Assembly (NCBI GenBank): GCA_009103225.1
Contig: RHPI01000810.1
Location: 558,001 to 622,000 of the forward strand
Direction: 5' to 3'
From: Chlorokybus atmophyticus
Taxonomy: Eukaryota; Plantae; Mesostigma and Chlorokybus algae
DNA length: 64,000 nt
The notes beneath the pieces are model-generated. The model saw only the letters and a program-made list of their open reading frames with translations, searched no databases and was not told the origin of the DNA. Positions within the stretch are counted from its first letter, which is position 1, and each line of letters starts with the position of its first letter. Below are positions 1 through 64,000 of this stretch, piece after piece. A program made the translations under genes and the position numbers.

Positions 1-172
1 GAGTGCATGTCTGTCTGAAGAGCAGTATATGTGTAGGGAGGAGTAGCTTGTTGCTGTCACACACCAACATGAACACGCATTACGATTTCGCCTTTGTGAT
101 GATGCATGTCGACAACGTGCTATACCATATAACATACCTTTGCGCACCATATGCATGAATGTACACCATGCA

Positions 173-469
173 GTCATCGCTGGCATAGATGAGTGGGTGA
201 TTACATTACATCAAGGTGCTTCCATGCCATGTTAATGCAGACAACATGTGAGGTTGTTGATCATTAAGATAGTGGCTATTGTAATGCAAGAAATGTGATA
301 TGCGGTCATTGACTACCTGCTTCATAATCGTGCAGACATTTACGATGCATAATATAATTTGTAAGATGTAGTAGATGTAATTTGCCAGGGGCGAGAGTTG
401 AATACGCTGCGTACCTATGCCATGCGTATTTATGATGGAGTCAAAGCTTGTGATATGCACGATGCTCAT
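173..469 (-). pseudogene. Possible highly decayed non-LTR (LINE) reverse transcriptase remnant
   Basis: Minus-frame peptide SFDSIIN...LSPLANYIYYIL...NVCTIMKQVVNDRISHFL...LNDQQ resembles the LINE RT GxDxIxN / PLxxIF / KIMEKVVNxRL..FL..Q segments. YASDD follows in frame after a stop (187-173). Motif spacing needs internal deletions, so support is weak. Confidence 0.3.
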
Positions 470-1672
470 ATCATCGTTCTATAAGACCGTATTGTAAGGA
501 ACCCTTCCTTGAGAATGAGCATGGCGCAATATATTTGTTAACAATTGTTGCCATGACGATGAACTTCGGCTCGTGCTAGTATGATCTTGTAATATGTCGG
601 TATATCGCATTGTGCATGAAGGTTCTGTTGTTCATGCTTGAGGAATACAACTTGACAATATTCACTTTAAGAGAAATAACATGTACTATTGCATAATATA
701 ACAACTTTATAGCAGATTTATTGTCTTTGTAAAGTGTCGCACACCGTAATGGTTTCTTGGTGCAGGATGACATGCAACAATCACCTACTAGTATATGTCC
801 AACGGCATAGGGTAACACCCAGGGGGCGAGCACTCAGAGCGAATACACACAAGCACAAAGCGTATAATCGACAACACAACACGGCATGTGTATACTGATA
901 ATGAGTATAAATTCATATGCACTATACACATGATAGGCGTGCAGTTGAATTACTCTCATGAAAAGTTAGATCAAGTGAAGCTTTGAAATCGATAATTATA
1001 TTTTTAAATTAAGGTTGTATACTTTATGATTTTCAATAACTATTTATTGTTATGATGTGCATTGTCATATTGTTGCAACCCGTAATTGAAATTTGTTAAG
1101 ACAAGTGTGTCCGAGATGGGTTTTAGCATGACGCTGGTGCTTGGGACCTCTTTAACAACATAACACAAAAAACGAATGACCGCATGCACGTCGTCAAGCC
1201 TGTTGTGCACCAGGTGTCGTACATTTCAACTCAGTATGTTCAGCATCTGCTCTTGTTATTTGAATTAATGTCACATATGAAACTCCATCTTCCTCCGTGA
1301 TAAAGGTATAAAATTGACCAACTTACAGGGCCCTAAGTGCATCAAGAAAAAAAGATGTTATACTGACCAAGTATTTCTGCAAATTCGAATGCATGCAAAC
1401 GTGTGTGACATGCGCACCGCCTCACCTGTCAATTTTATATTGTCCCTCAACTGACAACAATAATCTAGTTTGCTGGTGGAGATAAAACACCATATCAACA
1501 TGTTGTCGGGTTGATTGTGGTAAGAGGCATTATTGATACCGGTAACGTAAAGACCAAAGACAATTTTGGGACATGCAAGGTTTTGAACGGGGGTTCACAA
1601 TGTCGCATGCAGGCCTGTGGCCAGAAGATGTGGATGAGATTAAAGCGCGCTTTCAACGTTCAACTTCCACAC

Positions 1673-1815
1673 TAGTCAGAGGGCCAACTCGTTCCCACGG
1701 GCAAACCAATTTACAGCCGTCTCATTGGTCGGCTTGTGTCAACCAATGGGGGGTGGCCTTTTGTCATAGGATGTGAGTGCATTGCACTTGTAAGGGGGTT
1801 GATGTCGATTGATTT
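1673..1815. repeat. Left terminal/subterminal inverted-repeat motifs of the Academ-like element
   Basis: TAGTCAGAGGGCCAACTCG at 1673-1691; GTTGATGTCGATTGATTT at 1798-1815, with a partial second copy at 1844-1858. Confidence 0.65.
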
Positions 1816-2540
1816 TCGCGTGCTGTGCGGCGTGTAAGTAGACTGATGTCGATTGATTGATGGGTTTTTGGACCCTCTCGTGTCAGTCGTCACGCGATTT
1901 GCCGCTTGCTGCATGTCGCGATCAACAGGCATCAAGTGTTTTGGGTGCCTCTGTCGAGAGGCTGAAATCAGCTGCAGAGGCCGTTGATCAGCTATCGGCG
2001 AGTCTCGACAGGTTGATTTTCGAGCTGTGTGACTGCGAATTAGGGTTTGCTTGCCCGTTTTCCCGCCGGCGCCATCTCACTAGACCACCTTAGAACGGTA
2101 GGCGCCAAGGTAGCGGCGGCCGGGGGTGTGTGCCTGGCCGTGAGGTCATTGTGGTGGGTGTCTGTGTTGTGTCGCTGTTGAGGTTTGCTGTGAAGTAGTG
2201 CGCCGCTCAGTGGGGTCGGTGACTTCAGCTATTGAGGAATGCTGGAAGTTGGCGTGTCTGGTTGTGGGTGGTGAGGTCATGTTTGGAGTCGTGGGCGTCG
2301 CTTGGGAGAGGGATTCGCTTGCAGATAAGTGTGCCGTGCATGCTGCTGTTGTATTTGTGTTTTGTCAACGGCTTTTGGGTATTGATGTTGGGCTGCGCTA
2401 CACGTAAAAGCAGAGCTGTATGTCAATGACATGACTGGTGTGAGTGCATCTCCATGTTGTGTGCGTGTTGTAGACGATACTTGGCAGTCACTGCAAAGTC
2501 AGCGCACCAGGCCTTTTTGCAGCAAAAGTTTCAGCTATTG

Positions 2541-3680
2541 TCAAAGCACAATTGACTTATCCCACGACAGTGGTTTGCTGCTAATGGTATAGCCTGATGC
2601 TTGCAGCATTTTGCGTCCTAGATATTCAGCATAAGCAGGGGGAATGCACTCCACAAGTGTGGTTTCAGCTTGGATCCATGGGATGCCCAGTGCTTTTTGC
2701 CATCCTGCCAGGGTGCCACGTGAACCGGACTGGCCATACACTGGATACATTTGGAGTTTCTGTGTGCACTTTGGCTGGCTGTTTGTCTTTGTTTTGTGAC
2801 CTGATAATGCACCTAGGCTCTTGGCAGTGTAGTCACACACCATGTCCTTCTGGAGAGCTGGCTTCGTTTCAAACAGCCTGTGTCTGAAAGGGGAGGAAAA
2901 ACATGGTACCACAGAGTGTCAAGGTGGTCTCCATGTGGTCTGCTGCGCCAGGTACATTCTCAATGATGTAAGGCTTGTGTTCCTTGTGTAGGCGGAGACG
3001 CAGTGAGTGCAGCAGCGTGCTGTGGTTCCACTTGTCTCCATGTTCTTGTCTCTGAGACTCTGGTATGCATGCAGCAAATGCCTGGCACGGTGGGCTTGCC
3101 CATATCACATCGTAGGGGGACCGGTCTTCTGTCAGAGTGTCGCCCTTCAGGAATGGGAACGGGTACTCTGGCTGATCAATGTGGTCGAGGCCGGTGACCT
3201 CAAACCCTGTCCTGTAAAGACCCATGCTTGCTCCTCCTCCACCGCAGCAGAGATATAGAAGTCGTGGACGGTCTGGTGTGCCATCTTCCCTGTGTGCAGT
3301 ATGTGTGGCAAGCAGAGGTGAGGAACCACTCCAGATAGGGATACTGGGTAGTGGAGGGGCTGTCTTTTGTGTTGTGGGCACGCGCTGACCCCCAATGCGG
3401 ATGCAGGAAGCTGTGCCCTTGTGCAAGATGCACACCACAATGTTGTACTTCTCGGGCTTGAGGTGTTGTACTTCCTCGTCGGTGTATCGCACGCTCAAGC
3501 GCGCTGGCAGCAAGCAAGTGGGTTAGTTGATCTGCTGTTGGTAAGGCTGCGTGTGTGTGTGACGTAGGCCATCATGTCACCTGTGCTTGGGTTGTACTTA
3601 TAGATTGTCCCTGGGTACCACTTCTGGTCGGCGGGCCAATAACCCATAACATCAAGGCCAACCAGTTCAGCTCCGCCCAT
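2541..3680 (-). pseudogene. Tudor domain + small phage-type C5 cytosine DNA methyltransferase fusion (one frameshift)
   Basis: Spliced Tudor ELVGLDVMGYWPADQKWYPGTIYKYNPST|ARLSVRYTDEEVQHL (GT-AG intron 3580-3504). MTase motifs: I LLYLCCGGGG (~3231-3260), IV VIWASPPCQ (Cys codon 3085-3087), VI IIENVPGA, LCGTMF, then RHRLFE after a 1-nt frameshift near 2887-2901, and C-terminal LGIPW...ECIPPAYAEYLG. Stop at 2541. Confidence 0.8.
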
Positions 3681-4580
3681 TGTGCAGCGCTGTAAGTATA
3701 TTGCAGTGCTGGAGGCTTCACTCTGCAAGCAGTGACGTATTGGTACAATAATCGATGCCTGCATACTGTGCACATTTGTGGAGAAAGCTGGCTCGGCTTA
3801 CCTCGGGTGCCGTTGTGCTTGTAGCAGGTTGAGTCGCATTGGCAATGGCATGATGCGTGCTGCCTCGCCCGCAGCGGGATAGACGAGGTTGTTGGATGAA
3901 GATCTAGGCAACCAGTGCAACAAAGCAATGTGCTGCAGGTGAGCTGAAGTACTGCTTGCCTGCATGCCAGCAGCGTGCACGCAGTCCAACTCGCATTCAC
4001 ACGTCGTGACCCTCAACAAAAACACCAAGTCTTCAGCTGCATGTCTTGTACTGCTATGACTGGCTCACTCACATCTGTCGTGCAGTGCTCCCCGGAAGCG
4101 CTGGAGCCAGGCCGTATATAAGGCAAGTAGCGCAGCGCTTGCCCATGCCATCCAAACGCTGCAGCGTCGCACATCTGGCATGTGCATTGCAGGTTAAACC
4201 ATTCTGGCAGCTTGCATTGCAACTTGCTCCTGCCGTCACCAACTTGAGGGTGCGTTAATTCAATGCAAAATTGGTGTCAATCATTGCGGTATTTATATAA
4301 ATCCATTGTGATTATCAAATTCATATCAATTCCTTGCAAAGATCATATTGACAGCATAACACAATATTGTTCACTATCCATTCGATGCACCATTGCTAGA
4401 CAACATTCCATGCAAAATCCATATCAATGTGTGGTAAATACCATTATTTCCATACAAGTTGTATGATACCATATGCTGCATTAAATTCATACAACTTGGC
4501 ACATAGCATATAGCGATCTGCCCTCACAAGCAGCACTTGTAGCAATGCAGTAAAGACAAACAGATAATGTTGTTACCACA

Positions 4581-4898
4581 ACATACAACTTGCTGATATA
4601 ACACACAACCTATCTACTTGCTACTCTACCAACATTGTTCAAGCTCTACAAAAATAACCAACTAAGCAACACCTTACAACCACTAACAACCACACTACCA
4701 GCCATACACACACACACACACACACGCGCGCCGCCAGTCAGCGCCTCGTGCTGCCGCCGTTGCCGTCGCCGTCACCCGTCAGCGCCAGCGCCACATACAA
4801 CTTGCTAATATAACACACAACCTATCTACTTGCTACTCTACCAACATTGTTCAAGCTCTACAAAAATAACCAACTAAGCAACACCCTACAACCACTAA
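4581..4898. repeat. 106-bp direct repeat pair around a (CA)n + GC-rich spacer
   Basis: Copies at 4581-4686 and 4793-4898 differ at 2 positions by eye. Confidence 0.9.
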
Positions 4899-5757
4899 TT
4901 TAAACTTGCGCATTAATGCGTGCAATAAACATCAATATCATTATAATGTAAATTGCGTATGAATTGCATATCGAATGCTATCAATTCAACCGCATGTATG
5001 AATGCAATGCTGATATCCGTATGAATTCAATGTACCCTCAAATTGGTGACGGCATTGAATGATGTGGTCGCCTGTGGCAAAATGATGCCAGCAGGCAGCA
5101 GTAAAATCGTACAACTTTAGGTACATGCTGCATTGGTCCTGATGTCGACCAAGTCGTGCCTGCTGGCCGTCGGGTACGGTATATGCAAGGCAGATGTTGC
5201 ACACTACAGCGCGCCGCGAATGTCCCCTCCCGCCATGCTGGACGTCGCACTGGCTGGCGAGCTGAGGTACTGGTTGTTTCAACGCCATCCACGTTGGCGC
5301 CGCCGCCACCTCCTATGCACACAACTAACTGGTCAGTACAAACGGTTATGCAATAGCGCCAGAATGCAAACCCTAATAATGTGTGCAAAACCCTATAAAT
5401 GTGAGCGTGCAAGTTACATCTGTGCGAGAGTCTTTTCTCACCAGCTTGATTACCTTCTTCTTTGTCCCATATCTGGCTAAGCCAGTCATCAATGGCCTCA
5501 CTGGTCCGGCGCAAGCCTTCGTCGCAGGGTGGTGGACGTGCGGGCGCCGTCGCGTTGCCATCGCGGTCATCATCCCAGTCTGAGCACTCACTTTCTGGCT
5601 GGCTCTCATCGCTGCTGGACGACTTGTCGTCATCCTCCGGTTCTGCAGCATGTCATTGCATGACGCAATCAGCAGGTGAAGCTTGCTTTAATATACGTGT
5701 CTGGCTCGCATGCAAACTGTCAATGCACAAGGAAGTGTGCTAACCTTGCGGTTGGGT

Positions 5758-8700
5758 TTAAGTGCTTGATAGATCCATGGTGTAGTCATTGGAGTCAGCG
5801 TGGTTGCAGCACTTAGTGCAACGGCATGCCGCCGAGCACGGCATCCCTACCCGTTTGCACTTGCATTGGCTTGTAGCGCATCTGTTCTTCGCGCACCCGC
5901 AACCACGCCGTAGTAAGTGCCGTCGCTCCTTGCATGCAGTAATATTCTCAATGGTGTCCATGAAAGGTGCCAATACGCCGTCGCTTTCGCCCCAGCCATA
6001 ATCACCAAGGTACAGCAAACGCAGCTGGGGCTGGCTTGACTGCAGCCACATGCGGAGAACCCACACACAGCGCGAGCTGTGCAGCATCAATGCGTCGGTG
6101 GAAGGTAATCTCATGTCCTCCATTATATAGGTGTGAAAGATGCCCTCGTCCAATGCCTTCAGCTAAAGATTCAAGCACTCTGTGTCCCATTTGTCCCCGT
6201 GCATGCCGTTGGTCGCATGGAACAGCGCCTCTGCGCTCCGGTGCTTGGAGAATTCACCTTTGTGTTTGTAGAAGTAGGCGCAGCCAATGAGGCGGACACC
6301 CACAGCCTTTAGGCTGTCATCTTGCATCGTGCAGCCACTGGTGATGAACTCAGCCTCTTTGAATAGTACTTTACGCCAATAATAGTTCTTGCCAATGCCA
6401 GTTGTGAAGGATGTATAGTCACATCCAGTCGCGCAAAAGAACAGCATAAAGGTGGCCCGTGACATTAATGGCAGGAAGCGGAGCTGTTCGAAGGCCTCCA
6501 TATGCTTCAGCAGCTGGTTCATCAGCAGGTAACTTGGTCGGTTTCTTGCACCTCGCTCATAGTTAAACTGCACTGTGACTGTCTTGTTGTTCCTTTGCCA
6601 AGCAGACACGCATGTCAGGCCAATCATAGTGATGTCCGCATCCGAAGAATATGTCATGATATTGTTGCACTCTGTAATGCTGGCGTGTATCCACATTCGG
6701 CTGTCAGCCTCTGCATGGTTGCAGGCGTAGCGGCCATCCACCTGGAGGCGATATGGCCTTTACCTTCGCCCGTGACTACCAGCGCCGCGTCGCCCAGACC
6801 GGGATCGTCGCTGCCTCCTGCGAACAGTACCGACACTCCCATAGGCAGGTATGGTCCCATCCCAAGTGCTGGGAGCTCGTGTGAGACCAGATTGCACAGC
6901 CTGCATTTGAAGTTGCCGTCTCCGATTGCTTGCCGCCAGTTGCGAGGCACTACGGTGTTGAGATTGAGTGCCTGTGGGACCGTAAAAGTGGCTGTTGCAG
7001 AGTCTCTTTTCTTTTGCAGGCTGCTCTTCACGCCCGAAGCATGTCGCGGGCAGTCAAACACGATGTGTAGGCTCTGCATGTTTGCTCCGCGAAGTCTTGG
7101 CAGCAGTTGAGTCCTCATCAACTGGTACATGTAGTCGCGCAGGGTCAGGCACCCCACCGCAGGGGTGATGTTAATCACAACATCCCTCGGAGATAATGCA
7201 GGAGACTCCATGTGGTGGGTCGAAACTGGTGGTGTCCTCGGAGCCATCTGTTAAAGCACCAATGAATGTGGACTTGGCGCCACTGTGCATACGGCCATCC
7301 GCGTCGAAGAGAGCCTGCGGTATCTCCAGGTAACGTGCGCACGCTGCGTCGCGCTGGCTGCCATTGACACACAACCTGCGGATGATGAGCGCAGATTGTC
7401 GGTTCGCTTGTTGAAGGGCATTCACTGCACTGGGCTCCTTCTTTGTCTTGAGCATTGTCTTTAAGTTGTGGTTCTTTGCGATTCTTGGAGGTGCAACAGA
7501 ACGGCAGTACTTGTTGGTGACCCAGACCTTGAAGCTGTCTATGCCTATGTCTCCGTGGCGTAACATAACTTACAGCAAAGCTGCGCGAAGCACGCTCTGA
7601 GAAACAAATGTATGCACATATCAGCGGCAACAGCGGGCTCAGCTACGACATCTTTGGTGAGGTGAGACAGCTGCTCGTTGTGGCCACGCCTCTCAGCGTG
7701 CCTTCCCTCCCAAGCACTGAGTGCATACCACTGACTGTTTGCTCTGTGCGCTTGTAGCCGCGCGCAGTGGAACGCTCCAGGCCAGGACCATCTCTCCGTG
7801 ACAATGACATCTTATTGAATAGTCGCTTCAGGTGCTGCGCGCGGTACGACATGTGCAAGGTCCTTTCCCGCATGTAGTCAGCGGTAGGCCTACTCAGAAT
7901 CTGCTTCAAATCATTATTGATGATGCACTCATGGGCCTCATTTGCTGCCACATGAGCCCCTGGTCTTCCTGTAAGCCGCACCGCAAACTGGCCAGTGCGC
8001 AAGGGAGCCAGAACATCTTCGGGCCAAGTGTTCATGTCCACCAAGTGCTGCGCAATTAGCCTACTATAATGTGGTCGGTCCCAAGCGAATGCCAGCGTTT
8101 TAGCGACTTTTAGCTAGCAGCACGGAGGTTCCAATCCGAGGACCTCACGGCCAGCCAGAGCAACAGGTAAGCCCTGGCATGCTTGTGCATAAAATCCCAC
8201 CACAGCTTGAAGGTGGAATCCTCCTCAGCCCTTGTGTCTCCCCACGCCATGAATGCTGCATAGTGCCGGTGGTCGTTGATCTCGTGATATGTGCTGCCAT
8301 AGTCGGACTCCGTGTCTTGCCACTCTGGTGTGGCCGCGTGAAACAAGTCCAATAGGTATCGGTACAAAGCCTCAAAGCTGTGCACCAAGAAATCATGCTG
8401 CTTTGTCCAGTTGCTGCCATCCACAATGTGGTTGCGCGCAGATCCTGCTGCAAACCCTGCCTCATCGGTGAGTGCATCAAGACCAGCATTAAAATACACC
8501 TTGAGCACCACTGGCAGTATGCGATACAGGGTGTGCCAGTCCCCTGGAAGCGAGTACAGCCAATCTCAAGCGCCTGGCTCATCAGTCTTTAATGATTGCA
8601 TCAGGTTGTACATTTTCTAGTCACCAGCCACCACCAACTTGTGAACTGCATCGTCTACACGCAGGCGGTCATGTAGCTCCAACAAGGCTAGTCGCAAGTT

Positions 8701-9912
8701 CTCTTGCTTGTCAGGATTGTATGGCAGCAGTGGGAGAAAGTGCACTTGGCTTGGGGTCGCGCCTTCGAGCCCTCTCAGGTGTGTCCACGTGTCCTTGAAT
8801 GTCTTCACGTCATTGTGCAGTCTGCGATTCAGAATAGTGTTGTGCAATGAGATGCTCATGTGGTCCCACGCTTCCTTCTCAACTGCATTCTTCTCTGTAA
8901 CAGCTTCCACACTCAGCCCTTCTACAAAGCGGGTGCGCGTCGTCATCACAAATGTTGGCGCGCGCTGTGCTGGAGCTGACAGCGAGGCCTCAGATAAGGT
9001 TCTGCTCCCGCATGTCTGCAACGCAGTCACGGGATCAAGACATAATTAGCACACTTAAAGCACATGATCTATTGGCAGACCCAGCACGCCTTTCCAACCG
9101 CAGTTCCATGCACAAACTTACCTTGATCTCACACTCTTCTCTGGTTTCCGTGGCTGGTGCTGGGCAAGGTATGATGCATTGTGTAGTGGTACAATGCAAG
9201 TCACCACCTTCTTTGCCCTTGTATTGCAGTGTGCGCTGTGCCTTCAAATCCTAATTATTAATTGTGCAAAACACAAACTGCTTGCCAATGTCAACAGGTA
9301 CAGGTATTGATAGGGCCACTCCAGCTCTTGCAGAATGTGCCGCAGAAGGATTCCACGGCTAGCGCAAACACCCAATCGGTTGAAAAGCTCCAGCACTCTC
9401 TGCGAAGGACTCAAGGTGTCCACCGCATCAGCAATGGCCAGGTGCACCGAGCAGTAGGCCTCTTTGTTGAATGCATAACATGCATTGGCCAACAGGTATG
9501 CTGTCTGCAGCACCTGCAATGTCTTTCTCATGGCCGCATCAGCTTGCTCCTCTACAATGTCCTCGACATGTATGCACGTTAGTGCAGCGAAGAGCTTTAT
9601 GAGGTCTGGGTCCACTGCAGACAGCTCACCCACCAGGTTTAGCTCACGAAGGTCTGGACATGTTTTGTGGCTGGCTCTACGCTTGCTTTCCTTTTGCATG
9701 AGAGTCTTCACATACTGGAGCACTTCGACTGTCAGCTCTGTGCATGCAGAGCCATCCATGTCGCTACTGGTACGCACACCAGGCGTCCTGTGCATCAACC
9801 TTAGGAGACACCTGCATGGATCCGACCAGCCGGCCAACAAGATTGTTCCCAAGCGGGGGGATGATGTAAGCCGCACCGCATCACCAAAGGTGACACGCAC
9901 ACGCAGCGCCAT
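5758..9912 (-). pseudogene. Academ-type transposase fused to XPG/PIN-like nuclease and Cys8 zinc finger, with multiple stops
   Basis: Transposase: SQRVLELFNRLGVCAS; FVFCTI-NN*D (decayed DNxD, 9248-9259)...LHCTTTQ; LVVAGD*K...LPGDWH; AVRSSDWNL; GQFAVR...NEAHECIIN. Nuclease: IVFDCP, NHAEADSRMWIHA, YSSDAD, H3TH-like TGCDYTSFTTGIGK. C-terminal YGW...CGCAKNRCATSQCKCKRVGMPCSAACRCTKCCN. An acidic tail probably continues in an exon at ~5650-5400. Confidence 0.8.
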
Positions 9913-10198
9913 GTCACAAGGGACGGTCCCTTGTCATCACTTTCAGTTCAGCTGCCAATTGGTGCATCATAATGCATGCGTCTTTTGTCTGCATGTCCAT
10001 GGCGATGCGCTGCATTGCTAAATCCAAGCTGGTGATGGCAAGCTCTTGGGCTACACGCTGCATGAGCTCCATGCCTGCAGCCTGGTCTTAGGTCTGCATT
10101 GATCTCTGACCCCTCAGGTGACGAGCCTCGGCTTCCACTTGTCCAACACGATGCACCGCATCCTCCCGGGCTTGCATGTGTTGCTGCAGGTAGTTACC

Positions 10199-12402
10199 TT
10201 AGTCAGGATATTCGTGCCTAGAGCGCTGCCTCAAGTGGACATCCACATGCCATACCCGGTTCTCTGCTTGCAATTCGCTCAGGTCTGCATTCTTTCCCAT
10301 TAGCACAAGTTCCAATTGCCTTGCATGTTCCATGCTTGCTGCGAGGCTGGTCATTGATTGGGCATGAGCCTGTTGAGCACGCTGCACATCATTGCACATG
10401 GTTAGTAAAACTCACTCAACCGTCTGCACAGCCCGTCCCCCTGTAAGTTCGTCACTGCAAATAGAGTTACCATTGAATTGCGCACAGCCTCGTCTAGATC
10501 AGTTTGCAATCCGCGCATTGTTACAGTGTTCAGCGCTTCCTTTGCCTGACACCCACGCCCTAATGACTCCATGCTACGCATGGCTTTCTTATGCTGTGCA
10601 ACCTTTGATTGACACTCACTCCTTAATGCATTCTCCTGCATTGGTGGCATTCAATGTAGTCGCACCACAACGACTGGCATGCCCATCAGCAACTGATCAC
10701 AAATACTGAGGGTGCAGCACTCCCTACTATACGCAGCAGGTGACATTCAAAAACAACCTCGAACATGCGCAACACGCACCTCATGCAATCTTGCAGCCAC
10801 ATTGTCTGCACAGCCATTGCCACGGAAAGGATCACCTGATTATTGGCAATGTTATTAATATAACAGCTCACTGACTGGCCCACGCACTCCCCNNNNNNNN
10901 NNNNNNNNNNNNNNNNNNNNNNNNNNNNNNNNNNNNNNNNNNNNNNNNNNNNNNNNNNNNNNNNNNNNNNNNNNNNNNNNNNNNNNNNNNNNNNNNNNNN
11001 NNNNNNNNNNNNNNNNNNNNNNNNNNNNNNNNNNNNNNNNNNNNNNNNNNNNNNNNNNNNNNNNNNNNNNNNNNNNNNNNNNNNNNNNNNNNNNNNNNNN
11101 NNNNNNNNNNNNNNNNNNNNNNNNNNNNNNNNNNNNNNNNNNNNNNNNNNNNNNNNNNNNNNNNNNNNNNNNNNNNNNNNNNNNNNNNNNNNNNNNNNNN
11201 NNNNNNNNNNNNNNNNNNNNNNNNNNNNNNNNNNNNNNNNNNNNNCCCCTACTGCCTACCACCCTACCCAGCGACTGAGGAATTCCACCATGCACAGTGT
11301 TCACGCCAGTGGGTCCAGCAGCTGCATAGGCATGGTATGCATGTTCAAAATGATGCGAAGGGCTCATCAGCCGTTGCGGCATGTCACCACATGATGGTTG
11401 CTGAGATCCCTTTTTTGGGGAATGCACTCCTGGACGATTCAAGCCTCTCGGATCCGGCTGATGTGGTTGAGCATACCTTGGATCCTCGTTCTCCTTGCCT
11501 AGATGATAATGGAGCCGTGCTTGATCCTGCAAATTACAGTTGCTGTCATGCACACAGTACTCACATGGATCATTCTTCCATGCACTGGCTCACCTGCTGG
11601 GATGGCGTGTTGCTGCCAAATGCTGCACTCAACCGCTGAGGCGCATGCACTCCAGCCCCAGCGTTGTATAATGTCTGCAGTGGCCGCACTCCATAGCCCT
11701 TGACACCGTAGACTGGCTGGTACCCATCCACATTAGGAGAGCCAGCGTCCAGCGATGGGTCTCCTAGCCCTCCCACATCAACCCGCATAGGCGTGGAGGC
11801 AGGTGCATGAGCAGGTAAGCCGCCCTGGGGAGTACCCGAGGACATTTCCACAAAGGAGGCGACCGAGGCTGCATTGGCTTGCTCTGCAGCTCGCTCTTCA
11901 TGATAATTACCTCATCCTCCTCAGCAAACTTGTCCTGGCACCAATAACGACAGCACACACAACGAATACAATGCACGGCATGCAGAATGCACACGGCACA
12001 CGGCCATGCAGAATGCACACAATCACACAACGTGCCGGCAAAAAACTCACAGCAACACCCAGTCCAACTCATCTCAAGCAGTACAAGCATCCCGTCATCC
12101 CCTTCCTCCCAGCGTCGAATAGAGGTGAGTCCGGACACTAAGATTTCGTAACGCTTGGATGTCTTGGCCTTCCGTAAGTTACGCAAAATGTACGCTAGCA
12201 TGTTATTCTCCCTATCCTTCACCTTCACAGTGTGTTTCTTGAAAGCCACACAATGCCTTTTCACAGGGTCGGACGGTTGCACTGCTGGACGCTTGACGCC
12301 TGGCACTTCCTGCTCACCCGTAGTGTCTCCTTCGGGCACCACACGTGCTCTAGCTGCAGCGTCGCCACGCTGAGTACACGTCCCCCCCCTCTTCCTCACC
12401 AT
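10199..12402 (-). pseudogene. Unassigned ORF fragments (partly coiled-coil-like) at the 5' end of the Academ-like element
   Basis: Fragments 11764-12402, 11570-11851, 10402-10650 and 10199-10399 are on the transposase strand. The region is interrupted by the gap at 10893-11245. No recognisable domain. Confidence 0.35.
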
Positions 12403-12614
12403 TTTCTGACGACGACATCGGTCTCACACCCACACAACACCGCCACCACCACCGCCGCCGCCACCGCTGCCTCTGGCGAAAAGAGTGGCTTGTGCACAGT
12501 GTTGCGCGCCCTTAGTTCAAAATCCAGCAACCGCCACCCACTGAACGGTCCCATCACTGATATTGACTGCAACGCCAATCAATTTTGATCACTGCACCCC
12601 CCTCGACCCGCTGC

Positions 12615-12849
12615 AAACCACCGATCACACTCGATCAAGACGAACACAACACCCTCCACGACTCGACACAAACCACCAATCACACCTGATCAACACGAAC
12701 ACAACACGGGACCACACACGGAGGCATCACAAATCAATCGACATCAACGCACCACGACTCGTTTGCGACCTCCACCAACGGTCTCAAAGAGCCACATCCA
12801 ACGCTCCTCCCTAATCGCCGGCCCCCACGCGAGTTGGCCCTCTCGCTGA
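12615..12849. repeat. Right subterminal tandem repeat (55-bp period) plus right terminal inverted repeat
   Basis: AAACCACCGATCACACTCGATCAAGACGAACACAACAC (12615-12652) vs AAACCACCAATCACACCTGATCAACACGAACACAACAC (12670-12707). Inverted-repeat motifs at 12731-12748 and 12830-12849. Confidence 0.7.
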
Positions 12850-12966
12850 CACGGTAAAATGCAAGCTAGCAATCCGACAGTATGCTAACATTGACTTGAC
12901 TAATGTAATACCAGCCTCATGTGAGGGAGTGCCAGCTGGCAGCTTCAGACGCAGCAGGCGGCGACA

Positions 12967-15366
12967 ATGGCGGCGGCGGTGGCGGTGGCGTCGGCCACGC
13001 TCTCGGCATCATTGAGCCTGCGGCCGGCGCACCTGGGTTCGCCCGTGGTAGCCCGCCGCGCCACCCCCTTGCGCGCTGCCGCCCGCCGCCCATACCTGCT
13101 TGTAGTGCGAGGTGCGCGGGTCTGCTTGCTAGTTGATGCTATTCCACCTCTCACCGCTGTGCCGCATGCTTGCGCAGTAAAGGTAGTTATGATACTTATG
13201 CAACGTATGGTATCCGTGTATTGGGTGCAGCGGCTGTTCAGCTCTCGCAAGATGAGTTGAAGAAGCAGGCTGCTGACAAGGTGAGTCCAGCACAATGCCA
13301 ATGTGAAGGGTTTCAATGGCAGCGGCACATGCTTTTGCTAATGGCAATGTGAAGAGCTTACCATATCGTAGACGTTCGGAAATAAACAGCGTCTGCGCAT
13401 GCTCATGCACTGCCAGGTGGCACCACATCACACAATGTTACAACGAAACACTGGGACCCATAGAAATGTAGGGGGTGGTCAGCAGCCACAAGCATGAGCA
13501 GTCAACAGCCTGACGAGCACCATCTGTTCCTGTACAGTTGACTTTACAACTCAAACAACAGAGTGTCCGCCAAGTACATCGTGTTGAACAGTGTATTGCA
13601 ACGCAGTTGTCCTGCTTACTGCGTATTTTATCTGGACAGGCAGTGGAATACGTGAAGAGCGGGATGGTTGTCGGGCTGGGCACTGGGTCCACCGCAGCGT
13701 TTGCTGTCGACAAGATTGGAAAGCTTCTCAAGGTATGCATTGCAAGGAAAAAAAGGAGACAGCTGCACGTTGCATGTGCAATGGCGTTGTCGCATGCACA
13801 ATGTACAGCTTGTAACATTTTTGTGCAACTTTTGCGCCATAGTGCTACGCTTAGCCAGACCTGCAATTAAAGGCAGGGCAACTGGCATGTTTCGTTGACG
13901 TAAGAAGCTCGCAGCTTTGCTATCAACCAGTGGGGTTGTCATCGTTGTTGCTGCGGCTGCTACAATGTTATCTAAAACAACAATAACACTCATCTGTGCT
14001 ATTTGTCCAGTCTGGCGAGTTGAAGGACATCGTCGGGGTGCCCACTTCAAAGGTAACCAAGTACACACAGTTGCAGCTTTGCATGCATTTTGTAGTGGTT
14101 GTTGCTTGCGTGCTTTCGGTGTTACGCGTTCCATAGCCTTGTGTATGTTAGCAGTCAAAGATTGTCCAGCTGGGTCGTTACTGAATTGCAAATGGTAGTG
14201 CTGTGGTACAATGCTACTGGCGAGGCACGAGTAGTTGTGATGCAGCATGCATGCACACGGTGGCAAGCACTTTAGTATACAACACTAATTGCTCGATGGT
14301 GCGGGTTGCCTTGCATGCATTGAGGTGTGTTCTTATGACACTGTCGTGCTTGATCAGAGGACAGCCGAACAAGCTGAGTCGCTCGGAATCCCTCTCGGCG
14401 GACTTGATGACTACCCCAAAGTAGGGAAGATATCTGATAGCAGACTTTGACACATACAACCTGCTACACAGCATAGCGTCTCTGATTTCAACAGCTGTTC
14501 CTTATGTTCAGCTTGACATTGCGATTGATGGCGCTGATGAGGTGGACAATGACCTGAATCTGGTGAAGGGCCGCGGTGGTGCATTGCTGCGCGAGAAGGT
14601 AATGGCTCCGACTGCCAACAATTCAAGTCGAAAGCTGCATGGTATATTTGTGGTCACGTTCATTTATGTTCTGCAGATGGTTGAGATGGCTTCTGACAAG
14701 TTCATCGTTATTGTTGATGACACGAAGGTAAGTGTCGATATAGGAACACAAGCATGCAGCACGTGACGGTGCTGCTGCCTTCGGTTCTCTTGGACCGCAA
14801 CACCTGCAGCAAGTGACTGTTGGTGTTGGTGATTGCGCAGCTTGTGGATGGGTTGGGAGGCAGCAAGCTTGCCATGCCGGTGGAGGTCGTCCAGTTTTGC
14901 TGGAAGTACAACCTGAACAGGCTGTCCGGGCTTGCTGAGCTCAAGGGACTCAAAGAGGTGTGTGTCTGTCTCTGTTGTTGAATTGGTTTAACTGAGTACT
15001 ATCAAGCAACGTTGCTGCGCGGTGTGCGCGCTGATGATTGGACCCGATGCAGGCCAAGTTGCGCATGGAGAACGGCAAGCCCTACGTTACTGACAACTCA
15101 AATTACATTGTCGACCTCTACTTCGATGTAAGTAGCAATTGCAGTGAGGGTGCTTCGTTGAATCCGTTTGCAATTGATCTTCTGAAAGTGTTTTGGGGCG
15201 TAACGTTGTCACTGTCTTGCTGCAGACCCCAATCATCGACTCCAATGCTGCCTCGAGTGCAATCCTTGCGCTTGAAGGCGTCGTTGACCATGGCCTGTTC
15301 CTTGGCATGGCCACAGCTGTCGTTATTGCGGGCTCTGATGGCATCACAGTCAAGGAGAGGAAATGA
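12967..15366 (+). CDS. rpiA: Chloroplast ribose-5-phosphate isomerase A (10 exons)
   Basis: Ala/Ser/Arg-rich transit peptide; [30 protein letters not shown]...[36 protein letters not shown]; phase-consistent GT-AG introns. Confidence 0.96.
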
Positions 15367-16144
15367 TCAACGCACCTAGGCGTAACTATGTAGAGCCCTT
15401 TTTCTTTGAATTCAGGATACACATCATTTGATTGCCAAGTTTTTGAAAAGTCTTAACCAGTCCACTGTGCACCGCGCACCTTGTGCACGAGTCGTGCATG
15501 AGTAGTTGAAACAGTTTCAAAGAGGTGCAGCACGACAGATTTGTTGAGCACCTGGTTGAAGGTTATGTTATGTTGACAGTTATGTGCATGTATCTGACAA
15601 AGTGCTTCTTTCATACGCGTCATGCATGGTCCCATGAACAGGCAACACACAATGTAGGTAGTTGTAGCAGTTTTGGTCGCGGCTTGTAGGTTGCCTGCAT
15701 GTCCCTGGCTCAAGTTGCAGAACACACCCCGTTGCATTTTTGCAAAGCTGCTCAGTACGCTGCAGTATTGCCTTGGCAGACCCTCGCACTGCTCACCTGT
15801 TTCTCCACGGCACCACGCGACTGCACGGCAGATTCACGCCACGCATGGTCCAGATTAGACTCTTGCGCCTCCAGAAGCATGAGCTAGGCCCACTGCGCAA
15901 CCTACAGCAGCAATTCAGCAGGTACCAGCCTCAGTAGCTAACAAGTAGAGTGCATCAAGTAGAGTGGCACGCCCTCCCAAGCAACAACTGGCTTGGGTAC
16001 ACAGGCACTGAATCCGTCCTGAAGTGGTCCTCGCTCGGGTGCGCAGAGCAAGCGCTGCGTGCAACTAAGCTTACTGCACAGCAGTGCGTGTTTGCCGCTC
16101 ATGCGTGCAGGAGCACTGCCGCTGCAGCGGCGGTGACGGTGGAG

Positions 16145-19100
16145 ATGGCGTCGTGGGCGCAGCTGTGCTTCTTCTTGACGTTGCTGCTGGTCGCGCAAGC
16201 ATGCTCCGCTGCCTCGCTCCGTCTGCGGGCAGTTGCTGTCGTTGACAGCGTCGCCGGGGACAGCGATGGCCTGGTGGTGCGGGTGGCAGGCGGGGGGCAA
16301 GGCGGAGGTGGGGACACACGCAGCAGTAGCAGCAGCATTGTTGCCGTTGCTAGGATTTCTGCCGCCGTTGCCACGAACAGCAGAGTGAAGGCGGCGGAGG
16401 AGGTGGCTTACCAGACGGTGCAATGCAGTAGCTCAACCGGCTGCCGCATTGAGGTAAGACTTTACCAGCCCAGTTGGCAACAAAACCACCTCATGCATGC
16501 CCGCTGTGAAACCAGCTTGCCATTTGACGCAGTGTGCAGCTTGAAGCCACGCTTGTCGCTGCATGTACGTAGCAACAAGCGTGGCTTGTTTACCCCTCTT
16601 CTGCACAATGCTGGACACTGTCATTGCCATCATGAAGTTGCATTGCGTGACAGGTGTTGCTTCATGGCATGCAAGTGGCCAACTGGACTCTGCCGAAAGT
16701 TCAGCCCTCAGACGCTTACACTGTGTTCATATCTACGGCAAACACTTACGCTGCCACAGCACGCGATGCAGCAACAGCACTCATCAAAGACAACCTCACC
16801 AAACCAACGGAACTACCACTCGACACCGCCACGGCTCGTATCACGCAAGTTGGGTCTGGAGCAAAGACACAGCACACAGGTATGCATAAGTTGCAAGTGG
16901 TCAAGGAGTTGTCCCGCACCATGGTGAGCTTCAGCCTATGCAGTGACGGTGTACGGCGCAAGTGCACAGTGCCGCCGCTGCCTCAAAGCTTTGCTCTGCC
17001 AGAAGCTGCATGAAGGAAGCAACAGTACAGTCAACGTGGATACGAAGGTGACAGCTGGCCTAGTGTTGCCTTGTTGTTCTGGGTTGCTGTGTAAGTGCTT
17101 AGATGGTTGCTTATGTGTTCAGCACCCATACGTATTTGAGCTTCGCACCGGCGGAGTGAACATCACTCAGACGTACAAACTGCAACAACACGGCGCCTAC
17201 ACACTTGTGTACTATGCACAAAGAGAGGGTGCAGTTCGCAATGGCAGCACATGGATGCCGGTTTTGCTCACAGACGTGGCTGGCGACCATACAATGCTTC
17301 CACTAATGGTGGCCATCGCTGCCACAGGTGGGACACTGTGGACACTATGCGTGTGCGATATGTACAGCAAGCACACGTAGTGTCAAAAGTGTTGATGCTT
17401 GAACTGTTGAAGGTGTGGTGCTCGCATTGGTGAATTGCGCAACAATGCAAGGCATGGAGCCAGCCAGTGAACGCAAAGCAGGTGCAGAGACAATCACAAA
17501 CATCGATGTTACACCTGATGACGCGGAGGGTGAAGCGGATGCAACCCGCCCGCTTTTACCTGACAGCAGTCGCCAACAGGTTTGACTGCATGACAATGAC
17601 AGTCAGCCTTTGTTGTCCATTATGAACTCACACTACACTAGTTTCAGGAACTACGCATTCCGGCTCTCACTCGTGTTGCCTCCCTCGACACTTTCCGTGG
17701 CATCGCGCTTGCGCTCATGATTCTAGTCAACTATGGCGGGGGAGGGTGAGAGCGTTGCGGTGTCATCAGCGCATGTAACCGTGCATGATGTCCTGTATTG
17801 TGGTTGAGCGCAATGCGCATTGCAGATATTGGTTTCTGGCTCACACAGAGTGGGACGGTCTCACTCCAGCAGACACGCTCTTCCCGTCTTTTGTGTGGAT
17901 CAGCGGGGTCTCGCTTGCTTACACGCTGTGTAAAACGATATCACAGCAACAACCCTACCAGAGGGGCAAACTGGCCCGAAAGGTCCGGTCTCACTGTGCT
18001 AGTATATCAACACCAGTATGTTGTGCATGCACAGGATTGCACATGGTTGTTGCTTCAGCAACACACTGCACAACACTTGGGTGACACGCTGTGCAGATGG
18101 TCTTGCGTGCGGGAAAGCTCTTTGCACTTGGCATCTTCCTCAATAACGGCTACAACCTAGCCACATGGCGCATAACAGGTCACACAGCTTAGCAGTACAA
18201 AGCCACTTACTGTTGTGCAACGCACAGTTTGTCTCATTCACTCAATGTCCTTCAACCGTACAGGTGTGCTGCAGTACTTTGCGGTGGTCGGATCGATTAC
18301 AGGCTTGGTTGCATTGTACATCCCTGGTGACATCGCTGGGGGCACGCTGTCGTGGCTGCCAACGTCGGTCCTGATGGGAGTTTATCTCCTGGCTCAGCAA
18401 TACCCGCACTCCCCGCACTGCCCTGCTGGCTATATTGGCCCGGGCGGCATAGGAGACTATGGCATGTTTCCAGGCAAGTACTGGAATGTAATGTCAGCAT
18501 TGCTGTGTCACACTCATAGTATACATGTGTACAGAACACACATACTCTAATATGGAGACAATTGACTGGGTTCACTCAATGTTGTACATGCAGAGTGTAC
18601 CGGCGGTGTGCACCGCGTCATTGACTTGTCCGTGCTCACTCTCCCACACATGTACCACCACTTGTTCAACAAGCACACGCCTGCGCCACCCCCTCCCATG
18701 CTGCCGCCCCCTCCAGGGACTGCCGTCTCAGGCGCGACATGCAGCAAACTGTACGGCTGCGCTGTAAGTAGCGTTGTTTGGTTGTGCGTATCTTTGCTCA
18801 AAACCGCATGTTTGGGCTCATCGTGCACGCTGCGTGTGCAGGTGTATGATCCAGAGGGGCTGTTGGGGATGCTCACTGCCACCACTCTGTGTTTTTTGGG
18901 CTACCAGGTAAGTATTGCTTATGTCATACACCGCACTGCAGAGGCAGTGGAGTGAGTTGCGTGCTGAGTGCAGTTGCTCAGGCAGGGCTAGTACTTGCAG
19001 CTACCACTGGTGACGGTAGTCGTGAAAACAACACGCGATGCATAGTGAAATGGCTTGCGTACGGCGCGGTTCTAGTTGTTGTTGGGCTTGCGCTGTGCGG

Positions 19101-19745
19101 AGGGGACATTGCAGGAGGGTGGTTACCGGTAAGCATATGCCAGCACAGATGTTGTTATTGTGTGGCATGTCTGTCTGCACCATGCGACGCGTGTCATGCA
19201 GGTAAATAAGAACCTGTGGTCGCCATCGTTTATCGCGCTAGTCGGGGGCGGCGCATCCATTGCGTTTGCCACGCTCTACATGCTGGTATGCTAGCTACGT
19301 CTGCGTCTGGGCTTCCATACACCGCATATGCTTGTGCACTCAAGATGCGCATGGTCACCAATGTCGTAATGCAGTAAACTCCCAGCAACTGAGAACACTA
19401 AGCTTGGTGCGTGGTGCAATCGTGCACAGGTGGATGTGCTGGGATGGTGGACGGGAGCACCATTCAACTACGTGGGCATGAATTCCATTGCCATCTATGC
19501 GTGAGTGTTGCTTGCGTTGTACAGCATCATGACTTCAATTGACTGCTTGTCAACCTGTGTTGCGGATTGCAGCTCACATACTTCCCTCCTGCAGTGGTCA
19601 CGAAGTTCTTGAAGGTTATTTCCCGTTCTCAACTGCGGTGCCAGACACCCATACCTGGCTGCTGTTTTCCAACATGCTAGGCGTTGTTTGCTGGATAGGG
19701 GTAGCTTATTACATGCACGGGAAGAGGACTTACATACGGTTTTGA
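16145..19745 (+). CDS. HGSNAT: Heparan-alpha-glucosaminide N-acetyltransferase (HGSNAT/DUF5009)-like membrane protein
   Basis: Signal peptide MASWAQLCFFLTLLLVAQA; RLSLDTFRG-like/MILVNYGGG, HTEWDGLTPADTLFP, WRITGVLQ, GYIGPGG, CTGG, YDPEGLLG, VNKNLWSPSF, VGMNSIAIY. Exon boundaries in the N-terminal part are approximate. Confidence 0.88.
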
Positions 19746-19827
19746 CAAATCGTCCCTTGGCAACTGTGACTCACAAGGTCACATGCGCAACAGGGATTGC
19801 ATAGAAGGGAATGTACAGGAGCTAGCA

Positions 19828-21838
19828 TTATGCGCAAGCAGAGTCTCGTCGGGTTCTGACGAAATCAACAAAGTCATCTATTAAATACGGCCATGCCCCT
19901 TCAGCGTCATATGTCGCGAGTGAAGGATCCACGTGCTGCACACACACGAATAAGTCAGGATGCAACCAACGGACACCATGTGCAGGTAGCCTATGTTGTA
20001 TGCATCAGGTACGCTGTCTCACCTTGCTGAAGTCTACAAGCTGATTCCATGTGTCTTTTGATATCGCCTTATTGTGCTGTTTCTGCAGAGAAGGTACATG
20101 CAATATCATGTTGCTTGTACATCGCGGTAATAAAAGAGCGCCCTGCGCCGCAGCAGATCCACACTTGCAACACGTGTCAATGTGTCATTGGCATACCTGC
20201 AAGAACTCGCACCAGACATCGACGAGTGGCCATCTATGTGACAACAGCAGCTTCCACATGCCAGTGGCGGTATCCAACGCGAGCGACTTCTGACCTTTCT
20301 CCTTTGAGAACTGGAATGCGTAGTTGTAGATGTCTTTAAACTTTGCTGCTTGTCCAAGACTCAACCCATCAGCCATACAAGTTCAAGTGCAAGCAGCAAC
20401 ACCGGAATCGATGACTCTACTCACCCTCGTCATTCAACTCTGCTCGTATTGATGGCAACTGTTCTCGCAGCTTTTCTATGGAGTCGACCCTTGAGAACAT
20501 ACAAGCCAATGTTAGGCTTTGGGCTAATGCAAGCTTAGAGCATCACAGCAATAACGAATTAATTAACCCGTCATTACCCCAGCGACTGTAGCCCTGATAT
20601 AAACTCCTCACGCGTGTATTCACCCATTGTTTGCGCTTGCATGTGCCACGAAATTATAAGCTGCACAACGAGAACAATCAATCATTGATGCAGGCCGCAC
20701 GCCAGACACACTCGTATAAAATATAAGAATAAATATAAAATGCATGTATAGCGGCAACAGGGTATGACCTAAGCAGCAGAATTAAACAAGACTTACCGTC
20801 ACAACATCTGTTGGATCTACCTGCCGAGATGATATGTTTCAGTAAGCTTGCCCCGCATTACATAACGAGATAAGATACCTATGATGAAGGGGCTGGCTGG
20901 CCTTCAAATCAAAATGCCATACCTGAAGGTCTTCACAAAAGAGCACGATTCCATCGACTAGAATCATATCTTGGCCAGCCTCTGCAGATGCCAACCAGTA
21001 CTACTCAATTAACTGAGAAGACCAATGTTCAGCCGCTTACATAACTGCAACACTGATAAACAGCCCACCTTTGTAGCGAGTAAACATTACTTCCAGTTTG
21101 CGTGTATCTGTGATGGCTCGTGGCGCGGGCGTGTTGTAAAAGAACTCAAATGCACCCTCCAAGTTCCAGTCGGCGGCCTTCAACACCGCCAGCGCCATCT
21201 TCTCGCTGCAGACAAGCATTGCACGCATATCATGGACCATACCTGCTCACGGCATTGCAGGCACAGCTGACCAATACAATTGGCAGGATGTTGTGAACAT
21301 AACGCGTGCTTAAGATTGTGTTGCCAGGCTTACTTTGCATCCGCCACAGCGCAGAACTGCCGCACCTTCTCGCGCTGTGCCCTGTTGAGCTTGTTCTGCC
21401 AAAACCAAAACAGCGGGTCAACGAGCAGCACACAAGCACACATCTGGCTGGAATGGGGGTTGCAACTTGCAAACGCGGCACACAAGCATGCATATGGTTG
21501 TCGCAGCTCAGCCTGTGCACACAGTCATGTTTGACACAAACAGCCTGTGCAGTATCAAGAACGGGCAGCCTTCAGCAGAAACAACGCCCAAGTGGAACCG
21601 CAGCTGGTAGTAGAATGCACTGTTAACTAGAATCAGACCGTTTGGACTTGGGAAGGCAAAGACAGCAAAGCAACACCTAAAACGAGTCGACGCTATGATG
21701 GTGCAGTAAGTTGTAGTAAAATCTAAACCTGATAGCCGCCAACCAAGCCGTTCCGTTGATTCCAAGTGAATGACGCGCTAAAACCGGCATGAGCTATTGC
21801 TTGCTCCACCGCAAGCCACAGTAGTTAACACGCACCAT
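19828..21838 (-). CDS. DCN1: DCN1-like (defective in cullin neddylation) protein
   Basis: ATG|GT micro-exon at 21838; NKLNRAQREKVRQF...EKMALAVLKAADWNLEGAFEFFY (UBA-like); KFKDIYNYAFQFSKEKGQKSLALDTA; HNKAISKDTWNQL; YDAEGAWPYLIDDFV. Confidence 0.93.
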
Positions 21839-22712
21839 GGTTGTGTTGGGTCGAAGTAGGGAAGGCGTTCAGCGCGCAGGAAGCGTCTCCGGACGCAACG
21901 GCCAGCAGACTAGGCCAGCTGCAGCCGTCATCGCCCAGTCGACGCCGTGCTGCGTCTGGTTACTGAGCACGCCAATGACTCTTTCTGAAGAATGGACAGA
22001 TTACAATTTATGCATGCACTTACCAAACTCTGTGCGCTTGGTTTTTTTGGGATGAGATTGTGTTGCGCTCAGCTGCTGCAGCCGCTGCCGACACACAATG
22101 CATGCACTTGACTTTGATAACATTGGAGCGACCTGTAAAGCCGTGCATGCTTCCGCTTTGCTGCGAAACTACAGCTGAAAACACTATCTTGCAGCAACAT
22201 GTTCACGTGCTCCTGCACGCATGCGCGGCTTTATACCCAAACAACAGCTCAGCTTTGCAGAAACTCACAGAGGGCTCGCCAAGCACTGCTCGACTCCACC
22301 ATAAAGCAAAGATGGTTTTCTCCACCGCAGGACGAACGGCACTCAACGAGCTGCAGGAGGGCGGAGCCCAGATGACAGGCAAGGGCAAACATTTACCATG
22401 ACGGTGACAATAGCGGCGTAGCAGCTTCTTGCTGTTGTACTCCCCTGTTGTTCTTGAGCAGCAGCGAACCACTGCCACAGCTGCCCCACCGCAGCCTCCC
22501 GCTCGCGCCTCACACCAAATTCTGCGCAAACCCTAATGTGTGCAGTCTGCGAGACAACGACAAGCCCGTGCTTCGCGCCGCTATGACAGCGCTTCGGCAT
22601 GCGTTGACAATACTGTGGAATGGTTCAACCTTTAATAATGTGCCCGGTTGAGAGTTGTGCATACGGTGCAGTTGCCACTTGTCTGATACGCATGGTCAAT
22701 GTAAGGCATGGC

Positions 22713-25165
22713 CAGGGTTGTCATTAAGATATTTTCACAATAGCCATGGTGACTGTTTTATGCATAATTGACATCATGTAAATGATTTACGTATAGCCAA
22801 TTGGTGGCTGTTTTGTGAGGGAGGCTCATGTGCAACATGCCAGAGGTGGCTGTTTTGAGGTTTTGCACTTTAGGTCTGCTCTGAAACATTGAGCACCATG
22901 CACGACCATGAACACATATATCGGGCACTCATAGCACGTTTCTCAGACTGTTGCACCTACTTGTACGAGCACACATAACCAATGGTAGCAATTATTGCCT
23001 AACTACTTGCCTAAGCACCCAACATACACCTGTCTTTCGCAAGTCATATGGTGAGTACACCCTTATGTCGAGAGTCTCTTAGCTTAGCCCACTACGCTTG
23101 GCACGTACGCACACATTAAGATGCGCTTCCTGCAACATGTTGCAATATATCTCTGATAGTGTTCATTGTGGAAAACGCGCGCTCGTTTTCCACACTACCC
23201 ACTGGCAACACCAGCATGATCAGAGCAAGTGTGACATACTCGCTGATACGATCTGCGAGCACAACATTACCAATGAGCTGCTTCCAAAAACTCTATGTTG
23301 CCCTCGAAGAGTGCACGGCAGCAACCATGGGCTGCGCAAACGTATCCCATTGCGTGCGCATCTGCTGCTGGTCAACGAAAGGGGAGAGCTCAGCAGCCCC
23401 CACTACTTGTGCCTGCCCAAAGTGGCGTCCAAGCACACGTGTCAGTTGTCGCGCATTGTCATCCCATGCTTTTTGCGATGACCTCAGCTCCTCAGCACTG
23501 CTGCTGGACCCTGGTCGTGACTGCCAGGAATTGGGTTGAAGCACACAAAAACCTAGGAGCAGCTCTGAAGGCGGGAACCGTTGTCGAAAGTCTTGCAGAA
23601 CAAGCTCTGCTGCGCGCTTGGCATCAATCTTTGCTTTGTGCACAGCGGCTTCCCACAACTCAGAGTTAGCTGAGCCTGTTAGTTCGTGCATGCTGTGCTT
23701 CTTGGGTTGGCTTCCTTGTGAAAGGTTTCGGTGACGGTGACGTTGAAGTCAATGGCGCCTACTATGATACATAATATATCAGTTGCATTGGAGATGACTC
23801 GTACAGGTCCACATGCACGTGCACAATGATATATAAGTAGTAAACAAGTAGCACATGCAAGAGTGCATGATGCAGCTGATAGCATGTGCGCTTACCTCAT
23901 TCACAGAGTCAGCAAACTCCCAGCCTTTTTACAATGTCCAATGGGCTTCAGGTGGTGTCACACCTTTTAAGGATCCCAACAGGCTCTGAAAACGAGGGTA
24001 GTTGGTCAACAAGAATGCATTGTTTAGCGTCCATCACAGCACGCGCGCACGATCACGCATGCATGCACAGGCGCGCACGCATGCGCATTGACACAGGCAT
24101 AAGCATTCCACTTACTCTATCATAGGTCGTCCACGTAGCAGAATGTGTACAACACACAGCAACAAAACAGCCTTGTGTCGTTGCTCGCATGTGGTAGCGA
24201 TAGCAAATGCATCTTGAATGCACTGCTGCCCACCACCAAATGCAGCTTGCAGTTGGTCACGCTATAGTACGTTTTGATACTTCTCTGCACACTGAGCAGT
24301 GGACGTTCGTTAAACACACATGCACACTTCGCACACAACTCTAGAACTGACAACAACCAAGCTCCTCCACCTCCTAATCGTCAGACACCTTGCACAACCT
24401 TCCTAGCACACACACAAACCTCACCTTCTGGTGGTCCTCTGTCCCTTCGTGTGTAAAGATCCACCTTGAACACCGTTGATCCACCTGCCAGCCCATTGCG
24501 ACGAGCCCCCCCCACACGACGACAAACCTCGCAATATGCCAGCCCATCTTATTTGTCAAACCTTAACCAATTAAACTTCTCCAATCAGATATCTTTAAAC
24601 CCTCTGTTACAATCAGCTTTAGACCAAACCCTTGCCTTTTGCACAAACGCTGATGCGCCGGAGCTATCACCCTCGACGGCCTCCTCCTCGTTGGTGGGGG
24701 TGCTCCTGGTTGAGGGGCCAGCCAGCACTGCAGGGTCGCCGTCAACGTCAAACAGGGGCTTGAACACAAAGTTGTCTGGCAACTTTGCCTTTTGTGGGCG
24801 CCCGCCACCCATAGCAGCCCTGCTCCGCCGCCGCCGCCGCCCACACAGCGCCTCTTGCCGCCAACGCCGCTGCAGTCAGCAGCCTGCTGGATATCTACGC
24901 CTTGCCTCCGACGCAACACAGATATCACAAGTTGTGAGTTGTGAGTCATGTCTCATAACTCAAACTCCCAACTCAGTTGGGCTAAAGTAACTAAATTGGA
25001 TGGGAAACGAGTAAAGTCAAGGCCAACGCGTGGCTGTCTATAAGTTCATGTAGCCGCTACTGTGGCTGTAACATGCAGCAATTGGGCTCCAAAATAGCCA
25101 CATGTATGCTTGGCTGAGTTTACAAAAGCCACATTGGCCGTATACAGCCACTAACAACACCACTG
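22713..25165 (-). mobile_element. Non-autonomous/decayed hAT transposon (TTF-zinc-finger, ZNF862-like type)
   Basis: Perfect 8-bp TSD GGCATGGC at 22705-22712 and 25166-25173. Imperfect TIRs CAGGGTTGTCATTA / CAGTGGTGTTGTTA (10/14). Many TAGCCA/TGGCTG subterminal motifs at both ends. Confidence 0.88.
23060..24812 (-). pseudogene. hAT transposase remnant
   Basis: FKDI*LEKFNWLRFDK*DGLAYCEVC (TTF-type zinc finger, ~24530-24600), PEAHWTL*KGWEFAD, and dimerisation domain LALIMLVLPVGSVENERAFSTMN (~23150-23240), with stops and frameshifts. Too short for a full transposase. Confidence 0.82.
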
Positions 25166-27089
25166 GGCATGGCTAGCGTTGAGTGCTAGTCGAGCGACAT
25201 ATGAGACCAAATAGATCATGCAATATTGTTTACATCCTTGCGAAAGCGAAGATCAATGTTTGCTTAGCAATAATATAAATAAAGTCTTATTATCGTACGT
25301 GCATCAAGCTAACCAATAATTGAACGTTATACATGTGCAAATGTACGTATGTTCGTCGCGTCCAATGAGGCTCGCCATTGGGGTAGCCCTTGCGAGAGTA
25401 TTGTCGTCGATATCGGCCTGTGCATCAAAACTCCCTTGCATATTTAATCCTAACGGCACGCCCTCACATTATTGACATAAATGTGTTGCTTGCAGCAAAC
25501 ATAAAACACCCCCCCTCCCCNNNNNNNNNNNNNNNNNNNNNNNNNTATTGGTTAGCTTTCTGCTCGTTCCCCTGCCATTCCATTGTTGATACCTCTTTTT
25601 ATGATAATGAGTATTATTTGGATAATACTTGAGCTCAAGTAGTAATTGTACTTGTTGCAATTTGTAATTAAACTTGCACAATTGTGCATTCATTAGGGCG
25701 GTTGCAATTGTTGTGTAGAGCCATGCAAGCACTCAATGTGCTCATAGCTTACACAATTGCACACATGCACACATACACGCACACAATGACAAGAGGGACG
25801 TCAACTCCAAGCTTCTTATCATGTGCACATTCACCCATGCAGTTATGCGCGTACACTATCATAATTTAAAAATGGTAATTTTTTTGTAAGGGACTCGCCT
25901 CAGTTCAAGCAATAGCGTAGTGAAACAAGTGTGGTAATGTAAGCTGAACATCAGATAAGTTGCATGGTTGCACGCACACTTAGTGTGGTGTATGACATTG
26001 CGTGCGAGTGACACCTTGCATGCGGGCCACGGAGCATATTTTCTCTTCAAGAGCACAATGTGATACACACAAGTTGAGTTGCGGGAGTCGTGCGCAACGT
26101 TGTGTGTGACAACCTTTGTGTGGCACAGTGTGTGACTCATCGCACATGCTTTCACCGATTACTGTCGTCAGTGACAACTCGTCACTCCGTGACAGCGCGT
26201 CGTGTGCAGGGCACGCGACCAACACGCGCTCGCACAGAGCTCCGCGGCCATCTTCCCGGCGGCGACGTCTCGGAGTACCACTTCGAGAAGGCACAGAACA
26301 CGGAATCTTCAACACAGGTACAAGTGCCATTAGTAATGGTGCTTAATACAAGCATCATTACGAATGGCATTAATGGGATTAGCCGTATTGAGCGACAAAC
26401 GGGACTCTCGATACTGGCCCTACACTGTACCAGTAACCCAAGCTGTGCCACAGGCGTCAAAGTACACCAGCGTACAGCACCAGTTCTGTACTGGCGATCT
26501 CGGGCCGGCGCGGCCTTCAACCTTCAGCGGTGACCCGCGGGTCAGCACGCAACGCCTGTTACGCGTCCGGCCGTTGCATTACCCCTCAACAAATACCGGT
26601 TGGAACTTCTTATTACCAGATATTACCCAATTCGTACGCCGGTCTTCTTAGCATATTATACCCGCGCTGACGGCATCTACGTCGGCCATTGCGACCGGCC
26701 GCGCGATATAGCACACCGTTCGACAGGTAGCGGGAAAGCTACGCAGTACGAGCCTAGACAACAGCGCTTTCAATTTGTTGTTAATAGCTTGAAAGCGCCA
26801 GCTGGCAGGCCGGCGGCGGCAGTGGTGACAGCGGCGGCGTGCTCGTCGTAAGGTCAGGGGCAGGCAGCTTGGTGTTGAACGGAGCTGGCATTATCGTGGG
26901 ACACCGGCATTACGAGCTCGCGGTTGCGCGTGTGTGCGTTTGCGTTGGTTTCTTGCTAGAGTCAAGGAGGTGAAGCAGGGGCGGCGCTGCCAAGCTGAAA
27001 CACGGCGAGCAGTTGCTGAGGGCAAAGTGTTTTTATGTTGTAGTGCGTGGTGAGACAGTTTGAGCTTCTTGTAGCGGGCGTGCTTCACC

Positions 27090-28979
27090 ATGTTGCGGCC
27101 GGGAGGCTTATGCTTGCTGGTGTTTGCCGGGCTGGCGTTGGTGGCTGCGGCTGCCAACTACACGGTGGCGCCAGTGTCGTCAACGCCGTCGCCTACTGCG
27201 CTGACCAAGGAGGAGACGCTGAAGCTGCTTTATGAAGAGAACGAGTGGAAGAACGGTCTGGCCCTATGGGTGCTTCCTAACAGCTGGACCGTTGCTATCC
27301 CGCACTTCTTCCGGTAAGTAGACCATGGTTTCAGGACCTACCTTGGTGATCCTTTCCAGGCCACGGTGTGCATGCATGTTGGATAGCTTTGGCACTTGGA
27401 GTAACAGGTGAGTTGCCTCGGAAAGAGCTAGGCTTTACGATGCATATTCGTATGGGAGGGGAGATTAGTCAAGCGCTGAAGGTTGTCAGGCATGTGGTGG
27501 TATTGCTTGCGAAGGCTGATCACATTGTGATGCATACAAAGGCTGCATAGCTTCTTCTCAGCACGCCATGAACCTCTGCTTGTTCAGAATCACTCATCTA
27601 CACCAATATGCACGATGCGTCTGGCTAGATTCCACTTCGTTTTGTTATTTGCTTGCTTGCTTGGACATGTCGCCATGGAGGGTGCTGGTTCAACCACATA
27701 CAGTCGTTCTGTGCTCTTTGATGAATGTCTTAGGGTCTGAGAGCAGGCTTACGGGCTAGGGGATGTGGGCCAACTGCTGATGCGTTACCATCAGCATGCA
27801 GCTTTTTTCTGTACCAGTTACTATTCATGGCCCTGATTCCTTATGTTGTACCATGTAGGAGCTGGCTAAGAAACTACATCTTAGCAAATGTTGTTTACTT
27901 GGGAACGGGCACGCTGTGGTGCGTGTATCTGTATGGGTTTGCTCGCGGACGCTACTACCCTGAGGAGGCCATTCCCAAGGCAAAAGACATCTTCGTGCAG
28001 GTCAAGGTGAGCTACAAGAACAGTAACTGATAGGCTGTGCTGCCTTTTTTTGGTTTGTTTGATGGCGCCTTTGGTTGTGTTTGGGGAGGAAGGCGCAGGG
28101 ATGAGGGGGGCAGGCATTGGTTGTTATCCTTTGATAGACTGTTGCATGGGTGCCAACTGTTACTGTCCCACAGGTTTCTCTCGCTGCGCTTCCAATGTTT
28201 TCAATGCTGCCCTCCTGCGCGGAATACATCATAGAGCAGGGGTGGACACTGTGCTATGCGAAAACATCACAGGTAAGCCGAAAGTTGAAAGGTTCTCGCA
28301 TGCCTGCATGGCAGCATCGCCTGGGCCGCCGATGTTGGGACAGGTCTGGACAACACTGTACTCATATCGCTACCTTTGGATGTCTCAGGTTGGATGGCCA
28401 GCCTACTGCGCATACTTGGCCATATACATGTTGCTGGTTGAGTTTGGTGTGTACTGGGCTCACCGTCTGCTCCATGACATCAAGCCTCTTTACCGCTGGC
28501 TGCATGCCCCCCACCATATCTACAACAAGCAGAACACGCTCTCTCCCTTCGCAGGTATTGTCTTGTTGACAACAGCCGCAACATGCATTGAAGGTTTTGT
28601 CAGCCAGAGCGTTCTCTGCGGCCTTGTGTGGTGCATGCTGCGTCAGCGCTAGGCTGTAGAGGATGTCTCAACGTGGCAATATGTGTATGCAGGGTTGGCG
28701 TTTAATCCCATCGATGGAATCCTGCAAGCATCGCCTTATGTGCTTTCGTTGTTCATCGTGCCCATGCACGCCCTGACTTATGATATGCTGTTGTTTGCAA
28801 CCGGGGTGTGGACCACCAACATTCATGACAACATCCATGCTGACATCTGGCCTATCATGGGAGCAGGCTATCACACCATCCACCACATCACCTACCGCCA
28901 CAACTATGGGCACTACACCACGTTCATGGACCAGCTGTTTGGTACGCTCCATGTGCCGAAGACTGTCAAGTCCAGTTAA
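27090..28979 (+). CDS. STE1: Delta7-sterol C5(6)-desaturase (STE1/DWF7/ERG3 family)
   Basis: His boxes HRLLH, HAPHH, HTIHH; [29 protein letters not shown]; five phase-consistent exons. Confidence 0.95.
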
Positions 28980-29261
28980 CCCACGCACTGAGCAGTTGCA
29001 ACTTGCACTGTAGTTACGGTCACAGTTTTGTGAAAGTTTGCGGCATGATTTGCTAAGCTGAAGGGTGTGATGGACGTTGTATCATAAGCAAGGCGGTGTA
29101 GCTGTGGTGTAGCGCATGTGGTGCAAGGTAATATTCAGGTCAAGTAGGTGTGCATAATTTTGCTGCACTGTTTTGAGGAGAGAGACAGAGCGTTTATGGC
29201 TGTTAGTTCCAGGTTTGCACATAATGTCATGCTTTTCATGTTACAACCTTGGTAGTTGCTG

Positions 29262-29515
29262 GACTCCTGAGAAGCATGCCCATGAGCCAAGCTGTAGCAT
29301 GTATTGTGTTAGCCCTGATTGCCGATCACACGGCACAGGCATTGCCAAAGGACATACTTCACATGGAGATAAGCAAATACATGAATGCTTTTCACGTCAG
29401 AACCCTAAGGTTGACGAGACTCCTGAGAAGCATGCCCATGCGCCAAGCTGTTGCGGTAGCCCCGACTGCAGATCAGACACAGCACATTGCCAAACTACAT
29501 ACTTCACATGGAGGT
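29262..29515. repeat. Imperfect tandem duplication, ~156-bp period
   Basis: GACTCCTGAGAAGCATGCCCATG...CATACTTCACATGGAG starts at 29262 and again at 29418. Confidence 0.85.
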
Positions 29516-30329
29516 TGCAAATTATTTCCGCCTCGCCTGCTGCAGGTTGTTGCCCCTCCTGTACCTACACCATGCGGTATGCAGGTGAGAGTGGAGTGTT
29601 GCAAGTTTCATGCGTGCGCAATTGTGTTCTGCGTTTTGTAAACCCCGTCGCTCAATGATACATGCCCCCCGATCTACAACTACAGAGTTCTTTCTGCATC
29701 TACTACCTTGGGAAGACTCTATCTCTACGTCTCTGAGCGACCAGCACACTCAAGTTACGCGCTCTCTGGTGGGGAAAGTATGCACTCTCAAGGTGTCATG
29801 CATGCATTATTGTATTTGCTGAGTGCTTTGCTGTGTGGTCTTGAGTGCGGTGCATGTGTGCGTGCATGCATTGTTGCACCTGTTTTATTGGAATGCCTAT
29901 GCATGCATGCATGCATGCATGCATAGATACAGCGGCACAGCACTCACACCCACCCCCTCGCCCTCGTGTGGCCCTGCTGCTGCTGCTGCTGTTGTGGTAA
30001 CAAGCCCTCCTAGGGGTCATCTTACACCCATCACTTCATGACCACAGGTGGCTCACTGCTATCTTGCCACACCTGCCCTGCCTGCTGTACCGCTCTCATC
30101 CCCGCCCTTGTCATTCACTTAGACAGCGCACAGAGCTAGCTATGCCCTTGCCCTTGCCTTTGCCTTGATTATCTTCCTCGCCGGCTGTTTGTGCTTGTGA
30201 TTGTTGCTTGCTTTTGCTTAGTGTTACTGCTTAATTGTGGTGTGCGCTTCGCATCTACAACACTTGAGCAGATCATACAAACAATGCATTCAGGTTCCAG
30301 CGCCGCGGCCACAACCAGCAGCAAGCGCA

Positions 30330-33207
30330 TTACGTCCTTGATGCCTGTTCTCGCTGCAACCATCGTCCATCCTTACCAAGCAACCAGCTGCTGCTTTTCC
30401 CTCCTCCCTTCCCTCCCTCCATGGTTTTCCTCGCTGCGGGTAAGCTTTTGCTGCTGCTTGCGTCAGCATCTGGACCGCGATCTGTGCGCCGCGGAGATGA
30501 ACCTGCAGTAGAAGTCTTAGGAATGACTTTCATTTCTCCGCCCATAACTTCCACCCGATCAAAACTGATGCCAAGCTGCTTGGCGAACTTCTGCATGACA
30601 AACGCTTCCTGCCATCAACTAATATCAGTATTACACCAAGTATTACACCCACATATACCAGACACATTTCACTTGTTGAAGGGTTGTTGATTCAAAACTG
30701 GCACGTACCTGCGGCTCGCATATAGAAACTACAGTCCCTTCACGTCCTAAACGACCCGTGCGACCTGCTCTGTGAGCGTAGTGCACACCATCTGTCGGAA
30801 GCTCTAGATTGAACACCTGATGAAACAACACGTATGTTTATTCCGTCACTGGTTGGACGCTAACTTCTCAAGCAAGGCTACTCAGAAGCATGACCAAACT
30901 GTACCGCTCCGCATTCAGGTACATCCAGGCCACGCGCCGCTACCTCGCTGACCAGAAGAACCTGTTTTATACCAGGGTTAGGCTGCCTACAGAGCTAGCA
31001 TTTCGCACGGGGGTCAACAAAGATGCAAATCTGTAGCTGGCATGGCACGAACCTGGAGCACGCCTTGCCGGAAGGCTGTGAGAACATTCCCGCGGGACAC
31101 CTTGTCTGTGAGCAGTTGCAAAAATTGTGTTGCAAGGGCAATGGCTATCAGTGCGAAACCACTGCAACTAGCACGCACCCATCTCTCCACTTAGCGCACC
31201 GACTGCCATGCCTTTACCCTCCAACTTTCCCTGAACATCCTGCGCGAGACCAAAGAAACCAATCAGTTCCTGTTGCAAGCGACAACTGTGTTGACACGTT
31301 AAGACCAGGTCCACATGCTGACTTTAAACACCCCTGTGAGGGTAAACACAAGCAGCCATTACCCGACCCAAGGCACACAGACCTTCAGACGACGGCTGTA
31401 ATTGAGGAACACAAGAGCTGTTGGTACTCCTAGCGCATGTATGCAGCGTCGCAGCGTGTCCACCTTGTGCTGTCGGGGTGCAATGACGAAGCTGCAGAAC
31501 AAGAACCCGGTCAGCATGGTTGTGCTTGCAACATGCACGTCAAATTGGCCATGACTTGCCTGTGGACAAGTGTTGGTGGTAAACTGCCTTGCAATTCACA
31601 TGAGGAGGTGCTGCTGTCAGGCTGTGACAACTGCTCGGTGTCACTTCCCCTCCCAAGCTTGATGTGAAGAGGGTCTCTGCCCTACTTTTGCAAGGTGACT
31701 TGGTTAGCAAAGTTGCAAACAAGTGCAGGTCAGCAAGGGCAACGTTGAAGGGTGCTGGCATGCCCATACCCAGGCAGCTGCCGCCTTCATGATGCCAGCT
31801 GGCATAGTTGCAGATACCAGAACCGTCTGCCGCTGTGATGGCATACCACACGCACGCACGATACACTCAAGATCTCGCCGGTACTCTGGGTCCAGCAGCT
31901 TGTCCGCCTCATCCAAGATCAGTGTCTGAATGCCATGGGTGGCCAGCCTGTGTGAGTAAAGATATAAACATTACAAGCCTTCACTAGCGGCAGAGCACAT
32001 TCGTGTGAGTGGCCAAAGGCCAGCAGCAGAACACAAGTAAGAGTTTCAATGCTATGCGGTACTTGCTCACTTTTTACTACGTACAAGCTCAGAAACTCGC
32101 CCAACAGTCCCGACAACAATCAGCGGCTTGTTCTGCTTGAGAGCTTTCTCCTGGAGACATCAAGAGTCTGTAACTAGCCCAAAGCCGGGAGTGCTGCTGC
32201 TGAGGACATTTGCAGAAATTTGCAGGACTGCAATCAGCCTACTAATGTAGTCAGCGTAATAGGTTGTTTGCACACCTGGCGAAGCATACTGGCACCACCA
32301 ATCAACTGCTGCACCAAGCGCTGTGACTCAATGTCCTGCGGCAGGAGCTTCTGCACTTCCCGAACAATCTGCACCAATGCCAACATCACACGGACAACAC
32401 CTCAGCAGCCACTGCCTAGACACAAGTGTGGTAGCCTCACTCGCATAGACACCCCACCTGCATTGCCAGTTCGCGGGACGGCACGATGACCGCAACCTCC
32501 ACCGACCTGGAACTCCTTCGCTTATCGCTGCCAATGGGACTGCCGTCGGCGGGCGTCAGCTTTGCCAGTGCCGGCAGCAGGTACGCCAGCGTCTTTCCGG
32601 AACCAGTGTAGCCCTGCACAGCAAGCAGTATGTACTGAAGCGCGGGCATGACCGCAACAACGCAGATGCTATGCATGCACTGTAACCATTTGCCATCAGC
32701 AGTGAACACTGTGTGTGGTAAGCGCAAGCTTTACGCAATCTGCAAACCTGCACAGCGGCATCTCGGCCTTCAACTAGCGTGGGTATAGCTGCAGCTTGAA
32801 TGTCTGTCGGCTGCGTTAAGCCCGCATTTGCAAGCGCGCTCACTAGGGCAGAGGGCAAGCCCAGCACCTCAAACTCAGACACTGCAGGAGCTGAAGTTGA
32901 GGTCGAGGCGCTCGAAGTTGACACGCTCTCGCAAGCTTGCACCTGTATGGGGGGCCTGCGCACTGCATTGTTTCAACACCATCACTGCTGAGAAGTCTGC
33001 AATCGTGCATGTCTGAGGGACTCAAATCATAAAGCCTCCAAGCGCTCACCTTCGGCTCAGCCCAGTAGAGAGGATTAAGGGATGCGAATTGCGCCATTTG
33101 CTGGACACGGGGATATCCGCACTGACAGCTAGCTTCCATCTTAATGATGTCCGCGCATGGGCTTCAACTGCTGGAGCCGGAGCAGTAGCAGCTGCAGTTG
33201 ATAGCAT
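30330..33207 (-). CDS. RH47: DEAD-box RNA helicase, RH47-like, probably organellar
   Basis: Q motif FEVLGL...PTDIQ, GYTGSGKTLAYLLP, VPSRELAMQ, LDEADKLL, SAT, NLELPTDGVHYAHRAGRTGRLGREGTV. ATG at 33207 gives a phase-compatible transit-peptide exon. Confidence 0.9.
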
Positions 33208-33728
33208 GGTCAAGCCACCGAACTTTCATTCATTGGCAGATATAACACCCGCAGAGCACTTCTAATCAGAGCATGCGTGCTTTAGCAAGTGAAAACTGAC
33301 AAGAGGTAATGAATTGATTGCAATCTGACACGCGAAGCATAACACAAACAACGCCTATTGCAGCGACGTATTGGACAATTAAACATGGGATCTATTCAGT
33401 GATAGGCCTGCTTCTTTCCAACATCCGTTACATGGTGGTGGTGGTGGTGGTGGTTGCATATGGTTCTATTGAAGAAGGCAAACGCAGCCCAACAATTATG
33501 TCACACTGTAGAGCGCAATGCATCTTGTAATGCGGTAATGTGGAACTGCGTTGCAACCGCTGTTGCACTGCCACAACTCCCTTCCATGAGACTGCATTAC
33601 CGGTTGCGGCGTGCGACAGCAGCAGCCCGCCTCGCCTGACCAGTGCCAACTGCGGCAGAGGCACCCTCATTTCCATGAACCCCTACGCCCTCACGGCGGC
33701 CGACACCTCCTCCTCCGCCGCCGCCGCC

Positions 33729-33737
33729 AAACCCTAA
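33729..33737 (+). promoter_or_regulatory. Telo-box (AAACCCTAA) upstream of SRP14
   Basis: Exact motif 122 bp upstream of the SRP14 ATG. Telo-boxes are typical of plant translation-machinery promoters. Confidence 0.45.
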
Positions 33738-33858
33738 TTTGCGCAAGTTGCACCGAGAATGGTGAACATCTCCAAGTGTTGTGCGTGTCCGTCTCAGCGA
33801 CTAGCTTACAGGTCTCATTGTTGGCAAGCAGGGTGTTGAGGCCACCGCCGCTACCGCC

Positions 33859-34692
33859 ATGGTGCGTGCCCTGTTGTGTGCGTGAGGTAGCTTGGCGTCG
33901 TCAGCACGGTCAAGCTACCACACGCACATAGCAGGACCAAGTGGTGTGCTGTTTGAGTCAGCGGTGTGGACATGCACGCATAGATGGATGGAGTTGAGCA
34001 TCTCACCGATGTGTACCATGGTCTGTATTGCAACCCTGTTGCCCTTGCAGGTGCTTCTGGACCAGGACAGGTTCTTGCATGAGCTGACCAAACTTTACGA
34101 GCGCAACAAGACCTCCGGCACGGTGTTTATCACCCAGAAGCGATGTGAGTGCTTAAACTCTGCTGCTTGTGGTAGTTGCGCTGCTTCCTGCTGCAGTTGG
34201 AGTGCGGCACTCTGCAAAGTTGGGGAGATGATAAGCGTTTGCGTGACACTTTGCATGACACATTCTTGAGCGAATGGTGCGATTGCTACATGCGCTTCAA
34301 CTTGTGGGATAACTGTTGATAACAATGTTATGTGTGCAGCTGACTTGAAGCCCAACAAGAAGAGTCAAGAGCGAGAGGGCTCGGAATACCGTTGCCTGAT
34401 GCGGGCCACAGATGGCAAAAAGAAGATCAGCACAGTGGTGCGTGCGAGCGTGGTTGGCTCTGGGTACAGCGCCATGTTTGTGTGTTCACAATAGTCACTG
34501 GCACTGTTGGTTATGCAGCGAACTTGCTTACAAGTAAAGCCATTGTTTGTAAGGCAGATATCGGCAAAAGACTACAACCGTTTTCAAGCAGCTTACATGA
34601 ATGTGCTCAAGGCGCACATGGATGCACTGAAGAAGCGAGAGAAGAAGGCGACAAAGCGCAAGGCAAAGGCGGTTAGCTTGCCACAGGCATGA
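33859..34692 (+). CDS. SRP14: Signal recognition particle 14 kDa subunit
   Basis: M|VLLDQDRFLHELTKLYERNKTSGTVFITQKR|...YRCLMRATDGKKKISTV|ISAKDYNRFQAAYMNVLKAHMDALKKRE. Confidence 0.95.
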
Positions 34693-35021
34693 CAAAATTG
34701 AACACATTGAAACCAGTTTGCACCTAACAACTCCAAGAGCAGACTCCTCAAAGTAACCCTGTGATAATATACATAGGATGAATGTGTATGTGAGTGTTTG
34801 CCTGTAGCTTCTGATGACGCTACTTGACTACTGGATATGTGCATGCTACTGCTGCGGTGGCTCCTAAAAGAAGAACAACAACTACCCATCCTCGAACCGG
34901 TGCCAACTGGCCTTACTGGCCACAAAACTGGTGTGCACGAACTTCCGCAATGTGCTCTGTCTCCATTGACTGCCGCCGCCGAGGAGGTCGGGGCCAGGCA
35001 GAAGCACTTGAAGCAACAAAA

Positions 35022-37664
35022 TCACTGCGATCCGAATACTGAATAATTGTTGGTGTAGACACTGTACACGGGGTTCGAGGAGCTGGGGTTGGACGGCGGA
35101 CCGGGACTGGCCGAGCCGGATATGCTCATTGAACTGAGCATGTACGCCTGAACGAGACTTTGAGCAGCAGCTACCTGTAGACCAACATTCCCAGGATTGA
35201 GCTTAAACACTTACATACGCATGCCGACCAAAGACGGCGCGCCAGTAGGCAAAAGCCACACCAATAAAGGTCTCAGGCGAAAGCTGCCTACCTGATCGCT
35301 GGTGCCGGTAATCTCAACCATTCGCTCAATGGAGCCCTCTCTCTGATCATGGATCTGCAAAGGAGCAACCAGGATTAGCATGCCACTATGATGACCACCA
35401 AGTGTGCAATGCGTGCAATGAGGTGGTACTACTCCTTCCCGTCAGTGTGCATCATTATCCATACCTTGATGTGTGCCCCGGACAACTGGCGGACTTGTGC
35501 AATGTTGCTGCCGCCCTTGCCTATGACGCTCCCTATCAGCGTGTTGGGCACGCTAATCTGTGCCGTGACTGGCGACGAGTGCGCTCCAGAGGGCGGCGGC
35601 AACCCCGTCATGCCGCCGGGCAACGTGATTGGGCCCGGGAAAACTGCGCCGTACGGCCAGGACGCTGCCTGCTGACTAGGCTGCGCGTACTGGCGCCCGC
35701 CCGTGTTCAGATACCCTCCACTGGGGCGCTCCTTTGGTGGATTCTCCCTGCAAATGATTCGCCATCAGCGCCCAATCATTGACCCGAGAAGTGTGTGGGT
35801 CCGAGCCTACGTGGCGACATACTCACCGGAGCTGCTTTGAAATCAATTGCAAAGCAGAGCGAACTGTGCTAGTATCACCCGTAACCTGCGCACATGCCAT
35901 CAGGTGCACGCTCGACACATAGAGGTCCACTCAGAACATTGCGCACTGCAGACTGATGCTCAGGCATGAGCTACTTCAGTCACGTAAAGCAACCACAGTG
36001 CAGCAGCTGCTTGCAACGGCCAATGCTCTGAAAGCAGCGTGAATACTGCACGGGCATGGGCTGAGATGCCCTGCACAAACATATCAACATCAACGTTAAT
36101 GCCGCTGTACCTGGACAACTCTGTCCGTGGGCAGGGCACAGGCGGGGAGGTCCTCGGGGGGCAGTATGCGGATGGTGGCGCCGGAGGTCTCGCGGATTGA
36201 CTTTATAATATCACCACCTTTGCCTATCAAACTGCCGGCTTGGGAACCGGCCACGAGCAAACGCGTCGTGATCTTTGAATGCGATGGAGACGGCGAGTCT
36301 TGCAACATGTTGGGCTCTGCCCCACCACCATCCCCCTGTGATGCACTCACGGTCAACACCCGCAGCAAGATACAGCACAACAATGTCAACTTTGCAACTG
36401 GCACAAGTGACGCGTGTACCTCAACAATTCGCTGTTGTACGCGAAAAAGGGCATCCTGTGCTGCAGACCATGTTGTGCCAGGAGCATCTCTGGCAGCGAT
36501 AATCATAACCCTCTCATCCACACCCTGCCAAACAACAAATGGTGCACGAGGAATATCAGCAACGCAACTTGAGTCTAGCATCACGCACCACTGATCTACA
36601 GTGCTGTGCACACTAGTAACCACATTCTGAGCGGTCCTGAGGTCCCCCAGACACACTCACAGTCTGGCTCGCTGTGTGCATGAAGCAGCTTTGGACTGCA
36701 ATGTGCGGCAAAGGTGCAAACAACTGAGTGTGTATGGTTTATGCCATCACATGCTTCCGCCGACACTATCGTCATGTACAATAACCAATCCCAGGCAACG
36801 ACAGCCACAGTGCCAGTTCTTGCATGCTGCAAACTGGGGAAGGCTACTGACAACCGGCAACTAACAGTCTAATGCAGCTTGCCAGTGACATGCCATCGTG
36901 AAACACACATACTGGCCTGGTGAGTGACCGCAGACACACCGACAGAAGTGATGCACGCAGCGCACTTCCAATGTCCACTCTCCTACCAAAACCCGGTGGT
37001 CTATATACTAGTATGCATGTGTTATTACAACAACTCAGCACTACATGCGATCGCAGTGTGGGTCCCACATGTCAGTTGACACACGGGCAGGACGCCTCAG
37101 CTGGTTACCACACCACAGATGGTTGTCAAATTTATGACGGCCCCAATGCAACCCGCACTGTTTCAACTTCCGTACAACAGTGCTTGTGTCCAACTGCTTA
37201 GATAGAGCTTCAGTCCCCCTCCAGCGCACCTGAACGCTGTCGGCGATCTTGAGGCGGGCGCCGGTCTCCTCCCGAAGCTGCTTAATGATGGCGCCCTGCT
37301 TGCCTATGACGCTGCCAACACGCTTGCTCTGGATGAGAATACGGTAGACGGTCTCGGGCCCCGCGGCGCCGCCGCCGCTCCCGCCACCGCCGCCTCCGCC
37401 AGAGCTGCCGCCCCCGCTCCCCCTCAAGCCAGGGCGCTTCTCTGGCGTCTTCTCTGGGGATGAGGCATCCTCAGAAGCGGAGCCACCTGCTGCTGCTGCT
37501 GCGGTGGCGGAGGTGGTGGAGGAGGAGCCGGCGACCCTCTTGCCAGCAGCCTGCTGCTGCTGCTCGCTGGCAGTGGAAGCACCCTCGGCAGCCGCAGCGA
37601 TGGACCCCGGCGACGCCGCCGCACCCGTCCCCACCGACGCTGCTGACCCTGGAGCTTCCGCCAT
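35022..37664 (-). CDS. Three-KH-domain RNA-binding protein (FLK/PEPPER-like)
   Basis: KH GxxG loops VGSVIGKQGAIIKQLREETGA, AGSLIGKGGDIIKSIRETSGA and IGSVIGKGGSNIAQVRQLSGA; low-complexity N-terminus. Confidence 0.92.
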
Positions 37665-38462
37665 CGCCCCTACCGCCGCTACCGCCGACGTCGACGACGA
37701 CAACAACCACAACAACAACCTACCACGTCACCTTTTTGTCTCACCCGTTCACTCGGCTCAGCAGAGCCTGCTGCCCGCTTCATCATGCCTGCGCGTTACT
37801 CGGCGACTTTATATCGCATGGTACCATGGTGTTTAATTGCGGGCACTGGCGGTGTGTGCCGTGTGTCAAGTTGACACTGTCAAATCAAAATTTAAACATA
37901 ACCCGCAGGTCATTATTTCTCAACGACAATTTGTCATCCACTTCGCGTCGTTTGCGGCCGCAGAAAAGGACCGTCTTGCACGACCGGGCCGGGCTGAGTG
38001 GCTGCCTGCCAGTAGTACTCTACGAGTGCAGTCCAGTGGGCCAGGCACTAGTGGCACTAGTGGCAGGCCAGACATAGTCTGCTGTGCTATCAGCCTATTT
38101 CGGCAAGGACATGTGAGGTTGGAGCCTCAAAGTTAGGGCCGCAATTACTTGGGGCATCAATTACTTGGTAATAAGCAATTGTAATCAGTCTTCACACTCG
38201 AACAACGATTACCCTTGCAAGCTAGCTCTCCTCATTGAAGATTATGTAAAAGTGATTGTGTCATATGAAAACACTCTGAAGGCCTTCGCTACTTGCTGTA
38301 ACAGATCCAATTGTAACAGTGCAACCCGTAACATACATGAGTATTTGTTTCTTGATTGAAACTTTTCAGCGTCAAAGGCAAAACAAGCTTGGTTTACATC
38401 AGCGCCTCACCCGAAATTGTGGAGCAATATGATTATAAAGCCTAAACAAGGGGAGAAGCAAA

Positions 38463-38483
38463 GGGGGGGGGGGGGGGGGGGGN

Positions 38484-38577
<94 letters not shown>
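38463..38577. repeat. Poly-G tract (~115 nt, one N)
   Basis: Homopolymer seen directly; its true length is unreliable. Confidence 0.7.
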
Positions 38578-38579
<2 letters not shown>

Positions 38580-38786
38580 GTGCACATGTCAAGATGATTG
38601 AATATGAAATTGTATAACATACAAATAATGCGGGATGTAGCAGCACGTGCATTGTCTTATGCATAGTACAAACAATGCAAAACGGAAATGCACATGCATA
38701 GTGGCACGCACAGTCAGCAGCATGCAGAGCGACATAGCGCATATCAACATCACCACTGTAAGGTAGACCACCAGGTTCATTCACTA

Positions 38787-39246
38787 CCTAACACACTACA
38801 CTACCCCTATTACCCCGTTAATCATGCAAGCATGCACATACTTGTGCACTCGGGTTGGTTGGTTGGTTGGTGTTTGCTGTCGCTGCTGTTGCCTCACCAA
38901 CGGCATTGCACATAGATCACTTAGCGCTCTTGTAGTAGGGTAGCTCTGGGTGTAATATAAGTGTATTGCCTTGCTTGCTAGCTTGTGTGTGCCTGTGACT
39001 GTTGGCTACTTTGAGCACGGACGCATGCTTGGTTGCATTTTTGCAAATATGACACATACCATATGCATATGCGTTCACTTGCCCATAGGGCCGATTGTGT
39101 GGACACAATGCACGAGACAAGAGTGCATGCCTGCAGGTGAACGCATATGCATAGGGTATGAGTCATATTGCAAGAATGCAAGCAAGCATATGCATGTGCA
39201 TGCTTGCATGGCTAACGGGGTAGTAGGGGTAGTGTAGTGTGTTAGG
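38787..39246. repeat. Nested foldback (palindromic) element
   Basis: Outer arms 38787-38839 / 39194-39246 (50/53 complementary); inner arms 39025-39078 / 39137-39189. Confidence 0.88.
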
Positions 39247-40176
39247 AATGAAGTACATTCAACCACCAGGCTAAACTACTACACCTAGACGATCAACTAT
39301 ACCACCACCCTGTTAGTCATGCAAGCATGCATGCACCAAAATTCACAAAAGATGCAACAGGGAGTTGTATTTGCCTGCCCACATGAGCCGTTGTGAACAT
39401 CACACCCGGCATGGTGTTCATGTGAGTCACCATCGAGTAATTAAAGTGACTCACATCAGCACCACATCCAGTGTGGTGTTCATGCGAGTTTATTGGCCTA
39501 TTTGCAGTCCACACTGGGATAATGCGCAACGGCAATGACGCGCGCGAAGAAGGATCAAAGGAGCGCGTCAGGTGTAACACGCGCCCCCCTTCCTCCCCCC
39601 CNNNNNNNNNNNNNNNNNNNNNNNNNNNNNNNNNNNNNNNNNNNNNNNNNNNNNNNNNNNNNNNNNNNNNNNNNNNNNNNNNNNNNNNNNNNNNNNNNNN
39701 NNNNNNNNNNNNNNNNNNNNNNNNNNNNNNNNNNNNNNNNNNNNNNNNNNNNNNNNNNNNNNNNNNNNNNNNNNNNNNNNNNNNNNACTGGTCGTCAATG
39801 GTATCAGGACACGGTGCGCATGCTCGCACCCAAGCTTCCTATCATGCACAAGCTAACGTGACGAAACCAAACTCAAATACGAATAAGCCTTTATAAACCA
39901 GAACTGTTATGCAAATTGCGACACCTATTGACTGCCATGCATTGCATCTCCAATCAATAGTCAATGTGTGCAGCATACCACATATATTGTGTAGCTTAGT
40001 GGTCAGGCACAAGGAAACATGTTGTGAGTAGTGGGAGCAGGCTGCTCCATAGTTTAGGTTACATGAAGTAGTATGTCAATTCCAGTCACCTCGGAGGAGT
40101 GTTATACAAGGGTATGGGTATATGGAAGTCTCCAAAACAGGAGTACGCATGGAGGCTCATGAGTACAAGAAAGGCT

Positions 40177-42938
40177 TCAGGTCCTCTGCCAACATACACC
40201 AATTTTGTCAGACACTGCCATTGCTGCATCATGCGATGCCTAGATTGGTCACCATCAATCAAAAAGACAAACAGCGGGAGCCAACATGTCAATCACAGCT
40301 TACCAAAAGCGGCAAAGGCATAACCAGCCTTATTGAAGCCGCAGTAGACACAGGTTTGGTACAAAACTTCTTCAATTTCAGCCGCGGTGGCACCCTGCAC
40401 CGCGTGGGTTGGTTTGCATGATAACACATAACCCCTGGCATCGATTGGTACTCATTGCACAAAACTGATACGACACAAGTATACAACGACGTGACTGCGT
40501 TACCGTCTTTGCCGCCAACTTGCAATGCAGCTCGAAAGGGTTGCCTCTGCCACGCACTAGGCCAGCAGAGACGTCCACAGCGATGGCACAAAACAGCTTG
40601 TGCTTTTGTGGAACCAACTTGCCATCTGCATAGGACCGATGCTGAGAGCAGTTTTACGGCTTGCATCAACACCCTGTCATGGCTGTATAACTGACTTCTT
40701 GGCCGTAATGCCTAACACAGCAGCCAACAACCACCTCAATGACAATCTTGCATGCTTATATTGTTGTAAGCTTCTGCTTGCCATCAGCGCACAAGGACTG
40801 AAACAACCAGCGCGGACTAGGCATCGCTTGGGCAGACGACGCAGTCACTGATGGCTTTTATACCGCAGGACCTAACATGCCTTTGTGGTCTGAGACGCCA
40901 ATACTACAAAAACAATATTGCGTACCCCAGCCATCGGCTCCAGTGCGCATGTAGAAGTCCGCATATGTGCTGTTGATGGACTGCAGCGCTGCCAGTGTGG
41001 TTTGATCCTCACGCATGCCTGGTAAAATAACAAGCCACCAGGCTGGCAATCAGTTTCCAGCCAGCCTAACACCACCGCCAGGCTACCACCAACATCATCT
41101 CAATGCACAGTATTGGCCACTGCCTAGCCAGGTTGGTGTTTACATGCATACCGTTTTCATAGTTGGCTCCTGAAGTTTTGGTCGTGCTCCAAGAGTACTG
41201 CCGGCCTGTTGTGCTGGCAACCGGCGTCGGAACTGTTGCTGTTGCTGTTGCAGTTGCAGTTGACCACAGCAGCGGTGTCCCAAAGTCCGTTTGCTCTACC
41301 AGCACACTGCATTGTTAGTGCACACCACACCCAGTACCAATGATTGCATTGCTCTGTGTAGTCTGGTCAACCATTACGAGCATTTCCCTGTGCCTAGCAA
41401 CTGAACCAACGCGGCACCTTTGGCCTTCATCTCTGCAAACTTCCCGAACGCGCCAGCAGCTTTGTTGAACCCACAGAGCGTGCACGATAGCAACAGAATC
41501 TCCTCCAACTCCTCAATGCAAGTACCCTGCGCAGCCGCATGCTCGTCAATGCCAGGCGACTGAAGAAGGGAAGCACTCAATCCCGTGACATGCAATGCAC
41601 CACAACAACTTTGGGGTACATCTCAAACAAGGTGTCCTTCAGTGTAAGTATTCTTGACGGATGAGGAGCCGCACCTGCTTTGCGGCCATGTCTATATGTG
41701 CGACATACGGCGTGCCCGGTCCAGTGATGGTGGCATGCAGCACGTCGAGGATGATGGTGATGAACACCTTGACCTTCTGAGGGATCAGCCGCTTGGAGAA
41801 AGCATCACTAGCGGCGCGGACGACGTACTCACCAAACAGTGGATTGATGCCTTTCAAACCAGTGCATAGCGCACCATCCCCAGCCACAGCTGCAGGCCAA
41901 TGGGACACATTGTTCAGGGCAGTGGAAACGAGACAAGAGACACTGGTCATTGCGTGATCTCTGTTGTCGGTGAAGCAAGAAGTGTACACAACAGCTGGCA
42001 AATGCGAACTGACTGCAGTTCATCATGCTTATATGTTTTAACATCCATGAATACTGTTGTTGTTCGAGATGTTAAAACAAGACGGGAGCACAACCACCAA
42101 CGACTGTGCTACTTGCAAGGCAATGATCTCGGAGGAAGTGTCAGCAACAGCGCCCATTGCACTGACGCACATACTGATAACCGACCAAAGTGCACCCAAT
42201 ATGCATGTAGGTACATTCCACCACAATTGTTGGCGTTTGTATGTTTGTGCAACGCTCGACAATGGAACAAGCAGCGGAAGCGGTAGGTAGCAGTAATTGT
42301 TGTGTGCGACAGGGCGGGGGGGGGGGGGGGGGNNNNNNNNNNNNNNNNNNNNNNNNNNNNNNNNNNNNNNNNNNNNNNNNNNNNNNNNNNNNNNNNNNNN
42401 NNNNNNNNNNNNNNNNNNNNNNNNNNNNNNNNNNNNNNNNNNNNNNNNNNNNNNNNNNNGGGGGGGGGGGGGGGGGGGGGGGGAGAGCCACAGCGATAAA
42501 CTGCACGTCACCAAGGAATCATGCAATGCTACCACGATGGCTGCTGGATTGCTTACTCAAACTTGACATACCGTTATTGAGGATGGCGGGGTCGTAGTTG
42601 ACAACGACATTGGCAACGGGGCAGTCGAACAATTGTTGGTCGTTGCTGTTGGTTGTGGCGGAGGCAGAGGCAGTGGCAGTAGCAACGCCCACGCCGTTGC
42701 CATTATTCTGGGCGGAGCTGCTGACGCACAGAGGCAGCCGCCGCTGGCCGGAAGCAGCACGCCAGCACGCAGGGGTGCTGCCGCGCAAGCCGGCGGAACC
42801 CCGCCCGCTCCCGGCAGTGAGCCGACTGCCACGGTGCTGTGAGCATAGGGAAGCCCCAACAGCCAACCCCCTGCTGAACGGCACCACCATCATTGCGCGC
42901 CCCACCCCCGCCCCGGCCACCGCCGCCGCTCCCGCCAT
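40177..42938 (-). CDS. Tandem carboxymuconolactone decarboxylase (CMD)/AhpD-fold protein with N-terminal organellar transit peptide
   Basis: Two spliced repeats: LKGINPLFGEY..LIPQKVKVFITIILDV..YVAHIDMAAK..TCIEELEEILLLSCTLCGFNKA and LQSINSTYADF..LVPQKHKLFCAIAVDV..FELHCKLAAKTGATAAEIEEVLYQTCVYCGFNKA. The 3' end is either 40293 or 40177. Confidence 0.75.
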
Positions 42939-44089
42939 CACCACCGCGACGCACACAGCTACGCCACTGAGCTGAGCGGTCCGCAAGCAGCTGACGGGCC
43001 TTGTTCGGCTGGCGAACGAACCACATGACGGTACTACGTAAGTTTAATTCTGCTTGAAGCTGCTCGCGGCAAGTTAGTCAGGCGGTTCAGGAGACGTTAG
43101 GTGCGGGCCGGCGACGCAACCGTAAACTGGCAGCGCAAAACGCTACGCTACGACGCATTTAGTACGGAAAGGCCACGGGTCAGCCTTGCCCAGGAGGACC
43201 TTCCAGTTGTGCCCGGGGCAGGACGCCAGCCAACAACTTCTTGCTTCTTGTGTTGCGACATCAACATGGTTCAGCAGTGTAGTCTGTCACCATGCCTAGC
43301 ACCTACAACACAACTACACAGCACTACGACAACATCCGGTCGCGCATCATCCTCACGCCAGGCAGAGGAAGGTAAAGGGACCAGAGGGCATTGATTACCA
43401 GCGCACACATATTGTAGTATACCGTGCGCAAGCAGAGTTGTGCGTACACAGAGTAGTAGTTGAGATGTCTGTGTTTGGTGTAAGCTTATTGGGTCTGTTT
43501 GAACAGGGGGGAGGGGGGGGGGGGGCNTGTAGCCTACAATACATCTGTAGGTTTAGCGGATGTTGTGATGAGCGCTGCTGAAGATGTTGACGGGTGGGGC
43601 TGAAACTGTCGCGTGCAAGCTTCAGCTCTTGTTGTCGTAATCATTTTCGTTTGTTAAGCGGTGTCGATGGCTGAAAGTTAATGCCTCGAGGTGTCAACCA
43701 AACTCGCAGGATCCACATAAACGCTGCTGTGAGACAATTTTTTTTGTCCATGCCTTCCGCATGAACGCTTGCAGAACGCTATCCCACACCTGTAGAGACA
43801 AACAACAAGGCACAGCAATGCTAACACAACCATCTGCACACACTCACATGTAACAGTGGGCTGGCCTGGGCTGCTACCAACTGCGCAAGCAAAAATGCAA
43901 GCACGCAAAACAATGACCAAGCAGCAGGAAGTTTGGAGAAAGGTCTGGTGCACTCCAAGAACCACGGCATCCTGGGCTCCTACATCCTGCAGTGCGCACC
44001 TAATGTGCACCCTCTCGGTCATACTGCAACCCATACACATATGTACGGCATGTATAGCGCGCTTGCAATGCGCCTCAAGCAGTGAGACC

Positions 44090-44660
44090 GTACATGTGTA
44101 CAAACAATGCGGGGCGTGCTTGCTCGTGCATCGTGTCCTGCATATGTCACCAAGCATACGGCACACAGCAGGCCATCAACCTCACACATATTCAACCACC
44201 GAGCTATACTACTACATCTAGGCTAACAACTACGCCACCACCCCGTTAGTCATGCAAGCATGCATGCAGCAAAATGGAATCACCTGTACAAGCACGACAA
44301 CGCACGAGTAGCAGCGTCAATGACGGTAGTCAACGGCTGTAGTGGCAGCAGCAGCAACGCAGCATGCAGCATAGCAACGGCTCTCCCTCCCTCCCTCTCC
44401 CCCTCCCTCCCTCTCTCCGTCACCCTCATCCTCCTTTCCACTCCCTCTCTCTCTTCCTTTCCCTCCCCCTCCTCTGCCTCTCCTTCCTCCTCCTCCTCCC
44501 ACTCCGCCGTTGGTCCTGCAGGGCCCCACTGCCCTGCCCCTCTGCCCCGCCCCTCAGTCCTCCCCCTTCCCACGCGCAGTGATGGTAGTGCTGTTGTAGC
44601 TCAAGCTCCGGTCAGGTTTGCAGCAGGTTGGGTTAGGTGGTGGGGATGGTGTGCGTGCGA
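44090..44660. repeat. Copy of a dispersed ~600-bp repeat family
   Basis: 44190-44275 matches 39257-39342. The same block order (CCCCGTTAGxCATGC, GTCAACGG, CT-rich tract, GTCAGG...GGTGGTGGGG) recurs at ~53030-53600. Confidence 0.65.
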
Positions 44661-44963
44661 GGTACATAATAGGACAGCCTTTGTAAACTCACCCGCCGCG
44701 GGTATGTGTTTGAGAGAGTTGGTGAGTACTGTGTGCGCTACTGAGGGTGCCGCATGCAACTACGCAACATGCTACCTAGTAATGTGCTACACTTCACTCT
44801 GCTCAAACAGCACGTAAACAAATTGAAGTGTCGATCGAGCAATGTATTGGTGAGCAGCCTGCAAAAAGCTCTTTGTCACGTGTCAGGAGCAATCTGCAAG
44901 CTTTTACCTTGCGACCACGCCTTGCCTGTTATTATGTATAGACCACATATACATACATCTTGC

Positions 44964-47900
44964 CTACGTCTTTCCTTTATGCGACTCAGCACAATGATGG
45001 CAGTACAAACAGATGCGGTATCCTTTGGGCCATTTTGTAGGGTCAACCTGCGATGAAGGTTATCAGGGGCGCTGATTCTCATCCAAGTCACAACGCCGAG
45101 TTTGGCAACCAACCAACTCACTTGTGCCACTAGAAGGTTGATCTGCTCACGGAACAAAGCCTTGACATCTCGCATGTCCGCCTCCAGCTCCTCAACCTTT
45201 TAACGCACGTCAGTTGCAATGGTTGCAATAGAAGCGTCTGTTATGCAGCACATGGTACTTACCCGCTCGTTGCGCTCACCAATCATCGTTAGCGCAATCT
45301 CATGGTGTTTCTTGAGCTTTTCAAGCTCTTGTTTCAAGCGTACTGCTGCAGCAGCGTCCTGTGTTGTGATGCTGTTATTGGACTGACATGGCCTTGAATG
45401 CACGTTTGCCATATGACTGAGCGAGTTAACATTCATACTGCTTGAAGGGTGTTGGCAGACTCTTGGGCCTTGCAGAAGGCCTCATTCGCCGCATCCCTGG
45501 CTTTCTCCATGGCGTTCAATTGCTCCTTCAACTGCGCAATTGCTCCTTGCTGCTGCCTGTGACAACTCAAGTCAGGAGCGGTTTGTTGAACAGCATCATC
45601 ACGTTCCAGCAGGTTGCACTTCAGCAAGCCAGTCCACACCTGGCTTTGGCTGCTAGTCTCTCAAATGCCGCCCTCGCAACACCAGCAGGGACGGAACGCA
45701 GGAGCCCCTCAACATCATCCGCAAGACCCGCAGTGGGATCATCCTCATCGCGCGCTGTGGCAAAACCATTGCTCATGCTATGTCCCTTCCCTGTAACAGA
45801 GTTTTGCCGGGACAGCTGGTGCTTCTTCTCAGCCTGTGCACGGTGAAGCAAGGTCTGAGCAGTGTGCAATACGGTTATTCAGTCTGCTACCTGTCCTTGC
45901 CAACCTGACCTGCTCTGCCAATGCCGCTGCAGCTGCTTTGGCATCCGAGGCAGCGGCCTGTGCCTCTTTGAGTTGTTCCAAGGCCAAATCGCGCTCTTGA
46001 GTCAACCGTGAAAGCTTTGTCCCGAAGACCTGTGAAGACATAACAGTTTATAAGTACTGAACAACGGCCCTGTAAATGTGACTTACGATGCAGCACTTAC
46101 TGCCAGCTCCTGCTTCTGCCGGGCAATGGTTTCAAGCGCATCGCGAGTTCGATCATCGGCTGTCAGCATGCGGGTCTGCAAACTGTCCAGTTGTTCTTTC
46201 AAATCCTGCCATGAATACAGAATACCAGTAACTACTTGCCAGTGCATGAGCGTCGACACTCATGGTTATAAGGCTGCAAACATGTAAGACAACCACAACA
46301 GCTCTGCTTAGCAGCAGCATTGTTGATGTAAGGTGGTCACCTTGTTGCAGGATGTTTCAGCACGCAGAGCAGAGTCCAGCCTTGCAGCCTTAGCTTCTGC
46401 TGCAGCAGCAGCTTCTTCCGCTGCATGCACTGCCGCCTCCATACTTGTTGCCTGCTTGGCTTTTATATGCAACTCTGCCTTCAGGTCACTTGCTGCCTCT
46501 TCGGCCTCAAGCACACGCCTCTTCATATCCGTATCAACTCGTGAAGCTGCCAATGTCTGAGATGCTAGTTGACTTGAAAGCGCTTCAATCTATCATGACA
46601 TTACCACTTTTACAACACAACCATTGTTGCCTGCCTCTGTAGCCACACACTGTTGCATGCTTCTACAACTGACCTGTGCCATCAGTGGGCGCATGCTCAG
46701 GACTTCTCGTGAAAGTGCCTCTTCGCTGAAAGCCTCAAGTTCCCGGCATCGGGTCTCAAGTTGGCGAATCTGTCAAACAACAGTTAACATTGGTAACTGC
46801 ATGTATGGGCACAAGCTTATGAAAGACTGAAACGACTCTGCGTCTATCAGTGGCCTCTTGCCATCGACATGTATGCCTATGGGCATGATGAGTACCTCAG
46901 AGCGCAGCTTGTCTTCCCGAACTGATGCTTCGGCAACTGTGCATGCAACAGTCTGACAGACATCGCTATAAGTTGCAAACAGGAGAACGGAGGCAGTTGC
47001 ATAAACATGAGTCGAGGCACCAGCAACAAGCTAGCCGTGCAACCGGTGTGCTAGCTTCGGTACCAAGATGTGGAATCAAGGGTGCAAAGCAGATTGAATG
47101 CAGTAAACAGCTTACGTCACGTAGAGCCTGCAAGTTCTCTGCGAGCGCCGCATCACGCACTGACATCTTCTGCAAGGCCGCATGGCCTTCACCTTCAGCT
47201 TCATTGCGTGCTCTCTCTGCCAAGGCACGTGCACGTGACTCTGCCTCAGCCTGAAACTGTGTACGACATAACAACACTCATGGTAACACCATAATACCAC
47301 ATGCCGAGGTACTCTCAAGCTGTATAATTGCATGCATGTTCCGCAATGCTCGCTGGCCATGCAAGCAATCATACCGCAGCGATCTCCTCCTTGTGCTGGG
47401 CCAATACCAGTTGCAGCGTTTCTGCCTGTAGCTTGGCATCCAGAAGGGCTGCATCTCTGCAACCAAGCACACTTGCATTTCACTGTTTTGATAGTGTAAC
47501 GCATGATTATGACCAAGCCAACAGAACACAATGCGTCGCACCACATTGGCTCTGACAGTCTACGGCTGTCAAAGCCATCAGCAGCCCTGACCTGATGAGG
47601 TTACGATGGTGATAGCTGCATGTAGATGATGTGCTCACCTTTGCATGCAAGCAGCTGACAGATCGGCATCCAGAAGTGCCACTTTGGCCGCCAATCGTTC
47701 ACGTTCTACTTCCCAGTCTTTCTCACTCACACGTAGCCTTGCAACAATACCTGCATCAATCACGGTTAGGTGCACATGGCAAACTTTTCAAGAGCATGTC
47801 TAAACGCCATGACTGTGAACTAACCTTCAAGCTTCCCAACATTCTTCGCCAAGGCCTCGCCTTCGCGTGTGAGCTGATGAAATGAAAAATGACGTCAAAT

Positions 47901-48900
47901 AAGAATGAGGCAAGAAATACTCCAGCAGCGCTTGCAGAAGTCCGAGAATCACCTGGACGATAAGCGTGTCCTTTTGTTCCAAATGTGCTTGGATTTGCCC
48001 GCTGCCGGTTGTTGCATCCTGTAACTCTTGGCGCAAACGGGCAGCCTCTGCTTGCGATGCTTGGACCTAGTAGAATGGCGTCAACCACAAAAGCATTACA
48101 TAACAACTGTGGTGCAAACACGACACGACCAATGATTAATGACTCGCAATGCTTCTGAAACGTCTGTCAGTTACCTGCCGTTCAGCTTGCCCCAGACGTT
48201 GAGCAAACTCCTCCTGCAACGCAGCAAGCTCAGCCTTTGCGTCTTCGGCATCATCATGCTCTCGACCGTCTCCTTCCTCCAGCAGCCTTGCATTCTCGTC
48301 TCTGAGCTTGTCATTCTCACCCTGTAGACAAAATACGTGGGCCAGCTGTGGCTCAACCACTCAAACCAATGCTGCATCGAGACAAGTCACTCTACCGACA
48401 TGCAGTGCGCACCTGAAGGGCGCCGTTGATGACGGTCAGCGTGACCAGCTTGCCCTCATAGTGTTTGATTCTGATACGACACGGCATTTGCATAAGCTCA
48501 ACCGCTAGCATGCCATTGGGTACAGTGCAGCACTTTCGAGAATCTGCTAGCAAGCAACGACGCGTAGCAGGAGTGAAGTGAATAAGATACATTAGAGAGA
48601 GTGCGTACTACAGCGTCAGCCCACCTGTCTGTAAGCTCTTTGCGAACGCTTTCAAGCTCCAGACGAAGGCGCTGGCAATCCGCAGCTGAACATCATGCGC
48701 ATAGAACCAACGATGTCACTCAATGAGTACATCCCTGAGCGATGATTACTAGTTTACGAACTATGCTGCAAAGCACATCGACAAAGAGAGTTGCAGCAGC
48801 CAGGACTCAGCACACAGGACAAGGATATTATCTAGGCATTGCGCCAAAGGCTGTTAGATGCAACTTGCGCAGGTCCATTACCTGCATCCTCTTCACCCAT
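44964..48900 (-). CDS. Golgin candidate 5 / TMF1-like coiled-coil protein
   Basis: Many coiled-coil exons; LTREGEALAKNVGKLE..IVARLR (TMF N-domain-like); C-terminal LKQELEKLKKHHEIALTMIGERNERVEELEADMRDVKALFREQINLL (TMF TATA-binding-type domain). ATG at 48900 is phase-consistent. The last exon is uncertain. Confidence 0.85.
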
Positions 48901-49242
48901 TGTGCAAACAACCTAGTTTATCCGCGCCAGCGGCAGCGGGTGCCCATGGGGTGCACTGTACCTTTCTTGCCGCAAAAGGCAACAATCAGCTGCCGGATAG
49001 TGCCAGCTGGCAGGTGAAAGCTGTGCTTCCGTTCAATAGACCGGATGCTAATTGCCTTTCAAATCGGAAGTCCGGCAAAACAGTGGCGGAAGCTGCACCA
49101 ATTTCACGGAAGGCTGCCACGCTTCCGACTTGCCAAGGTGCCACGTTTAACATTAACTACAACCGTAGCCGTTTGCCATGGCGCCACTTGCTCGAGAAGC
49201 AATAACGGCAAAGGCAGTGTCGGTGTTGCTGTCGTTAGCGAG

Positions 49243-49251
49243 TTAGGGTTT
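49243..49251 (-). promoter_or_regulatory. Telo-box in the divergent GC5/SDH1 promoter
   Basis: TTAGGGTTT 54 bp upstream of the SDH1 ATG. Confidence 0.4.
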
Positions 49252-49304
49252 GGGTTTGTTACACGTCTGCTATTCTCAGTTGCATAGCGTTGGTGGCGGT
49301 GGCC

Positions 49305-52300
49305 ATGGCGGCGGCGGCGGTGCTGCGGGGGGCGCTCCGGCGGCAGGGGCTGTCGGTCTTTAGCGGAGCAGGTTTGTTGTCCTCTTCTAGGTCGTTCCAT
49401 GCAGGGCGCGCTCTCCAGCGCATACTCAGCGCACCCATCTCCCCTACATCGTCTGCCACACAGGTAAGTGTGAAGCCAGCAAGCTGGCAATGGCAACGCA
49501 ACCGCTCAGACGAGTATACTGATATGGAAACACTCATACGCAAGCTTGCTTTTTGTCGTTGCCCGTGACGTCGAGCCTCTCATGTTCCGGCATGTTGTCG
49601 CATGCATGGCTACTCCTCTTGGACGATGTTGGACGATGCTTGTAAGTGCCTCTAAGTTATGTCACTTACTGGTTGTCTGTGGAACAGTCCAATAACATTA
49701 CTTCGGCATACCCTATTGTGGACCACACCTTTGACGCTGTCGTGGTTGGAGCGGGTGGCGCAGGCCTGCGTGCAGCGATTGGGCTTTCAGAGCATGGTTT
49801 CAACACCGCATGCATAACCAAGTTGTTTCCCACGCGATCTCATACGGTTGCGGCTCAGGTGAGCGTTGGCAATATTGATTAAGTTGCGTTTATGCTTGAA
49901 GTTTGCTTATTGCTAGAGCAAGCTGATGCTGTAGTTTATTGCAGGGTGGAATCAATGCTGCTCTTGGTAACATGACTCCAGATGATTGGAGATGGCACGC
50001 TTACGACACAATCAAGGGCAGTGACTGGTTAGGTGAGTTGATCTGCTGTGTAAAGCGTGATTTCTTGTTGTGCTGCACCTCCTGCTTGCTTGGTTCTTAG
50101 AGAATGCGTATGTGCAGGCGACCAAGATGCCATACAGTACATGTGCAGGGAGGCGCCGAAGGCAGTGATTGAGCTAGAGCATTATGGCTTGCCGTTCTCA
50201 CGCACCGAGGAGGGCAAAATTTACCAGCGCGCGTTTGGTGGGCAGAGCTTGGATTATGGCAAAGGTGTGGCAGATGGCGTTTGTCTTGGTGTTGTGTAGA
50301 CGACAGTGGTTTCCATCGTGAGTGATTCTTTGTTACTGAATTATGCAGGTGGACAGGCATACAGGTGTGCCTGTGCAGCAGACCGCACAGGCCATGCTAT
50401 GCTTCATACACTCTACGGCCAAGCTATGCGCCACAACACACAGTTCTTTGTGGAGTACTTTGCCCTAGATCTGCTGATGGATGATGAAGGTAGGTGTTGT
50501 AGGCATGCATCCACTTAGTTTGTTGACAAGTGATACAAGCACCAACACCTGTGCGCCCTTAGGAACCTGCCGGGGAGTCATCGCGCTTTGCATGGAAGAC
50601 GGCACCATCCATCGGTTCCGCTCGCATCAAACAATACTCGCCACTGGGGTTAGTGTCTGCACACGTGCACCCTTTGTTTCTTTGTTGATACGGTTGATTT
50701 GCTACGCAGCTCGGTTTAACACCTTGCGCTGTTGTGTGCAACACCTGACACGATTGCCATTACAGGGTTATGGTCGTGCTTACTTTTCGGCGACCTCTGC
50801 TCATACATGCACTGGTGATGGTAATGCTATGGTGGCACGAGCTGGGCTTCCTTTGCAAGACTTGGAGTTCGTCCAATTCCACCCTACTGGCATATATGGA
50901 GCTGGGTGCCTGATTACAGAAGGTAGGCATTGCGCAGTCACCGGTTTGGAGCTGGTGGACGAGACAAGTCGAGCAGAGCCAATGACTCATGACGTCTCAA
51001 GATGGTGTTCTGGTTGCCGCATGAGTAAGCTCATTGACTGCTGCATACAGGCTCAAGAGGGGAGGGTGGCATTTTGCGAAACAGTGAAGGCGAGCGCTTT
51101 ATGGAACGCTATGCTCCAACAGCCAAGGATCTTGCATCCCGTGATGTGGTTTCACGGTCCATGACCATTGAGATCAGAGAAGGGCGTGGTGTAGGTATGC
51201 ACGTTTGTTACCTGTGTTGGACACCGTGAGAAGTACAGGACTGGTTTGCATCTTGCGGCTGTTATGTTGCCGATTCAACTGATGGCCGCACGCACCGTGC
51301 AGGCCCCAACAAGGATCACATCTACCTCCACTTGAATCACCTGCCCCCTGAAGTCCTGGCAGAGAGGTTGCCAGGCATTTCTGAGACAGCAGCAATTTTT
51401 GCTGGTGTTGATGTGACCAAGGAACCAATTCCAGTCTTGCCCACTGTCCACTACAATATGGGTGGCATTCCTACTAACTACAAGGGGCAGGTAACTCTCA
51501 CGACTTTCTGCACTGTTGTGATGGCCTAGATGGTGCATGCTGTGTGTGTTTAACTAAGCGATTGTGTTGTCTCAGGTTGTCTACAAAACTGAAGGAAATC
51601 CAGACACAGTGGTGCCTGGGCTACTGGCTGCTGGTGAGGCGGCTTGCGCATCTGTGCATGGTGCCAACAGGCTTGGCGCAAACAGCCTGCTGGACATTGT
51701 TGTCTTTGGGAGGGCGTGCGCAAACACCGTTGCAGAAACCACAAAGCCCGGTAAGTGTTTCCGACTGACAGCACGTGTGCAAGCACACTGAAACGCATTA
51801 GCTGAGAGTTCATGTCGCGGTTGCACTCAACAGGGGAGCCGCATGCGCCGCTGCCCAACCATGCTGGGGAGTCGACCATTGCTGCGCTGGACAAGCTGCG
51901 ATATGCCAATGGAAACCGGCTCACTTCTGAGATTAGGTTGAACATGCAGAGGGTAATGCAGGAAGATGCAGCTGTCTTCCGAACACAAGAAACTTTGGAA
52001 CAAGGTAATTCTCTGATATGAACAAATCTTGTTCTAAAAGGGGCAGTTTGCTAAGAAATGCTTGGTCCTGCAGGAAACAAGCGCATTGAAGATTGCTATC
52101 AGAGCTACAAGGATATCAAGTTGGTGGACCGCAGTTTGATATGGTAAGCGCCAGTTAGTGACAACTGCAATGTACTTACTAAGCAGGCATATACGCGGCG
52201 TGCTGATGTCAACCTTGATTAGGAACACCGATTTGGTTGAGGCTCTGGAGCTTGAGAACCTGTTAATAAACGCATCAGTCACCATGCATTCTGCTGAGGC

Positions 52301-52787
52301 TCGCAAGGAGAGCCGTGGCGCACATGCGCGTGAGGACTTTAAGGTGAGTAGCCTAACTATGCCAATCACTTGTAACCACATTGTGTTTGGCACACTTCTT
52401 ACCCCGCGCTTTATGTGAACATTGAAGGGCGGCATGTGTGTGCCTACAACAACGTGCTTGCATGCAATTGTGATGGCACCGTTCTGTGTTCATCCTGCCA
52501 TGCTGCACAATACTTCTTTTTAACTGCACGCCATTCAAACTTTATTTTGCCCTGCAGGAGCGGGATGACAAGAACTGGATGAAGCACACCTTGGGGTGAG
52601 TGCCTCGCACAGCCAAAAACCGTGTCAATGTGCGTTTGGCGCAGGTGTGGCAGATCCGGCTGACATTACTCTTGACAGGTACATTGACACTCGCACTGGA
52701 AAGGTTTCATTGGATTACCGTCCTGTGCATATGCAGCCCCTTGATGAGGAGATGGAGTTTGTACCTCCGAAAGCCCGTGTATACTAG
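49305..52787 (+). CDS. SDH1: Mitochondrial succinate dehydrogenase flavoprotein subunit
   Basis: Presequence; [29 protein letters not shown] (covalent FAD His), [49 protein letters not shown]; ends PPKARVY. Confidence 0.98.
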
Positions 52788-53029
52788 TTTTGCGTTGTTT
52801 CCAGAGCTTTACTTGCGGAAGTGTTGTCTGGCAGCCCTATTGACATAAAAACGCGACGTTGTTGATGGTGTGTCATTGTTGTAGTGTATAGTGTGTATAC
52901 ATACATTCTTTCCACGAGGCCGTTGTGGTTCGTTCTGTCTAGGTCAGTAGTGGGTACATGTCTCTTACCCTGCTCTACTTCATCGTGCGGACTTGTAAGT
53001 TGTAGTATGGTTGAGCATGTATTGGCCAT

Positions 53030-53600
53030 GTGTACAGGATATATGACGTGCTATTAGGCACACGCAGGCAATGCAGCACAACCACTCACAAGCATTACAT
53101 GCACACTAGTACACATTTCACCGCTGTCTCCACCAGGATAATGTACTGCACTAAACTACCAGCTACTAGCCTTCCCCGTTAGACATGCGTGTAAATGCAT
53201 GTTTATCATTACGCGTTTATCATTACCTGCCCACCCGGGCTGCTGTCAGTTGCTGGTGTCAACGGGCAGCATGGCAATCACAATGACGACGACTCCCTCC
53301 CTTTCGCTCTCCCTCTTCCCCGCCACTCTCTGCATCTCGCCACTCCTGCTACGGCCCTGGCTGCCATGCTACCCTAACCCTCGCTGTGTGCTGCCTTCAG
53401 CACTACACGCGCAGGGCCGTTCAGGTGGGAGCTTCTGCTGGTAGATTGGTGTCATTGGCAGTTCGGTGGTGCTGGCAGTCAGGTGCTGGTGGTGGGGTTG
53501 GGTGGTGGGGTTGGATCTGTGTGAACGCAGATCCACCCTTGTCATGTTGTGTGTACAGAAGATGTAATGCCTCATATGTGAGTCATGTCATTCATTCCCT
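53030..53600. repeat. Diverged copy of the dispersed ~600-bp repeat family
   Basis: Shares the ordered blocks with 44090-44660 and parts of 38580-39500. Confidence 0.5.
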
Positions 53601-54659
53601 ACTGCTGTCTTTTAGGGTTGGCTCCCTGCTATGAGTGAATGACAAACGGTTGTACTGCTTGCAACCATGAAATAACTGCTCGGTCAGTGTTTCTGCTCAG
53701 CTTGTCAACTGCGCGAAAGGATGCATCTTGTATCTAATCAATCAAGGCAGCACAATCGCAAGCTCTGGTGGATGTACACCCACAAATGCTTAGGCTTTTA
53801 CATTACAAAGGTGCGAGCACACGAGCACACACCCAAACACACCAGCAGCTCCGACAACACGGGCATTTCAATTACTTGGGCCAGGGCCTACACAAACTGT
53901 GTGCTGTAACTATGTGCGGATGATGTGGGCGGGGGCGAGGTCAGCAGCAGCAGCAGGGCAGGGGATAGGAAAGATAAGCATGTGCAACTTCAACCGCAAT
54001 CAAAATATGTAGGCATTCCCGTATAACACATGCACGACCAGCAATGCATTGAAGGCAAATGTTTGAGCCCAGCTGTTAGCGGGTCACGGCTCCACGTGGT
54101 TCAGTAGTCCCCGTGTGTGACGGTGAATGTGCCCAACCTTGCGTCTGCACTGCTATACCCTATGCACAAACCCTATGCATCTCCGCACAGCGACACAAAG
54201 CACCAATCAATTACAATATGTTTCCTGGCGTAAACACAACTTGGAACGGATACCTCCCAGCATATGGAAGGAAGTCTCCACCATTATAACCTACAAATAG
54301 CCAACAGTGCACGCATTTACCGAGTGTTCCAGACAGGCGCAGAACCCAACAATGCTGTTAACTGCACCACACACAAAGGCACACAACTGTTGAGTGTCAA
54401 ACATTTAAGTGTGGCAACATCATTTGGGTAAGCAGCACGTGCCACAGAAAGTTTGCACATACAAGCACACAATCAAATGTGGCTTACACACAGAGCGTAC
54501 AGAAACCCATCATGACACTCGTGGTTGCCTTTCAAGTTAGCGCCACGGACTAACAACAGCCTTGCTTGAAGTTCGAAGAACTTGTAAAAGCAACTTGCAA
54601 ACGAGAAAATGTTGCAAGTGGGCACTGTTGCCAGCTTAGGTGTCAGTTCACACAGGCAT

Positions 54660-55437
54660 CTAAGCTCGGCTCTTCAGGTACTCCTGGACAACGTTGAGTG
54701 CCTCAGACTCCTCACCATAGTCCTGGGCACAGAAAACTAGCTGTTAGTACTAGGCCGATACAGCAGCCACGCGAGCCACCACAGGCTTGACTGCAGCCGC
54801 TACCTTGATGACGACGCAGGAGCAGCCAACAACCTTGCGAGCCTTGCCCTCCGCATCAATCTTGCAGAGCTGCAGTGCAACAGGTATCAGCTCCATCAAC
54901 GGTGCCGACAACATGATGCTGTGTGCTTTACTCGACTCACTTACCCCTGCCCACTCGCCGAGCTGCTTAGCCTTGGGGACTTGGATCAGGCTGACAGAGT
55001 GCTCCTGGCAGAGGGCCTCGACCAGCTTGGTGTAGTCGGGCTGGTTGCAATCCTCGGCCACAATGCACAGCTGGGCCGTGTGCTTCTCAATGGCCTTCGC
55101 AGCTTCGTGCAGACCGCGCGCGAGGCCGTCGTGAGCCAGACTCTTCTTCAGCACCTGCTGGAGACCGGTCATGATGTCCATGGGCTCACCCGGAGCGGGA
55201 GCGCTGGCCTCGGCGGGCGGCGCATCCTGAACAGGCTCGTCTCTGCGGATGCGGCGCAGCAGATTAGCCTCAGATACAAGGCTGTGCACTGACTCGCATG
55301 CTTCCGTTAAACATGTGTATGTATATGTGTTACTATATATAAGCCGCAGCTCAAGCTGTCGTCAATTGCAAAGCACAGACATGCTGGTATGCAGTAATGA
55401 CTGACATTTTACTGCAATGTGCTCACCCGTCCGACAT
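54660..55437 (-). CDS. RPS12: 40S ribosomal protein S12 (eS12)
   Basis: [38 protein letters not shown]|[22 protein letters not shown]|DYGEESEAL. There is a probable 5'UTR intron at ~55480-55904. Confidence 0.97.
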
Positions 55438-55667
55438 CTTTGGTCCTCAGCAAGCAGTCGATGTGGCTGCCGCCTCGCTGCGCGCAAAAAACCAAATGAT
55501 TATGATTGACCTGTCCGCACCAAGATAGTGCCACACACTACAAATGTCAGATTGCACAGTTTGCCCAGAGGCAAATAATGCATACAGCCTGATCTCCCAA
55601 GCAGCACACATACCAAGCGTGGACGTCCTCGAGTCCTCACCTGTCATTCCCACATGGCAGACACACC

Positions 55668-55735
55668 CGATGTCAGCTCGTACGGTAAGTAACACGGCCA
55701 ACAGAAACACACCAAACCCCACACTCATCATATCG
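55668..55735 (-). ncRNA. Candidate intronic box C/D snoRNA
   Basis: CGAT-ATGATGA (box C, 55731-55725)...48 nt...CTGA (box D, 55676-55673)-C-ATCG, with a 4-bp terminal stem, inside the RPS12 5'UTR intron. No rRNA target recognised. Confidence 0.35.
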
Positions 55736-56241
55736 ATCAACCCTAGCACGCTGGCACACTCGGGCAGTTTGTGCACACACAGAGGCATGCACGACCACTG
55801 CAGCAGCGCTGCCGCAGGGAAATTTGAGCAGACGACTCTCAGGCAAGCACCCAAACAGCCCATGACCAAGCCCACAACACGCCGCCGCCGCCGCCGACAC
55901 CCACCTGTTAGATGCCGCCACGAAGAGCAAAGAGATCGACGGCAGAGGCGGCGGCGACCTAATGGCTGGTTTCGATCCAGGTTTTGTCATTCAGGATCGA
56001 CCAATTGATTCTGACCTGGTTCAGGCGATCTGGCAGCAATCCGGTTGCTTGCTCAACCGTCGTCGGCTGAGGTAGCAGTTTCCCGCCACGTGGAGGGCAG
56101 CGGCGGCGGCGGCGGCGGCGGCAGGGGGGGGAGTGGCCATTGGTGGCTGGAGTGGTGAATTGAGGGTTGTGGTTTGTGTGCAGCTTGGTTGTTGGTTTAC
56201 GATGGTATAGCCTGCGGGTGTGGGAGAGGTTGCCTTCCATC

Positions 56242-59200
56242 ATGGAGTTCGGTCCCGCCACAGACGACGCCGTTAGGGTTGGCACAGGCTCCGCTGCCGC
56301 CGCTCTGGTCAAGGATGAGGAGATTGCTCCTGTCAAGGAGGAGGAGAAGGACTTCTATGCGGCGTCAGCGTACGCCGAAGTGGATAGGGTTAGAATGCTG
56401 GTTGAAGTGGAGGGCGCCAGCGTGAATGCTGCTGACGATAGTGGCCACTATGCCCTGCAGTGGGCTGCTCTGAACAATGCCACTAGTACGGCGCTGTTCC
56501 TAATCGAGGTGTGTTTTCATGTGACATACACGAAGGACATCCAACAATTTGCAATTGGTCGTTGATTTGCCATTGCTGTCACTGCAGAGATTACGGATGT
56601 CGTTTTGAATGGGAACTAAGTCCGAACATTTGCAATGCGTGTGAAGTCTTGTCCTTTTCGTGACAACTGCTCTCTGTCTACTATCAAGAACCGTTGGTGG
56701 GTCCGTGACAATGGTCACGTGCTGTTTACGTCATATGCGGGCATGACAACCGTCTGCACTGCAATCGCTGTGTCATCATGTGTCTTGCCTTCAAACAGAC
56801 ATTGACTTTAACATAATAATGGTTGAAGCATGATCGCGTAACACTGTAGTCGTGAGGCCAACTGCACGACAACACTCAGCCTAGAGCATTTCGTTCTAGT
56901 ATTCCAGGTGTTCCAAACAGCGCTTGATGTGTTGTGCGTATGTCTGCAGCGTGGTGCTGTAGTCAATGCCAAAGACCCCACGGGGCAGACAGCGTTACAT
57001 TGGGCATCAGTGCGATGTTCGTTGGAAGTTGCGGACCTTTTACTTCGCAATGGAGCCAACCTAGAAGCGCGCGACACTAACGGCTACACAGTAAGCAGCA
57101 TGCCTGGCTGCTTTTCTTGGCAAGCTGCAGTCACTCTTGTTATGCATGGCCACAGCTACAGCTGTAGCTGTAGCTGCTTGTTGCACCTTTACTGTCCCAG
57201 GAGACAAACAACTGTTATGTTGCATGTTACAGGTATGCCATGTTGCCGCGCAGTACGGCCATACAGCTTTCTTGTATATGCTTGCAACAAAGTGGAGTGC
57301 AGATGTTGATGTATTGGATAATGACGGCCGCACGCCATTGCATTGGTACGCACTTCGAGCTCACTTGGAACTTTGCTGTGAGATGCTACCTAAGAATGCA
57401 AGCAGAGTGCAAGTCGTTCTGTGTGCTGTGCATGCAGCATTTCCCTGATTGTCTTCTGCTTGCAGGGCTGCGTATAAGGGTTTTCCTGACCCTATTCGGT
57501 TGCTCCTTTTCATGGATGTGCGAATAAACCTGCCAGATAGGGAAGGTATGCGTGACAGCTGGTCCAGATTTTCTGCTCTTCATGCTGTGTGTCCTGATGC
57601 ACATCTGCTATACATGAGTGTCCACGTTTAAGGTGCATCAGTGCATCTGACAGTAAACTCCACGCAGGTTGTACAGCACTGCACTGGGCAGCAATAAGAG
57701 GCAATGGGGAAGCAATTACAATGCTTATACAGGTTGGGTCTTCGGAGCTACTGTCCGCAGCTGACGCAACAGGCTCGACTGCTGCACAGCTTGCTGCAGA
57801 GAAAGGGCACTCATATCTCGCGTCTACAATGGTATGCAGAATGGGCAACCATTGTGGCGTTTCAGCACTGTGCCTCTGGTCTGATCGCAGATCTTTGCTT
57901 TACATTGGTTTTTTAGAGGAAGGCACGACATGCGAAAGACCAGCGTGGCTGTTTTGGTGCTCGCGGACCCTGTGGCTGGGCTGCAAGTTGCGGACTCGCT
58001 CCTGTCATTTGGGCGATCATTGTTGGTCTGGTGCTGTCATTCATTTATTGCGTCATCAATGGTGAGTTGACGTCAACTGATATATGCATGGATCGCTGAT
58101 GCGGCCCTCATCACATCTGTTCTATGCATGCATGGAAGCCACACTGCCTCGGCACGCCCAGTGCCACATTGCTCGCGTCCAACTGCATTGTGTAATCAGG
58201 TGCTGGGTTCGCGCCACTGTCACGTGTGGAAGCCACCTTTGCTTGGCTCGCTGTTGCATTGGCTACTGGTGGGCTTGGACTTCTATATGCTGCATCAAGG
58301 TGGGTTACAGCTTGATGCAATGTAAAGGTGTCTATGCTATGCACATATGCTTTTGAAGCATAAGTATATGTGTGTATAGTTGCCAGTGTTGCGTGCTGAT
58401 AGTATTGTCATGTGCTTGCAACTGATCTCACATTGAGACAATGCTTGCAGCAAAGATCCGGGCTTCATTGACCGCAACGTCAATCCTGCTTCTGGGGAAG
58501 CAACAACGGGGCGGCTTAGTCTGGAAGATGCTGCTGTTGCGTCCGGACAATGGTCCTTGCTGTGCCCCACCTGCAAAATCGTAAAGCCTGTTCGCTCGAA
58601 ACACTGCGCTGTTTGCAACCGGTGCGTAAGCCAGTTTGACCACCACTGCCCGTGGATCGGGAACTGCGTCGGGAAGAACAACAAGTGGCAGTTCTTTGTG
58701 TTCCTGTGTGTGGAGACAGCCGCCATGACTACCGGGATGGTCATGGCAGTGTACAGGCTTTACAATGACTCCCCGAGGCCCTCTGGGACAGGCTCATTCC
58801 TGGAGTTTACCTTCACAGAACATGGGGGCGCCATTGGGTTCATCGTGTTTGACATGTTTATGATGTGGGGTGTGCTGATCCTCACGGTGGTGCAAGGGGG
58901 GCAGATAGCACGCAACTTGACCACCAACGAAGTGGCCAACATGCACAGATACACGTATCTTCACGGCGACAATGGCTTCTTCCGCAACCCGTGGGACAAA
59001 GGCTGCTACCGCAACTGCAAGGAGTTCTTGATATTGGGATACTCTCCCGACGATGCGGTTGTGCCCATCATGCAACCCTCGGCGCAGCACAACATTGACA
59101 TCATGGAGCGCAGCGAAGAAGGGGCGGAAACCACGGAAACAGAGAGGCTGCTGGAGTCGATAGGCGTGCCCCACAACCCGCGCGGGTGCATACCCAAGCT

Positions 59201-59438
59201 CTTTGGGCAAGGCCGTCATCATCATCGCGTGCGCGGCCACGTTCACGGCCCCAGCTGCAATCACAACGGGCACTCCCATGCGTACTCCAATGGTCAATCA
59301 CATTTGGTTGCGCAAGGCCAATCCAAAATTGGCAGCAACTTAGGCGTTAGCGCAATTAAGGCAGATAGCCTGCCCCTTGGACTGGGTTTGGGTCTGCTCA
59401 CACCTGCAAAGACTAAAGACCCAAAACACAGCAGTTGA
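56242..59438 (+). CDS. Ankyrin-repeat DHHC protein S-acyltransferase (PAT23/PAT24-TIP1/Akr1 type)
   Basis: Ankyrin repeats ([47 protein letters not shown]); [40 protein letters not shown]; TTNE motif. Confidence 0.96.
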
Positions 59439-60493
59439 CGCCTGGCAGCCTCGAGGCAAACACCATTTAGCGTGTTGTACCAACACCCTGTACACTTTCC
59501 AGTGCTGGTTTGCAGTGCCAGTATCTTTGTTCAATGTTGCCATGTTGCATTGGGGACTGCAATCTTGGACTTGAGCGAGGGCCGTGCGTTGTGTCGTACC
59601 CTCGTGAGAGGTCAAACTACACTATGCACCTCATTATCACGCCACAGTGCACCCAAATGGGGTCTGTCTCTTCATTACAATACACATAGCGTAGGGCCTA
59701 GATGTAAACTCAGCAAGGCGCGGCAAGCACATGCATGTTTCCGCTTGTCATACGCCACTATGCTTAATAGCCACATGTTGTTGCCACATATAGTTGCATG
59801 CACTGTCGTTGTGATGATGAATACTTGCCCTATGCATGCGCCCTGCCTTCCAGCCAATGGTTGCACCCAGGAACCAGCCCCCCGAGTATAGGTAGCATTC
59901 CTGACGTTGGGTGTATGGAGTATTTATATAGCGTCACACAGCACTGTCCTAAAAATGGCGCTAGCATCCGCCGCAGCACTCGCTAAGACGCCTGTAGGCC
60001 TAATGTCGTCCATTGCCAGCACGTGCACCTGCTGCTCAGCGAAGCGCACACATCCACCTCCAAGACACAGAGAACAGTGTACGCTGTGAAGCACGTACAG
60101 TCTACCCCCTTGAAGAGCATATTGTTTATCCTCCGCTATCTTATGCTCTTGGCGGGGTAATTCTTTTGAAGTCCTAGAGCATAGATACGCTATAAGCGCA
60201 GTTTCATCACGCCCATCACGCCCATTGCATCACGCGTGTTACGTCATGCCCATCGCACCATCACATCGCACCATCATATCTGTCTCGCTAATTGCGCGTC
60301 ACACCTTGCCCATCACGCCATATTTACCACACGCGTCACGCTTTCTGCCATACTCGCCACGTGCTACTCCCCCGACCTTGGTAACCCTCACTAAAAACTT
60401 GCAAGAATTACATGAAATAAAAATATGCTCTTCGCGGTTAAGCATATTCTCTTAGGCACCAACATTTACCTGTATTCCGTTTGGTAATCTCAA

Positions 60494-61270
60494 TTTCTAT
60501 GCAATTCGCGGGGTTATTCTCTTGGAGCGAAGTCTCTTAGCGCCGCTAAATTAGTGGGGGTAAATGTATAGTACCCGCGTACCCAAAGTCGACGATACAT
60601 GTACATGGGTAAAGTACCAAGTGTACTCGTAGGGCAGACTCCAATGCCAGCACGTACAGTACAAAGTACATGTACCTGCGCATGCACAATCTATGTCACA
60701 GCCCACTCGACCATAAAAGACTTGGTGCTTTCATGGTCGATTTATGGTTATTTAATGTACCTTCCCGTTACATTCCCCCCCATCTAAGAACGCTGACGTC
60801 CTCGGCAGCTGCCCCGTTTAGGTGAGGAATCATCCAAGGGGTCTGATAAGGGTCGGTTACCGGCCCCACAACCCCAGGACCGGCCAATTTAGGCCCATAC
60901 CGGTCAACACGCGCATAGCGCACCGCTGCCGGCCCCATAGGTCGCATCGCGACAGGCAGGTGTCCTGTCCTGCCGCGCCAACTGAACGTTGGCGCGACTG
61001 CCGTTAGGCAAGTTGCGACCGATGATGGCACTTATAAATGAAGTGACCATTTACTGGATCGAGAAACAACGACCGCGGAATTCGTGTGCAAGGCAGGGAC
61101 CCAACCCGTGTCTTAAGCTCCGATGACCAATGTCACAGCCCACTCGACCATAAAAGACTTGGTGCTTTTGCGGTCAATTTATGGTTACTTAATGTACCTT
61201 CCCGTAACAATCTACCCCCGCCAAGAGACTTTTCTCCAAGAGAATAACCCCCTCGCTAACACCATAGAAA
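60494..61270. repeat. Inverted-repeat (MITE/foldback-like) target into which TRIM copy 1 inserted
   Basis: Arms at 60494-60542 and 61219-61270, with an exact 18-bp core GGGGTTATTCTCTTGGAG (60510-60527) / CTCCAAGAGAATAACCCC (61234-61251). Confidence 0.6.
60694..61209 (-). mobile_element. TRIM (terminal-repeat retrotransposon in miniature), copy 1
   Basis: 79-bp TG...CA LTRs at 60694-60772 and 61131-61209; 5-bp TSD ATCTA on both sides; PBS-like TGGTCATCGGAGC after the 5' LTR; PPT AGATGGGGGGGAA before the 3' LTR; no ORF. Confidence 0.93.
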
Positions 61271-61577
61271 ATGAACTTATTAAATGGATTACAGTCTGCC
61301 CCCGTTATGGAGAATCACGTTTATTTTAGAGCTTTTCAAGCTATTAACGGGGTTGTTCTTTGGGCGTTTAATTAGGTGTATATACTTTTAATAGGGGTAA
61401 CCCTAACCCTAATCCTGCCAGGAAAGCGCATGAGCATTCACAAAAATCAATATGCTATTAACAAAAGGTGTGCATTTCACATGTATATGACCAGTATTGT
61501 TTTATGTACATCAAGCGACTATATAGCACACAATGTAGTTGACTGTTGTACGACAGCATGCATGCTTAGAGTGTTAT

Positions 61578-62198
61578 TGTAACGGGAAGGTACATCAGAT
61601 TACCACAAATCGACCATAAAAGCACCAAGTCTTTTGTGGTCGAGTAGGCTGTGACATTGGTCATCGGAGCTTGAGACCCGGGTTCGATTCCTGCCTCGCA
61701 CACGAATTCCGCGGTCGTTGTATCTCGATCCAATAACATCGTAAATGGTCACTTCGTAAGTGCCATCATCGATAGGTCGCGACTTGCCTAATGGCAGTCG
61801 CGTCGGACTGACCAGTTCAGTCGGCGCGGCAGGACGCGAGCTGCCTGTCGCGATGCGACCTGTGGGGCCGGCAGCGTTTCGCTATGCGCGCGTTGACTGG
61901 TATGGGCCTGAATTGGCCGGTCCTTGGGCGGTGGGGCCGGTGACCGACTTTAATCAGACCCTAGGGATGATTCCCTAGCTGATGCGAGGACGTCAGCGTT
62001 CTTAAGTNNNNNNNNNNNNNNNNNNNNNNNNNNNNNNNNNNNNNNNNNNNNNNNNNNNNNNNNNNNNNNNNNNNNNNNNNNNNNNNNNNNNNNNNNNNNN
62101 NNNNNNNNNNNNNNNNGGATGTAACGGGAAGGTACATTAGATTACCACAAATCGACCATAAAAGCACCAAGTCTTTTGTGGTCGACTGGGCTGTGACA
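61578..62198 (+). mobile_element. TRIM, copy 2 (same family, opposite orientation; contains an N gap)
   Basis: 79-bp LTRs at 61578-61656 and 62120-62198; 5-bp TSD GTTAT; PBS-like 61658-61670. The internal region is homologous to copy 1. Confidence 0.93.
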
Positions 62199-62886
62199 GT
62201 TATGATACAATAAGCGTTTGTGTGCATGTATGTTGGCGTGCACGCATGCGTAACATATATAGTGAATCTGCTTAAATGTGTACATGAGCATATTGCTTTG
62301 TTCGTGTGAATCTGCTTAAATGTGTACATGAGCATATTGCTTTGTATGTGTGTGCAAGAGCAAGCACCATGCATCTGCGAGGCCATCACCACCAATACAA
62401 GCATTGCAGACTGCACTCGTGCATGCATGGTAAGCACGCTACTCTAACTCGACTGGCTTATCGACTGTGCCACTAGTGCCACAAGTGATAGCATCATGTC
62501 TAGAAGCACCCGCAGTGAAAAGTTCTTTATGGTGGTCTGATGGCCAGCATTAAACAGCTGATGCTTAATGACCACATCGCGCAGCTGCCATAAGGTGATT
62601 TGATGATGCTCTGGGATGGGGCAGTCGTTGGTGGCGATGATTCATCAGGCCTTCAGAAGGCCTGCACACCATCCGAAAACCTCATGCACTGCTATTGTGA
62701 TGCGTGAGGGTGATTCCTCCTCCTCCTCATCTACAACACATGCATTGTGAGTGCCCATTAATACACATACAATCACACATACTGCAAAGAGATCCTCACC
62801 TTCAGCTTCATTAGGCTCAGCGGCAGCTCCCTCAACGCCTCCGACGCTTTAAAGAATGTCCTCAGGATGTCCTGAGGCTCATCGCT

Positions 62887-64000
62887 TCACCCGGCTTCAG
62901 TTGGGAGGGTGTTATCGACGTGAACGAACTCGGGTGGGGAGAGCATCTCCGCACGTGGAATGGGAAGACGCTGCATGATGTCCCCGATCTCCTGCACATC
63001 AGCCTGCTCGCGTGCGTCAGTGTCGGGAGTGGGCGCGTGCCAAGCAGGAGGGGTGATGCCGCTCTTCCTCTTGCAATTCAAGATAGTGATTGCGGTCAGC
63101 TCCCTGTACACCTCGCGCGCGACACCATATAATTGCTTCCCTCAACTGCACTTTCACCGTGCGCAAGTCGGTTGTCGGGTCGGCATCATATTGCTGCAGC
63201 AAGTACTACTTGCGTAGTACGCAACAAGCTTGCGCTTGTACCTGCCACGAACAAAGTAAAAAGCAATACAAACTCTGACGAACAAGGGGGGTCCCGGAGG
63301 AGGGGGGGGGGGNNNNNNNNNNNNNNNNNNNNNNNNNNNNNNNNNNNNNNNNNNNNNNNNNNNNNNNNNNNNNNNNNNNNNNNNNNNNNNNNNNNNNNNN
63401 NNNNNNNNNNNNNNNNNNNNNNNNNNNNNNNNNNNNNNNNNNNNNNNNNCTCAAATTGTTTTACAAGTTCTCCAAATGCAGACTTAGTTTGTTACCAGAG
63501 TAACGCAGCATTACACCAGACCTTGAACGCAGCAATAATGCCTGCGTCAAGAGGTTGAATCTTGCTGGTCATGTTGAGAGGCAGAAACAGACACTTCACA
63601 GTGTCCACCTGAAGCGTCTTGAACCCTTTCTCCGTGCATGCGGCCCTGTACTTGCAGGCGTGGGTGGAAGAGTTGTCGAGCAACAATACATTGCGCTTTT
63701 GCAGCTTCATCTCAAAGGCGAAGTTGCAGAGCCAGCGATTGAAAATCTGCATGAGACAACGCTTAATCACACACGAACTTACAATCACACATGTGGACTT
63801 GCAGTTTGCACTAACAGACTTGCCAACTAGCAATAGTGCCAAACACCTTACCTCAGCGTTCATCCAAGCCTTCTTGTTGTTCTCGTATTCCACACCAATG
63901 CGGATGGAAGTCCATGTGCCCTTAAAAATCCTAGGTCTTTTAGCCATACCAATCAGCAAAAGGGGACACTTCTCGGAGCCGTCGGCATTCACACACAATG
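62887..64000 (-). pseudogene. pogo/Tigger-like (DDE_1) Tc1-mariner transposase remnant, running off the window end
   Basis: CVNADGSEKCPLLLIG, YENNKKAWM, VLLLDNSSTH, FLPLNMTSKIQPLDAGIIAAFK. Frameshifted LREAIIW..ELTAITILNC.RKSGI follows the gap. In-frame GT-AG intron at 63851-63747. Confidence 0.9.

Follow-up and report, generated by a model that had tools for sequence, protein, structure and literature searches.

Does a DNA transposon in the alga Chlorokybus atmophyticus carry a gene that would both read a histone mark and write DNA methylation, and can the copy at this locus still make the protein? Cytosine methyltransferases are already known in retrotransposons and in giant-virus-resident Mariner elements. 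In CMT (chromodomain/BAH) and DNMT3 (PWWP/ADD), which are host genes, a histone-mark reader guides a C5 methyltransferase. The locus considered here lies in a stretch of 64,000 nucleotides (contig RHPI01000810.1, positions 558,001 to 622,000), which is referred to as the window. An earlier note, made from the letters alone, had read in it a spliced Tudor domain joined to a compact C5 methyltransferase, enclosed in an Academ-like element.

A Tudor-like exon and a methylase in one layout

The Tudor-like exon and the compact C5 methyltransferase form one gene layout on the minus strand, running from 3680 to 2541. The gene features described in the earlier note were all located on that strand where it had placed them, with a canonical intron of 77 nt and the frame kept. 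The parts upstream of the methylase motifs are:

3581..3680, minus strand: exon with an ATG at 3680 and the first Tudor-like half; it encodes GAELVGLDVMGYWPADQKWYPGTIYKYNPST, of which the Tudor half is GYWPADQKWYPGTI
3504..3580, minus strand: predicted sense intron of 77 nt, GT..AG (GT at 3580, AG at 3504), which splits the Tudor-like domain
3433..3503, minus strand: second Tudor-like half, ARLSVRYTDEEVQHLKPEKYNIVV, with the pattern of Tudor strands 3-4 only
3690..4222, minus strand: tentative upstream sense exons 4222-4073 (Cys-rich) and 3903-3802, with GT..AG introns 4072-3904 and 3801-3690

The join across the 3580-3504 intron is in frame, and the downstream open reading frame (ORF) begins three codons before the acceptor. 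The exon from 3503 (ARLSVRYTDEEV...) continues the frame into an ORF of 214 aa, and a linker of about 55 residues separates the Tudor-like part from the methylase motifs. From the tentative exons 4222-4073 and 3903-3802 the frame is likewise open into the Tudor-like exon. Pfam assigned no family to the ORFs and exons of this upstream region (3690-4222), an Atlas search of the Cys-rich exon gave no usable match, and the RNA contigs supported neither these exons nor their introns. A tblastn search against the whole window found one methylase copy only; a weak match near 22.3 kb was rejected as chance. No exact match to the 123-aa C-terminal ORF was found in the assembly collection.

When the 33 residues of the first exon were searched against the PDB, a single chain was returned, 7de9_A (E = 0.002 over 29 residues), in which GAELVGLDVMGYWPADQKWYPGTIYKYNP aligns with GESLVGSRIKVWWPMDQAYYKGVVESYDA and the aromatic residues at the aligned WP and WY/YY positions are kept. 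The 7DE9 structure shows the Tudor domain of Arabidopsis PDS5C with H3K4me1 bound to it (Niu et al. 2021). The nearest named Atlas clusters to the first exon were Tudor_3/Agenet/PTM-DIR17 Tudor, all with scores below 0.8, and are a lead only. Pfam and NCBIfam gave no family for the unspliced Tudor ORF or for either half, and the second half alone had no significant match in Pfam, NCBIfam or a PDB sequence search, a PDB match at E = 1.1 being discarded as chance. Evidence for the Tudor domain of the earlier note is partial, similarity to the Tudor barrel of about 55 residues being significant in the first half only. The N-terminal module is probably Tudor-like and of the PDS5C type. By analogy, we hypothesize that it may be specific for H3K4me1. 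In plant PDS5C/RDM15 and MSH6, to whose Tudor (7DE9) the first half of the domain aligns with shared aromatic positions, the Tudor tethers an enzyme to H3K4me1 chromatin; in the window gene the partner is a DNA methyltransferase.

A frameshift parts the catalytic halves

Motifs I, IV, VI and VIII and the IPPxY end of the compact subfamily are all present and align with relatives. The six landmarks that had been picked out from the letters (motif I, SPPCQ, IENV, RHRLFE, GIPW and ECIPPAY) were found at the minus-strand positions listed here:

2899..3273, minus strand: N-terminal half of the methyltransferase, with motif I, PCQ, the clade-specific insert and ENV; matches PF00145 and phrog_363
3258-3220, minus strand: motif I (LYLCCGGGGASMG)
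3099-3082, minus strand: motif IV, catalytic ASPPCQ
3069-3010, minus strand: clade-specific insert between motifs IV and VI
2967-2944, minus strand: motif VI, IIENVPGA
2916-2899, minus strand: LCGTMF
2889..2898, minus strand: frameshift, 10 nt between the GTMF and FRHRLFE codons, where relatives have 4-5 codons
2541..2888, minus strand: C-terminal half of the methyltransferase in another frame (ORF 2541..2912), with a short target-recognition region and no methyl-CpG-binding domain (MBD)
2888-2868, minus strand: motif VIII, FRHRLFE
2687-2676, minus strand: GIPW
2651-2613, minus strand: ECIPPAY end (ECIPPAYAEYLGR)
2543-2541, minus strand: stop codon

An uninterrupted frame through the methylase domain is absent, the break falling between motifs VI and VIII. 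Since only 10 nt stand where relatives keep 4-5 codons, the break is a frameshift; the interval is too small for an intron. Contigs of X1, X2 and X3, which carry one organism label and come from two studies (2013, 2021), and a contig of X4, from a third study, all show the sequence of the frameshift (2898-2889) unchanged. The frameshift, which the earlier note had proposed to check in reads or RNA, is thereby confirmed by contigs from three independent studies. Because the antisense exon 2056-2951 described below is free of differences and the X4 contig agrees, the frameshift belongs to the organism and not to the assembly. The gene is therefore dead in this copy and its protein cannot be made; the copy is a pseudogene of the compact C5 methyltransferase family. 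For this copy, the proposal of the earlier note that the element may write its own methylation is not supported, with the two catalytic halves parted in this way.

The locus is transcribed in antisense

The contig evidence covers window positions 1601-4560 and includes a spliced transcript of the plus strand:

2056..4280, plus strand: antisense spliced polyadenylated transcript of about 1.65 kb, in contigs of X1, X2 and X3 without differences
2056-2951, 3075-3317, 3407-3517, 3604-3691, 3825-3938 and 4086-4280, plus strand: antisense exons
2952-3074, 3318-3406, 3518-3603, 3692-3824 and 3939-4085, plus strand: antisense introns (with allowed shifts)

X1-X3 cover neither the skipped intervals nor, within 1601-4560, anything outside 2056-4280, and so they behave as RNA; the X4 contig (2823-3050) is unspliced and DNA-like. 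All five introns read GT..AG on the plus strand, with a good extended consensus (GTGAG/GTAAGT ... CAG/TAG), and in one X1 contig the match stops at 4280 and a run of 20 A comes next. The transcript is antisense to the whole Tudor-methylase gene and starts about 380 nt inside the left end of the transposon. Three of its introns overlap predicted sense introns and two cut through sense coding sequence. Its longest ORF (116 aa) mirrors the coding sequence, and no signs of a real protein were found. Neither a sense mRNA nor the predicted sense introns appeared in the RNA contigs, which show presence and not absence and may miss a rare sense RNA. The placing of Tudor and methylase exons on one transcript, a check that had been suggested for the fusion, thus found no sense transcript, the only spliced poly(A) RNA assembled here being the antisense one.

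The 2056-4280 RNA is, in our reading, a natural antisense transcript or a long non-coding RNA produced by a dead element. X3 additionally contains short contigs of diverged paralogues, which indicates that other copies are transcribed in some orientation, and any sense RNA of such copies might be a pairing partner of the antisense RNA. One may go further and hold that the relevant product of the locus today is this spliced plus-strand RNA, as an exapted lncRNA or as an antisense regulator of the sense transcripts of other copies. The five canonical introns and the poly(A) tail, the identical assembly in three runs of two studies (word depths 9-195) and the paralogue contigs of X3 all speak for such a role, but the RNA has no conserved structure or Rfam family, contig depth measures expression poorly, and incidental transcripts are frequent from dead transposons. 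We therefore consider it unlikely. No Rfam family was found in 1500-5800, and a promoter/terminator scan gave nothing, its models being bacterial and not applicable here.

The gene lies within the ends of a DNA transposon

The Tudor-methylase gene (2541-3680) is located within the bounds (1673-12848) of an inverted-repeat element, the features of which are:

1673..12848, strand not assigned: DNA transposon copy of 11,176 bp, AcademX-like, with inverted repeats at its ends and identical flanking ACAC
1669-1672 and 12849-12852, strand not assigned: target-site duplication (TSD) ACAC, 4 bp, the same on both sides
1673..1691, plus strand: left terminal inverted repeat (TIR), 19 nt, matching the right end at 16 of 19 positions, with an exact 14-nt core at 1678-1691
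12830..12848, minus strand: right TIR, which pairs with the left repeat
1798..1858, plus strand: subterminal motif, an 18-mer (1798-1815) and a 15-nt copy (1844-1858), with an inverted partner at 12731-12748
5758..12402, minus strand: putative transposase region in several ORF pieces (XPG-I-like, other-frame and CXC)
6163-6741, minus strand: XPG-I-like nuclease piece with a visible acidic motif; the nearest Atlas clusters are XPG_I/TCR (0.80-0.83)
6654-7247, minus strand: piece of the transposase region in another frame
5758-6153, minus strand: CXC (TCR-like) piece, PF03638 at E = 4.9e-4, below the cut-off

The inverted-repeat-bounded element that had been proposed around the methylase is real, with 19-nt TIRs and a TSD. 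Its inverted repeats align as described; its right end, by our reading, lies at 12848 and not at 12849, and with this end the target duplication is 4 bp long. The short TIRs were found by a 14-mer scan and were missed by a repeat search with a default-style seed. Exact inverted 14-mer pairs 5-15 kb apart numbered nine in the region, whereas 30 shuffles gave 0.33 on average. The subterminal motifs, whose distances to the left and right ends are 125 and 100 nt, are candidate transposase-binding sites. The interior of the transposon contains an assembly gap (10893-11245), and its CpG observed/expected ratio (0.68) is no different from that of the rest of the window (about 0.70-0.73).

The minus-strand ORFs from 12402 to 5758 had no transposase match in Pfam, the TCR/CXC match being below threshold. 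For the nuclease ORF (6166-6741), Pfam and PDB searches returned nothing relevant, a homologue search returned one short protein with an uninformative gene context, and a single-sequence AlphaFold model had a pLDDT of 38. AcademX elements have TSDs of 3 or 4 bp (PMC10045372), and the TIRs and the 4-bp ACAC found here agree with this. An AcademX assignment, resting on the 4-bp TSD, the XPG-I-like motif and weak feature matches, is plausible, and AcademX appears to be the most likely element type. A whole-word search of the literature found no paper pairing Academ with XPG.

The Tudor-methylase gene could instead have arrived as an independent mobile cassette, or as a piece of another element, that was inserted in or captured by the transposon and is not its stable cargo. 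In favour of this, the gene and the transposase ORFs are about 2 kb apart, and the DNA between them (3681-5757) is non-coding and contains repeats, among them a direct repeat of 106 bp. However, the methylase gene has no inverted repeats or duplications of its own at its borders, and it is oriented as the transposase ORFs are, on the minus strand; we regard this origin as distinctly unlikely. Still further from the evidence is a domesticated host Tudor-methylase gene, or its pseudogene, beside the transposon by chance. Such a gene would be spliced in eukaryotic style and could bear a plant-type reader domain, as is predicted here, but the position between the TIRs and TSD of a transposon and the frameshift make it very improbable.

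The methylase belongs to a compact family and a giant-virus-associated clade

The N-terminal piece of the methylase matched PF00145 above the cut-off (E = 2.2e-5; 24.5 bits against a cut-off of 22), a profile search that the earlier note had proposed, and matched the phrog_363 DNA methyltransferase far better (E = 6.7e-19). A word-indexed search returned 2475 homologues at E <= 0.001, and an exhaustive HMMER search of 1.84 billion representatives returned 3008. Nearly all are about 200-290 aa long, and the named ones are DNA cytosine methyltransferases, for example from Chloroflexota and Acidobacteriaceae MAGs. The best 150 include no protein that resembles DNMT1, DNMT3, CMT or DRM. In IMG/VR, at least 547 viral contigs encode relatives with 40-51% identity, most of these contigs being phage-sized (5-65 kb). 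The earlier description of the methylase as a compact phage or virus type, distinct from DNMT1/3, CMT and DRM, is borne out at the level of the family by phrog_363, the homologues and the trees.

For the trees, the two halves of the window protein were joined with an X at the frame break. The window methylase formed a clade with four uncharacterised proteins (P0001, P0123, P0124 and P0246), with SH-aLRT support of 96 in an 86-row tree and 95 in a 66-row tree; the latter was a quick tree search with 19 IMG/VR sequences added, none of which (0/19) fell in the clade. Two features are shared throughout the clade, the insert between motifs IV and VI (IIP...RE.HGH.W.H.NLI) and a C-terminal signature (LGR...GYT..Y.P). 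All four relatives have an MBD (PF01429; E = 2.8e-8, 2.3e-6, 3.2e-4 and 0.024), inserted at one common position, after motif VIII and before the C-terminal motifs, and have no Tudor, whereas the window protein has about 40 residues and no MBD at that place and carries an N-terminal Tudor-like domain.

P0124 and a partial relative, P0126, are encoded on metagenome contigs of 25-29 kb with genes dense on both strands, among them topoisomerase II, the RNR small subunit, mRNA triphosphatase, YqaJ, protein kinases and a TBP-like gene. Judged by these genes, the context is giant-virus-like. As the nearest relatives bear an MBD and two of them are on giant-virus-like contigs, 'giant-virus-type within a phage-dominated family' is a more exact description than 'phage-type'. 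By tree position and gene content, the immediate lineage of the methylase is giant-virus-associated and nested in a phage-dominated family. An endogenised giant virus remnant would account for these relatives without any transposon cargo, but it is the least credible of the readings, being contradicted by the lack of other viral genes nearby, by the predicted intron and Tudor fusion (both missing in the viral relatives), by the position of the gene inside the transposon ends and by the ordinary host genes in the surrounding window.

Discussion

The locus is, in our judgement, probably a decayed, cargo-carrying cut-and-paste transposon with a spliced reader-writer fusion gene, the methylase of which is linked to giant viruses, and which is dead here and transcribed in antisense. 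In the transposon, the reader-writer gene would follow the transposase, with both read in one direction. The reader would be the N-terminal Tudor-like domain, of the kind found in plant PDS5C and MSH6, and the writer a minimal SAM-dependent cytosine-5 DNA methyltransferase, from a lineage shared with the MBD-bearing methylases on giant-virus-like DNA, inside a family abundant in phages. In intact members, the aromatic cage of the Tudor would probably dock on a methyl-lysine of histone H3, for which the closest solved structure points to H3K4me1, and nearby cytosines would be methylated. We infer sense splicing, a complete Tudor fold and nucleosome-directed methylation for the protein of such copies. 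The present copy yields no protein, its catalytic halves being parted between motifs VI and VIII, and its locus is transcribed instead on the opposite strand into a polyadenylated RNA with five introns and no convincing ORF. A bolder extension is that intact copies encode an active methylase of giant-virus ancestry, steered by its Tudor to H3K4me1-type chromatin, so that a mobile element would set cytosine methylation at sites defined by chromatin in an early-diverging streptophyte, and that spliced antisense RNAs from dead copies regulate the family in trans; this we hold to be doubtful, with a modest chance of being right.

The reader-writer logic of the window gene is that of CMT and DNMT3, with an unrelated catalytic lineage and an unrelated reader. 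Among transposable elements, retrotransposons of Symbiodinium and Klebsormidium carry DNMTs (de Mendoza et al. 2018, PMC5890265). Like the window element, these have a C5 cytosine methyltransferase borne by a transposable element in algae, including a streptophyte, and the window methylase lies within the bounds of its element, one of the features of a transposon-encoded DNMT in the sense of that study. Those elements, however, are of class I (LINE, DIRS, Ty3/gypsy), with Dnmt3-type or orphan DNMTs within the element coding region, whereas the window element is a class II TIR transposon with a compact virus/phage-type methylase in a separate gene with predicted introns and a Tudor-like fusion. 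Neither 'Tudor' nor 'chromodomain' is used as a word in PMC5890265, and a nuclear DNA transposon with a DNMT is not mentioned there; for methylase-bearing DNA transposons in marine viruses it cites Bao and Jurka 2013.

In the latter work (PMC3627910), Mariner-1_OLpv and Mariner-2_PGv are DNA transposons with methyltransferase cargo, as here, and Mariner-1_OLpv has a C5 methylase beside an EcoRII-like endonuclease, inside a phycodnavirus. The two Mariner elements are resident in giant viruses, with a restriction-type endonuclease as partner, no introns and no chromatin reader; the window element, in contrast, is nuclear, and its gene is predicted to be spliced and fuses the methylase to a Tudor-like domain. 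Epigenetic cargo of DNA transposons was treated in a December 2025 paper (PMC12730594), with TET/JBP (fungal), SET (HarbingerS/MuDR) and VANC (VANDAL) as its cases. These too are class II elements with a gene for chromatin or DNA modification, but their cargo removes or counteracts methylation or modifies histones, and no cytosine methyltransferase is among the examples of that paper. A Tudor-methylase transposon architecture is not described in the surveys searched, which dealt with the evolution of DNMTs and with fusions between chromatin genes and TEs, and our literature search found no paper on a nuclear cut-and-paste transposon with an intron-containing fusion of a methylase and a histone-mark reader.

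Conclusions

New for this copy are a frameshift verified by contigs, a transcript in antisense and a sister clade of MBD methylases that the trees support. As this sister group joins the same catalytic core to an MBD on giant-virus-like DNA, one viral methylase lineage would have been combined with two different readers. The pseudogene and its antisense RNA signal also mean that, in expression data for the gene family, strands and individual copies need to be told apart. The element itself may benefit by restraining its own activity, by blending in with the methylation of the host or by interfering with the host, among which sequence allows no ranking. If intact copies are active, they would offer a testable case of a selfish element that writes DNA methylation where a histone mark directs it.

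The transposon and its surroundings

Within the AcademX-like element, the non-coding stretch that separates the methylase gene from the transposase gene contains a 106-bp direct repeat, and the transposase region of this copy is interrupted by an assembly gap. Exons of a host gene start approximately 700 bp past the right end of the transposon, and ordinary host genes occur farther along the window.

4581-4686 and 4793-4898: 106-bp direct repeat, copies 98% identical
10893-11245: assembly gap, 353 N
13538-15379, plus strand: exons of a host gene resembling ribose-5-phosphate isomerase A
50481-51164: exon of a succinate dehydrogenase flavoprotein-like host gene
54750-55289: exon of an RPS12-like host gene
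58557-59438: exon of a DHHC palmitoyltransferase host gene

Transcription of related copies

Short RNA contigs from sequencing run X3 were found to match window positions 3218-3252 and 3427-3452, within the Tudor-methylase gene. These contigs, which carry mismatches and unlike flanks, indicate that diverged paralogous Tudor-methylase copies are transcribed, in some orientation.

Relatives of the methylase

Two prokaryote/phage-type proteins, P0121 (453 aa) and P0122 (447 aa), each consist of a tandem pair of compact C5 methyltransferase domains, both complete. Among the closest relatives of the window methylase, four compact C5 methyltransferases (P0001, P0123, P0124 and P0246) form a small clade in which a methyl-CpG-binding domain (MBD) is inserted after motif VIII and ahead of the C-terminal motifs. 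Giant-virus-like metagenome contigs carry at least two of the clade's members.

L001:2028-3050: MBD-bearing compact C5 methyltransferase
L002:10001-10843: MBD-bearing compact C5 methyltransferase
L003:9239-10534, giant-virus-like contig: member in two ORFs, one encoding the N-terminal half and the other the MBD and C-terminal half

The ORFs of the L003 methylase are separated by 78 nt. An intron or a frameshift may account for this break, or the gene may be truly split, and the methylase at L004:1064-2359 is arranged in the same way. The joining of a 5mC-reading domain with a 5mC-writing enzyme in this clade suggests that giant viruses may perform maintenance-like methylation.
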